Positions 1-64,000 of a stretch of DNA of 64,000 nucleotides are shown in pieces. Position numbers and translations under genes: made by a program. The stretch comes from Mantamonas sphyraenae STR306 (Eukaryota; Protista; CRuMs). The notes under the pieces were generated by a model that saw nothing but the letters and a program-made list of their open reading frames with translations, ran no database searches and was not told the DNA's origin. The DNA lies in assembly GCA_026936335.1 (NCBI GenBank), contig JAPMXV010000033.1, positions 62,001-126,000 of the forward strand, given 5' to 3'. Each line of letters opens with the position of its first letter. Position 1 is the first letter of the stretch.

Positions 1-3000
1 CCGAACATCTCCCTCCACCGCACAAACCCATTCGACACGTGGGGCTCTTTGAAGCTTAATGCTTCCAAAGAGGTACAGGTTCACAAAGATGGAACCGCGT
101 GCTTGAGTTTGGGGCAATGGTGAGTTTGCGGTCGTCGTGCGGAGTTTGGCATTTCGTGTTGTTCTGACATTTTCTGGTTCCCTCCCCCCAGGTTTGTTCT
201 CGCAACGCTCGACCCGCCAGAGAAAGCTTTCAAGGCGAGAAACAGGAATGTCATCATCAACGTGCGCAAGGAGGGCTCCAAATGCCCGGCCCCGCCGTCC
301 CTTCACGCCTTTGAACTCGAAGTGCCTTGGGGCAACGTCAGCACACATGCGGTGAATTTGCCTCACAGTGCCTACGTGACAATCCGCACACAAGGAGATG
401 TACACATGCTTGTGGGATCCCCCAACCCACCCACACTCGAGCTCGGCTCGGCAGCAAAGTACCGAGGAGGCACGCTTTCCCGCTGCTTCCCGGCGGGCAA
501 CTGGATAATCGGCTTCTGGGTTGCGAAGCCCGAGAAGAACCCAGTATCTCCGGAAGGGGACGAATTGTTCACAAAGCGCATCCACGTGTTGCAAACCCTC
601 AACGAAACAGGCTGTGATCCATTCTTCACGCGCTCTGTGCTTCGCAATAAGGGCACAACGTACGCAATGGACCAAGGAAACGACCTGGGATGGATGTATG
701 GGGCCCCTCTACACCTGGACACACGCAATACCACATTCGTCCACGTGCAAGGCAACGATGTCGCCGCTCACCCGTTTGGCGTCGTCTCAAACACCACCAC
801 AGTTGCAAACGCCACCACAGAGGCGCAGGTGCTGGCCATCATCAGCACCCTCCTCCAGGGTGGGCATGACGTGCTTGCCTTTAGCGGAAGTGAGCGTGTG
901 GATGTCGTGCTGGACGCGACATTGCTGCCTGTGAACGGCACACCGGTCCAGATCGTGCTGCAGGCTGGTGTGGCACAATGGGTACAGTGGGATGTTGTTG
1001 GCAGCCCAGCTCCCTTCCGCCTGGGAGCAACAGAGAGGTCGGAAGACGTGGATGTGCTCCTTGCGTCTGGCAGCACAGAACGCCTTGATCGAGCGTCGGT
1101 CAGCTGCCACATGCCAGGAAGATCGTTCGCTCAGCTGCGCTCCCGCGTTTCCGGCTCATACAACATATTTGCTGAACGCATGGCCAACACAAGCTCGTGT
1201 GGTGGCCCCGTTGCGGAACCATGGAGTCATTGCTTGGACACCACGGACTACACCCTCGGGGTGCAGCTCACACCACCCCTAGGTTGGTTCGCTCTGGCGC
1301 TGTTGTTTTTCACTGGCATGGTCTCTGCGCTGGACATGGATGATGAACAGCTCCTGGTGCGCACACGTATTCGCTTGGCCGTGCGTGAAGGCATCTTTCT
1401 TGTTCTCCTTGGGCTGGAGTTGCTCATCATCAGCGCAAACAACTCGTTGACCAGCGTAGCCTCGCACATTGTGCCTATTCTCCTCTTTTTGGGCTACGTG
1501 GTTCAGCTGGAGAGAAACAAGGACGAAATCAGCGGAGCCGCCTTTCCCAGCCTCTCTGTGCTTCCAGCCACCATTCTCGCGCTTTATATTATCTGGGGAA
1601 CTGTGGGAATCGATGTGGATGCCATGTGCATCGCAGCCATCGCAGGAGGCACTATCTCGAGCCTCATCGCCTTTGTGCTGCCAGATTCGCACCCTGAAGC
1701 CATCAAAACCCTCGTCAAGGTGTTTTTGACTGACGGAGCACGCCCACAGCGGTTGGTTGAACCCAGCAACACAACTGCCTGGCGTAGTGCTCCGTTTGTG
1801 GACTGCTACGGGGTCCGGCGGCAAACACGGCTCACCCACGGCTTGCCTCGCGATGAAAATGGCCGTCCACCCGTGGTTAGGCAAGACCAGCTTTTGCCTG
1901 TGCAAGAGTTGGCGTTGCGACGTGGTGTCGAACACATCGTATGGTTCGTGGGAACCTTGGTCATCTCCTTGTTCGCTACGGATGTGTTCTGGAACATTGC
2001 TTTCATCTGGGAGACCACAATCGTGCTGGCAGCGGTCGCTTTTGTGCTGGGTGTCACCTTTATTTTGGTGCACGGTATGTTCCTGTTCATGTCGTTCTCA
2101 CATCTGGACTCTGAGTCCGAAGACTGGCTCGGGGCAAGGTTCAGCCACCTCACTGTAGCCTTCATCACCTGCCCGCTGCTCATCCTGGCCATCGTCCCAA
2201 AGACAGGTGTGCTATTTGGCATTGGTTGGGCAGCGGTGTCCATGTTGCCGATGGCGACTGCGTTGACAACAGGCACACTCTGGCAAAGAATCGGCTGCGG
2301 CGTCTCGCTGTTGCTCTGGTTCACCCTGCAGCTCCTGAAGGCCTTGGATGTGGTGGACGTCTCGTATGTCGTGGTGTTCCTCCCGCTGCTCGTGCCCTTT
2401 CCGCTCATGTTGTTGCGTTTGGTGCCAAACTCGAGGAATTCAAGGCCTTCGTCAGAGAATGCTGGGACACTCCAGAACCGCATCTTCGCCCTTCTGAGCG
2501 CCCTGTCCTATGCACTGCCGATGATTTTTCTGCTGACCTTCACCTTCATTTTGGACAACCCGCGCCCTGAACAACGGCAAGCGATTCGGGAGATGATGGG
2601 AACCTTTGGGCTCCTTGTGCTCTCTGCCGCGCTGTACGTGTGGTGGCATGTGGAAGAGTTTCCATACTTTTACTTCCTTTCCTCTCGAGACATGGAAAGA
2701 GATTGCACAGTGGTCACTGCAGAGGAAGAGGAAGACGACGCGGCGGATTCACGGGAAACGGATTCGGAACTCGACGACGAAGACGACGACGACGACCAGA
2801 CTACACCCATCACGACACCGCTGCTCCCCACTGGAGCCACCATCGAGTTGCATTCGATCAGCATCCAGGAGGACCCGTACTCGCCGCAGTTCCCAACGTC
2901 CTCGATGAACCAGCACACACAGCTGGGGCTCCGCGAAATAATCACTGGACTGAACCATGACTGGCTCGAGGGTGAGCTTGTGGTGTCCCGTTCGCAGCTT

Positions 3001-3264
3001 GAGACTCTCGTGGACGTGTGCGTAGCGTGCGCCCTCGCCTCCTCACCGCAAACGCTCCAGCGACTCCACCAAGCCTTTGCCACATCAGACATCACACAGG
3101 CTGACCAAATGATCTCTGAGCACATCACAAGCGGGGAAATCGTCGTCGAAAAGCACTTGCTCGACGGCATGCACACCATCTTGCTCTCGGCATCCAAGGA
3201 TTCCCGAGCGGTCATCGCCGAGTCTCTCTCCGAGCTCTCTGTCATCATCCGTGGCAACAAATGA
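1..3264 (+). CDS. Large multi-pass membrane protein of unknown function, 5'-truncated by the window edge (intron 120-191)
   Basis: Frame 1 is open from base 1. GTGAGT at 120 and TTCTGAC...CCCCCAG ending 191 define a 72-nt intron that removes the stop at 121 and joins to the 1000-aa ORF. Luminal N-terminal region, more than 10 hydrophobic segments, acidic C-terminal tail. Confidence 0.7.
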
Positions 3265-3382
3265 ACACATGTATAGTACAGCTTGGCCTCTGCCGTGGCA
3301 ATTCCCTCGCAAATGCTTGTGCTTTGCAACCCTTGCAGCCCCTGCCTTCCCCACGCCAACCAAAAACCAAGCAAGCACCACC

Positions 3383-4600
3383 ATGATGAAGATTGTTGCT
3401 CTCATCGCAGTGATGACGATTGCCTGCGCCGCAGCTATGCCGCTGACGGAGCTGAAGGCCGCGGAGATGACCCCCGAGCTGGAGTTTGAGAAGTTCATGA
3501 TTGACCACGGCAAGCAGTACGAGACCCGTGCCGAGCTGATGAAGCGCTTCCAGATCTTCAAGGACAACAAGGTGCGCATCGCCAAGATGAACGCCGACGC
3601 CGAGGCTGCCGGCAAGAGCACCAAGTTCGCCGTGAACCAGTTTGCGGACATGACCCCGGAGGAGTTCCGCCACACCTACCTCAGCGAGGTGCCTGCTGTG
3701 CGCGACCCGTCCGTGCCCGTTCTCGAGGACATCGAGGTCGGCGACCTGCCGTCCAGCTTGTAAGTTTGCCAAGCCGGTGTGCGGTGCGCCCCGTGCATAA
3801 ATGCGCAAAAAGGGCGGAAGCCTGCAGAAAAAAAAACGGGACTCGCGCGCATCCACGCGAAAATTGCGTGCCGGCGTCCACAGGACAAGGGAGAAGGTAG
3901 AACGCGGTGCAAGTCACTCACACGCATATGTACACACAGCGACTGGCGTGAGAAGGGCGCTGTGACGCCCGTGAAGAACCAGGGCTCGTGCGGCAGCTGC
4001 TGGGCGTTCTCCACCACGGGCAACGTCGAGGGCCAGTGGTTCCTGAAGACCGGCAACCTGACCAGCCTGTCCGAGCAGAACCTGGTGGACTGCGACCACC
4101 ACTGCATGGAGTACAAGAACCAGAAGAGCTGCGACAGCGGCTGCAACGGTGGTCTCCAGCCCAACGCCTACCAGTACATCATGGGCAACGGTGGCATTGA
4201 CACCGAGAGCGCCTACCCGTACGAGGGTGTTGACGGCCAGTGCCGCTACAAGGCCGCCGGTCGTGGCGCTGTGGTGAACAACTACACCATGATCTCTGAG
4301 GACGAGACCCAGATCGCTGCCCAGCTGGTCGCTCGCGGCCCGCTGGCCATCGCTGCCGACGCTGCCGAGTGGCAGTTCTACTTTGGTGGTGTCTTTGACG
4401 TCCCCTGCGGCAAGAGCCTCGACCACGGCATCCTCATTGTGGGCTTCGGCTCGCAGCGCGGCATCTTTGGCGAGGAGCCCTACTGGCTCATCAAGAACTC
4501 CTGGGGACCGGGCTGGGGTGAGAAGGGCTACCTTAAGATCATCCGCGGCAAGGGCAAGTGCGGCCTGAACACCTTTGTGTCCACGTCCATCATCCACTAA
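3383..4600 (+). CDS. Papain-family (C1A) cysteine protease, cathepsin F/RD19/Dictyostelium CP1-like preproenzyme (intron 3760-3939)
   Basis: Signal peptide [10 protein letters not shown]; I29 prodomain with ERFNIN-like and NQFAD motifs. Splicing gives LPSSFDWREKG. Catalytic motifs [20 protein letters not shown] and IKNSWG. Confidence 0.96.
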
Positions 4601-4696
4601 AGTGTTGAACACGTCGCAGTGGGGGCACCAAGAAACCCAAGGTCGACGACCGAGACAGAAATGAACCGCGCGTCCACAACCATCCAATTAAAACTG

Positions 4697-5357
4697 ATGA
4701 CCTCCACTCGCTCGGTGGCTGTGCGTGCCATCGCCTTTGACCTCGATGGAACCCTCACCAAGCCGGGAGCCATCGACTTTGCGGCCATGCGCAGCCGCCT
4801 GGGCGTTTCCCGACGGAGAAGATATCCTCGAGTTTGTCTCGGCCGCCGCCGAAGACGAACGCAAGCGTCTGGACAGCATCTTGGACGAATTGGAAGACGA
4901 GGCGCGCGCCAAGCAGGAGCTGCACGACGGGGCGGCAGACATGGTCCTGCAGGCACGAAAGGCCGGTTTGAAAGTAGGCGTGATCACACGCAACGTCGAG
5001 CTGTCCATCACGCACCTCGTCGAACAGATGGGCGGCGATGTCGACTTTGATGGGAAAATTGCACGCAACAGTGTGGACGAGGAGCTGGGGCGGCGCATCC
5101 ACTTCAAACCCAGCCCTGAGGCCCTGGAGTTGTTTTCCGCCTCCTGGGACATTCCCTGCAGTGAAATTGCCATGGTGGGCGACTCTGCAGACGACATCAA
5201 GTGTGCCAATAACGCAGGCAGTGTTGCATGCCTTTTGTATCAGCAGCACAACGCTCACTTGGTGGAACGCGACGATCTCACCCTCGACGTCGTCGTCAGC
5301 AGCTACGACGAGTTGCGTGACGTCTTGTTGCCACAGACACAGCCACAGGATGAATAA
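4697..5357 (+). CDS. HAD-superfamily hydrolase with an apparent extra base at ~4806-4811
   Basis: Motif I FDLDGTL lies in one frame; GVITRN, KPSPE and MVGDSADDI lie in the next frame. Removing one base in GTTTCCC gives LGVPDGEDILEF. Confidence 0.85.
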
Positions 5358-5428
5358 AATTGCATCCTGCACATCCACTGGTCCTCCCACCTGCGCGTCC
5401 GTGCCAAACAAAAATCCCCTTTTCCCAA

Positions 5429-6959
5429 ATGGACATCCTGGCAGGCGGCGCCATCCAGCAGAAGAACAGCGCCGGACTGATATCTGTGAGCGAGGCCGAG
5501 TCGTTGGTCGAGGGGCTGGAAGTGTTGGATGTGGCCAGCATTGGCACCGCCGGCTGGTTCAAGCAACACGAGGTGTGGCAGAAGCTCAACTACCAGGCGC
5601 ATCACAACGCCCTTGGAGGCCATGACGAGTTTGTCAAGGAGGCTTTCATTTCATTCCAAAAGACGGCCACCCTCGTGCAGGAGCTCCTTAGCATCGAGAT
5701 GTGGAAGGCCAAGGCCTGGCCTCTGCTGAAGAAGCAGCTCGGCGCTTCGTCCGTCTACCTGCTTCCGTACACCCTCCTGTACCACGAGTGTGTGCTGGTC
5801 AACCTCCTCGAAGTGCTCATGTTCCACCAGGAGGCCTGCGAGTCTCTGGACGACGCTGCGCTCGAGCTGGCCGACTATTGCCACCGCAAGCTCGTCGTGT
5901 TGGCAACCCGGTGCGTTTCTGATCGTTTTGGGCGCATGATCCCCACCCCCGTTTTGCACAGCCCCCACTGACGCCACACGAACACACGCACATGCATACA
6001 CACGGCATTCGACCACACTACTCGTCTCGACCATCCACCACAGCGATTGGGAATCGACCATTGCCGTGGGCGAAGAGGATGAGGACGGCAGCAGTGAAGG
6101 TGCCAGCAACAACGACGCAGACGGAAACGGATTGGAGCAGCTGGAGAAGCAACTGGAGATGATGGAGTTCCAATGTGGACTTGCAGCGCTGTCCATCACA
6201 CGCTACCTCAGCGACTACATGCACGACCTGCCCATTGGCGTGATGAACCGGCTTGTACAGGATCACGATGTGATCGCCGTGGCATCTCAGCTCGTGCTGT
6301 CGCCCCCGTGGGTGCGCAAAACACGCCAGGGTTACTTCAAATGGGTGGACAACAAGTGGAAGCTGGTCGACTGGGACGACATCGAAGCCCTGACCAAACC
6401 CGATGCGCAGGTGTGGCTTCTCCTCACCAACCTCATTGTCGACTCGGAGGCCAGTGGCAAGTACAACTGGAACGCAGAGAAGAAGGATGCCGTGTTTCGA
6501 TTGCGTCCCCACCTCCAAGAGACCCTCGTGGACCAGATTCCCATCCTGGAGGATCTCCAGCGTGCTTTGGACAACCTGCACTTTATGGACCCGCCGCGTG
6601 CGAGCGAGCAGAGCAGCATGCTGCGCATTGAGCAGCTACCCGAAATGTGGGACAATCTGTTGGCTCTGGACTGGGAGGCCATTGCTGCCAAGCAGGCACG
6701 CGACGTCTTTGACGAAGCCTCCTTGGCCAGCAGTGCCCAGCAGCTTATGCAGCAGCTGGCAAGTGCATACAACCTCGACGCCCTCGACGACGTCCTCGAA
6801 CCGCCCAAGTGCGCCAACTGCGGTGAACCGGCCGTCAACCGCTGCTCACGCTGCAAGAGCGAGTGGTATTGCGGCCGCGAATGCCAGGTTGCAGCCTGGA
6901 AGGCCCACAAGAGTGTCTGCGATCTCGTCAGTGGCGCAGACTCTATCAAGAGTGCCTAG
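5429..6959 (+). CDS. ZMYND10: Axonemal dynein assembly factor ZMYND10 (intron 5911-6043)
   Basis: HDEFVKEAFISFQK, LYHECVLVNLLEVLMFH and ELADYCHRKL motifs; C-terminal MYND finger CANC..CSRC..YCGRECQ..WKAHKSVC. Phase-2 GTGCGT..CAG intron joins the two ORFs. Confidence 0.93.
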
Positions 6960-7564
6960 TCTCTCTCTGTGAGTGTGTGTGTGTGTGTCATCGCCCACTG
7001 GCGTCCTCAGGCAACGAACCGGCAACGAAACGCTTCCTTCCCTCTTTGTCTTTAGCATGTGTTGTGTAACCCCCCCGGACGCGTACGCCCGGGCTGATTC
7101 ACGTGTGGTCTTTGGATATGAGAAAAAGGGAACAATGTGGCACGGCGTGTGTGTGTGCGTGGCGAGAATGAAGCACGTGAAGCGCGGAAAGCGCGCCTCA
7201 CCTCACCTCGCGCACACACACTCTCGCCCTGCCGCGTTGTGGGCCCCCCACACCCGTTCCCTTCGGGTGTCGGGTTGACGGCATCGGAACCTGCCTCATC
7301 CAGTGCCGCTTCCGTGCAAAAGTAAGCACGGCATGCAAGCCTCCGAAGCGTACGACGGATTCCTGGAGGACGTGTTCCGCCAAAAATTAGATCGGAAGCT
7401 GCCGACGTTAGCCGGCAGTGGTTGTTTTCCTTACTCTAAAGTCTGCACACACAAACACACGAGTCAGCTTCATCATCGCCCCCCTTGCCCTTGCATACCC
7501 CACTTCTCCAACACGTACTTTGAGCCGCCCCGACTGGCGCAATCCGAATCCCACATCGAAAACC

Positions 7565-9541
7565 ATGTACGTGATCGTGCTTCCTGCCGGTCTCGCCCAG
7601 GACAAACGCGACGCGCTCATTGGCCAACTGCGTGATGCGGATCTCACCGTGTCCATGGTGTTTGACGCCGAGGAGGACAAAGAGGGCAACAAGCGCGCCT
7701 ACCTGCACGTCTCGCCAAGCGAAAAGGCTCTGGCCAAGGCTTGGGTGCTCCAGCAGTATCTGGAGGGCAAGTTTGGTATCGATTTCGAGTCGCAGGCCCT
7801 CGAGGAAGTCAAGGCTCTGGCTCCACGTCAGAAGGCCCACCTCACCCACTCCATCTTGGAGCATCTGCACGTGGAGGACGACCAGGGTGTGCAGCGTCCC
7901 ACGTTGGAAACCATGCGTGCCGATGAAGAGATTGAGGCTGTGTTTCCCCTCCACGACGACGACGAAAAGCGCGAGCTCTTCCTCAGCATGATCAAGTCGC
8001 TTTGGTCCATTCCAGGCGACGAGCTGGAGCAGTACTTTGGTCCCAAGGTCGCCTTTTACTTTGAGTGGCTCCAGTTCTACCTTTGCTGGCTGCTGGTGCC
8101 TTCTGTGCTCGGCCTCCTCGTTTGGTACTTTGAGACGGCCGAACACGGCGTCGACAACGCCTACGTCACCGCCTTTGCCCTTGCCGTCGTCATCTGGGCC
8201 ACCCTCTTTGTGCGCTACTGGAAGCGCTACAGCGCACAGTGTGCGTACCGCTGGGGCGTCTTTGAACTCACCCAGGTCGAGGAGGTGCGCCCTGAGTTCC
8301 ACGGCGTCGTCCACGTCTCCGACGTCACTGGCGCCAAAGAATACCACTATCCGGCCTGGAAACGTACCGCCACAATGCTCTTTGTCACCCTCCCGGTTGT
8401 TCTGCTCATGCTCGCCATGGCCATGGCCGCCATGTTTGCCTGTCTCAACCTGAACGGCTACATCCACGAAACCTCGCCCGTGTACGTGCCTCTCCTCAAC
8501 AGTCGCAACCCAGACAAGCCTGGCATGGTTTACGACGACGACAACTTTGTCGTGCAGATGCTTCCGTCGATCCTCCACGCCACCTTTATCCTCATCATCA
8601 ACCTCATCTACGCCCAGGTTGCCGAGTGGCTAACCGACCTCGAGAACCATCGCACCGTGGCCGAACACGAACGTGCCCTCATCCTCAAGCGTGTGCCCTT
8701 TGAGATGTTCGATTGCTACTTGTCCCTCTTCTACCTCGCCTTCTACCAGCGCAACATGGCCGCCCTCCGTCTCGAGATCAACGGCCTCTTTGTCGCAGAC
8801 ACCGTCCGCAGGGTCCTTCTCGAGTCCGTCATTCCCTGGGTTCTCAAGCGCCTGCGAGGTGGCAACGGCAGCCACGGTGCATCTCCTCCTGCTGGCAGCG
8901 ACAAGAAGGACGACGACGCATCCTCCTCCTCTTCCCCCTCGGATCCCTCCCTTGTCCGCCCGGCCACAGCAACAGAGCTCTATGACAAGATCAAAGCTGA
9001 AGCCCAGTTGGATGTGCTTGAGGACTTTGACGATTGGATCGAAATGGTCATCCAGTACGGATACGTGGTCCTCTTTGCCGCGGCATTTCCCCTTGCCTCT
9101 GTGTTCTCCTTGCTGTCCAATCTGGTGGAGATCCGCAGCGATTCCTTCAAGCTATGCTTTGCCGCACAGCGGCCGGTGGCCCACAAGGTGTCCTCCATCG
9201 GCGCCTGGCGGGAGATCCTTGATCTCATCACGTCCCTCGCCGTCATCACCAACGTCGCCCTGTTTGCCTACACCAGCGATCAGATCGATGTGTTTGTGCC
9301 CGAAGACATGTCTTCCTTCATTGGTGGACCCAACGCAACCGCCCTCGGTATCGCCCTGCTGTGCGAGCACGCTCTTTTTCTGCTCCAGTTCCTTCTCGCG
9401 TGGATGATTCCGTCCATCCCAGGCAGCATTCGAAAGATCATGGCACGCAAGGAGGCCACTCAGCGCCGTGAACAGACTGCCCAGTTGCTGGATGTCCTGG
9501 ACGACAAGCTTGTCAAGGCGCTCGGCGAACGAACAATGTGA
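7565..9541 (+). CDS. Anoctamin/TMEM16 (ANO10/TMEM16K-like) Ca-activated scramblase/channel
   Basis: YFGPKVAFYFEWL, LTDLENHRT, DDWIEMVIQYGYVVLFAAAFPLA, NLVEIRSDSFKL and SIGAW. The start codon is uncertain (the ORF is open from 7418). Confidence 0.92.
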   Translation: MYVIVLPAGLAQDKRDALIGQLRDADLTVSMVFDAEEDKEGNKRAYLHVSPSEKALAKAWVLQQYLEGKFGIDFESQALEEVKALAPRQKAHLTHSILEHLHVEDDQGVQRPTLETMRADEEIEAVFPLHDDDEKRELFLSMIKSLWSIPGDELEQYFGPKVAFYFEWLQFYLCWLLVPSVLGLLVWYFETAEHGVDNAYVTAFALAVVIWATLFVRYWKRYSAQCAYRWGVFELTQVEEVRPEFHGVVHVSDVTGAKEYHYPAWKRTATMLFVTLPVVLLMLAMAMAAMFACLNLNGYIHETSPVYVPLLNSRNPDKPGMVYDDDNFVVQMLPSILHATFILIINLIYAQVAEWLTDLENHRTVAEHERALILKRVPFEMFDCYLSLFYLAFYQRNMAALRLEINGLFVADTVRRVLLESVIPWVLKRLRGGNGSHGASPPAGSDKKDDDASSSSSPSDPSLVRPATATELYDKIKAEAQLDVLEDFDDWIEMVIQYGYVVLFAAAFPLASVFSLLSNLVEIRSDSFKLCFAAQRPVAHKVSSIGAWREILDLITSLAVITNVALFAYTSDQIDVFVPEDMSSFIGGPNATALGIALLCEHALFLLQFLLAWMIPSIPGSIRKIMARKEATQRREQTAQLLDVLDDKLVKALGERTM

Positions 9542-9546
9542 GGATT

Positions 9547-12500
9547 TCATCCCCTGTCCACCTTGTCTACCATCCACTCATTGCCCAGTTTGAGGGCAAA
9601 CACGTCGCGGGCCTCGGCCATCTGCATATCGGCCCCCGCCACGCCACACCGCTCCATCTGGCGCCCGATTTCCCAGCGCAGCACCGCCATCTCGTAGTCC
9701 GCATACAAACCCAGGGCCTCGAGCTCTGTTTGTGCCTGCTGCAGCGAGACCAGTACCTCGGTTGCACGTTCGGTGCGCGTATTGGCGCCGGAAAACTGGG
9801 TCGAGCGGCTGAGCACTGCTTGCGCCACCTGTCGCCACAAGATGGCCACCAAAGAAGCCATGCGGAATTGGTCCGACAGTTCTTGCACAGCGCGCAGCAC
9901 CGCACCCAATTCCTTCTTGATGACCAAGATCTGGTTGGCCAGCGCTTGTCGCCGCTCTGCCTTTTCGCCACTCTGCATCAGCGCCTGCACACGCACACTC
10001 TTGCGCTCCATGGTGCGCACCAGAGTCTCGCACACCATATGGTAGGCATGCATGTCCAGCAGTGACAGGGCCTCTGTACGCCTGGCCAGCGCTGCCATGG
10101 CTCGTGCACACTCTTGCAATGCCAGCTTGTACTCGCCTCGATACAGGTGCACGTAGGCACTGCACGCGTGAGTATTCGCCACAAAGCACGTGTCGCTCAG
10201 CACCACGTCTGTCAGCCAGCCCTCCAGCGCGTGTTCGCGTGTGGAAGGCTCGTCACACGTGCCCTTGAGCAAATCCAACAACGCCAGCGCCTCGTCCATG
10301 CGCGAGGCCAGAATCAGATTGCGCAGCTGCAACACAGCCACCATGCGCACCATGGCATCCCGTTCCATGTGTCTGCGTGTGCGCAGGATGGCTGCGTCGC
10401 CCGCATGCTTGTGTGACGTCCCTGCACATCGACGCATCACACTGCGCAACAACAGTGTGCTTTCCTCCTCCGCCCCGTTCCATTGCTTCAACAATCCCAG
10501 CAGCAGCGACACTGTGGCCCACAAACGATCATTGCGGTTTGCATCGGCGAGTTGCCGCGCGTCATTCAGCAACACCACAGCCGAGTGGGCCTCGCCGTTC
10601 GACAGCTGCTGGTAGCCACTGCACGCGTATGCATACGCACGCAGGCTGTTGCTCACAGGCCACACTTCGTACACGGCCTTGCGTCCGGCGGTGCTCCAAA
10701 ACGCATCGTCAGCATGCTTGGCGACAGCGTCCAGCACTGCCAGCATCCGCTTGCTCCACCCCTGCGCCTTGGAAACACCCCCATTGCTGCTGCTACTGCA
10801 CTCCAACAGCACCAGCTCTGCCATGGCACGCACCATGACTCCACACAGCGGTGCTTTGTTGCGCTGCAGCTCCTTCACCGCGGATTCCAACGCCTCTACC
10901 GCCGTACGCACTGTCCCCTGACTGCGATACTGCATACGCCACGTCTGGGCTAGTCCTACCTCTGCACTTGCCGTCGCCATGGCACGCAACACCGCGCGTG
11001 TGTCCAGCTCTCCGTCGATTGCTTGGCTCCCCGTGCGTCGCCCGTTGTATGTACTCTGAGTCGGCGACAGGGCCACCTGATCAAAGTCTGCCACCGTGTT
11101 TCCCTGTGCTTGACTACTCTCCGACGAGCTACTGCTACTGCTGCTGCTGCTGCTGCTGCTACCGCCGCCAAAACCGCCAAACCAACTTGTTGTGCTCTTG
11201 CCGATGTCGGCAATAGACGAGCCCAACGAGTACAATGTCGTCAACACCAGCTTGTCGTTGGCCTTGGCTTGCACCAGCGCCTCTCTGTACATGATTTCCG
11301 CATACGTCATCTCCCGCGTGTCCACGTAGCAGTCTGCGAGGAGACCGTACCAGCACGCACGTCGTTGCTGCACAAACTCCTTCAACGCAGGATCCTTCAC
11401 CTGTTCCTCCAGTGTCTTTGCTTCGGTGGCATTCACCAACTCGCTCCATAGTGTCGCTGCGCGCGCCACTTGGTTCATATGAACCGCCTGCATCGCTGCA
11501 AGTTCCATGTACCGCACCGCAGGAACACACAGTGTGTCGTGACGCCACCAATGATGTGCCAGGCGACCGAGCCACAAACGCAGCGGACGCAACGCACGTG
11601 GCACCGTGCGTCCCAACTCACGCTGCGTTGGCAACGCCTGTACAGCAAGCTCACCTGCATACGCTTCCTCATAGAAACACGCTGCACAGGCATGCATCAT
11701 TCGTGTCGTTTCTGCATCTGTCTGTGCAACACACACGTCACGCAACCGATGGTGCACAAATGCAACACGACTGCCATCTGACAAGTCCCCAACCGTGGCA
11801 TCGGCCTCCCCCTTCGCCTCTTCCACCAGCTCCAGAATCCCCATCCGACAGAGCACTCGCACATGCACAGACAGCACACTGCGCAGCGCAGCCGGCTCGG
11901 GGTGGGGCTGAGGCGCGTCGGGGCCGCTACGAGAGAGAATGTACGTCCATGCCAGTTGACGGAAGGATGTTTGCATGCCCATCACTGCCATCAGTTGCAG
12001 GACGTACCGTGTGGACGCATGCAACAGTGGTTCAGACATGCGCTGTTCCAGCAGCGCCGTCAACGACCCAGGAACACCTTCCGTGCGCATCCCGCTCACC
12101 TCGGCCACACCCTCCTCACTCGCGTCGCTTCCACTCAACACGTCGCCACAAATTGCGCCAAAGCGGATTTGCTGGCGAAGCCATAGACGCAGCTGGGTCA
12201 GGTGCAAAGGGCTGCCCTGAGCAAGCCCTTCCAGTTGTGCACCCACGTCGCTGTGCAACCGCAACTGCATGTGGCATTGGCTGTGCAGCATCTCGTGTGC
12301 CTCTTCCCCGCTCAACGTACTCAACTTTGCAAACATGCACTCTCTGGCTCCTGCCACCTCTTGTTGCCATTGTTCACCTCGGTTTGGCAGCATCGATGCA
12401 ACCACCAGCATCGCAGGCACCTTTTGCGCAATGGCACGCAGCAGACCCATCGATGCCTCATCCATCCATTGGATGTTGTGCATCACCAGCACCGTGTGTT

Positions 12501-14037
12501 GCCTCTCTGCCTGTTCCGCCATCAACGCCATCAGCAGTTCCACGGTCATGGCAACACGCACCTCTGCCTCCATCTGCTCAAGCACTGCGTTCTCCTCAAA
12601 GCCCACGTCCAACACCTGGTTCAACAGCGCCACATATGGAAACAGCCTGTTCAGGTGCTCATCATGGAAGCTCATAAACAGCGCGACCAGCGCGTCCTGC
12701 CGCGTTTGTCGCTCCCTGCGCATTGCCTCGCTGTCCCCTTTGGCCCCTTGGCCACCCGCTGCAATCTTTGCCAAAGCACTGCGTGCATCCGTGCCTTCTC
12801 CTCTTCCACTCTCCTCCTCCTCCCACTGCGATGTCGCAAAGTCGGCGCCTGCAAACTGCACCACCGCCGTTCCGCCGTAAACCACTCCGAGCTCGTCAGC
12901 CTCCGCCACAAGCACATCCTCTCCTCCCGCTGTCGTCTCTTCCTCCCGGCCCCACTCGTCTCCATACACCTCGTCACCCATGTCCAGTTCCAGCAACGCA
13001 TCCTCTGCCTCTTCGTCCAACAGTGCATCGTCCACCCATTCCTCCTCCTCGTCCTCCTCCACGCCCTCCTGCGTTTCATCCGCCCAATCCTCCCCTGTCG
13101 ATGCGTCCACAAGCACATTGTCCTCCTGCTCAATTGATTTGCGCGTTGTTACCGTCCCTGCTCGTCCTCCAAACAGCAGGGTGTCAAACACGTCCTGGAA
13201 TGCCGCAAACGCCTCTCCCTGTCGCACCTCGTTGGGAGCACGTGCACCCCCTTCCAACCACATGAGCCCATTGGCGATGGACTCGCTCCTCGCACGTGCC
13301 TCCTTGCACACGCTGCGCTTGCCCAGGCCGTCTGCCCCTTCCAGAACCAGCATCAGGTTGGTTTGGCCCTCCACCAGCCGCTCCACACACCCAACCAGCA
13401 CCTCCACCTCTGCTTCCCGTCCATACAAACGCCCTGTCTCCTCGTAAACGCTCTCCTTCTCCTCCAAATAGTCTCGGTACGCTTCGTACATCGCCTCATG
13501 CTCGGGTATCTCGCCAGCACCGTCCACCTCCTCCCACACCTCCTCCTCTTCCACCAGCTCCACGTTGCTTCCTGCCTCTCTCTGTGCTTTCATCCTCCGC
13601 CCGGCCTTGCGTGGCCCTTCCTCTGCGTCATCCGAGTCCGAGTCGCTGTCCCCCACCATATGAAGCTCCTCCTGCGCCTCGGGGTGAGTGTAGCGATGTT
13701 GAATCAGCGTGCTGCTAAACCCGTCACCTGCGTCCTCCCACACTTCCATGTCCTCCTCGTCCACGTCTTCCCACACCTCGGTGTCTTCCACCTGCGCCTG
13801 CGTCCTTGATCCCGTCGTCGTCTGTCCTCCGTCCACAAAGTCGCCCAGGTCCGTGTCTCCCAGCTTCGTCAGCCAGTCTCGATCACGCCTCAACGCTCGC
13901 TCCGCCGCCGCCTGCTGTGCATGCATCGCCGACTTGAGTGCATTCGCCTGTCGTAGCGCTTCCTGTGTGCGCTGCGTTTTCCCTCCTCCCGTTTCGTTTT
14001 CCTCCTCCTCGTCATGCTCGTCGTCGAAACGCAACAT
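9547..14037 (-). CDS. STAND-class (AAA_16, soluble adenylyl cyclase-type) P-loop NTPase-like protein with acidic N-terminus and TPR-like helical C-terminus
   Basis: LYGREAE, Walker A-like LEGADGLGKR, Walker B region VLVMHNIQWMDEAS, GSPL motif, AFVHHRLRD and LAHHWW winged-helix-region motifs. First ATG at 14037 (MLRFDD). Confidence 0.72.
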   Translation of the reverse strand: MLRFDDEHDEEEENETGGGKTQRTQEALRQANALKSAMHAQQAAAERALRRDRDWLTKLGDTDLGDFVDGGQTTTGSRTQAQVEDTEVWEDVDEEDMEVWEDAGDGFSSTLIQHRYTHPEAQEELHMVGDSDSDSDDAEEGPRKAGRRMKAQREAGSNVELVEEEEVWEEVDGAGEIPEHEAMYEAYRDYLEEKESVYEETGRLYGREAEVEVLVGCVERLVEGQTNLMLVLEGADGLGKRSVCKEARARSESIANGLMWLEGGARAPNEVRQGEAFAAFQDVFDTLLFGGRAGTVTTRKSIEQEDNVLVDASTGEDWADETQEGVEEDEEEEWVDDALLDEEAEDALLELDMGDEVYGDEWGREEETTAGGEDVLVAEADELGVVYGGTAVVQFAGADFATSQWEEEESGRGEGTDARSALAKIAAGGQGAKGDSEAMRRERQTRQDALVALFMSFHDEHLNRLFPYVALLNQVLDVGFEENAVLEQMEAEVRVAMTVELLMALMAEQAERQHTVLVMHNIQWMDEASMGLLRAIAQKVPAMLVVASMLPNRGEQWQQEVAGARECMFAKLSTLSGEEAHEMLHSQCHMQLRLHSDVGAQLEGLAQGSPLHLTQLRLWLRQQIRFGAICGDVLSGSDASEEGVAEVSGMRTEGVPGSLTALLEQRMSEPLLHASTRYVLQLMAVMGMQTSFRQLAWTYILSRSGPDAPQPHPEPAALRSVLSVHVRVLCRMGILELVEEAKGEADATVGDLSDGSRVAFVHHRLRDVCVAQTDAETTRMMHACAACFYEEAYAGELAVQALPTQRELGRTVPRALRPLRLWLGRLAHHWWRHDTLCVPAVRYMELAAMQAVHMNQVARAATLWSELVNATEAKTLEEQVKDPALKEFVQQRRACWYGLLADCYVDTREMTYAEIMYREALVQAKANDKLVLTTLYSLGSSIADIGKSTTSWFGGFGGGSSSSSSSSSSSSSESSQAQGNTVADFDQVALSPTQSTYNGRRTGSQAIDGELDTRAVLRAMATASAEVGLAQTWRMQYRSQGTVRTAVEALESAVKELQRNKAPLCGVMVRAMAELVLLECSSSSNGGVSKAQGWSKRMLAVLDAVAKHADDAFWSTAGRKAVYEVWPVSNSLRAYAYACSGYQQLSNGEAHSAVVLLNDARQLADANRNDRLWATVSLLLGLLKQWNGAEEESTLLLRSVMRRCAGTSHKHAGDAAILRTRRHMERDAMVRMVAVLQLRNLILASRMDEALALLDLLKGTCDEPSTREHALEGWLTDVVLSDTCFVANTHACSAYVHLYRGEYKLALQECARAMAALARRTEALSLLDMHAYHMVCETLVRTMERKSVRVQALMQSGEKAERRQALANQILVIKKELGAVLRAVQELSDQFRMASLVAILWRQVAQAVLSRSTQFSGANTRTERATEVLVSLQQAQTELEALGLYADYEMAVLRWEIGRQMERCGVAGADMQMAEARDVFALKLGNEWMVDKVDRG

Positions 14038-14081
14038 CGTTTGTTGTGTTGGCGCTGGGGCCCACAGTGCTGTGCATTCGC

Positions 14082-16462
14082 CTACAACAGTACACACGCC
14101 TCACAACACTCTCCCTCTTGCTCCTGCTGCTTGCGCTGTCCACCCAGCAAGGGTCGCTTCATGCTGTTTCCTGCGTCGTCGTCATCCTCAGTGTGCGTCA
14201 CAACCTCGCCAATGTGTCGCAGGGCTGCTTCCGCCTGGTATGCGCCCTGGTACTGTCCTGGAGTGATGGGCGATGCTGCCGGCGATCCAGCGCCGTGACT
14301 CGACACACGCACTGGTGTGCTGCTGCTGCTGCTGCTGCTGCTCTTTTCGGTATCGGCCGCCGCCTGTCCTGCAAACACCTCCAGCGCCGTCGGCTGCAGC
14401 TTCATCAGTTCATGAAACTCTGAAAAGTCAAGGTGTCCGTTGCTGTCCATGTCCATGTTTACAAACAGCTTCTGGGCATACTCCTGGGTCATCTGCTCGC
14501 GTTGTTCGCGTTCCGTTTCGTCCTCACCAGGCACGTGCAAGCCAAGTCGGTGCACACACTGCATCAGCGTCACAAATTCTCCATCTCCAAGGTCTCACTG
14601 TTGTCCTGGTCAAACGTCCGGAACAGCGCCTCCAGCTTCTCTTCGCTGTCCCCTCGCACAAACAGCGACAGGCCCGTCATCAGCTCCCGGAACGTCACCA
14701 CCCCGTCCCCGTTGGCATCAAATGCGTTCCACAGTGCGTGCATCAGTGTGTCGTTCCCGTCGCCGTGGTCGCTCCACTCTGGCCGCACGCTTGTCAGCAC
14801 ACTGGCAAATTGCTCGTACACGACGCCCTTCTCCTCTTCATCTTCCTCCTCGTCCTCCTCGTCCTCCTCGTCCTCCTCGTCCTCCTCGTCCTCTTCATCC
14901 TCCTCGTCTTCCTCGTCCTCCTCTTTCTTCCCTTTCTTGTTTCGCTTCTTGCTCGCGCACAGCGCGTCAAAGTCGTCGTGCAGCAGCATGAGTTCGTCGC
15001 GCGTAAAGTGAGTGCGTCGCTGCAGCTGCAACACCTGGCGGCGCACGCTAAGTGCACTCGACTGCTGTTTGATGCGGTGCATGTGATCCCTGAGCGCATG
15101 TGCCTCCTGCGCGTGGTCCAGCTCAAATCCGTACATCGCATCCACAAACGCCTGTCCGTCGTGCCACACCACCTGTTGACTGCGCAGAATGCCCAGCATC
15201 TCGCCCGACGTTTGGCATTCCTCCAGTGCCGGAGCAACCGTCGACAGAGTGGCCAGACACGCTCGCAGCAGTGCATCTTGCCCGTCGACAAACACACAGT
15301 CCCACACGCGAGCCACCGTCGTTGGGGGCAGTGTAGTCGTCATCACACACAGCATCCAGGGTGTGGCCAACACCTCCATCAGCACACCCAGCGACTGCAT
15401 TTTCCTGTGGAGCGTCGGCAGGTGTTGTGCCACCAGTTCATCCAGGCGAGCAAGCATGGCTTGGCATTTGGTCAGCGAACGCGCGTACAGGTGGCTCAGC
15501 TTGTGGTGACACAGTGCGTTCATCATCCAGAATGTGTTTTCCTCCACCACCTGCGGCTTGTCGCGGAACTGCGGGTCATGGCTCAGCACCAACAAGAAGA
15601 ACCCCGCCACAAAGTTCATGCTCTGTGCATAGCCCTCGCGCACATGTTGCACACTCAATGCTTGCAACACACGCTGCAGTGCTTGCACCTGCCACGACTC
15701 GCTGTCTGCAAACGCATCCACCTCGGGGAAGGTGCGCAGAAGGTCCCGCATGATCACTTCGTTGTCCGCGCACTGCTTGCTCGCACGCGCACGCAGCATG
15801 GCGTACGATTCGCCGTACTTTTCCGCATCCATCTGCAGGCGACTCACCCCAAGCGTTTGCATCCATACACGCACCCTGTGTGTTCCGCTCATGCTCCCAC
15901 GGATGCGCTCGTGCAGTTCCCCGTGTGCAGCCCACCCCGACGCGCGCCAAAACGCCTCCTCGCCTGCCTGTGCCTCTCGCTGGTACTGTGCTTCCACCAG
16001 CGAGTAGCTCTGTGTGTCCAATGGCAGCGCAAACCCAAAGTTCAGCTCGTCCGGGGGTGCCCCCTGCGGTGTGCGCGGCGGCGTCGACACAAAACTCGAC
16101 ACGTTGCTCGCATCGTTCTCCGCCACCTGCAGATGCGACACATTCGTCTTCACCAGCAGCTTTGCCTCTCCTCCCGATTGCTTCTTCTTGTTCTTCTTCT
16201 TGCCCATGGTGCCCACCTGTCCTGCAGGCGTCTCGGGTGTCTGTGGCGCCTCTGCTGGCGGGCCGTCCACGCTCAGCACGGAATTGTCCACCAGTTCCTC
16301 CCACTCCGTGTCACTCGGCGTGCTCGGCAGGAAACTCGACTCATCTTGAACCGACGTACGACTCGTGTCTCCACCACCTGTGCCGTTTCGCTCGGGTGTC
16401 GACGACGATGTCGGCCCACTCGAGGCAATCGACGCGCTGCTAGTGTCGTTCGTGCTGCTCAT
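14082..16462 (-). CDS. TBC-domain RabGAP with C-terminal EF-hands and CaaX box; apparent missing base at ~14581
   Basis: IMRDLLRTFP (Arg finger) and YAQSMNF (Gln finger). EF-hands DANGDGVVTFRE, DQDNSETLEM[G]E and DMDSNGHLDFSE. Ends CCEACVLL*. An alternative in-frame ATG lies at 16543. Confidence 0.85.
14836..14921. repeat. (TCCTCCTCG)n-type trinucleotide-derived repeat encoding a poly-(EED) tract in the TBC protein
   Basis: Tandem repeats are directly visible and translate to EEDEEDEED on the minus strand. Confidence 0.85.
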
Positions 16463-16539
16463 AGGCGTGGCCACACCGGCGCCCACTTCCGACGCTCGGC
16501 AAACCATACCAAGCCACCGTTGTCCAAAACATTGTGCGT

Positions 16540-19500
16540 TCATTGAGCGTGTTCGTCCACTGGGTGACCTCCAAACGACGACGAATCACTCGTCGATTTG
16601 CGCGGCGCCTTGTACGGTGAATCACTCTGCGTGCCCGTGCCCGTGCTCGTCTGCGTGTGTGTCCTGGACCCATCTCCACCTTGCTTGGCTGCCCAGTCCA
16701 CCGTCACGTGACGCATGTCCTCCTTGTCCGGCAGACGCTTGACACGAGCGTGTGATCTACGCTTGATGCGCAGGCGGAACACCTCATCGTACAGCGCCAC
16801 CACGAGGGGCACAAACACATAGGCAACCCACAGGGCCCATAGAGGCGCAGGAACATTGCCCAGGGTGTCCATTCCCACGCCAATGTTGCTCAGGCCTGCG
16901 ATGGCCGTGAACCAGCCGTTGATCACATGGACACGGTCCCGATCGACCACGGGTGCGTTGTGTTGCATCGGACCAGCACGAGAAGGCTGGGTCGCACGCA
17001 TGGGTTGCGCCAGACACAGCACCAAGATCACCACACCTGCAACCGAATGCACCCTGCTCAGGTGCACTCGCAGCGTCAATGCAATCACCACAATGCCTGC
17101 TACCACAAAGGCAAATCCCACCGCGTGCATGCGCATGTGCCACTTCACCGCACGTGGCGTGCTGCGCTTTCGCCGCGTAGCCACCTTTTTGTCTTTCAGA
17201 AACATGGCGTGGTAGCGCACCAGAAACGCAGACGGGAACACAAACAGACACCATCCAATGGCCATTAGGATGCCGTGGATCACGCGTCCGTCCACAGAGT
17301 CAAGTACGTCCCCTGTTTTCAGGTCGATCCTGACAAACTCCCTGTCCGTAGCCATGTGCTGCACAAAGTCGTCGGTTATGCCAAACGCCACAATGATCCC
17401 ATTGACGCCATTCTCTACGCTCTGATCCGTCGTCTCGTTTGCCTTGAGCGGGCGCCGGAAGCGGATCGACGTCGACGTGGCGGTCTGCGTCGCCGCTGTT
17501 TCCAGCAGCGAGAACCGTCCACCGGCCACTTCGTCCTTTGGAGGGCGTCAAGTAGCCCTTGCCCACATGGTCTTCCACGATGGCAGTGGCGGTGGTGTCG
17601 TCTACCCAGCCCACCACAATGTCTGCCTGCTGCATGCCATCGTCTGTCGGGTTGAATCCGATGCCAACCCATCCTTTGGTTGGACACGTCACAGACATGT
17701 CCAACACCGAGGTGTCGATGGCCCAGCGCAACGTGCAGCGTCCTTGCAGCACGCTTGCAGTCAACCGCAAGTCGGCGCCCGCGGCATCCAGACCCTTTGC
17801 ATTTGCACTCTCGGGCGTCAATGACGAATGATACAGGAAAGCATTGCGAGGCAGATTCCTAAGACCGGTGTTGCGTTGAATCACGGCGCTGAGGGTGCTG
17901 CTCTCGATAAACTCGCGTTCCGTGGCAGTGTACGTGTCCCCTTCGTACCAGAAGCGGTCTCCGTCACGCAGCACGGTGTACATGTGCTTGGTGGCCACGT
18001 GGAACAGTGAACCCAGCGAGCTTTCCTTTGTATAGTGTTTCTCTGCCAGTCCACCTGCATATGCATCGATGTCGGCGACGGATGTGTACAGGTTTTGCAG
18101 CGCCGAGATCATTGCCGGATCGTCTGTGATTTGATCCACTGTGCTCACAGGCGTCAACCCGTACGCCTGACGAAGCACGTTGTACGCAGGGATGCCGTGT
18201 TCGCGGCCCCTGTTTATGTTGAGCGCGGCAAGGTCGTGCCCGCCACCAAACCCCGGACGCCCAAACAGAAAGTTGCGCATGTCATCGATGAGAAAGGTGT
18301 CGACTTGGCCTTGCCTGTCCAGCATTGGTCCCAGCAGCAGGTCGTCGATGCCCCTGGACACTGCGTCTGGGTTGTAAAAGACATCGCGCAGCAGGTAGCC
18401 CGAATGAGTGGCAATCGTTCCCTCCTGGTTGAGTCTGGCCAGCCACGAGTTGATCTGCAGAAAGGTGAGTGTGAGTTTGAGTGTGAGTGTGAGAATGGGG
18501 CGGTACTATCCGCCGCGGGATCGTTTCAATCGACGACCGGCTACGCACCTCGCTGTGGCCGTAGCGGAACACGCTGGCACCCATGGCGTTTTCCATTCCA
18601 GCGTTCACGTTTGCCTTGTAGCCTGTGTAAGCAGGCAGGCGTTCGCCCAGAAGCACCGGAACGTATTCGTTGACGGTGATGGATTGCATGATGCCGATCA
18701 CGAGACGCCGTGCTTCCTGGTACAGTTGTTCGTCTCCCCAGGTGGGGTTTGCAGCAGCCAACACGTCACACAGACGGTTGTGCTCGCGCAGAAAGATCAC
18801 GTGCAGCGCTGTCAGCAGCGGATTCTCGTTTGCTCGGACGTCTCCAGCCACAAACACTGTGGGTATCACATGTGCCATGCGCCACGCGCCGGAGTGTCAG
18901 CCTCTATAGTGCAATTTTAATCCAACCATTACGGTCTGCACCGGAAACTTACGTTCTGTGTCTGGTTTGCGGCCTGGATTGTCGTTCGGCAGGCCAAAGG
19001 TGTTTCGAGGCAGCAGTTCACCAGCCACGGCATTTGTGGTGGACCGCAACTTGCCTCCTTGCAACGACCGCAAGGTGGCAGCTCTCGATTGCGTGTGGCC
19101 GTAGATGTGAGACGCGTCAATGTACGACGAAGCCTGGTTGAGTTGTTGCCGCGGCGAGCTCCCAGCCGCATACATGGTGCGGATCTGCGAGATTACGGAT
19201 GTGTTGGAACACAGAGGATCAAAGTACTGTGGGATTTGGGCGACCATTGCGTGCGTGTGGGGTCGTGTGTGAGCTGTTGGCGAAGCTGTTGAAGGACTCA
19301 GGCGCAAGCCTTCTTTTCCTTCTTCCCGACGTTTTCTCACCACTCCGGCGATCTATGGGCTGGCTTCTGTCATTGCATACCTCGTCACACACGGGAACGG
19401 GGATGTCACAACGCTCTGAAGAATTCATCGAAGCCAGAGTGATGTCGTGTGCCAAGAACTGGCCAAAAAAGGCGATCATTCTGTGTTGCGCGTCAGCTCT

Positions 19501-19845
19501 CCGGAGACAAATGGGTAGCCGTTTTTCCAGCCGCTCTCCCTGGTGCACTTACGTGGACTTGTCTGTGGCTGTGACGTATGAGTCTGTGGTGCCGCGGAGG
19601 ACAAAGAGCTCATTGCTTATGGTGCGTGGGTTGGGCAGGTTCTTTGTGGCGTTCCCTCGCGGTTCTGAGATTCCGTCGTCGTAAGCGACCTGCGGAACCT
19701 TGATGCGCACAAAGGGCGTGCCAGCCTGGCCCCAATCCGGGTTGGCTTGGTTGTTGCCGCTTCCGTCGATCGATCGGTACTCGGCATGGGCGAAGAGGGC
19801 GCACAGGAGCAGCACGACGACCAAAGGTCGACACTCGCTGATCAT
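16540..19845 (-). CDS. Heme peroxidase (peroxidase-cyclooxygenase family)-DOMON-cytochrome b561 fusion, paralog A; introns 19552-19481, 19380-19227, 18952-18857, 18548-18455; apparent extra base at ~17537-17539
   Basis: Signal peptide, [45 protein letters not shown] and [31 protein letters not shown] with a downstream His. Four b561 His (VIHG, KWHM, RVHS, RVHV). Confidence 0.88.
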
Positions 19846-19975
19846 GACACACGTGCAAGGAATGAATTGCGATAGGACTGTACAGGCGTGTGTGCAATGG
19901 CCGATGGCGTGTGTGTGTTTTGAGCGTTTGCTTGTCGTGCGTTTTGGCTGCGAGTGCGCGAGTGCGACCACAGCC

Positions 19976-22900
19976 ATGGCCAAGCGCAAGCGGGACGAAG
20001 CATTGGAAGACGATGCCTCGTCGCAAGCGGCGTCGACGGACAGCGCAGCACCCGAACGCAAACGTGCTGTGCCGTCGTCGCCTAAGAAGCAGCGCAAAAA
20101 GGCCGGTGCGGGGACGTCGGCAAACGGCGTGTCATCGGCTGGATCACCCAAAAAGCGACCGCCGAGCAGCGCCAGCAAACGAAGCAAGAGCAGCAGCAAG
20201 AGCAGCAGCAAGAGCAGCAGCAAGAACAGCAGCAAGGACAGCAAGAGCAGTAGCAAGAGTAGTACTCCTAAACGCAAGGGAAGCACCAGCAGCGGCGGGA
20301 GCACGAGCAAAGATGGCCAGAGCAAGCGCAAGGCGAGCGGGGGTAGCAGCAAGAACAAAAGCGCGCGAAACATCAAGTCGGGAAAAAGCGCGCCAAAGGT
20401 CGGGACGCCTAGTACACCGAAAGGCAAGGACGGCACGGAGAACAAGAGCAGCAACAAGAATGGAAGCAGCAAGAGTAAGTCCAAACCAAAGCCGAAGAGC
20501 AGCAAGAGCAGCAGCAAGAGCGGTAGCAAGGCCCGGAGCAGCGAGAGCAAGAACCGAAAGCGCAAGAAGCGCGACCGCAGCCGCGACCGCAAGAAGAAGA
20601 GCAGCAGCAGTGGCGACAATGACAACAACGGCCACGGGGGTGGCACTGGTGGACAGCAGGAGACCATTGTACACAGTGACGCCGGGCAACTGCTCGCCAA
20701 AACACTCCAGGAGCTGCGCAAGACACACGCGGCATCCAAGAGCTCCGGCATCCCTGCGTTTATCTCACCTGCACCAGCACAGCTGCGTCGCATGACGTCG
20801 TACTCGCAGCTGTCTTCGCAGGACAGCGTGGGTAGCGACTCGCCGCTGGCTCGAATCACACAGGGCAGCAACCTGTACGGAAGGAAACGGCGGCGCGGGC
20901 GTAGGGTGCGTCCCGTGGTGGAGGAACCTATGGTTGTGGCAGACACGTCTGTGCAGCTGCCCGACGACAATTCGGTGGCCGAGAGTGAGGCCGACGGCGC
21001 GGAAGCACACACGTCAGACGACGCCGACGGCCTGTCCGGACTCGGCCTGTACACAGGAGGTGACCACGCGCACAATCGACTCAAGGTGCGTGCCAAACCA
21101 CTGGACATTGAGCGTGCGCTGCCCATTGTCTTTACGGAGGAGCGGGAAGGAGAGTCACCGAGGCCTGTGCAAGCGTTTGGCTCGTTTGACGAGGCGACGG
21201 GCAACGTGCTGCCCGAACTCATGGACGGCACGCTTCAAAGTGTGGATTTGGAGGGCGAGTTGCAGTTTGTGAGCAGCGACATGCGCTTCCACCCACAGAT
21301 GCAAAAGACGGTCACGTCCAAGGTCAACCGTCAGACGATTCCCATTCCCAACGTGCACGTGAACAGCGAGTACGTGGCTCGTGGTGGCTTCCGCATGCCC
21401 AAACGGGGCTACATCAAAGACACCTTTGCGTACTCGGAGCGGGATATTGCTGAGAATGCGTACGATCTGGACAGCGACGACGAAGAATGGCGCAGCATGC
21501 ATACCTTTCCCGCCCAGGCGCTCGGCGACCATTGCGACACACACACGGAAATGCGCACACGCAGCGCCAAGATGAGTGCGGGTCAGAGTGGCCAAGGAGG
21601 ACGCGGCAAGCAGAAGGCGACCCCGGCACCCCTGTTTCCCATGAGTGCCAATGTGTTTGAACGCATAGTCTCGTTGCTGGAGAAACAAAACTACCAGCAA
21701 GCACTCAAGTTCAAGTGGCAGCGCTACGAAATGCTTGAGCTGATGCGTGTGGAAGCGGACAAGGCAAGGCTGCTGGCGGATACGGTGCGGCAGCGGGAAA
21801 AGAACAAGCGACGGGAGCTGGAAGTGCGTCGAGAGCTGTTTCTGCGTCAAGCGGTGGATATGGGTCTGGTGTCTGCGCGCGAGGAGCTGAAACGCATCGT
21901 GCGCAAGCGTGAGGAGATGCGCGTGCAACAGAGCAACTGGTCGCGCAAGCACAAGCGCTACATGGATCAGCACACAAAGGGCGCGCCTGAAGAGGTCTAC
22001 TTTCTTCCGCCCGAGAGTCTGATGATGATTGAAGCCACACCCGAGGCGACAGCAGACGGGAGCGGCCAGAAACGGGCCGAGGGTGGCGACGCTGGAGGCA
22101 GCGGCACAGCGGTGGCACAGACAAGGAGAGTGGCCACGGGGCGACACAGAGCAAGGTCGTGGTCAGCAGCAAGGGCAAGTCGATCCTGTCGCACGACGAA
22201 CACGGACGACCTGTAAAGGCATACCCGGACGATGCTTGCTGCATCTGCTACGGCACAGACACGCAGGTGAACGACAGGCTGGTGTACTGCAGCGAATGTG
22301 ACATTTGCGTGCACGAAACTTGCTACGGGGTGTCTCGGGAGGGGGATAGTGAGGCCGACTTTGTCTGCCAACGATGCGCCCAGGCGGGCAAAGACGCACA
22401 GGTGCAATGTGCGCTGTGTCCGGTGCCCTCGGGGGCGTTTAAACGTCTGGGGAAGGACAAGTGGGTGCACGTGGTGTGTGTGCTCTGGACACAGGGGATG
22501 AAGTTTGGCCGGCCAAGCAAGCTGGACCAGATCGGAGGCCTGCCTGGGGTAAGCAAGCGGGTGCTGAATAAGATGTGCTATCTGTGCGGACAGCAAACGG
22601 GTGCATGTCTGCGCTGTCAACGCTCTTCATGCAAGCGCATGTATCACGTGACGTGTGCGCTGCTCAACAAGTTTCATCTGAATCTGCCTCCGAAAAGCGG
22701 CAAGGTGTTCTTCAGTGAGGCGGACATGCGCAGCGGGGCGGTGCCGTGCCACTCGTTCTGCCACGAGCACGCCGTCAACTACACGGGCGACGTGTACACG
22801 GACGAACACAACGAGGTGGCTCTGTTTGTGGACACGCTGGACATGAGCAGCGGCGAGAACTGGAGGCGACGTCAGCGGCGTGTGCGCGACGCCCAACAGC

Positions 22901-24860
22901 AAAGTGAAATCGAGCAGCTCACCGCCCAAAGCGCAACAAACTCGGAGCTGCAATGGATGGGACTTGTGGGCACAGCCGCCATCGCTGCCGATGAACTGAC
23001 GCCCGTGGATTTCGTCGCCGAACAGCGCGCCTGGGAGGAAGAGCACACTGCAAAGCCGCATGGTGTGTACACACGGCGAGCTGTGGTCGAGGTGGACAGC
23101 ATGCAGGAAGGCGGTGGGCGACGTGGTGGTCCGCGACGCCGTGCGTGGGAGGCGACGACGACGACGACGACGTCGTCGTCGACCTCATCTTCGTCTTCAT
23201 CCATGACGAAACGTGAGCCTGAATCGGATCTGGAGGCGATGGATGCCATGGACGTGGAAGAGGTGGCCAATGCGCGGGGGGAGGCCAACGCAGATACAAC
23301 CGTTGGCGGGATGAAGGAGTGGCACTGGGTCAACGACGATGGAGAGGATCTGGTGTGCACTGCGTGCAGGCGTGCCCGTTGTCACGAGGTGGAGGACGAC
23401 ATGTTGCTGTGTCGAGGGGAATGTGGACGTAGTTTCCACCGTCGCTGCTGGCATTTAAATTATAGCCAAATGCCAGAGGCGCGATGGACGTGACACAGGA
23501 GTGGAAATGCTTGGATTGCGAACCGGAGCAGAGTCTGCTGAGCACCGATGGCCGCGTGGCAAAGAAACAGGAGCATGCTCGTGCACAGGCTGCACATGCA
23601 CATGCAGCCATGCAACGGGCCAGGGGACAACATGTGGGTCACAGTGATGTGGATGAAAGCCGTATGGAGGAGGATGAAGAGACGGGAAGCAAACGAGAAG
23701 AGGAAGCGTACGACGGCTACGACTTTGGGATTCAAGCTTTCATGGGGTCGCAGGCATGCGACGTGTGCGGAGACGCAGCACAAGACGAGGTGGACAAGCA
23801 TGTAGTGTGTGGGATGTGCGGCGTGTGTGTGCACCAGACATGCTACGGTGTCAAGCGCATCCCTCCGCGCGGTTGGTTTTGCGCCCGATGCAGCAGCAGC
23901 GATATGGCTAGCGCCAGCTGCTACCTGTGCCAACAGAGTGGAGGGGCTCTGAAGCAGACTGTGGACGGCAAGTGGGTGCATATGGTGTGTGTGCTGTGGA
24001 TCCCGGGGCCCAAGATTGTTGATGTGGAGAGCATGGGCACGATCAAAGACTTGGAGGCGGTTGACGAGGCACACTACGATCACACGTGCGAAATGTGCGG
24101 GGGAGACATGGGCGCCATGCTGGGCTGTTCACAAAGGAGGTGCAACCATTGGATGCATGCGTGGTGCGCGCGAAACGAGGCCAACGTGATGATGTATTGC
24201 GTGGAAGACTCGGAGCAGCAGCCGCGGTACCTGTTCTACTGCCCTACACACGTGCACACGGGGGTGCAGCTGGGCAAAGAGATCAACCAGGCCCTGCAGG
24301 GCGCCAGCGAACCTCCCATGCATGGCTACGGCATGCGCAGGCACATGGACAACGAGGAACTGGATGCTTTTGACCAAGAGGTGGCTGAGGTGCGTGCTCG
24401 CCAGCGCGCTGAAAAGAAGAAGAGCAAGGCGAGGCGCAGGAAGGAGGAGGAGGCGGCCGCTGCCGCTGCTGTTGTTGCGCAAGCCGAGGCAGAAGCAACT
24501 CAGGCTGCGATTGACTTGTCTGAGCGCGCGCGACCCCGCCAAGCAAACACCAGCAGCAGTTCGTCATCGTTTGGTCACACTGACGGTGGCCATGTTGACA
24601 ATGATCAAGAGGAAGAAGGATCGACATGGGCGGCGACAAAGAGCAAGTCTGCGTTTATCCCGGAGAACCAACTGTACGATCTTGACTTGCAGGCGGTGGC
24701 CACAAAACTCAAGGTGGATGTGAGCGTTGTCGAAGCCGTGTATCATTGGTGGGAGCGGCGACGCTCGCAGTCGGGCAGACCTCTGCTGCGTCAAGCTCAG
24801 GTGGGCATCTTTGACGGGATCTTTCAGAGCTTGGACGATGACGACGAGTGGTATGTGTGA
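19976..24860 (+). CDS. BRPF/JADE/Nto1-like MYST-HAT scaffold: EPC-N region, PZP, PHD, PZP; two apparent missing bases (~22105 and ~23478)
   Basis: LDIERALPIV, IPIP and YDLDSDDEEW (EPL1/EPC-N). Two PHD-Zn knuckle-PHD modules (CCIC..CSEC..VHETCYG..CALC..GAFK..WVHVVC; CDVC..VHQTCYG..GALKQT..WVHMVC) with a single PHD between them. S/K-rich N-terminus. Confidence 0.82.
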
Positions 24861-25045
24861 AAAAGGTGAAGGGGGGGGGAGGGAGACAGAGAGGCAGGAA
24901 TGCAGCTCAACGTGTCGCGTACGACTCTGCCGACGCTGAATGACTGGGAAGCGTGTTTCCACGCTCGTCCATGACGACCACTTCTGGCGAGGCATTGACC
25001 TGGCCCGGCAGTTCCACGGTTGGATGGCCAGTGCTGTCCTCATCG

Positions 25046-28000
25046 TCATCGTTGGACACGCCGCCTTCCGAACGCATAGGCTTGAGCAATTCGGCGCCAG
25101 GCAGCCGTGCTGACTTGATGACACCCGCAGAGCGATTGGCACGCAAGCTGGATGTGCCTGCGGAGCGTTCTGAACGTGGGATGCCGCTGTGCGACGTGGT
25201 TTTCGTCATGGCCCGTGGTGGTGGAGTTGTCGTCGAGGGAGAACACACTGGTGCGTGGGCTGGAACCAAAGGAGGGTTCTTGACCCAAAAGACGCCGGGA
25301 ATTGCTCAAGCTTACACCCGTGTGCGGGGTGGAGAACCCCGAGCCGTCTTCCTTGACAAAACCTCCGGATGTGCCTTCCGTGGGCGTGGCTGATGCCAGC
25401 GCACGTGCGGCCTTGTCCAACTCGTTTGTCGAGCGTGGTTGCAGGTACTTGCGACGGCGGCCCCACAGATCGTACCGCTTGATCTCGTTCCATGCCAGGA
25501 TGCCAAAGAACGTTGCCACCCAGACGCCAAAGACCACGTACACGGCAATGTGCACCGTCATGAGAACCATCCCCAACGCCATGCAGGTGATACCCAGCAG
25601 GATGACGTAATGGCCGTTGATACGATGTAGGCGGTCGCGTCCAAGACGAGGCTTTTTCTGTCCGTTTGAGCCCAGAACAGGGCGGTAAGCACGGAATGGG
25701 CTGCATGAGCAGCAATACAAACACAAGGACGCCCAGATAGGCGTGTGTGCTTGCAAAGTGTTCGCGCACGACGGAAAAGATGATGATCATGCCGGCGGTG
25801 CTCAGGGCAAAGCCCACAGCGACGAGGCGCACGTGCACACGAACGGCGTCGGTAATCTTGAGGCCGTAGTAGCGCAGATAGACGACACTGGGCACAAAGG
25901 CAATGACAAAACCTGCTGCCATGAGGATGGCGTGGATGACACGCAAATCAAAGGTCAGCGCAGAGGTCCCTTGCTGGAAGTTGATGTCGGCGACGCCGCG
26001 TGCGGAGCGAGCGTGTTGCTCCAACACGTCACGATCACCCATGGCAAAGACAACCACCGTGTTTGAGTTGGCCACAATGGGCCTGTCTGTGCTGGAGTTG
26101 ATGGCAAGCGGACGACGGAATTGGATCATGGTGAAGCCGGCCGTTTGCGAGGCGGACCGTGCAATCAGGGAGCTGGATCCCTGCTGCGAGGTGTCTTTCA
26201 CCGGAGGAAGGTAGCCACGGCTGTAATAGTCGTCGACCATGGCTACCTTTGTGGTGTCATCGAACCATCCGATGACCATGTCTGCGCTTGTCATGCCCCT
26301 GTCTGACGGATTGAAGCCCACCCCCACCCATCCTGTGGTCTGTGCACTGACCATCATGTCCAAGTAGGTGTCACTGACTCGCCAATGCAGCGTCATCTTG
26401 CCGTCAAGTACAGACAGCGAGTTTGGCCAGCCTGTGGTCACCACCTGCGTGGAGACGCCATTCGACGTCGTGCCTGCGCCTGCGCCGCCATCCTTTGGAA
26501 GCAGAAATGCATTGGCAGCCATTTCGCTCTCAGAAAGGCCTGTGTTGCGAGCCACCAGCTGACGCAACGTGGTGGCTTGCCACTCGGCAATCTGTGCTCC
26601 TGAATACTCGGCGGTGTTTTCAAACCAGAAGCGATCGCCGTCGCGCAGGCGCTGGTACTGGTCCATCACTACGGCGCGGAAGAGAGCGCCCAGGTTGCTG
26701 TCTCCGGTGGTGTCTTCTGCCAGGCCACCAATGTAGGCGTCCACGAGGGAGACGTCGTTGCGGTACGCCTCCTTCAGGCGATTCTGCACCTCGGTGTCGC
26801 TTGTGATTTGGTCAAAGGTGCTTACTGGCACCAAACCGTACGCTTGGCGCATGGCATTGTAGCTGGGCACGCCGTGTTCGCGCCCACGGTTGATGTTGAG
26901 GGCCACGAGGTCGTGGCCGCCAAAGGCAGGGCGCCCAAAGAGAAAGTTGCGCATGTCAGACACAATCTCCACGTCGACCAGTCCCTGCGGGTCGTTGACG
27001 AGGCCACGCAGGTACGCATCAATGCCCACCTGGGAGACGGAGGCCGGGTTGAAGAACGAATCGCGCATGAGCTGGTCGCGTTCGGGGATGGTGCGTCCTT
27101 GGGCGTCGAGACGACGCAACACCGAGTTGGCTTCGCTGTGACCATAGCGAAAGGCGGCAGAGGCGAATCCGTTGGCCACCGCCGGGTTGACATTTGCCTT
27201 GTAGCCCGCGTAGTCTGGCAGGCGCTGGCCGATGATGGCAGGCAGGTACTCGTTGACAAGGATGCTCTGGAAGACGGCAATCACATGTTGGCGTGCCTGC
27301 TGGTACAGCTGTTCGTCGGACAGGGTTGCATCCTGTGCCACGAGCTGGTCCGCCTTGCGGTTGTGCTCGCGCACGAGGAGGGTAGTCAGCGAGATGAGCA
27401 TGGGATTCTCGTTGCAGCGTATGTCACCACAGGCAAACAGTTTGCTGTCCGCCATATTGAGTGGGTTCTGCATGTTCAGTTGTGTGGCCGAGTTGAACGG
27501 CAGCAGATTGCCTGCGGAGGTCTTGAGCTTGCCTCCTTGCAGTGTTCGTAGCTTGCCTGCGGTCACGCCGTTGGTGCCGTATATGTGTGAGGCATCCACA
27601 AACGACGTTGCTTCGTTGAGCTGTTCGCGGGGATTGGCGGTTGAGGTGCCCGTCCCTGAGTACACCTTGGTGCGTGACTGGCGAATGATGGACCGATTTG
27701 TACACTGGGGGTCGAACCACTGTGGGATGGGATGGGATGTGGGTGGTGTGGTGTGCATGTGCGCGTGTGTGCGTGTGTTTGTGGTGTTCTTCCGCGTGAG
27801 CAAAACCGATCGGCGACTTCTGGACGGCAAGTGAAGCCACGGAGCCACACGAGCCAAAAAACGCCGCGCTCCTTCCACACCACCCACCTCATCACACATG
27901 GGCACGGGGATGTTGATGGGCTCTTTGCCAGAGCTCGGGGGCTCGGTGAGGGTGATGTCATGGGCGAGGAATTGGCCCCAGGCCGTCTGCGAAGTGTGTC

Positions 28001-28650
28001 CAGGGACATTTGTGTGACGGTGAGTTTTCTTTCTTCCTGAATGGAAAGACTGCGCCTGTGCACAAGCCACACGCAACTTACCAGCAATCTGATTTGAAGA
28101 GAGATTGACAATGTGCAGACGGGGCAGCGAGTACACACAGGAAGGCGGCGGAGGAGTGTGTGAGTCGTTGGACGCGGGTTGTGTCGGGACGTGTGAGGAC
28201 AGCGGTGGGAACAGGGACGTACGAGTTGCGCAGTGAAGAGCGCTTTCCTGTGCCGATTGTACGGCACACGATGTTGGAAATATTGCGTGGGTTGGGCAGA
28301 GTGCTGACGTTTCCCTGCATGCCCCGAGGAACCGAGATGCCGTCCTCGTAGGCGGCCGGAGCGATGCGCAGGAGCGGTGAATTGGCCGCGCCTCTATTTA
28401 CACTGTTGAAAACGTTGTTACCTGTTCCATCATACGAACGAAAAGCTGGGATGGGTGCGTGGGGTGGGGTCGGGTGGTGAATGGAAACGGATGAGCAGGT
28501 AGAACGTTGTGAGGGGTGAAAGGTGCACACAGAAACTTGGATTGCAACAGCCAGCAACAGCAGCAACGTACCGGCCTCCACGCATCCCGGTGACAACAGC
28601 AGCAAGAGCAGAAGCAGGAACAGTACACTCTGGCTTCTTGTGCTCGTCAT
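25046..28650 (-). CDS. Heme peroxidase-DOMON-cytochrome b561 fusion, paralog B; introns 28571-28446, 28222-28089, 28081-27987, 27887-27720; apparent extra base at ~25698-25700
   Basis: Leu-rich signal peptide, FRSYDGTGNN, GQFLAHD, GDIRCNEN, FRYGHS and [37 protein letters not shown]. b561 His in VIHA, RVHV, STHA and RLHR. Confidence 0.88.
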
Positions 28651-28716
28651 GGAATTGCAGGGTGTGGGAAGGATTTGCGGGGTGGGTTTCTTTTGTGTCT
28701 GCTGCCGCTCCTCTCC

Positions 28717-30081
28717 TCACGCAATGGCCAGCCAAATGATGGCGAAAATGAGGAGGATGAGAAAGATCTTGATGATAAGGCCACGGTTGGAGCGGAGATT
28801 GGACATGTGGCGTTGGAGTTGGGAGTGGGCCATGTCGACGTTTGCCTCGGCATCGACAAAGTTGCGGTCGATCAGCTCCACCTGCTGGCCCTGCTCCTCA
28901 ATCATGATCGCAAGGCGTTGAAACACCTGGGACATCTCGGCCAGCGTCGATTCGATGGTCTCCACCGCGTTTGCCCGCTGCTCCATGTACGAATGGTTGC
29001 CGTCGTTTTGCATCTGCATCTGCGCCTGCATTTGCATCGGTTGCTTGGCCTGTGGCGACTGTGGCGGCGACTCTGTGTACGATGAGTTGTTCTGTTGTTG
29101 TTGTTGTTGTTGCACCTGCTGTTGGAACACTGTGGCTGTGTGGGGAAGGAACGCAAGACAGGGGTCAGCATCGTGCGCATGCGGCATACCAGCGTGCCCA
29201 CCCACCACCCCATGGGACATACACTTGCGCTGCTTGGGTGGTGCTGTGTAGATGTTGAGCCTCTCCTGCTGCTTCTTCATGCTCTGGGTGCGCTTTTCAA
29301 GGACAGCTCGGAACTGTTGGATTTGACCACCCATCTTCTTTTTCAGGAAGCCGATGACATTGCCTGTGTGAACCTTTTCTTGGTCGCTTGCTCGCTGGCT
29401 GCGTGCCATGCTGCTGCTCTGTGAATACGCCTCCAGCGCCTCGATTTGCTGGTTCAGTGCGTTGATGTCCTGCTTGATGACAAAGGTCAGCTTGTCGATC
29501 TCCGCAGAGTTGTCGTCAAACAATGACTTGCGTTGTGCCACTGTGTGTGTGTGTGTGTGTGTGTGTGTGGCGACGGTGTCAGCGGCAACAAGGCGGTCCT
29601 CCGTTTTCGTCGGGGAAACACTTGGGACGCGCCCCTGGGCGCAAGGATCACCACCATGAGCCACACAGCCAAGTGTAATCGCATACACATCAACACACAG
29701 AGGCGTGCATGCTTCGCTGTTTGCAAGGGAGGAGGCGTGCGTGTGCGGGGCGGCAGAAAGGCAAAACGGGACTGAATTCTCGTTGGGGGGGCAGTGGGAA
29801 AGCTGCGTACGTTTGGCGAGCTGCTCGAGCTTGTCGCTTGTGTTGCTGATGCTCTTTCCAATGGCAGAGGCCGCTTGTGTGAATTCACTACGCGTGGTGG
29901 GTGTGCTGTACTCTGTTTGGTCGCTGAGGCTGCTGTAGGCGCCGGCGGAGGACTTGCTCTTGAGGCCACCTGCGTTTGGCCTGCCTGTAAACATGACACC
30001 TGCGTTGGGCGGCTCATTCACATCCTTCATGGCACGCACTCGCTGTTGAAAGTCGAGGGTGCGGTTGCGAGCGCTCCTCAT
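28717..30081 (-). CDS. STX5: Syntaxin-5 (Golgi Qa-SNARE); in-frame introns 29810-29541 and ~29222-29136
   Basis: N-terminal RNRTLDF Sly1-binding-type motif. Splicing gives LAKLAQRKSLFDD. SNARE helix AVETIESTLAEMSQVFQRLAIMIEEQGQ and a C-terminal TM. Confidence 0.93.
   Translation of the reverse strand: MRSARNRTLDFQQRVRAMKDVNEPPNAGVMFTGRPNAGGLKSKSSAGAYSSLSDQTEYSTPTTRSEFTQAASAIGKSISNTSDKLEQLAKRTQLSHCPPNENSVPFCLSAAPHTHASSLANSEACTPLCVDVYAITLGCVAHGGDPCAQGRVPSVSPTKTEDRLVAADTVATHTHTHTHTVAQRKSLFDDNSAEIDKLTFVIKQDINALNQQIEALEAYSQSSSMARSQRASDQEKVHTGNVIGFLKKKMGGQIQQFRAVLEKRTQSMKKQQERLNIYTAPPKQRKCMSHGVVGGHAGMPHAHDADPCLAFLPHTATVFQQQVQQQQQQQNNSSYTESPPQSPQAKQPMQMQAQMQMQNDGNHSYMEQRANAVETIESTLAEMSQVFQRLAIMIEEQGQQVELIDRNFVDAEANVDMAHSQLQRHMSNLRSNRGLIIKIFLILLIFAIIWLAIA
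29543..29569. repeat. (GT/CA)n microsatellite directly upstream of the STX5 intron acceptor
   Basis: (GT)n run on the + strand, read as (CA)n-G on the coding strand. Similar runs occur near 34774-34798 and 56915-56939. Confidence 0.85.
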
Positions 30082-30139
30082 GGTTGGGTTGGGCTTTTGT
30101 CTTGGGCAGCGCCACGCGACGCAACCAAAATCTGGGCGC
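30082..30139. promoter_or_regulatory. Putative minimal bidirectional promoter between STX5 and SCAMP
   Basis: Only 58 bp separate the two divergent ATGs. A GC(C)CAA/GCAA plus A-rich tract faces each gene. Confidence 0.5.
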
Positions 30140-31873
30140 ATGAGTGAACCAAACCCGTTTGACGACGAAGAGGTATGTGTGTGGTGAGAGAGAGAGAGAC
30201 GTGTGCGACAAAGAAAGGGATGCGGGATTGCGTGGTGTGGTGCAGACGGTGGGAACCAGGGCTGACAAAAAAATGAGCGCGTGGCACGGTGGGACGACCC
30301 ACAACGCAGCATCACACGGCGGCCGCGACGGTGAGCACAGACTCCAGCGACACGACAGGGTCGCAGGCATCAAACGGAGGAGGCATGGAGTACAACCCGT
30401 TTGAGGCACTGGTAGGTGTGGAGAGTGAACAGAGAGAGAGAGAGAGAGAGAGCGAGTGAAGACTGACCTCGGCGCCGGGACACAGAACAACCCGGGCTCA
30501 GTCAACTACGCCCAGGGCAGCCAGGGTGGCGGCAGCAAGGGAGGCAAGAAGCAAGAGCAGCCCAAGAGCTCACCCAAGGAGAGCAGCAAGCAGAGCCGCA
30601 AGAATGCCAACAGCGGGGGGGCAAAGGTAAGGGACAAAGTGACGACGAAAAGAGAGGTCCAGCCAGCAGCATATCCCCTTCGGGCTGACACAACAGCGTG
30701 CGTTGCGCATGCACGCGTCGCCACGCGTGCTGTCACAGAGCAAAGAGGATCTGCTGCGTGAAAAGGAGCAGGAGCTGGCACGCAAAGAGCGCGAGCTGGC
30801 GGCAAAGGAGCGCACGCTGGTGAGTAATGCGAGGGAGGCGCGCGTGGATCTGTGGGTTCGGAGGCACAAGCAGGCGTCTGAAGCCGTGCATGCGTGGGAA
30901 CGCAAAAGGTCACTGACACGTCCACCGACTATGTGCACACACTCATGTGCAGGGCCAGAGCGGTGGCCAGGGCGCTTCTGCGCTGGAGATCCAGCAGCGC
31001 GAGCAGGCGCTGGCGAGAAAGGAGGCCGAGTTGCTTGAACGCGAGGTAAGGCCCCTCTCTCGTGAGGACAACACCACAGGACACAGTGAGACACAGACAC
31101 ACACACACACACACACGCCATTCAGAGCTTGCTGACACACAAGTGTGATGTCACAGAGGTTGATTGCACACGCGGAAGGGCTGGTGCGGCCGAAAAACTG
31201 GCCGCCGTGTGCGCCGTTCATGTACCACAACATTTCGGAGGAGATTCCGAGCCAGGAGCGCAAGTCGCTTGTGCGCAAGCTCTATTATTTGTGGATTGTC
31301 AACTTTGTGTGCTACATGTTCAACTTTCTGTCGGTGATGGTTGCGTTTGCCACGCCGCTGTTGCAAAAGGTGGAGGTGGTGCCGGGCCAGCCCATTTCCG
31401 ACTTTCTGTTTGCCACCCTGTTTCTGGTCATGGGTGCGCCGCTGTCCTTTGCCGGTTGGTACTACCAAACCTACCGCTACATGCAAAAGACGGTGCTGAG
31501 CAAACGCTTCTGGTGGATCTTTTTCCTGCTGGCCATCAACACGGCGTGGCTGGTGGCCCAGTGCACCGGTCTGTACTCGGGTGCGGCAGGCGCTGGCATG
31601 ATGGCCAAGTTCCTTACGTGTGGGCAGGGCAACTGTGGCACGTTTGTGCCCACCAGTGACGAACAGACCACCGCACAGGTTCTGGGTGCGTTTTACGCCA
31701 TCTCCTTCTCCTTCTGGCTGCTGTGTGCCCTCGTGTCCATGTGGATGTGCCGTGTGCTGTTTGTGTGGTACAAGGCCAATGGCGGCCAGGCCCTGGAGCG
31801 CGCAGACGTGGAGAACGAAGCCACCTCCATCATGGCTCGCCAGGCCATCAAGCAGGCCACCAATGGCATCTAA
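30140..31873 (+). CDS. SCAMP: Secretory carrier membrane protein; introns 30173-30309, 30412-30485, 30627-30738, 30820-30952, 31046-31156
   Basis: Two NPF motifs (MSEPNPFDD, YNPFE), coiled coil ELARKERE, KNWPP..YHNISEEIP and four TMs. All five introns are phase 0 and join in frame. Confidence 0.9.
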
Positions 31874-31977
31874 GATGCATGAAAGAAGGAGAGAGAGAGA
31901 GAGGAAGAGAGAGACAGGGATAAGTGGAGGGAACGGCAGCGCTGCCAACAAAACAAATCACCACTTCCATCGGGGAC

Positions 31978-33296
31978 ATGGACGCAAACACTCTTGCATT
32001 GTACCTGTCACATGTGCAGTCAGCGGTCGGCTACACGGTGAGCGTGGAGCAGAGTGCTGCCCTGCGCTTGTCGCTGCCTGTGCTCAAGGCAGACAACAAG
32101 CTGGACGCCGTGAACTTTTGGGGCGTCATCCAGGGTGTGCAGGCAGACTATCTCATTGCACAGGGCATCAACGAAGCCGATCCACTGGCTTTCCAGTGGT
32201 TTTGCAGGTGCGTTGTATTGATCAGCGGTGGTGGTTGGGGGGGGCGAGAGCGAGGGAGGGGTTGCGCGGGAGCCGCAGGAGAGAGGAAATTTGTCCGTTG
32301 GCGAAACTGCTCGACTGGGAACGGCCGCGCAGAGGGCCACGGGGGTAGCATGAGACACTGGATGAGACTGACACGGGGGCGGCTGGAATACGTGGATTTG
32401 GGATGAGCGTAGTCAGGACGCAGTGAACTGGGTGCAGCTGCAGGAAGTGGACACAACGACGGCAGCCAATGCTTTGAGGCTGGTCAAACGCTTCACAGGC
32501 GACCTGGCCCACGAGTTTGTGTACGAAATGCCTGTGCGCGAGAAGCAGAGCGCAGATGTGGTGGCTGCAGCCAATGCACAGGGGGCGTCGTCGTCCTCGG
32601 CCTCGACTGTGTCGGGCGAAGAGGAAGAAGGTGAGTGGTTGGCCGTGATTTCGAGGCCACAACGTACACACCCACGCTCACACACAATCCACACACACGC
32701 ACACACACACGCACGCACTCGCCCGCTTCATTGAACCACAACTGTACACACGCACACGGGTGAAACGCATCACCAAACACCTGCTGTGGGACACACACGC
32801 AGAGGAAGAAGAGGAGGAGGAGGGCGCGGGAAAGAGCAAGCAGGCGACGGTGGAGATTCGCGTGTTGGAAGAGGAGCGTCTGGCAGCCACAGTGGCAGCC
32901 ATTAGCCACGACGTGGCAGCAGTGCCGCGTGGAGCGCTGCTTCTGACGTCATCGAACGACGTGAAGAAGAACCGTGCGTTTGACGGACTGGACGTGTCGG
33001 AGGCAGGGCAGCTGTCGTCGTACGTGCACTACCGCAAGCCCGAGCTGGCCAGCAAGCGTTCACTGCTGGAGCAGGAGGCACTGGACAAGAACTTTGACTT
33101 TCTGGACCCTGTGGACGACGATGTGCCCTACGGCTGCTGGTCGCTCAAGTACAACAAGTCGACAGGCGTCACGGCCCTCAGCAGCTTCCTGTGGCCCGGT
33201 GCCACCTGTGTGCACCTGGTGGGCACCGCCATGTTTGCCAACGCATACTTTGGCACGGGTGTGAAGAACCTGGATCTGGGATTCCAGCTGGCGTGA
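31978..33296 (+). CDS. RSPH9: Radial spoke head protein 9 (introns 32208-32412, 32631-32802)
   Basis: FWGVIQGVQADYLIAQG, EEERLAATV..VPRGA, DDVPYGCWSL, LWPG and YFGTGVKNLDL. Confidence 0.92.
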
Positions 33297-33397
33297 TGGG
33301 GAAAATGGAACTGGAATTGACCTCTGCCTCTCCCACCCCCAACCCAATCCCACACCATCACCACCACCCACCACCTCACCACTGCTTCTCTTGCAAC

Positions 33398-34643
33398 ATG
33401 GCGTTGGACACGGGTGTGATTGCCCTGTTGATTCTGGTGGTGGTGTTGATTGCCATCCTGGCGTACCTGGGACGGCAGATCTTGTCGTCGGCGTCGGCCG
33501 AGGGTGAAGCTGGCACGGGCGAGGGAGTGGACGCAGACGAACCCCATGGCCAGGACGAGGACGAGGACACAGGTGTGGTGGCCGGTGGGGCACGACGAAA
33601 CCGTGGTGCAATGGGCAGGCTGCGAAGACGCGGCGCTGGAGGGCGAGGAGGTGGAGGCGAGGTGGACGACGGCGTGCCTGGGGACGGGGATGAGGATGAG
33701 GATGGGGACGGAGAGGGCGCAGGAATGGGTGGTCACAAGCTGGGGGCCAAGAAGCTGAAGCGGCTGGAAAAGAAGGCAGCCAAGCGGGAGATGCGTGAGG
33801 TGAGTGAAGTGGGGGCGGCGGAATGCAACGTCAGCAGGCGAGTTTGGGACAGAGACTGACGCGTGCCGCGGGCGACACACAGTACATGGAGCAGCAAAAG
33901 GAAGAAAGGGCACGCAGGGAAAAGGAGGAGGACGAACGGGCTGCAGAAGAGCGTCGGCTGGAGCAGGAACGGGAAGCCGCCGAGGCTGCCGAACGCGAGA
34001 AGCGCAGGCAAGAGAAACTGAAGAAGGAAGAGGAGGAATACCAAAAGTGGAAGCAGTTTATGACCACGGAAGGCTCTGGCAACCAGGCTGAGGAGCAAGA
34101 AGACGAGAGTGGTCTGCTGCAGCGGTTTATTGACTACGTAGAGGTAGGTGTTGGGAGTGCAAACACACAGGCAAGCGCGTGCACGGATACAATGCCCTGA
34201 AATGCTGACACCGTTGGTACGCATCCATGTGTGTCCACCACACCTTGTCTCCTCACACACTCTCGAACGGTTTTGCACACGTGCAGAAACACAAGGTGGT
34301 CATCTTGGAGGAATTGGCAGCCGAGTTTAAGCTGCGCACGCCGGACGTGGTGTCGCGGCTGGAGGATCTGGAGTCCATGGGACGCATTACAGGAGTGTTT
34401 GACGACCGTGGCAAGTTCATCTACATCACAGAGGAGGAGATGGAGCGTGTGGCAGAGTACGTGGAGAAACGGGGCCGTGTGAGCATCGCCGAGATTGCAA
34501 GCGAGTCGAACAAGCTGATTTCGCTGAAGCCGAAGAAGAAGAAGAAGCGACGAAAGAAGAAAAAGACGGAGGAGGGAACGGCGGGCGAGGGAGGAAGCAG
34601 CAGCAGCAGTGGGGCAGCCGCCGATGCTGGCAGCAGTCAATGA
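33398..34643 (+). CDS. DDRGK1: DDRGK domain protein 1 / UFBP1, UFMylation adaptor (introns 33800-33882, 34144-34286)
   Basis: N-terminal TM, KLGAKKLKRLE, EEEYQKWK and the PCI-like domain with ITGVFDDRGKFIYIT. Confidence 0.94.
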
Positions 34644-34799
34644 GGAGAGCATGGGGTGAATTGGAGGGGGCATGCAAACAAAAGAAACCCACATCAACGC
34701 TTTTGTCCATCCATGATTGTGACGGTGGTGTTTGCAGGTGGAGAGGTGCAGCACCGCTAGCGGGGCCATCGAAACACACACACACACACACACACACAG

Positions 34800-36021
34800 A
34801 TGACCAGCCTGGGAACGGGAGTAAGTGGCATGCAACATAGTCATGTGTAGGAAAGGGGACGCATGGGGCTGACACGATGGATGTACACACTTGCCGTCCT
34901 CCTCCTCCTCAGTACGATCTTTCTGCGTCGCAGTACTCGCCGGACGGACGCGTCTTCCAGGTGGAGTATGCCAGCAAGGCAGCTGATAGCAGCGGGTAGG
35001 TTGCACAGAGAGAAGAAGAAGAAGTGAGAGAGAGTGTGTGTGGTGACTTGCACCTCCCCCGAGCTTCTTCCAATCCCTCACACTGACTCGCTTGGCGGAA
35101 ACCACAGAACGGCAGTGGGCGTGCGCTGCATCGACGGCGTCGTTCTGGGCGTGGAGAAGATTGTGCAGTCCAAGATGCTTGTGGAGGGGTCGAACCGCAG
35201 GGTGTTTACGGTCGACCGCCATGTGGGCATGGTGGGTTTTCCAAAGGGGGGACCCTTTGCGCCGGAAGAGGGTTTTTTGGCATTCCGGCAGAGGCGAGTG
35301 GAGGCAAGAGAGACTGACACCGTTTCACACATGGATGGCACAACGTCCACACACCACCACCCAGGCTGTGTCTGGACTGCTGGCAGACGCTCGACAGCTG
35401 GTGAACGAGGCGCGCGACGAGGCGGCCAAGTACCGAGGCTTCTACAAGGAGGAGATCCCGGGCAAGGTGCTCAACTCACGCGTGTCCAACCATGTGCAGA
35501 TGTACACGTTGCACTCGTACACTCGTCCCTATGGCTGCTCGGCCCTCATTGCCTCGTACGACTGGAAGGGTCCTTCCCTGTACATGGTCGACCCGGCTGC
35601 CGTGTCTTACGTGCGTTTGTTTCTCCGTCCACACACACTGCGCTGGATCCATTGCCGGACACTAACCTCTATCACCTCTGGTTCTCAATGCCACCACTGC
35701 TGCACACACACACAGGGCTACTTTGCGTGCGCCATCGGAAAGGGCAAGAGCGCAGCAAAGGCCGAGCTGGAGAAGCTGGACTTTGAGGAACTGACGGTGG
35801 AGCAGGGTGTAAAGGAGGTGACTCGCATCATCGAAATGGTGCATGACGACATCAAGGACAAGGATTACGAGCTGGAACTGTCGTGGGTGTGTGACGCCAG
35901 CAAGCGTCGTCACCAGTTTGTGCCAGACGACATCAAGAAGGCGGCCCAAGAGTACGCCGCCGAAGCCCTCAAGGAGGACGACTCGGACGAAGACACTTCG
36001 TCAGACGAGGACAGCGATTGA
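34800..36021 (+). CDS. PSMA3: 20S proteasome subunit alpha-7 (introns 34821-34912, 34996-35107, 35232-35364, 35611-35715)
   Basis: Spliced N-terminus MTSLGTG|[20 protein letters not shown]; [35 protein letters not shown] and an acidic tail. Confidence 0.95.
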
Positions 36022-36080
36022 TTGAGTGTTTTGTTGGTGCAGTGAAACAGCTGCATTGCCTCTCTGTTCCCCCATTGCCC

Positions 36081-37535
36081 TCAGCGGCGCGATCGCTTGT
36101 AGTCTTGTTCGTCGTAGCGGTCGTAGCGATCAGAATGGTCGCTGCTGCTACTGCTGCTTCGGTGATGTTGCTGATGATGATGATGATGATGATGATGATC
36201 GCGTTCGTAGGGATCGCCTGCCTCGTATCGCTCCTCAAACTGCTCTCGGTTGCGCTTGGGCGGCGCAACAGTGCCATTTGCAGCGGCCACATCCTCTGGA
36301 TTGCACCCAAAGCAGCCACAGACGCGGCAGCCATCGCGTGGGATTTGACTACGACGCACGCGAGAGGGCACCTGGCAGTGACACGCGCGTCCTGTGCGTG
36401 AAAACGCCTTCATGCACTCGCGGCAGCAGCCACGGTCCATCTCCATGCCTCCTGGACGTCCCACCTTGCCCTGTTGCTGTGGCGAAGGCGAACGAGGAGG
36501 AGGTGGCGACCGGCTGCTGCGTCGCCCTGCATAGTCGCGCAGATCGCGGTCGTCGCGGCCTCGCGACGACGACGACGACGACGACGTTTCGTATGCAGGC
36601 ACCGCTGCAGGCACGGGGCTTGATCCACGCCTGCTGCTGCCTGCGTCGTAGCTGTCTCGTGCAGGCAGAGGCGAGTAACGGCGTGTGTCTCGCTCTTCTT
36701 CGTAGTAAGGGTCACTTCGGCTTCCGCCGCTGCTGCTGCTACTCGTCGACGAGCCCGTGTACGCGTCGTACCGGTCATACCCGCCTCGGTCCCTGTCGCG
36801 CGAGTCGTCACGTTCGTAGCGAGAGGCAGATGCACTGTGTCGGTCCAGCCTGCTTTCGTAGTACGGCTCACGCTGCTGCGATTCACGCGCAGGCGGAGGC
36901 GGCGGCGAGCGGCCGCGTGACGGCGCATAGCTGTCGTAGCGTCCCCCGCCCATCACACTGCTCCTGCTGCCTCCGTCGCGTCCGTCGCGTGTGTCTCGTC
37001 CGTCGCGTCCGCTGTGGCTGGTGTGACTGCTGCTTCCGCCTCGTCCCATGCGTGCAAGGGAGCCAACAAAGTTGTTGCGTGTGCCAAACATAAAGCGCGT
37101 TTCCCCGTCTGCGTACCGTTTGCGCTGGTCCACCGGGTTGCAGCCCATGCACCCGCACGACCGGCAGCCCAACGATCCCAGGTCCGAACGCCGTTCGCTG
37201 TTTGGGATGCAACACACGCAGTTGCGTCCCTTCTTCCTGTGTGCCGCCAAACAACGTCGGCAGCACACATTCTCTTCCGTCGACTCCTCGCCCACCATTG
37301 GCCGTTCGCCCTTTTCCTCCTCCTCCTCCTCCTCCGCCTCACTCGACTCTTTTCCCTTCCCTTCCTCCTTCTCCTCCCCCTTCTCCTCCGTCTCTGCCTC
37401 CTTGCTACTCGTCTCCTGCATGTCCCCGTCTTCCTGGCCCACCTCTACGATCTCCTGCTCTCCTTCCTGCCCTTCCTCCTCGCGCTCCTGCTGCTCCTCC
37501 TTCACCTGTTCTTCTTCCTGCTTCTGCTCAGACAT
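36081..37535 (-). CDS. Uncharacterised SR/RD-rich protein with two copies of an 8-Cys module
   Basis: ORF from MSEQKQ: Glu-rich N-terminus, two CCxxC..CxC..GCxxCGCxGCNP repeats, RS/RD-rich linker and poly-His. Confidence 0.75.
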   Translation of the reverse strand: MSEQKQEEEQVKEEQQEREEEGQEGEQEIVEVGQEDGDMQETSSKEAETEEKGEEKEEGKGKESSEAEEEEEEEKGERPMVGEESTEENVCCRRCLAAHRKKGRNCVCCIPNSERRSDLGSLGCRSCGCMGCNPVDQRKRYADGETRFMFGTRNNFVGSLARMGRGGSSSHTSHSGRDGRDTRDGRDGGSRSSVMGGGRYDSYAPSRGRSPPPPPARESQQREPYYESRLDRHSASASRYERDDSRDRDRGGYDRYDAYTGSSTSSSSSGGSRSDPYYEEERDTRRYSPLPARDSYDAGSSRRGSSPVPAAVPAYETSSSSSSSRGRDDRDLRDYAGRRSSRSPPPPRSPSPQQQGKVGRPGGMEMDRGCCRECMKAFSRTGRACHCQVPSRVRRSQIPRDGCRVCGCFGCNPEDVAAANGTVAPPKRNREQFEERYEAGDPYERDHHHHHHHHQQHHRSSSSSSDHSDRYDRYDEQDYKRSRR

Positions 37536-38381
37536 TGGTTGCTTCCTTCTGCGCTGTGTGCCGCCGACGCTCCATCCAACCAAAAAACTCTCTTACCTCG
37601 CAAGGTCAGTCTCCAACAATCGCCACCCCCACTTTCCTGCCCCAGCCTCCCACCACATCCCTGCTTGTCCCAAACATCCATCTCGTCGTTGCACGTCCTC
37701 TGCATTTGCCTTTCCCATCGTCGCATCCTTCCGCATTGCCTTTGTCCGGTCGTGTTTCTGTGGTTCTTCCCGCCCTTGGCATGTTTTCCAATCCCTCCCG
37801 CCCGCCCCATCGGCGTTCTTTCTCTTTGCCAGGCACTCCACGACACTCGTGTTTGCCGCTTGCATGGCCCACCGCACACCATCGTCTCCCTCTGTGCCCC
37901 ATCCAACCCGTTCCTGCCGCTTTGGGAGCCGCATGCCCGTTGCGTTTTTTTTTTTTGAGCGCGTTTGTTGTTTCGAACGACAGGCCTTCGTTGGCGGCTT
38001 GTTCTCTGTGCCATGACATTGCATGCTCCCCATGAAGGTTGCCACTCGGCCACTGCATGATATGTGCAACCTCGTTGGATGCCTCCCGCTCTCTCTCTTG
38101 GACGCGTGCGCGTCTATCCAGAGTGACACCCGTTGCTCGTCCAGGATCTTTCGCAACAACCTCCCCACGCCTCTGCACTCCCACCCCTCTCCACCTCCCC
38201 TCTTTCCCCCGCAGCCCCACCCCATGCACACACACACGCTCTCCACGCCCCTTGCTCTATCTCAAGTTCTCCACATCGTCCCGCCCATGCCCATCGTATT
38301 CTCTCGCCCAATCTGCTGACACACCGCCTTTCCTGTTCTGGAACGTGCAACGCGCCAACCAATCCTCGCTCCTCCGCAGCT

Positions 38382-41300
38382 ATGAGCGCCTTTGATGTGC
38401 ATCCGCTTGTTCGCAAGCTTGATGGTGTCGGAGAGAAGCGTGAAAGTGACCCGGGAGACAAGATCAAGACGCTCCGTATGTTGTACCTGTCCACAGGTTG
38501 CTTTTCCCATCCCCCGCAAAATTCGGCTGACATCGCTCACCCCGTTTCCTTCCCTCCTTCCCTCCTTCCCTCCTTCCCTCCTTCCCTCCTCCTCACAGCC
38601 GGCGCTGTCTGCACCACCGTGTGGCGCATCATCTTCCTTGTGCTGATCATCATCAACGCAATCAAGCTCGCTTCGGGCACCAAGATCATTGTGGCCGGCC
38701 AAGCCGCCGTCTACAACATCAAGCCGGGCGTCGAGGGCAAGCAGCTCGACTTCCCGGCCATGGACTGGAAGATGGTCAACAGCATCACCTTCTACGAGGC
38801 CAACGCCATCCCTTCCATCCAACGCTTCGATTTCGAAGACAACAACGGGTACAGTAAGCCGTACCAGACCTCGGGCGACCTCGTGCCGGTCGAGCGTTCC
38901 GTGTACCAGCGCTTCTCCGTGCCCATCAACACCTTTATCAGCCAGACGGCACCCATCCAGGCCCCGCGCGGTACCGAAGCTTCCTTCACCATGAACAACA
39001 TTGTCGAGGAGGCCGTCAACTTTAAGTTTGAAGAGACCCTCAAGATCTTCTACCTGCAGGCCAACGTCTTTGAGGCCACCTCGTACCTGTACAACCACAC
39101 CGCCTCTCTCTACGTGCGCTTCGACTCCACTCAGCTCGCTCGCATCAAGTCCTGCCAGCTCCAGGTGGTCATGGCCAACGAGATGGAGTTTGAGTACCTC
39201 CAGAGCCGCAACATGCTCCACGACCGTACCGTCCAGGTGCCCACCAACAACATCGGCATCAAGACCCTCGTCACCGAGGACAAGCTGTGGAACCGCGCCG
39301 GCTTCGACGCAAGCGACTACACCTACGTCGCCCCCACCAACATGCTGGAGTACAAGAAGACGTTCAGCTCCGCCGACATGGCCGGCATCAAGAACCGCGT
39401 GGGCTACAGCAGCAACCAGAACTTGGTCAACAAGAACGACACCGCCTTCCTCAACTGGCGCGTGGGCATCAACTACGTCAACAACTTTGTGCACACCTTC
39501 AACGAGTACAAGTGTGCCGACAAGTTCCTTGACAACAAGCTCAACCTGGGTCTGCGCACGGCCACCCCCATCTCGCAGTCTGCCACCTTCCTGCCTGTTG
39601 CCTCCTGTGGCGGCGCTGTCACCACCAACTGCCTCACGGCTGCCCAGCGCACCACCGCACAAAACTTCATCAACAACCGCGGCGGCTTCGACATGATCCT
39701 CACCGGCTGGCAGGGCATTGAGCGCGTGCGCGCCACTGCCCTCGTCACCAACGGTATCACCATCACTCGTGATGCGACCAACCCGATCAACTTTGCCGCC
39801 GACTTCAAGGTCTCCGACTACGAGAGCTTCAGCGCACCGCCCACCGCCCCGCAGGACTGGACGTGCACGGAGGACAAGTTTGGCGCCGGCGACGGCTGCG
39901 ACTGCAACTGCGGCGCCTTTGACCCCGATTGCTTGTACCAGAACCCCGGTGAGCCTACCAAGGGCTGCCCGGAGAACGAGTTCTGCACCTTCAACCGCGA
40001 GTGTGCTTCCGTGCGCTTCAGCCGCTTCCCGGGCAACGGCACGTACACCACCACCATGTACATCTCGGAGCCCTGCTCGCGCATCTACAAGCCCGGAGAG
40101 ATGGAGACCACCGGCTTTGTTGGCCGCGAGTCCATCCTGGCCACCGGCACTAACGTGGGCAACTGCCCGCCCTGCCCCGGTGACACCATCTACAACGGCA
40201 TCCCGCAGCGCACCGAGAACGGACGTGTCGTGTGCAACTACGCCGCCCAGGGTGTGGTCAACGGCCTCGTCGACGGCCCCGCTTGGGGTGCCGCCACCGG
40301 TTCCATCACCACCAACATCCGCGTCGGCAAGGCTGCTGGCTTCCCCACAAGCTTCTCGGGCTTTGGTTCGCGCATCTCGCTGACCCTGTCCGCAGGCCTG
40401 CCGCACCAGCAGCAGGCCGAGCTCTTGTCGGCCTCGCCCAAGGCCAACAACGGTCTGCAGAGCATCACCTTTGAGATCCTCGGTGGCGGTGCCAACAGCA
40501 TCGACCCGCTGCAGCACGTTGCTCGCGCACGCGTGCGATCCTTCTTCGGCACCACCTCCACCTATGTGGTGGTGCAGCCCATCAACTGCCAGAGCTTCCC
40601 GGTCACTGGTCCGTACAACGTGCGTTCCAACAACCCGGAGGTCAGCTTCCAGGTGGCCGGCGTGCAGAACAAGCAGGGTGGTGGCGGCTCGTGCCCCAAC
40701 CTCCAGCTCATCTCGCTGACCAAGCAGCCCACCTCGATCAACCCGGTGCAGTTCACCAACGCCAACGGCCCTCCCACCAGCAACGACAAGGGTCTCAAGG
40801 GCAAGACCACCGTCAAGGCCACCATGGGTGCCGCCGACAAGCTGCGCGTGCGCCTGCAGGAGTTCCCCCTGCGCTCCTGGACCGGCCTCAAGTTCCCCGT
40901 CACCGCACTGCTGTGGGGCACGGACAACAACTTCCAGAGCATGGAGCTGGTCACTGTCACAGGTGCCACCCGCAACTACAACTGGACCTGCCCCATCACC
41001 CAGTACAACACGGGCGATGGTTGCCACTGCAACTGCGGCGAGTACGATCCCGATTGCGGTGAGGCTCTCCTGGGACAGGGCGGATGCCCGCCTACCCAGG
41101 CCTGCAACGTGCAGGGCGTGTGCCAGACCTTTGCCAGCAACGCCGCCGTGCAGACGTACCGCCAGAACAACCAGCCCCCCGCCGAGCGTGACTCGTCCAT
41201 CGAGACACTGCAGCTGAGCGAGCCCGTGGGCACCTCCCACGAGGCCGGTGTCGTTGTCGAGACCTTCATCCAAGGCAACAACAACGACTCGTCGCTGCCC

Positions 41301-42587
41301 ATTGCCTACCTGTCGCCCGTGATCAAGCTGTCGCGCACCGACACCCCGTACGATCCCTCGCAGCGCTACAAGCAGCACACCTACGAGGACTTTGAGGCAC
41401 CCGAGCGTCTGGACATGGAAGCTGCCATCTTTGTTACGCCCGACCGCAAGCCGCTGACGGCCAACTCGCCCTTCCTGTGCCCCAAGCTCAACAGCAGCGG
41501 CTCTGTGTCGGGTGGCATTGAGGGCTACACGCTGTGGAGCCTGCAGAACCACACCATGGAGCTGAGCGACTGCAAGGTGACCAACCCGCCGCCCACGGAC
41601 TGCGTGGTGCAGTCGCAGCTGCCCAAGGGCAAGTTCCGCGCCAAGTGCGTGCGCGACATGCCGCCCACGGCCAAGATGGACTGGGTGCAGCGTATCCCCA
41701 TCAACGACGTGTGGACGTTCGACACCGCCAAGGCCTCCGTCACGGAGAAGGCCCAGTGGGTGGGTGGCGTCCAGGAGCCCGAGGTGAGCTTCGAGGTGCA
41801 GGACACCTTCTACTTTATGTTTGACCCCGATGCGGAGGAGGTCAACCGCAGGTTTGCCGCCAACGTCAAGACTGGAGGCGACACCAACCAGAACGACGTC
41901 ACGCGCTACTTCAGCGGTGCCCTGGACTACCGTTCCTTGGGCCAGGGCCAGCCGTCGGACCCCAACAACGACAAGACTGGCATCATCCCGGCCAACCCGC
42001 CCTACCTCAAGACGCAGCTGCACCTTGAGCTGCGCAGCGACGCGGTCAAGAGTGCCATGGACCGGGCACCCACCGACTGGCCCACCACCAAGGCTGGCCT
42101 GGAGGCTGTGTTCAAGAACTTCAAGGACACGCTGGTCAACTTCCAGTTCACCAACGTGGGTGGCGACACCGAGACGCAGACACTGCCCCTTACCCCTGGC
42201 TCCCTGTACACCCTGGAGGCGAGTGTGACCATCACGCCGCTGTACCAGACCGACGTCGTCGACAGCAAGACCATCGACTCGTGGAAGACGGTGATCACCG
42301 CCACGCGCGTGACCCAGACCCCGCTGGATTACTTCCGCCGCTCGCAGACCAAGGTCCGCTGGGTGCTCTCGCTCGACGACACCGTGTCGCAGCAGAAGGA
42401 GCGCTACGCCTACGATTTCAAGAACTTTGTCGACGGCTTTGGTTCCGCCCTCGGTATGATGGGTCTGGCCGTGGTCTTTGTCAAGCTGTACCAGAAGTTC
42501 CGCCCCGCCCCGGATGCCGAGCCCGAGAAGGACCAGACCGAGATGGACAACCTTGGTGGGAAGGAGAACGCCGCTGGCGAGCCTTAA
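38382..42587 (+). CDS. Large 2-TM membrane protein with a ~1250-aa ectodomain and two Cys-rich repeats (intron 38476-38598)
   Basis: Strong C-ending codon bias. TM1 VWRIIFLVLIIINAIKL and TM2 FGSALGMMGLAVVFVKLY; many N-x-S/T sites. The in-frame GTATGT..CAG intron holds a pyrimidine repeat. Confidence 0.8.
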   Translation: MSAFDVHPLVRKLDGVGEKRESDPGDKIKTLRMLYLSTGCFSHPPQNSADIAHPVSFPPSLLPSFPPSLLLTAGAVCTTVWRIIFLVLIIINAIKLASGTKIIVAGQAAVYNIKPGVEGKQLDFPAMDWKMVNSITFYEANAIPSIQRFDFEDNNGYSKPYQTSGDLVPVERSVYQRFSVPINTFISQTAPIQAPRGTEASFTMNNIVEEAVNFKFEETLKIFYLQANVFEATSYLYNHTASLYVRFDSTQLARIKSCQLQVVMANEMEFEYLQSRNMLHDRTVQVPTNNIGIKTLVTEDKLWNRAGFDASDYTYVAPTNMLEYKKTFSSADMAGIKNRVGYSSNQNLVNKNDTAFLNWRVGINYVNNFVHTFNEYKCADKFLDNKLNLGLRTATPISQSATFLPVASCGGAVTTNCLTAAQRTTAQNFINNRGGFDMILTGWQGIERVRATALVTNGITITRDATNPINFAADFKVSDYESFSAPPTAPQDWTCTEDKFGAGDGCDCNCGAFDPDCLYQNPGEPTKGCPENEFCTFNRECASVRFSRFPGNGTYTTTMYISEPCSRIYKPGEMETTGFVGRESILATGTNVGNCPPCPGDTIYNGIPQRTENGRVVCNYAAQGVVNGLVDGPAWGAATGSITTNIRVGKAAGFPTSFSGFGSRISLTLSAGLPHQQQAELLSASPKANNGLQSITFEILGGGANSIDPLQHVARARVRSFFGTTSTYVVVQPINCQSFPVTGPYNVRSNNPEVSFQVAGVQNKQGGGGSCPNLQLISLTKQPTSINPVQFTNANGPPTSNDKGLKGKTTVKATMGAADKLRVRLQEFPLRSWTGLKFPVTALLWGTDNNFQSMELVTVTGATRNYNWTCPITQYNTGDGCHCNCGEYDPDCGEALLGQGGCPPTQACNVQGVCQTFASNAAVQTYRQNNQPPAERDSSIETLQLSEPVGTSHEAGVVVETFIQGNNNDSSLPIAYLSPVIKLSRTDTPYDPSQRYKQHTYEDFEAPERLDMEAAIFVTPDRKPLTANSPFLCPKLNSSGSVSGGIEGYTLWSLQNHTMELSDCKVTNPPPTDCVVQSQLPKGKFRAKCVRDMPPTAKMDWVQRIPINDVWTFDTAKASVTEKAQWVGGVQEPEVSFEVQDTFYFMFDPDAEEVNRRFAANVKTGGDTNQNDVTRYFSGALDYRSLGQGQPSDPNNDKTGIIPANPPYLKTQLHLELRSDAVKSAMDRAPTDWPTTKAGLEAVFKNFKDTLVNFQFTNVGGDTETQTLPLTPGSLYTLEASVTITPLYQTDVVDSKTIDSWKTVITATRVTQTPLDYFRRSQTKVRWVLSLDDTVSQQKERYAYDFKNFVDGFGSALGMMGLAVVFVKLYQKFRPAPDAEPEKDQTEMDNLGGKENAAGEP

Positions 42588-42875
42588 ATTCGTGTGTGGT
42601 CGTCACGAAACACTCATCGATGTGTTTCGTGCAGCCACGAAAGGTCTGGAGCTGGCCGACGCCACAACAACCGCTCATCATGGCTGCTGTGTGGCGTCTG
42701 GAGCTCGACCGCAACGCCGACTCGATCCCCAACAATGCATCGTTCCATTCCTTTCTCCTGAAACCCTCCTTCACTCCTTTTCGTTTTCGTTTTCTGCCTG
42801 TGTGCACAGCCGGCTGACGCCAACAATGGAATTCCACGTGATGACGCCAGAAGCGCCAGCACAAACCCCTGCAGA

Positions 42876-43598
42876 ATGAGGCCGATCTTCATCGCCTTCT
42901 TGGGGATGTTGAACGGAATGGCAGCGTTGTGGTACTTTGAACACCCTGCGCTGCGTGCGTGGTTTTCCTACGTCACCTTTTCCTTCCTGCTGGCATCGTG
43001 GGGGACAAAGACTCGAGCGGATTGGATTTTCCGGAAGCACCCGTCTCGAGGATCTCTCGCGCTCCACTCAATGGTCCTCATGACGCCGTGGCTGTTGTTC
43101 ATTGCCTTTGCCATGCTGGTCACTCGTGTGCTTCGCCACAGAGACGTGCCTGTGGTGTCAAAGGTCACCAACCAGTTGTACATTGGCGGCTGGCCAGAGA
43201 GCGGCAGACACGGCTCCTTTGATGCAGTCATCGATCTCACCATCGAATTGCCTCGTATGGTGTCGTGCAGGAAGTATCTGAATCCGCGTACATGGGATGC
43301 CACGCCCGTCAGTGCGGACAACTTGGACCTGGCCGTTGCCTTTGCCCGTGGCCTGGACAAGGACGAGACACTGCTTGTGCACTGTGCGTTTGGAATTGGA
43401 CGCTCGTGTTGTACACTGTGTGCCATTATGGTTGGCCTGGGGTTGGCCACCGACTGGCAGGATGCGTTTGATCAGATCAAGAAGCAACGACGTGTCGTCA
43501 AGCTCAACAGGCGCTTCCGACGCGCAATGGACGAGTGGCAGAAGCGCTGGTTTGAGCGCAACCCGCCCAAAGATGCAATCAAGCACAAAGACAAGTGA
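42876..43598 (+). CDS. Membrane-anchored dual-specificity phosphatase
   Basis: N-terminal hydrophobic segments, LYIGGWP, VIDLT and the HCX5R motif LVHCAFGIGRS. Confidence 0.88.
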   Translation: MRPIFIAFLGMLNGMAALWYFEHPALRAWFSYVTFSFLLASWGTKTRADWIFRKHPSRGSLALHSMVLMTPWLLFIAFAMLVTRVLRHRDVPVVSKVTNQLYIGGWPESGRHGSFDAVIDLTIELPRMVSCRKYLNPRTWDATPVSADNLDLAVAFARGLDKDETLLVHCAFGIGRSCCTLCAIMVGLGLATDWQDAFDQIKKQRRVVKLNRRFRRAMDEWQKRWFERNPPKDAIKHKDK

Positions 43599-43612
43599 TG
43601 AAAATGAGGTGT

Positions 43613-46600
43613 TTACATCCCTTTGCGCCAGTTCTCGAAATAGACCGAGCTTTCCTCGGAGAACAGCCAGTCAATGGCATCGTCTGCATCCATGTTGTTG
43701 ACCCGCAGCGCTTCCATGACCATGTCAACCGGCAGCTCCAGACTGAACCCTGTCATGAGGCTGCGTGCCATGGCTTCCAGCTCGTCTTCCATCAGCAGTG
43801 CCACGTCACTCGCCACCACCTGTGCTGTGCTTTGCCCCAACTCTCGTTGCATCTCCATCCCTTCCTCCGCAACCCCACCATACACCACATTGTCACTGCG
43901 CTCCATGGGGGCATGACCGCGAGGCGATTGCGCTGGCGATTGGGTATCGAGGACACGCGCATCCCCGTCCACAATCCCGTCAGCGTCTTCATCATCGACC
44001 CCAAACAACGCATATCTGCGTTCGCAATACACTCGCCACGACTGATCAATGGCCTCTGCATACTCTGTGCCGGGCACATTGAGCCTGTCTGCGGAAATGG
44101 CCAACTCCAAGCTGGGATCCATGGTCTTCCACAGGGTGCACACCATGGACACGAGGCGGTCGTACATCAGACGTTCGGTTGCGGCCACGCCTGTGTCACG
44201 CACGGCGTCAAACAGGGCCATGATCGATGCCACGTTGTCCTCCTCGGTCAGCTTGTGATGGAACGCAGACATGTCTGAACAGTGCACAAGCAGCAACGCC
44301 GATGCATCACGCACCTCTTGTTCCCTGTGCACGCCCAGCTGTTCAATCAAACGTTCCACCACGGCGCCTTGGTACATGAGGAGGGCCGACTGGGGCACCA
44401 GCAACACAAGCTGGCCCAGCGATTGCAACACCGAACGCAGCACCATGGTGTCCTCGCTACCACTCAGGGTCAACTCGGCCGCCTCCACATACTCTGGGGT
44501 GCACAGCGCACGCAAGTCCTTGTCCTGGTCGCTTGTGGCCTTGACCACATCCCACAACACCCGTCCCATGACATCCGCGCGTGGCTCACTCAACGCCACG
44601 CGACCCGAACTCACGTTGGCTCCGTGTGCACGACACCCGGCGACAAGCATGTCCACCTCACTCTTCCGCAGCGTCCAATCGTCAATGGAACGCGTCAACT
44701 CCAGCAACTCCTGCATGGCCATCCCTTCCTCATGCCCTCGTCCAACCTGACTGCACAACACCTGCAGCAAGCGCACACCCAGCGATTGTTGTTGGCCCTT
44801 CCCCGCGCCCGCTGCACCTTTCTTCTTCTCCTTGGCTCCAACCCGGCCATCCTCCACCTCCATCATGTGTCGCAACAGCTGCAAGGCGAGCAATACAACC
44901 GTGTACACAGGTGCGTTGTCGTCTTGCTGCACCATGCTGTGGTCCAGCCTCCAACGAGAGACAACCCCATCCTCCTCCGCATCCTCCTCCTCCTCCTCCT
45001 CCTGGCCATCATCCGCCACCATCACCTCTTCCACCGCACCCTCGCCTGCCCACACACCGGACGCGTTTGTTGTGCTCTCACACAGCCACGCGTCCAGCAT
45101 CTCCAGCAGGTACGGCACCATGCTGCTGCTGTGCACACACTCCAGCAGCCTGCGTCGTAGCATGCCCACCGTGCTGTCCACAACCACTTGTTGCGTCTCC
45201 ATGGCAATGGCTGGGTACAATTCCAAGTCTTGCAGGCCCTCAAAGTGTTTGCCCACAATCTCGCGCCCGTCGAAACTGTAGCTCAGAGTGCCCAGCGCTG
45301 CGTCGTAGGCCAGCTCCACCATGCTGCACTCCAGTGTCGTGCGCGTGTTGACACGAAACACACTTTCGCCGTTGTGCAGGCCGTGGCCCGTGTCCATCAG
45401 CAGTCCCCAGCTGCGCATGTCTTCACCCAACCGGATGCTGTCACACGTGCGCACTGCCACGCCGATGTACACGTTGCGTGCGTCAAACCCACCCTCGTCA
45501 TCTCCCGCTTCCCTGCCGGCTACGCCGCCGCCCAGCTGCACACACCATCGATCCATGCCGTGCAGTGGATACTTTCCGTACACAATCTTGTACGTGCCCC
45601 TGTGCGACACCAGCCTGTGCCCTCCGTCCACCAGCTCCTGCGTGCTGTTGTCCAGCGTCGATGCGTCAAACAGCGGTGCGTCGCCGAGCTGCAAATCGCT
45701 CAGCGTCCACGCGTATCCGCTGCCTCCCACCATTCCATAGTGTCCGTTGCCGCTGCTGTCGCTGACAAACTGGCCTCGCCCTTCCATCAGACGCAGCTGC
45801 AACGCCACATCGCTGCTGTCCACAAAGGGAGATCGTGCCATCTGTTGCACACGCAGCTGGTTGGCTGCCCCGTGCCACACACGCACACTGTGCACCCATC
45901 CCTCCATTGCGCACCCGTCCACGGTTTCCAAATCCATCATCTGCCGCTCCACCTCTTCCAGGGATTGGTGGAATTCGTGCGTGTCCATCTGTCGTTGCAA
46001 GCCGTCCGAATCCAACAGTTCCTGGCAAGCGGGCACATGCTGTTCCACAAACGCATCCCATTCTGCCTCCTCCATCGATGCCTGCTTCTCCCGCAGCTCC
46101 TCCGAGTCTGGCAGAATCTGCCGCGCCGCAAACACAATGTTCTTGCGTGGGTATCGGAATTGGTTCCAAGTGGCCACCTGCCGTGCCAACTGTTCGCTGG
46201 CAGACACCAGTCCATACATGTTCCCCTCCAGACTGCCCGACGTACTCGACGAAGCCGAGCTTCCCACGCTACTGCCTGCTCCGTCCATGTTCCCACCTGC
46301 ACGAGGTTGTTGCGGGTGAGAACCGCCTGCAAACGAGGATGTGGACGCGGAGAAGCCGCCTCTTGCGGCCATCGATTCGGTCATGATCAGATCTGCGTTG
46401 CCAAAGCCCTCATCCACCGCGTCGCCACAGAACATGACTCGATTGCATACGACAATGGAGCCGTGGAACATGCTGCTACCCAACACGTCCTCGCTCTCCA
46501 GCTGCACCACCAGCTGGCCCTCTGCATACAGTTGCATTGTGCGCTCGCCGTCGCAGGACAACACCACGTGCACCCACCGTCCAAACCACTTGTCCGGCCA

Positions 46601-49600
46601 TGCGCACGACGCCACTGCCTGCCCGTGAGTCTCTGCCGCACGGAACTCCCGCCGATCAGAGTGCACGCCAATCTGGACCTCGTGTCCCTGCAAACGCACA
46701 AACATCTCCTCCTCATCGCCGTTCAGCATACACACAAGGTACCTGGGCTGCAGAGAGGAGGACACGGAGGAGATGGAGGAAGGGTGAGCCAGTTTGACTC
46801 GCATCTCAAGCGCAAAGCTGTTTTGCAGGCCCATGGCCCATCCGTTGCCCAGCAGCATCACCGCATCCTTGGTCATGTTGAGACACAGGGAGCGGCTGTC
46901 TGCAGTTTGACACAAGATGCGCAGCACGTGTTCCTGCACTTCCGGCCATCCCGGGTGTGCGCGTGCCACGTCCACCAACACAGAGACGCCATTGAGCCGA
47001 TCCAACACACTCAGCGCATCTTCTGTGCCTCCCAGGTGCTGCAAAACAACCAACACGTCCACAATACACTGTCGGGCCAGGCTCTGGTTGCCCCTCAGCT
47101 TCTGGATCAGCTGCGCGTAGCCGTTGTAAGAAAACAGCTCCTCGCGCAGACGCGGATGTTGTTCCACACACGAACGCAACAGATCCAGTGTCACGCGCAA
47201 CACACGCGGGCTCGTGCTGAACAGAAGCCGCGTGGCAAAGTATGCCATCAGACGTGCATCGTGCACCTGTCGCACAAACTCCACAGCGTCGACGTCGCGC
47301 ACACTTGCCATCGTGTACAGGATATCCAACAACACCTCGGTGTCCTCGTGAAGTCGAGCCAGCGTCGTCAGCGTGTCCAACACACCCATCTCGATCACAT
47401 CCCGCATCAGTTGGCCCGTCTTTACCTGCACCACCAGACGGCACACGTTGCGCACCACAGTCGCGTTGAAGCGTCCTTCCATAAGATCCTCCAGCAGCGT
47501 GTTCAACAGACCCGCCATCCCCTGCACAATGTCCCGGTACTCCTTCCGCGTGCCTGCGTACCACAGCAGCAGCAACAACATTTCCATCATGGAATCCTCC
47601 TGCTCGCTGCGCAGCATTTGTGTCTCCACAAACGTGCGCCACATGTCTGTCAGCGCGTTGCCCTGCACCATGCACACGCACATCTGCAGCATCTTCTCCG
47701 CCTCGGCGTCCAGCTCCTCGTGCACAATCTGCTTCTCGGCCGTGCTCTCCACAAGCTCCACGTAGCAGCTGTAGAACAGCGCTGATGCCTGCACAAACAT
47801 CACCCTTCGTGCATATTCCTCGTCCGCCGCACCTGTTGTCAGAAAGCGCAATGCCCAGCTCAGGATCACCGATGCGCTGCCAATTTCGTAAAGTTGTGCC
47901 ACCGCAAGCTCCAGTTCCTCCATGAGCACGCTGCACGCACGTCCACGGTACACCAGTGCCCCAAAGCACCTGTTGGTGGCCATGTTCAGGGCGATTTCTC
48001 GCTCTTCGTGTTCCTCCAGAAACGCGAGTGAATCCAGCGCACTGCCTGCCTCCTCACCCTCCACCTCCTTGGCCAACTCCTCGTGCACCTTGTTCATCTG
48101 CGTGCGTATGCGCAGCGTCAGCGTGTCCGCTTTGTTCATGTACTCGCGCGACTTGTTCAGAAAGTGTTCCGCGTCCTGCCACGTGGTTTGCTTCCGGATG
48201 GCCTGCTGCTGGTACGTCCATCCCTTTCGATTGCACACACTGCGCAGTGTCAACAGATCTGTGATGTTGTTGTCTTCGTCCGCAGCACTCCCGCTGCCTG
48301 TCAGACGGTCCATGTTGTCCACGTTGATGCTACTGCTGCTGCTGCTGCTCGGATGGGCGTCACTGCTCCCGCCACTGACCATCCCTTGGCCTGACGGCAT
48401 GGCCCAGGTGTCACGTCGTCGCAATGCCCCTTCATGCATTTCTTCCTGCGAGTCAGCTACACTGGGTTCACCATCCAGACCCATCTCAGACAGATCGAGC
48501 CCAATCGACGTGGAACTGCCCGAGGCGTGCAACCCGGCCATCTCTTGCATGCCGTGTGCATACCCCGAAGTCATATCCTGCATCCCTGTGCCAGATACCA
48601 TCACTGCGCGCCGCTCACGATCCATGGGAGACCCCGATCCGCCTGTGGACGAGGAGGACGAGGAGGTCGACCCGGACGAACTGGTCGTGGTTTCCCCATC
48701 ATCACCTGTCGCCATCCACACCAGTGACTCGTCTGTGCCGCTGCGTGTCATCTGATCCCACGACTGCGGCGAGGTGCCCTCTTCGCTTTCGGCCATGCTG
48801 CTCAGGCTGTTCATGCTTGCGCTGTGGCGTGCAGACGACGGCGATGGTGCGAGCATGCTTCCCATCATGGCGCCACTGTCTCTGCCCACTGCTGCTGCGG
48901 CGCCTGTCAGGACGCCGTTGTTCATGCCAAAGTCAGGCTCGGTGCGAAGCGAGTCCCTGCGATGCGGCGTCGTCAGCAGCGGCGTGTGAAATCCGCTGCC
49001 TGCGCCGCTGTTGCGTCTGCTCTGGCTCAGCTGGCTCAAACTGCGGTCCAGCTTCCACACAGTGTTGTCTTCTTGCTCCTCTTGGCCCTCACTGTCCAGA
49101 TCCAAATCATGCTGCCTGCTGAGGCTTGCACTGAGGGCACTGCTGCCGTCGCCGTCGTCATGGTCCACGTCGGTGGACACCACATCGTCCCTGCTGCTGC
49201 TGTTGCGATTGGGCAGCACCGACACGTGCAATCTGCCCTGCTGTTGCAGTTGCGTGTGCAGATTGCGATGGTACTCGCGGTGTGAATCGATCACTGCTTT
49301 GTACTTGCGGTGCGCCCGGTGGAAGTATGCCATGCTCTTATCCTCGTCCGTTGTCTGCACGGCAAACAATGTGAGCGCCCAACCGTACCGAACCAACGAT
49401 TTGTAGTTGTCCGGACTGGCCGCGATGCAGCGCTCAAACTTGTCAAACGCCACGTGGAACAATCGTTCTGCGCTTGCGTCGTCGTTGGTCTGCTGCGCAC
49501 GCAACGTAAGCGACACCGCCAGGGCGTAGTCGATCAGGTTCATGTGCTTCACGCGTGCGTCGATGCGTTCGATGTCGCTTTCCAGAATGATTGTCGTCGT

Positions 49601-52600
49601 CGGCGACTCCATCACCAGTTCAGTCACGCTGTCTCGCAGGCGAATGTACATGATTTGCTCCAAGCGCTGCATGAGATTGGGCAAGTCCACACCCGTGCTC
49701 AAGTCAAACGTCTCTTCCTTCTCAAAGCTCAGCAGCGCCACGTGGTAAAAGTAGTTCTGCAGCATCGCCTTGACATCGAAGCACCAGAACCGTCGGGACT
49801 CCTCCTTCTTGGCTGCTCCCAGCAGGGTGTTGTAGAACGCAGCCACCACCCCGCGCAGCGGCTCCTCCATGGGCGTGCGGACCTCGTGCATCTTTTGCCG
49901 CATCAGAGTGCGCAACATATTCTTGCACACGCGAGACACCATCTCCGTCAACAGCAGCCTGCTTGCACGTTCGCTGTTTACCAGCTGCCGGATGAACCCC
50001 AGGTGGCGCACGTTGATGCCCTCTCTGTGCATCTCCTGGATGAGGATTGCGTTGTCGGGCATCTCATCGTCCCTCTGATCCAGCGATTCGGCAAACGCAG
50101 GGATGATGCGATCAAACAGCTCCCGTGTGGCGTCGTGCACATCTGTGTTCAGACGCACCGCCTCGGTGTTGTCCTGAAACAGAGACAGCGCATCCGACGA
50201 AAGCCGCACCTTGCGCCGCTTGACAAATTCGGGTCGAAGCAGCCTGTACAGGTGTTGGTTGTGGCCGTGCTGCTTCTTGTTTGGCAGCGGGTACTCGGGT
50301 GGGAATATGCGTGCGCCGTCCAGGACGTAAAAGCGTCCATCTTTGTCGCTACGATGACCCTCGATGTCTGCCGGCCCATGGATGTACACTCCCAACGAGG
50401 TGTGGCCTGCCAGACGCAGCTTGCGTGCCACAATCTCCCACTTGCGCACAAACTTGCTGTCGCTGGCCAGCACGCGTGCATCGTCGTCGCCTGCGTTGTC
50501 GCTTCCGTACACCAGCGTCTGGTGGCTGATGGGCATGATGGACGACGCCACCAGCCGAAAGCCCTTGTAGTCGACCAGTGCCATAAGGGGCACGTGCAGC
50601 TCGGGCACGTGGCACTGGTACACACTCATGATGCCCTTCAAATCGTGCCCGGCCGCCTTCATCGCAAACTCGTCCCCTGCATACATGCCCTCCTGGTCGT
50701 CCACAGCAAACTTGAACATGATGTTCTGTACAATGTACTTTTCGCCACCTGCGCGTCCGCCAATCGTAGTCGACCGCTTGATGGTCTTTCGCTGGTCAGG
50801 CAGGTACCGTTCGCTGATGATGATTTTGCCGTACAGCTGTGCCGCGTGCACAAAGTCGTACGCGTGGTTGGCCAGCTTCCAGTACTGGTCGATGTTGGCA
50901 TCCTCGTCGGCCTCCAGCTGCTCGGTCAGGCTCTGGAAACGAGCGTTCCAGTTTACCGAAAAGTGGTCGTGTGTCCCATGGATCCCCGAGCTGTCCACCA
51001 GCGCATGGCCCTGTTCGTCTTGGCTTCCATGCAGCGCAATCCCTTCACGGTAGAGGCTGCTGTTGGACGCCACTGAGCTCGTGGGCGACTCGGGACGCAA
51101 CCCACCGCCAGCAGGCCCTCCTGGCATCAGCAGACCCGCTCCACTTCCACCTCCACCTCCCGATGGCATGGGCATGTCCAGTGCCACGTCTTCTAAACTG
51201 CCTCCGGATTCCAGCGACTCCTGCCTTCGGATGCGATCCATACTTTGCCCTGTGACGAGGATGTTGACCAGACCTGCGCCATAGGCCGGCCCACCTGTGT
51301 TTTCGCCTCCGGCTGATGCGGTCGTTCCCCCTCCTTCCACATTGCCTGTCATCATCTCATCACGTGCCGCCTGCAACATCGTTGCATTTGCAGGCGATGC
51401 TGGGCCATAATTGTCTGTTGTGGTGTGGTGGGTGATGTCGTGGCTAGGTTGCCTCTCCTTGGACGACGTCGGCACCACCAGCGTCGACGATGTGTGGCTG
51501 TGTAGGTTACTATCGTCCAGTGTGCCGGTTGTGCTGGTGCTACTGCTACTGCCTGTGTTGACGTTGACGTTGACATTGACGTTGAGGTTGCTGGAAGGGT
51601 GCAACGGCGGCGTGACGGAATCTGCTTCGGCCACGAGACGCATCACCCGTTCGCGAAATTCCTTGTTCTGATGCGCAGGCACACGCATGGTGGGTCGCGG
51701 TGTGCTCATGTTGCCAAAGTTGGTGGGCACAGGGTAGCGCACAAGGCCCTTGCTCTTGTCCACAAACACAATGCTGCTGTACATGCTGTTGTTTGCCGTC
51801 GATTTGTGTATAAAGTCGCGTGTGGATCGCTTGCGTTGTGGCTTGGGCGTGGCCAGCGACGTCGATCCACCCACTCCTGCTTGCACGTCGCCCTCGTCCT
51901 CCTCCGCCTGACTCGTTGTTTCCAGCAAACTGCTGCGGTCCACACTGCTTGCCCCTTCGCCGCCACCCATGCTTGTCTCTTGTGTCCCATAGCCGGTTGC
52001 AGAGCTGCTGTTCACGTCCTCATTCTCGTCGTCCTCGTGCAGACCCGGCGTGCGAAGCGTCGTGGTGCTCGTCGTGCTGTACTCCATGTCAAACAGACTT
52101 GTGGCAGCGTTGTAATCACTCCTGCCCACGTGGCCGTCGCCCTGCGTAGACACCTCCTCGTGTGTCTTGCGCTCGTCCTCACTCTCTGCTCCGTCGCTGT
52201 CGTCGCTGTCCTGAAACACAGCCAGCGTCAGCGTGTAGTTTGACTTGCGCCGCTTCGGCGCTCCTGCCCCTTTCTTGCTCTCCGCAACGCTGCCACTATC
52301 GTCTTCAACACCCAATGTTTGCTGTATCAGACTCCCGCTGCGTCGACGATCACTGCTGGAGCCTGCGCGGCGTCTCATCGGTGAGCGGCCTCCCTGCCGG
52401 GTCGTATCTGCGTCTGTGGCCACGCAGTGGCAGCGGTGATTGTGCAGGGTGTCCCGTGTGAGTGTCCACATTGCACCGACGTTTGGTTGCGTGAGTTGGC
52501 CTCTGGGAAGCAACCGTGCAGGCGTCAGACGTACCTTGTTGGCCAGACAAGGCCAGCGCCCCCAAATGCGCTAGGTTAAAGCGAGATGCCAGCGCCCACA

Positions 52601-52991
52601 GACTTTGCCACTGTTCAAGAAGCACCACCGTCGTGCCAACATCGCCTGTGTACAAGTATCGCAGCAGCAGGGCAAAGTCTGCCGGTGTGATGTCTGGGTA
52701 AACGCGATGAACGCGAAACGAATCTTCCTCGGTGGCGCTGCCCAGCGAGGCGACTGTCCCTGTGCTTCCTTTGCCCATGGGTGAGGCTGTGGAAGAGCCA
52801 CCCGCACTGCTGCTCGACTCGGAGGCGTCTTCAAACATGGCGGGACAGCGAGGGCGCAGTACGAGTTGGTGGCCAAACATCACCTCCCTGTCCGCACCCA
52901 CCACGAAGCGCACATCGGCCCCGGTGTAGGAATTGATCCATGTGGCTAGTTCGGGGGACTTCCACGTCGCTGATGCTGATGTGGTTGTCAT
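43613..52991 (-). CDS. Giant (~3085 aa) BTB-Clu-TPR/ARM-LamG-SPRY-UBA multidomain protein (intron 52534-52414)
   Basis: BTB ADVRFVVG..HQLVLRPRC..FALLLRYLYTG. Clu domain GGRAGGEKY, KAAGHDLKG, PLMALVDYKGFRL, GPADIEGH, ARIFPPE, LYRLLRPEFV and MHREGINVRHLG. SPRY-like YIGVA..LGED..SWG..LELYPAI. UBA-like terminus MTGFS..ALRVNNMDADDAIDWL. A phase-1 GTACGT..CAG intron joins the two ORFs. Confidence 0.78.
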
Positions 52992-53070
52992 CGACCTCCC
53001 CCCAAAATGACGTTTTGCTTTGGATCCTTTGGGGCGCAATCACTTCATTGCATTGGCATGCGAGGGTGTT

Positions 53071-54110
53071 TCATTCGGTGCTCTCCTTTTTCTCAGAGAA
53101 CGGATGGTAGTTCCACAGACGCAAGACGGTCAGTGACGAGGTCACCAGGTACGGCAGCATTGTGATCAGCACGACGTTGAGCGGGAACCGGCTTGCGTTG
53201 ACCGTCGCCGACGTGATGGTGTACACCAGCGAGACTGTGGGTGGTGTGGTTGCGGTGGAATGAGATGGGGCAATGAGCGTGCAAACGCGTGTCAGGAATC
53301 GGGGCCCGAAAACGGAACAAGGGCAACAACAACACCCCCGCAACTACGTACTCCAGAAGCACACGCCTGCCCAGAGGAGACCCAGCGGACGCATGTCATC
53401 CGCTCCAGACGTAAACATGGATATGAGAAGGGCATAGATGATGGTGTTGACGGCGCTGAGCATGGAGGGGACCATGTTCAGACGCATCTCCTGACCACCG
53501 GGCTGTGCAGGGTGCAGGTGTGGCATGAAGCGTGTGCGTTCGCCCGTAAGGAACCACATCGCAAGAGCCACAGGTTTGTTTTCGCGGAACGGTTCTGTGT
53601 GTGTACGTGTGTGGAGAATGTGGTGAGTGGAGGTGGGTCACCTCGGGAAGCCTCCGCGGCAGGCGGAAAGTGACATTGGTTTGCGACACAGCAGGTGCAG
53701 AGTGTCCCACCCATGTTCCGCTGTTGGATCGACACAATCGCACATGGGATGTGCGGAGTAGTGGAATAGGATGGGAGGGGGGGTGGGGGCGCTCGCAACG
53801 TACTCATGGTGGACTGAAAGGTTTCTGGGAGGAGGAAGCGAGCGGCAGTGAGGGAGGCAGCCAGCATAAAGACACAGAAGAGGAGGACAAAGAGCAAGTC
53901 ATAGGGACGACGATGGAAGGGCACACTACGGTATTCGGTGAGCACATCCTCCAGCTCCTCCTTGTCAACCTGCAGGTTCTCGGTCATGGCAGCCATGGCG
54001 TTGCGCACAGCCTGTTTGCGCACCACTCGTTCAAACGCTGCATCGGTGTTCTGCTTGCTTCCTCCACCGGACGACGACGCGTCCACACGCCTCCTGGTGG
54101 TTTCGGACAT
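53071..54110 (-). CDS. EXPERA-like (TM6SF/TMEM97/EBP-related) 4-TM membrane protein (introns 53803-53595, 53351-53235)
   Basis: RRPYDLLFVLLF at TM1 and MLPYLVTSSLTVLRLW..PF at the end. Both GTACGT..CAG introns join in frame. Confidence 0.6.
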
Positions 54111-54193
54111 GGGTGGGTGGGTGGGTGGGTGTGGAATGAAAGGCAAATCGCAGTTGTGGCCCAGGGGTCGCAGCCAAGACAAACGCCCACCCG

Positions 54194-55720
54194 ATGTCAC
54201 AGCAACCGTCGTTGTTTGTGATCCACTTTCCAGAAAGCATCGAGGACCCGGGCGCAGGGGAGCGTTCCGAGTCGCGGGAGAGTCTGTTGGATGGCGGAGA
54301 GGGGAGCAGCAGCAGCGGTAGCAACAAGGGCGGGGAGGTGGGCACGCTGGCAAGTGCCACCTCGGGCGGCCGGCGGTCCTCGACAGACAGCAGCGCATCG
54401 CGACCACGTCTGGGCAGCCGAGCGACACGGGAAGGGGGCCGTGTGGACGTACGCAAACAGATGAACAAGGCGGTGCAGCGTATGCAGCTGTCGGACGCGT
54501 TTTGGGTCAAAGGGGAGGACGGACTGTGGCAACTGAGCTTTGTGTGCCCCGTGCACAAGTACAACCAAGTGCTGCACCATTTGGTGGACGACCTGGGCGT
54601 GGGCAGTGACTTTGGCCAACTGCACGTGAGTCCGTTGCAACTCACCACAGCCGACCGCACACAGGAGGAGGGCAAGGACGAACTCCACGAAGCCACCGTC
54701 CGCTTCGAAACCATGAGCCGCATCATGGACAACACACAAGAGGCTGCACGCTTTGGCTTTGACTTTGTCCTCCTCCTCACTGTCGCCAGCACCCTCAGTG
54801 CCTTGGGACTGACCATTGGCAACTCCATCTGGCTGGTCTCCTCCATGTTGGTCTCTCCCGTCATGCGACCCATCCTCTCCATCACATTTGGTGTTCTTGT
54901 GGGCAACAGGGATATGATCCGCACAGGCATCACAAGCAACCTTCTGGGCCTCCTCCTCTCCGTCACAGTCGGCTTTGTGGTCGGTTCCGTGTTCTCCCTC
55001 GCAACCACCCTCCCGCTGCCCTCCGAGGAGATGCTACGTCGTTCCTTGGACGCAGACTTTGTTTACGGCGTCGTGGTGGCTCTGGTGAGCGGTGTGGGCG
55101 TGGCTCTGGGTGTGTTGGGTGGCAACACAAGCTCGCTCGTCGGCGTCGCCTTGTCCGCCTCCCTTCTGACTCCGTTTGTCAATGCCGGCCTGTCGTGGAG
55201 CGTGTATGCCTTTCAACAGGACCACGGCAGCACCATAGCCCAGCAAGTGTTGCAACTGGGCAACGCCTCCCTCTTTCTCGGCTTCCTGAACATTGTGTGT
55301 GTGTTTTGCTCCGCCCTGCTGGTCTTTAAGATCAAGGAGGCGGCACCCATCGAAGGCAAGAACCCACTGTGGGCCCATGGCATCCACGAGCTGCGTCGTT
55401 TCCACGCCAAGACCGTGTCCAAGAACATGGGCGAGCAGGTGGTGATGGAGTTGGGCCAGATGGGACCCAACATGTCTGCCCTCCTCACCTACTCGCCCCA
55501 CCGCAACAACACCCAAAGCGACGGCCGCGACTTTGACGCCGCCATTGCCTTTGGCACCAACAGCAGCGTGGGCAGCACCAGCGACCTCGGACTGCGCAAG
55601 CACGTCCTCATGCGCCACCATCTGCAACAGGAGGCCCTCAGGAAACGCATGGATAGCAGCAAAACACACAGTCCTCGCCTGGAGGATGTTTTCGAACGCC
55701 CCGAGCCCGAGGACGATTGA
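54194..55720 (+). CDS. DUF389 family membrane protein
   Basis: FDFVLLLTVASTLSALGL, SSMLVSPVMRPILSITFG and SSLVGVALSASLLTPFVNAGL. Confidence 0.85.
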   Translation: MSQQPSLFVIHFPESIEDPGAGERSESRESLLDGGEGSSSSGSNKGGEVGTLASATSGGRRSSTDSSASRPRLGSRATREGGRVDVRKQMNKAVQRMQLSDAFWVKGEDGLWQLSFVCPVHKYNQVLHHLVDDLGVGSDFGQLHVSPLQLTTADRTQEEGKDELHEATVRFETMSRIMDNTQEAARFGFDFVLLLTVASTLSALGLTIGNSIWLVSSMLVSPVMRPILSITFGVLVGNRDMIRTGITSNLLGLLLSVTVGFVVGSVFSLATTLPLPSEEMLRRSLDADFVYGVVVALVSGVGVALGVLGGNTSSLVGVALSASLLTPFVNAGLSWSVYAFQQDHGSTIAQQVLQLGNASLFLGFLNIVCVFCSALLVFKIKEAAPIEGKNPLWAHGIHELRRFHAKTVSKNMGEQVVMELGQMGPNMSALLTYSPHRNNTQSDGRDFDAAIAFGTNSSVGSTSDLGLRKHVLMRHHLQQEALRKRMDSSKTHSPRLEDVFERPEPEDD

Positions 55721-56280
55721 CAATGGAGAGGGAAAGGGAATCTTGGAGAATGGAACGTTTTGTTTCCGCTGCCTGCGTGCGAATGGCTGCGTTGTGCGCT
55801 CTGTGTGCATGTGCAAGGGAGGCCATGGTCTGTGTGCCACGCATGAACAACTGACATGCATGTGTCAAGGATGCGTGGAAGCGGTGGGGAGGGCAAAAGC
55901 ACATGCACAATACGGCCAAGCACACAAAACGGAGCAACCACAACCACACATGGACAGTGGACATGGCACAACGGTACGAGGAAGAAACAGGCAAAATGTG
56001 CGATTCCGATTCCAGGGCAAAAAACCGAGTCATTGCCACAATGAGCTGCACGGCTGCCAGACAAAGGTCGCGTGTTCTGGATTGAAGGTTTGATCTGCCG
56101 CGCAGACGCCCAAACACGCCCAAGGAGGCACGGTGCGACCGGCAACAAGGCCGGTCTTTGCACAACACCAGCGGGCGTGCACGCTTTTTGGTGCAACGTT
56201 GGGGTCGAAAGACGGGGAACGTTTTGGAAAACTGGACCAGCGAGCGCACACGCACGCTCACGCACCCGAAACCCATCTGA

Positions 56281-59200
56281 ATGGTGAGTGTCCATTGCCA
56301 TGCGTGAATGCTTGCGATTTCTGCACGCGACGGTCTGGCGAAAGGGTTGCTGTTCTGACACGTGCACACAGTTTCAACGCAGCGCACGGCCGGCAAAGGC
56401 GGCAGGACGCGGCTTGCACACGAGCGCCTCGGTGAGCGCGATCAACTGGAAGTCGTCCAGCGTGGCTCAGCGAGCCATGAACCGCGTGCAACGCTTTGTT
56501 GATGCACATCGCATGCATGGACACCTGCGTGCAGATCTGGATCCTCTGGGGCTGACTGCAGCAGCGTAAGTGGCTGCCCTTGAAGAAAGGCCGGGGCGAG
56601 GTCTGGTTTTGGGCGCGCCTCTTTGTCTGACGCTCGCTCTCTCTTCCCAAAAACACACACAGCGACGTTCCCCACCTCACCCTGAAGCACTACGAGCTGG
56701 ACCAGATCCCCAGCGACACGGTGTTCCCCACGGAAGGCCTGCTGCACATGGTGAGTTGCACGCAGAGAGACGCCCCCGGCCGTGCGTGCGCCAAGAGAGT
56801 GTGTGAACCAGTGGCTCCTTGTGTGCCACGACTCCGGACACCCACGACATAACCGGCCACTGACACACCCCCAACACCAACCTGCGTCTGCATACGCCTC
56901 TCTCCCTCCCCCCTCACACACACACACACACACACACACCTCTCTCTCTGTGTCTGTGCAGCCGGATGGACGCAGCGAGGCGACGCTGGCGGAGATTGTG
57001 GAGGTTGTGCAGAGGGCGTACACGGGCAAGGCGGCGGTGCAGTTTATGCACTGTTCGCCCGAACAGGCGGAATGGTGGGCGCAGCGTGTGGAAACAGGGG
57101 CTGTGAATGGGCAGCTGGAGAACGAGGAGGCACGACGAGTGTGGCAGATCTTGCAGGAGTCGGAGCAGTTTGACAAGTTCATGCAGGTCAAGTTCCGCAA
57201 TGTCAAGCGGTATGCACTGGAGGGAGCCGAGTCGATGTTGGTGGCCGTCGATTCGCTGTTCAAGGAGGCGGCAGAACGGGCAGGTGTGCGTGAGGCTGTC
57301 GTGGTCATGCCCCATCGCGGACGTCTCAACCTGTTGGCCAACCACATGCCGGGCTACCCGGCACGCAATGTCTTCCACAAGACGTCCGGTGGCCGCGAGT
57401 TTCCCGAATCGGTGCGAGGCGACGGCGACGTGCTGTCCCACCTGGCCGCGTCCAGCACGTGGCAATGGCCAGGCAGCGGTGCCGAGTTGTACGTGTCGCT
57501 GATCCACAACCCGTCGCACCTGGAAGTGGGCAACCCCGTGGCAATGGGCAAGGTGCGTGCCAAGCAGGACGGCCGCCGCGGCGACGGCGACGGCGAGAAG
57601 GACCCCGCCGCCTCCTTGTGCCTGCAAATCCACGGTGACGCCGCCTTTACGGGCCAGGGCGTCAATGCAGAGGCGTCGCACATGGCCGCGTTGCAAAACT
57701 ACACCGTGCAGGGATCGGTGCACCTCATTGTCAACAACCAGCTGGGGTACACGACTGCGGCTGCCAACGGACGTGCCACACGCCACGCTGCCGATCAGGC
57801 ACGCGGATGGGGCGTGCCCACCATTGCGGTGAATGCAGACTCACCCGAACATGTCTACGCGGCCTCTCAGCTGGCCATGCAGTACCGCCGCGAATTCAAC
57901 TCGGATGTGTTTCTGGAGCTGGTGGGCTACCGACGACACGGCCACAACGAGCTGGACGAGCCGCGCTTCACCCAACCGATCATGTACCAGGCCATTACGG
58001 CGCAGCCCTCGGTGGCTGCCCTCTACGGCAAGCAGCTGATCGACCGCGGCGTCATCAGTTCGGATGATGTGCAGCAATTGGTGGCACGCAGCGACGCCCA
58101 TTACAACGAGGAACTCGCCGCCGTTGCCGACCACAAGCCCCAGGGGGCTCACCTCCAGGGCAAGTGGAAGGGCATGCGGCAGGTGGCACCCAACGACCTG
58201 GTGGAAGATGTGCAGACAGGCGTGGACACAGAAGTGCTGCGTGAGATCGGACGTGCCAGTGTCACCGTGGCCACCGAGGACAAGTTTGAGGTGCACGGAC
58301 GCATTGCACGCCACCACATCAAGAGCCGACTGGCAAAGGTGGACGCAGGCGAGGGTCTGGACTGGTCCACGGCCGAAGCCATGGCGTTTGGCTCACTCAT
58401 GTTGGACAAGTATGGTGTGCGCATCAGCGGACAGGACGTGGCGCGGGGTACGTTTAGCCAGCGCCACGCAGAGCTGTACGACCAGACGGGACAGCATGGG
58501 TACATCCCGCTGAACCACATGCGTGGGCCTGGGGAGCAGGGCAAGCTGCAGCTTGCATGCAGCAACCTCAGCGAGCTCGCGGTGATGGGATTTGAGTATG
58601 GTTACTCCATGGAGGATCCGTCGAACCTGGTTCTGTGGGAGGCCCAGTTTGGCGACTTTAACAACTCGGCCCAAATGGTCATCGACCTGTTTCTGGCCAC
58701 GGGCGAAAGCAAGTGGCTGCGCCAGAGCGGCCTGACGCTGCTGCTGCCCAACGGCTGGGAGGGAGGAGGCCCCGAGCACAGCAGCGCACGCGTGGAACGC
58801 TTCCTTCAACTCACAGACAGCGACATCGACGGCGCCGACGAGGACATCAACTTCCAGGTGGCCAATTGCACCACGCCTGCAAACTACTTCCACCTCCTGC
58901 GTCGCCAGATGCTGCGTCCGTTCCGCAAGCCCCTGGTGGTGGCCACGCCAAAGAACCTGCTGCGTCACCCGGCCTGTGTCTCCTCCCTGGAGGACATGGC
59001 CCCGTCCACCACGTTTTCGCCCGTGTACACCGACGAGGGTGTCAGCGCAGACGCCGTGGAAACCGTGCTGATGTGTTCCGGTCGTGTCTACTACGATCTG
59101 CTGGAGCACCGCAAGGAACATGCCATCGACAACGTGGCCCTGGTGCGTGTCGAGCAGCTGGCCCCGTTCCCTTACTACCACCTGCGCACCGTCCTGGACC

Positions 59201-59409
59201 AGTATCCCAACGTCCAGCGCTACACCTGGGTGCAGGAGGAACCAGAGAATCAGGGTGCCTACATTTACGTCAAGGATCGCATCACGCGTGTCACCCAGCA
59301 GCCCCTCGATTACGTCGGACGCAACGCATCCGCCGTCGTCGCCTCGGGCTTCTCCTCTGTGTTTAAGCAGCAACAGGAAGCTCTTCCGAAGCGTGCCTTT
59401 GGCCTGTAA
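56281..59409 (+). CDS. DHTKD1: Mitochondrial 2-oxoadipate dehydrogenase E1 (introns 56284-56371, 56566-56662, 56751-56961)
   Basis: Arg/Ser-rich transit peptide, HGHLRADLDPL, KRYALEGAESM, GDVLSHL (DHTKD1-type; OGDH has GDVKYHL), ThDP motif HGDAAF..NNQLGYTT, GHNELDEP and LWEAQFGDF. Confidence 0.92.
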
Positions 59410-59495
59410 AGGGAGCTTGTGTGTGTGTGTGTGTGTGTGGAGGACAATTCACCAAAGCACGTCGTCACATGGATGCATTGTTGCTGAATGTCCCT

Positions 59496-62114
59496 TCACC
59501 TGCGTCCTTTTTTGCCCTTTCCCCCCTTCTTGCCCTTGCCTTTGCCTCCCTTCTTGCTGCTGTTGTTCTTGCGCTGCTGCTCTCTCTTTTCCCTCTGCTG
59601 TTGCTCCAGCTGCTGCTGTTCCAACGTGGCTGGGTCGACGTACAGAGCCAGTCGTTCGAGCCACGGTTGCAATTCCAGGTCGATGCCGTCCAGGCCGTAC
59701 ACCCCAATGGCCAGGGCAGCCTCCTCCAGGGCCGTTTGCAGGGGCGGCGTCGCTTGCGGCTGTTTGAAGGCGTACACGATGCGGTTGACGTCGTCGGGCA
59801 CGCTGAGCACAAACACGGTGCCAAACACACTGGTTAGACCCGCCATGACGCTGTGGTACAGGGACATGGAGCGACAAACGAGATTGAGCACCAACACACC
59901 GTCGTGCACCAGACACGCAGCCACGTCCGACAGGAACGACGTGGTCACAAACGCCTGCGGCGGACAACTCATCCCCACCGAATTGTCCTTGGAATCGACG
60001 TCAATCATGATGAGATGGCGCTTGCCATTGTGTGCAGCGCTGTCGTCGTTGCTGCTGCTGCTCTCTCGGCCGGCCTTTGCCTCTGCGCTGATATGTGTCA
60101 AGCCGTCGGCGACGGTGACTTGCATGCGGTCGTCCTGCACAAAGCCAAAGTGATCGCTGGCCACCTGTACCACCACAGGGTCCAGTTCCACCACATGCAT
60201 GCTCACGTCGGCAAACGCACTGTGCACAAACATGGGCAAGGACCCCGAACCCAGGCCCACCAGCAGCATGTCCACCTGGCCACGCTGCACCTTTCCCTCC
60301 TCCATCTGCTTCTTTTGTGCCTCCACACGCTGCCTCGCTGCCTGTGCACGCTTCTTCTGTGCCATGGCTGCCCTCTCCTGCTGCTTCTTGCCCCCCCGAG
60401 ATGCCGATGATGCGGTCGATGTGGACCCACTGCTGCTGCTGCTGCTACCGCTGCTGTCCTGTTCCTGACCCTGGTACCCGCATGCGTCGTTGCCAGTGGC
60501 CCACCATCCATCGGCCATGGGATTGCCCAGCAGCGCCAGCCCGGCCACCATGGCCTTGTGGTGGTCAAACATGAGGTATCCCGGATCCAGCACATGTGTC
60601 CACTCACCCGTCTGCTCGTCTTTGCGCGGCACAAAACGTGCTTCCGATTGCACCAGCCCCAAATCGCTGGAAAACACAAGGCGACGCAGGAACGGTTCGG
60701 GCTTGCCCTCGTCACCGTCGTCATCATCATCGCCAATCAGTTCGCTCACCTGCTCCACATACACCTGCCCATTGAGTTCCGAGGTGCACTGTGCGACGAG
60801 GTTGCGCTCGCCGATGCCGTCGTCCAGGCTGAGAAACGGGATGTTGCCCTGAGCATGCTGTGTGCTGGCACTCTGAGGAATCACCTGCACAATCTTTGGC
60901 GTCAATTCCTCCTTGACTGCATCCAAATCCGTGTACTCCTGTCCCGGTGTCATCATGGCGATCAGCAGGCGCTTGTAACCGCACATGGCAGCCAGCTGGA
61001 ATTGCCCTTCCTCCTGCGCAAACAGAAACTCCTTTTCGCGCGCCTGCGGCACAATAAACACGGCACATTCGTCCTTAAAGGCCACTCGGTTGCCCTCCTG
61101 ATCCCTGTTCTTGCTGTCCACAATGACCAGACTGAAGCGGGGTGCACCTGCATCGCTGCTGTCGTACAACTGCAACTCTGTACGTGTGCCCGGATGGATG
61201 CGTTCCAGACGTGTGCGTGACTCGTAGGCCCATTGCATCTCCTTGATGAGAGCACAGGCCCATTGCACACTGCTCTCCTGCCCCACCGGTTGCTTGCCCA
61301 GGCTCTCGCCACTTTCGTCGTGCACCTCGATGTGTGCTCCATCCACAGAGGCCTCCCTGCGGCATGCAATCACAAATGGAAGCAGTTTGCTGTCCTTCAG
61401 CTGCAGTGGGTGCATGGCCACTGCGTACGCTGCTTTGCCCTGACGCGGACCGGCAAAGAAGCCCAGCAGGCACGTTGCAATGTGTTCCTGCAACAGTGAC
61501 ACACACACATACGTGCCCCCGTTACTGTCCAACACACGTGTGATTTCTCCAAACAGTCGCTCTGCCTCCTGCTTCACCTCCACCGTCGGTTCGCTCATGA
61601 GCGCATCCAACGCACCCTGCACCCCCCCCACCGCCCCGGGTGTGTGTGAGTCTCAAACGCAGGGTGGACACGGGACGAGGGAGGCCTCGACGCACTGTGG
61701 AATCATGATTTGCCCATGACTCACCTTGTCCAGAACACCCTGGAAGGCGCCGTCGTCGGCGTCCATGGCAAGCATGTCCATGACCTTGAATTGCAATCCG
61801 TCGCGACGGATGTTCTTGGCCGTTTGCTCGCGCACCACGAGTTCAGAAAAGTCGATGGCTGTGATGCGGTGGTAGCCGTCGTCATACATGTGTGCAGCCA
61901 GGTCGCTGTTGCCACAGCCCACCTCCATCACGTGTCCCTTGGGATCAAAGTGTCGCGCGAGGTGTGTGCGCAGTTGCTGGTACGAACCGTACCATTCAAA
62001 CGCCTTTTGCTTGCGTCCTTGGAAGAATGAGTCCCAATACTCCTTGTCCCGGAACTGGGAATACGACTTGGGAAGCAAGGAGGACGACGACGACGACGAT
62101 GACGACGACGACAT
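59496..62114 (-). CDS. METTL13: eEF1A dual methyltransferase (intron 61724-61617)
   Basis: LLPKS..YWDSFF..AFEWYG, EVGCGNS and VLDK|GALDALM; AVFIVPQARE; second SAM domain LVGLGSGSLP..VELDP..DVDSKD..GMSCPP. Confidence 0.94.
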
Positions 62115-62262
62115 GATTTCGATGGTGCGGTGAGGGCATTGGACGTGCTTGGACTTTCTTCCAAACTGCACTTGGGAGATGGGATGGGATGCATTCAATG
62201 AGTGAAGTGCGTGGGATTGTGTCACTCGATGGGTCATGTGGGGGTGGGATCCAGGTCGCGCA

Positions 62263-63173
62263 TCACTTTCCAGGTTCGCCCTTGCTGCTCAGCTGCTTGC
62301 TGGTGGCCTCTGCCCACCACTCGAGCACAGCCAGAAACTCCTGGGCACGTCGGTGGTACGCATCGTCGGCAGGGGTGCCATCCTCGTTGGGGAAGGCCTC
62401 CCAGATCTTGGGAACCACCAGGGTCTTGGGCGATGCCACCGCTCCCAGCATGCTGAGGTAGTCCAGCAGGGCAGATCCAGCGCGGATTCCAGCAAAAGAG
62501 CCACCGCTGTACGTGACCACACCGCTCATCTTGTTGGAATACTCCTTCAGCAGGAAGTTCATCAGGTTCGCCAGCGCGGGGCTGAAAGAATGGTTGTACT
62601 CGGGACACACCACAATGATGGCCTGTGCATCATTGATGGTGTCACGGAACTTCTGGAGTGCCTCGGGAACCTCCTCACCCTCCTTATAATCAGAGTAGCG
62701 CTTCTTCAGCAGGCCAAACTCGTCATAGTCCAGCGCATCCACAAGCGTGGCTGTGTGGCCACGTCGCTCCACTTCACTGTGCACAAACTTGGCCAGTTTG
62801 ATGCCTGCGTGTGTCACAGGGACGGCACTCGGGGGTCAGAGAGACGACGGCCGGAACCGGAACCGGACTAGCGCAACCTTGGCAAAGTTGGCACGAAAAC
62901 AATTCCCCGCAAGACGCATGCGACATGTGGAATGGATGAGACACTCACCATGGCGGTTGTTGCGTACACTGCCACAGATGGTGACAATGTTGAGCGGCTC
63001 GTCGGTCGTGCGCTCTGCTTCTGCGATTTTGGAGTCGGTGGTGCTCTGGATTGTGACAAAAACCACGGGATCCGTCACCCCAGCCCCAACGTCAGCACGC
63101 ACACGCAGATGTGGTGTCCCCTCATCGCTCAATCTTGTCACATGACACATCTTCACCCGATTCCACTGACCAT
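62263..63173 (-). CDS. NADPH-dependent FMN reductase, flavodoxin-fold (introns 63170-63046, 62948-62805)
   Basis: Spliced IVTICGSVRNNRHG|IKLA (GSxR motif), CPEYNHSFSPAL and VTYSGGSFAGIRA. The ATG-only first exon is inferred. Confidence 0.88.
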
Positions 63174-63453
63174 GATGGGCTGTTCCTCTGCAAGTTCGGA
63201 TGGGTTGGCAGCCGCAGAAGCCGCACAAGCAGCTATGCACACCACACCACACACCATCAGCCATGCACAGGCACTGGTGGACACTGTGGCAGATCTGACC
63301 ATGGGCTCAATTCAATTGGACAGGGCCTTGTTGAGAAAACAATGTTGTGTTGGCAGGAGCAGTGTGGGTGCATGCATCACCGTTCATCATTGTGTGCTCA
63401 AACAAACAAGCGCACACGTTTCCCCTCCCCTCTTCTCCTCCTCCCCACAAAGC

Positions 63454-64000
63454 TCACTCGGCGGTGTTGATGTTGCGAGGAATCTTCCAGCCAACCTCGT
63501 TGATCCACATGTCGGTAAAGACGTTGCGGAGCTTGGTGACCTCGCCCACAGAGGGGGTCTTGAACATCATCTGGTTGTCAGCAGACGGGTTGTACAGGTT
63601 CCACTTGGCAGGAGCGGTGTGGGGTCCCAGGTTGGGGTTGCCCGAGTGGGCAAAGTTGCCCCAGTACTGCTGGATCGTCTTGGACAGGGTCTCCTCCTCT
63701 GCAGTGACATTGTACATGGTCTGGGCCGTGTTGAACACAAAGGGCAACTCTTCGGCGTGGCACACGTAGTTGTAGCACTCGTAGTACTCGGGTCCCCAGG
63801 CGCCGTTGGGTCCCTTGCCGAAGCTCATCACGTGGTCAAAGAAGTAGCTGTACACGGGCGAGGGCTGTCCGTTGGCCAGCGCATACTTCATGGGAGCAAA
63901 GAACAGGTAATCCGTCCCCACCGGGGCCATGTCCCATCGCGAATCGGTGTGGTTCTGCTCCGGGTACAACTTGGTGATGCTGGGAAGGGCGTGGAAGGGA
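63454..64000 (-). CDS. Type-B carboxylesterase, 3' portion (5' end outside the window)
   Basis: VYSYFFDH, catalytic-His motif VCHAEELPFVF and YWGNFAHSGNPN. Confidence 0.85.
   Translation of the reverse strand, partial: PFHALPSITKLYPEQNHTDSRWDMAPVGTDYLFFAPMKYALANGQPSPVYSYFFDHVMSFGKGPNGAWGPEYYECYNYVCHAEELPFVFNTAQTMYNVTAEEETLSKTIQQYWGNFAHSGNPNLGPHTAPAKWNLYNPSADNQMMFKTPSVGEVTKLRNVFTDMWINEVGWKIPRNINTAE

Follow-up and report, generated by a model that had tools for sequence, protein, structure and literature searches.

The window analysed here, a 64,000-nucleotide stretch of contig JAPMXV010000033.1 of Mantamonas sphyraenae STR306, carries two minus-strand paralogs, 43% identical, that raise the question of whether a secreted haem peroxidase can be wired directly to a supply of electrons in the cytosol. 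To our knowledge, haem peroxidases of the peroxidase-cyclooxygenase superfamily are thought to depend on diffusible donors, and metal chelates are the only acceptors known for the widespread CYBDOM proteins. A peroxidase hard-wired to a transmembrane haem chain would let a cell use its cytosolic reducing power against peroxide that lies beyond the membrane or in a food vacuole. The superfamily would also gain a new branch, and DOMON-b561 modules a physiological partner.

The fusion itself is confirmed. As the original prediction had proposed, both proteins open with a signal peptide, which is followed by an animal-type haem peroxidase, a haem-type DOMON domain with Met and His ligands and a five-helix cytochrome b561 with four His, and every motif that had been named (GQFLAHD, R-x-N-E, FRYGHS, the DOMON Met and His, the four b561 His) is present in each. 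Pfam scans of the exon ORFs matched An_peroxidase, DOMON and Cytochrom_B561 in both genes, and a single open frame of gene B (25206-28136, minus strand) holds all three domains, at 407, 77 and 27.5 bits. The An_peroxidase profile (PF03098) scored 407 bits over profile positions 72-530 of gene B, with a further 48.5 bits over positions 1-61 in exon 2, and the exons of gene A (62.7, 17.5, 60.9, 139.8 and 149.6 bits) jointly cover positions 1-530. The b561 domain of gene A scored 21.7 bits by itself and 23.9 bits with its frame neighbours. The exon borders of gene A follow canonical splice sites and its homology with gene B and with two homologs, P0036 and P0037 (tblastn). Spliced A and B proteins were used for alignment, coordinates, phmmer/HMM comparison and the tree, and database searches were run exon by exon or with P0036 and P0037. 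The features of gene A are as follows.

16540-19845, minus strand: whole coding span, 962 codons plus stop if one C of 17543-17545 is skipped
19553-19845, 19381-19480, 18953-19226, 18549-18856 and 16540-18454, minus strand: exons, separated by introns of 72, 154, 96 and 94 nt, all GT..AG
19783-19845, minus strand: signal peptide
17801-19782, minus strand: peroxidase domain, residues 22-543
19444-19464, 18819-18845 and 18549-18569, minus strand: peroxidase motifs GQFLAHD, R-x-N-E and FRYGHSE
17308-17776, minus strand: DOMON domain, residues 552-707, with the Met within 17621-17638 and the His within 17353-17367
17543-17545, minus strand: C-run in the DOMON domain that shifts the reference frame by one base
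16774-17289, minus strand: cytochrome b561 core, five helices
17266-17286, 17128-17148, 17035-17058 and 16915-16938, minus strand: segments holding the four b561 His
16543-16773, minus strand: cytosolic tail

Those of gene B are as follows.

24907-28650, minus strand: whole coding span, 1072 codons plus stop, with two reference insertions removed
28572-28650, 28223-28445, 28082-28088, 27888-27986 and 24907-27719, minus strand: exons, separated by introns of 126, 134, 95 and 168 nt, all GT..AG
28082-28088, minus strand: micro-exon of 7 nt (ATTGCTG), from an RNA contig
28573-28650, minus strand: signal peptide
26460-28572, minus strand: peroxidase domain, residues 27-556, introns included
27957-27977, 27402-27428 and 27132-27152, minus strand: peroxidase motifs GQFLAHD, R-x-N-E and FRYGHSE
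27576-27608, minus strand: calcium-site motif
25965-26438, minus strand: DOMON domain, residues 564-721 (76.8 bits), with the Met within 26280-26297 and the His within 26010-26024
25478-25946, minus strand: cytochrome b561 core, five helices
25923-25943, 25824-25844, 25731-25754 and 25613-25636, minus strand: segments holding the four b561 His
25693-25695, minus strand: extra reference base in b561, between helices 3 and 4 (contigs X1, X2 and X3)
25198-25200, minus strand: second extra reference base, in the cytosolic tail (X1, X2 and X3)
24910-25477, minus strand: cytosolic tail

The reference frame is shifted once in gene A and twice in gene B, as would be expected if the fusion were an artefact of gene models or assembly, or if the genes were decayed pseudogene copies. 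For gene B this is refuted by RNA. A 3118-nt contig from run X3 represents one spliced transcript (25058-28679, with sequencing adapter at the 28679 end) that spans the start codon, the peroxidase, the DOMON domain and b561, and its splice sites are exactly the four GT-AG introns of our model; all domains of gene B are made as a single spliced mRNA, which does not end before the DOMON and b561 regions. The contig lacks 27987-28223 and has six letters, AGCAAT on the plus strand, joined between the two sides. These belong to the micro-exon, whose seventh letter is common to the flank, whose splice sites read CAG|..|GTAAGT and which codes two Leu directly preceding TAWGQFLAHD. Both inserted bases are absent from all three runs covering those sites (X1-X3). 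Without the first, the frame runs on into helices 4 and 5, and since the extra bases are missing from the reads, the true stop lies at 24907-24909 and the protein has 1072 residues; the end at 25046 that had been given for this gene is corrected accordingly. A 35-nt intron was considered as the source of the frame change in gene B and rejected, since it would delete residues aligned with the paralog and the reads differ by one base.

In gene A, skipping one C at 17543-17545 yields a stretch equal in length and similar in residues to gene B, after which 334 codons are open (chance about 1.4e-5) and all haem ligands are kept. This shift is therefore probably an assembly insertion as well, in line with the two such reference errors of gene B. 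Here too a short intron, of 34 nt, was rejected, because it would delete residues that align with gene B. The two intron positions that the genes had been said to share are indeed common to both, one in phase 2, placed six codons ahead of the Gly that opens GQFLAHD, and one in phase 0, right after CDE; in gene B both are confirmed by the RNA contig. Given in addition that the homologs P0037 and P0151 encode the fusion in ORFs without interruption, we regard artefact or decay as highly improbable. Two one-base errors within 3.8 kb of gene B illustrate how single-base insertions of the reference assembly create false frameshifts, which bears on all other gene calls made there.

The peroxidase domains retain their catalytic residues. 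When residues were mapped to DdPoxA and LPO numbering (after PMC5787809), the set of the peroxidase-cyclooxygenase superfamily was complete in both proteins: the distal Gln-His and Arg, the proximal His with its Asn partner, and the calcium motif. Both carry GQFLAHD, GD(V/I)R(A/C)[21 protein letters not shown] and T/S-S-F/Y-(V/I)-D-A-S. The two-ester pattern of family 1/2 enzymes, an Asp together with a Glu, is absent: both proteins keep the Glu and have Ala at the Asp position, a one-ester pattern like that of DdPoxA. As P0036 and P0037 keep the ester Asp, the one-ester state characterises this genome and not the fusion. A third peroxidase of the same genome likewise has Ala at this position. 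The closest solved structures to the fused peroxidases belong to the short 'family 6', namely a cyanobacterial peroxidase (8s6c; E 4e-96, Z 46.4) and DdPoxA of Dictyostelium (E 6.5e-82, Z 42.2). Both of these are secreted as soluble proteins of one domain and depend on diffusible donors, whereas the peroxidases described here are fused to DOMON-b561.

The DOMON-b561 region, in turn, has the ligands needed to hold three b-type haems. Each of the six ligand positions (DOMON Met and His, four b561 His) shows a conservation of at least 90% among 50 CYBDOM-like sequences, and all six are kept in genes A and B and in P0036 and P0037. With a signal peptide and five hydrophobic helices, both genes are predicted to encode type-I-like membrane proteins with the N terminus out, the C terminus in and the DOMON domain on the non-cytosolic side. 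Both b561 His on the cytosolic side are flanked by basic residues. A phmmer search of gene B DOMON-b561 against PDB sequences returned nothing significant, and the evidence on fold comes from the homolog P0036 rather than from the window's own proteins. Its residues 548-896 were predicted with a pLDDT of 92 and a pTM of 0.79, and the model matches cytochrome b561 (4o6y, Z 16.4) and Dcytb (5zlg, Z 16.3) as well as the DBH DOMON domain (4zel, Z 16.6) and the cytochrome domain of cellobiose dehydrogenase (1d7c, Z 13.9). The full-length AlphaFold2 model of P0036 (pLDDT 83, pTM 0.67) has a low-confidence linker and says nothing firm about domain packing.

Several known systems resemble parts of this arrangement. 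CYBDOM proteins (HYP1 and CRR in Arabidopsis, FRRS1/SDR2 in animals) likewise have a signal peptide, an extracellular DOMON domain with Met/His haem b and a b561 with two His pairs, but they end at the DOMON domain and pass their electrons to free ferric or cupric chelates, whereas genes A and B add a complete N-terminal haem peroxidase, likely a built-in acceptor. In the searchable papers we found no description of a CYBDOM with an attached peroxidase. DUOX1/2 also place an N-terminal extracellular peroxidase of the same family on a membrane domain that holds haem and passes electrons outward, and the peroxidase-homology domain of DUOX1 matches the P0036 model (Z 39.9). DUOX, however, combines a six-helix domain of the NOX type with EF-hands and an FAD/NADPH dehydrogenase, and its product is H2O2, while A and B have b561 and no NOX domains; our Pfam scan matched neither Ferric_reduct, FAD_binding_8, NAD_binding_6 nor EF-hand in either gene, nor any dockerin. 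The peroxidase domain of DUOX has also lost its proximal His and its activity (PMC4420034). The peroxidases of A and B, unlike that of DUOX, keep all catalytic residues, and the expected direction is peroxide consumption. A two-domain geometry common to P0036 and mouse DUOX1 was considered and rejected, as superposition of the P0036 model gave an rmsd of about 16.7 Å.

Two further systems show haem proteins delivering electrons to redox enzymes. The cytochrome domain of cellobiose dehydrogenase, a DOMON-like domain with Met/His haem b on a flexible linker, is a one-electron shuttle to extracellular redox enzymes (LPMOs), although there an extracellular flavin dehydrogenase supplies the electrons and a separate copper enzyme receives them, whereas in A and B the source would lie across the membrane and the acceptor presumably on the same chain. 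In cytochrome c peroxidase, the electrons for Compounds I and II come from a haem protein and not from a small molecule, in a soluble two-protein system of unrelated fold with no transmembrane step.

The reading we favour, over which our confidence is evenly poised, is an outward-facing peroxide reductase in which cytosolic ascorbate would feed Compounds I and II of the peroxidase through three b-haems. The steps, donor, membrane and physiological role that we infer are these. A cytosolic one-electron donor, here most likely ascorbate, would reduce the inner b561 haem, from which the electron would pass to the outer b561 haem, to the DOMON haem and, once H2O2 has made Compound I or II, to the peroxidase haem. 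The net result would be that cytosolic reductant is spent on reducing peroxide outside the membrane, the opposite of DUOX. A by-product would be the rescue of Compound II, so that any cycle of iodide or thiocyanate oxidation would keep turning. The genome has two aldonolactone-oxidase (ALO) loci, and hence ascorbate or an analogue is plausibly made in this organism. A precedent is provided by HYP1, for which electron transfer from cytosolic ascorbate to acceptors outside has been demonstrated: its ascorbate-dependent currents cross the plasma membrane by way of two His pairs and the Met/His haem of the DOMON domain (PMC10784544).

The original prediction had left two outputs open, peroxide reduction and oxidant generation, and redox potentials set these apart. 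Compounds I and II have potentials of about +1 V, and for the b561 and DOMON haems we relied on literature values from other proteins. For DdPoxA, a one-ester-bond peroxidase, the Fe(III)/Fe(II) couple lies at -0.276 V (PMC5787809). By analogy, an ascorbate-reduced chain could reduce Compounds I and II and not the resting ferric haem; peroxide reduction thus fits the published potentials, which speak against a DUOX-like generator acting through the peroxidase haem, as an ascorbate chain could not reduce so low a haem.

The same potentials bear on the broader proposal that these are oxidant-producing surface peroxidases, which would oxidise iodide, thiocyanate, matrix or prey substrates while the chain made H2O2 or superoxide or prevented a Compound II dead end. 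Two other carriers of the fusion, Diphylleia and Cymbomonas, are phagotrophs, as would suit such a role. The distal Gln-His-Arg triad, calcium site and ester Glu are intact in both genes as they are in DdPoxA, an enzyme that oxidises iodide and thiocyanate at >1e8 M-1 s-1 and restricts bacteria (PMC5787809). Six-coordinate b haems that take their electrons from ascorbate or cytochrome b5 have, however, potentials well above that of the O2/superoxide couple and higher than the -0.28 V to be expected of a one-ester haem, so that O2 reduction through the chain would run uphill. Other sources of oxidant are already present in the genome, in the form of at least six NOX/FRE-type NAD_binding_6 loci. 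We therefore consider oxidant production an unlikely primary function. In its Compound II rescue version, which may hold, the electron path is identical to that of the peroxide reductase.

It could also be argued that the two halves work independently on one chain, with DOMON-b561 serving as a ferric/cupric reductase or an anchor and the peroxidase acting on diffusible substrates. Known CYBDOMs do reduce ferric and cupric chelates (PMC10784544), and in the same genome DOMON-b561 is joined to other extracellular domains (DOMON and b561 matches, C62 locus). A complex prediction of the P0036 peroxidase (residues 25-545) against its DOMON domain (560-705) with two haems scored 0.00, which speaks neither for nor against docking; like the full-length model, it lends no support to contact between the domains. 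On the other hand, the six haem ligands are conserved in both 43%-identical paralogs and would be needless for a mere anchor.

That the pairing is old and conserved also argues against independent halves. A search for the architecture across eukaryotes found An_peroxidase, DOMON and b561 fused in several of them: in Diphylleia rotans (transcript P0036), in uninterrupted ORFs on eukaryotic metagenome contigs (P0037 and P0151), in Cymbomonas (P0172 and P0257) and in P0182, and in atlas clusters of 75 and 179 members. The Cymbomonas proteins come from genome annotation and may represent merged gene models; against this, both paralogs and the 179-member cluster show the same arrangement. Word-indexed protein searches limited to the DOMON-b561 region recovered almost no fused relatives, which came instead from an exhaustive profile search, the best 150 of 10,804 matches of which give a census that is a lower bound. 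In a peroxidase tree built without reference members of the seven named families, one branch (SH-aLRT 95) has the fused peroxidases together on the same side. They also have a marker residue of their own, a Glu two residues past the proximal His that is present in every fused row with an intact proximal motif and in 0 of 40 unfused rows.

Relatives appear, moreover, to have lengthened the chain. P0151, P0172, P0182 and P0257 were checked for DOMON ligands; such relatives have two to four haem-type DOMON domains set between b561 and the peroxidase, with Met and His in every complete repeat. A Mucoromycota cluster apparently pairs the peroxidase with a DOMON domain and has no recorded b561, which argues against independent halves and implies that peroxidase and DOMON can be paired without the membrane wire. 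On this balance we judge independent activities improbable, to about the same degree as oxidant production.

The anatomy that was originally described and the suggestion of an electron wire feeding a surface peroxidase both gain comparative backing from the recurrence of the fusion, the extra DOMON domains and a reductase fusion in Cymbomonas. The fusion is known from public databases, where it is present uncharacterised, and is not unique to this genome; it appears to be unstudied. In line with the original remark that no protein of this architecture had been characterised, we found no paper on it in the searchable literature, a scope that excludes the DOMON-architecture survey of Iyer et al. 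2007. Somewhat more tentatively than for genes A and B themselves, and at slightly less than an even chance, we suggest that these proteins may form an undescribed enzyme class across eukaryotic supergroups, self-contained transmembrane peroxide reductases whose four-haem chain would carry electrons from ascorbate or NAD(P)H to H2O2 on the far side. If so, they would be a functional inverse of DUOX and would provide the first natural protein acceptor for a CYBDOM, and the chains of relatives would reach five to seven haems, some with added FAD. In Cymbomonas-type relatives, whose fusion speaks for the proposed direction of electron flow, the donor would be a fused NAD(P)H-FAD-cytochrome b5 unit: in P0172, five helices with four His are followed, on the predicted cytosolic side, by cytochrome b5, FAD_binding_6 and NAD_binding_1 domains.

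Genes A and B each encode a peroxidase joined to a DOMON domain and cytochrome b561. As originally predicted, Pfam searches of the exon open reading frames (ORFs) matched An_peroxidase, DOMON and Cytochrom_B561 in both paralogs, and the two intron positions said to be shared agree in both position and phase. Four GT..AG introns were placed by homology in gene A. For gene B, the prediction of a single transcript is borne out by one 3118-nt contig from the public run X3, which includes the start codon and all three domains, evidence that is also compatible with additional shorter isoforms. This contig covers 25058-28679, with sequencing adapter at the 28679 end, and omits 28446-28571, 28089-28222, 27987-28081 and 27720-27887, all four of which are GT..AG introns. 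Since its gene B contig is spliced, X3 behaves as an RNA library; the contigs of this locus from runs X1 and X2 are unspliced.

16540-19845, minus strand: gene A
24907-28650, minus strand: gene B
28082-28088, minus strand: 7-nt micro-exon of gene B, between the second and third omitted stretches, its letters present in the X3 contig

The intron at 27720-27887 is 168 nt long, a multiple of three, and stop-free, so that a plain ORF listing reads through it and adds 56 false residues to the peroxidase domain. This is part of the reason that a single open frame, 25206-28136, spans all three domains without interruption.

We identified two sites in gene B, 25693-25695 and 25198-25200, where the reference carries one extra base that is absent from the contigs of all three runs. 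That X1-X3 all drop both bases, yet differ among themselves at scattered single letters, marks the reference as the outlier. Deleting the first brings b561 helix 3 into frame with helices 4 and 5; deleting the second places the stop codon at 24907-24909 and gives a protein of 1072 residues. Gene A has a frame change within its DOMON, at the C-run 17543-17545. Dropping one C there yields a stretch equal to that of gene B in length and similar in residues, and the 334 codons that follow are open (chance ~1.4e-5), with every ligand retained. Given these features and the two gene B insertions, we read the frame change as a probable third assembly error. The reference insertions sit in short homopolymer runs, two of them within the ~3.8 kb of gene B, and other apparent frameshifts in the Mantamonas genome (25.06 Mb in 78 contigs) may be of the same type. 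Over their full length, the corrected A and B proteins share 43% identity (peroxidase 52%, DOMON 46%, b561 35%).

Apart from the second ester bond, both proteins show the sequence features expected of the peroxidase superfamily, together with those of CYBDOM (DOMON plus cytochrome b561) proteins. The peroxidase domains retain the distal Gln-His, catalytic Arg, ester Glu, calcium-site motif, and proximal His with its Asn partner, residue roles being assigned after PMC5787809. The ester-Asp position is Ala in both, and also in an unfused third animal-type peroxidase of the same genome; the one-ester state is thus a trait of the Mantamonas lineage. The homologs P0036 and P0037 retain the Asp. The third peroxidase (G000:C29:227189-228721, L001) forms the C-terminal end of a ~1020-residue open frame. 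Met and His of the DOMON and the four His of b561 are retained in A and B, six haem-ligand positions that are at least 90% conserved among 50 CYBDOM-like sequences. Hydropathy indicates a signal peptide and five helices, predicting an outward peroxidase and DOMON and a cytosolic tail, and the b561 His lie in turn at the outer and inner ends of the helices, the pattern expected for two haems.

CYBDOM proteins have been shown to pass electrons from cytosolic ascorbate, via two b561 haems and the DOMON haem, to outside acceptors (PMC10784544). In A and B, electrons from a cytosolic donor would pass through the same haems, with the tethered peroxidase as the obvious acceptor, every transfer step in this chain being one that we infer. 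Aldonolactone-oxidase loci in the genome make ascorbate a plausible donor. Reduction by ascorbate or cytochrome b5 puts such a chain at positive potentials. By comparison, the Fe(III)/Fe(II) potential of the one-ester-bond Dictyostelium peroxidase DdPoxA is -0.276 V (PMC5787809), and the chain would thus be able to reduce Compounds I and II, though not the haem in its resting state. By this analogy, peroxide reduction, or rescue of Compound II, is favoured over DUOX-like oxidant production. Both proteins lack the defining features of the DUOX/NOX family, and of the two outputs originally proposed, the oxidant generator is disfavoured by the potentials. NOX-type loci are present in the genome, separate from genes A and B.

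In keeping with the original statement that no characterised protein of this architecture was known, no description of a peroxidase-DOMON-b561 protein was found in the full-text literature available without subscription or in a targeted term search of the 2015 superfamily review. Sequences with the fused architecture stand in public databases as hypothetical proteins, and the homologs that have it in full include the following:

P0036, Diphylleia rotans: full architecture, complete Trinity transcript
P0037, metagenome contig: 904-residue uninterrupted ORF with full architecture, adjoining proteasome and RPA3 genes
P0151: 1445-residue ORF with four DOMONs, adjoining MIF4G, MAP65 and RCC1 genes
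P0182, ENA metagenome protein: two DOMONs
P0172 (KAK3239360.1) and P0257 (KAK3282883.1), Cymbomonas tetramitiformis, predicted proteins: peroxidase, two DOMONs, five-helix four-His core, cytochrome b5, FAD/NAD(P)H reductase

In P0172, the five four-His helices are followed by cytochrome b5, FAD_binding_6 and NAD_binding_1; if the gene models are right, the Cymbomonas proteins represent a complete NAD(P)H-to-peroxidase chain. Met and His are retained in every DOMON repeat of P0151, P0172, P0182 and P0257. The fused cytochrome b5 and flavin reductase of the Cymbomonas-type relatives and the extra haem DOMONs between membrane and peroxidase each point to outward electron flow to the peroxidase. 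Domains held in common are An_peroxidase, Cyt-b5 and DOMON in an ESM Atlas cluster of 179 members, and An_peroxidase and DOMON in one of 75, mostly Mucoromycota. A mostly ciliate cluster of 54 members combines Cyt-b5, DOMON and FAD_binding_6 without a peroxidase, and looks like a free-standing NAD(P)H-driven outward electron module.

The nearest solved peroxidase structures are cyanobacterial 8s6c and DdPoxA. Modelled in the homolog P0036, the DOMON-b561 part has a confident predicted fold (pLDDT 92) that matches cytochrome b561, Dcytb, the DBH DOMON and the haem-binding cytochrome domain of cellobiose dehydrogenase.

We built a quick maximum-likelihood tree from 50 peroxidase domains, its unfused sample comprising only the best matches of gene B. 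The nine fused sequences fall on the same side of one branch (SH-aLRT 95), and genes A and B are sisters (support 99). As the tree has no outgroup, this is compatible with, rather than proof of, a single origin of the fused peroxidases. A Glu two residues past the proximal His (FRYGHSE) occurs in seven fused sequences and in 0 of the 40 unfused sequences sampled; the eighth fused sequence displayed, P0182, is divergent at the proximal site.

18549-18551, minus strand: Glu of FRYGHSE, gene A
27132-27134, minus strand: Glu of FRYGHSE, gene B

Shared by all fused peroxidases whose motif is intact, this Glu marks the fused clade; that it acts in docking or electron transfer is speculative.

The DNA is eukaryotic, with ~59% G+C in the window, and two plus-strand PHD-finger-type genes lie between genes A and B, both of which are on the minus strand. 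At 24973-25087, by the 3' end of gene B where it converges on a plus-strand gene whose end is 24860, each of X1-X3 has two alternative 115-nt contigs differing at ~5 positions, which look like two alleles. Further DOMON-b561 genes lie elsewhere in the genome (G000:C62:246382-247254 and G000:C70:74187-75247), and the Cavostelium transcript P0204 combines Temptin_C, fn3, DOMON and b561. Extracellular domains in general may draw electrons from DOMON-b561 as a plug-in module.
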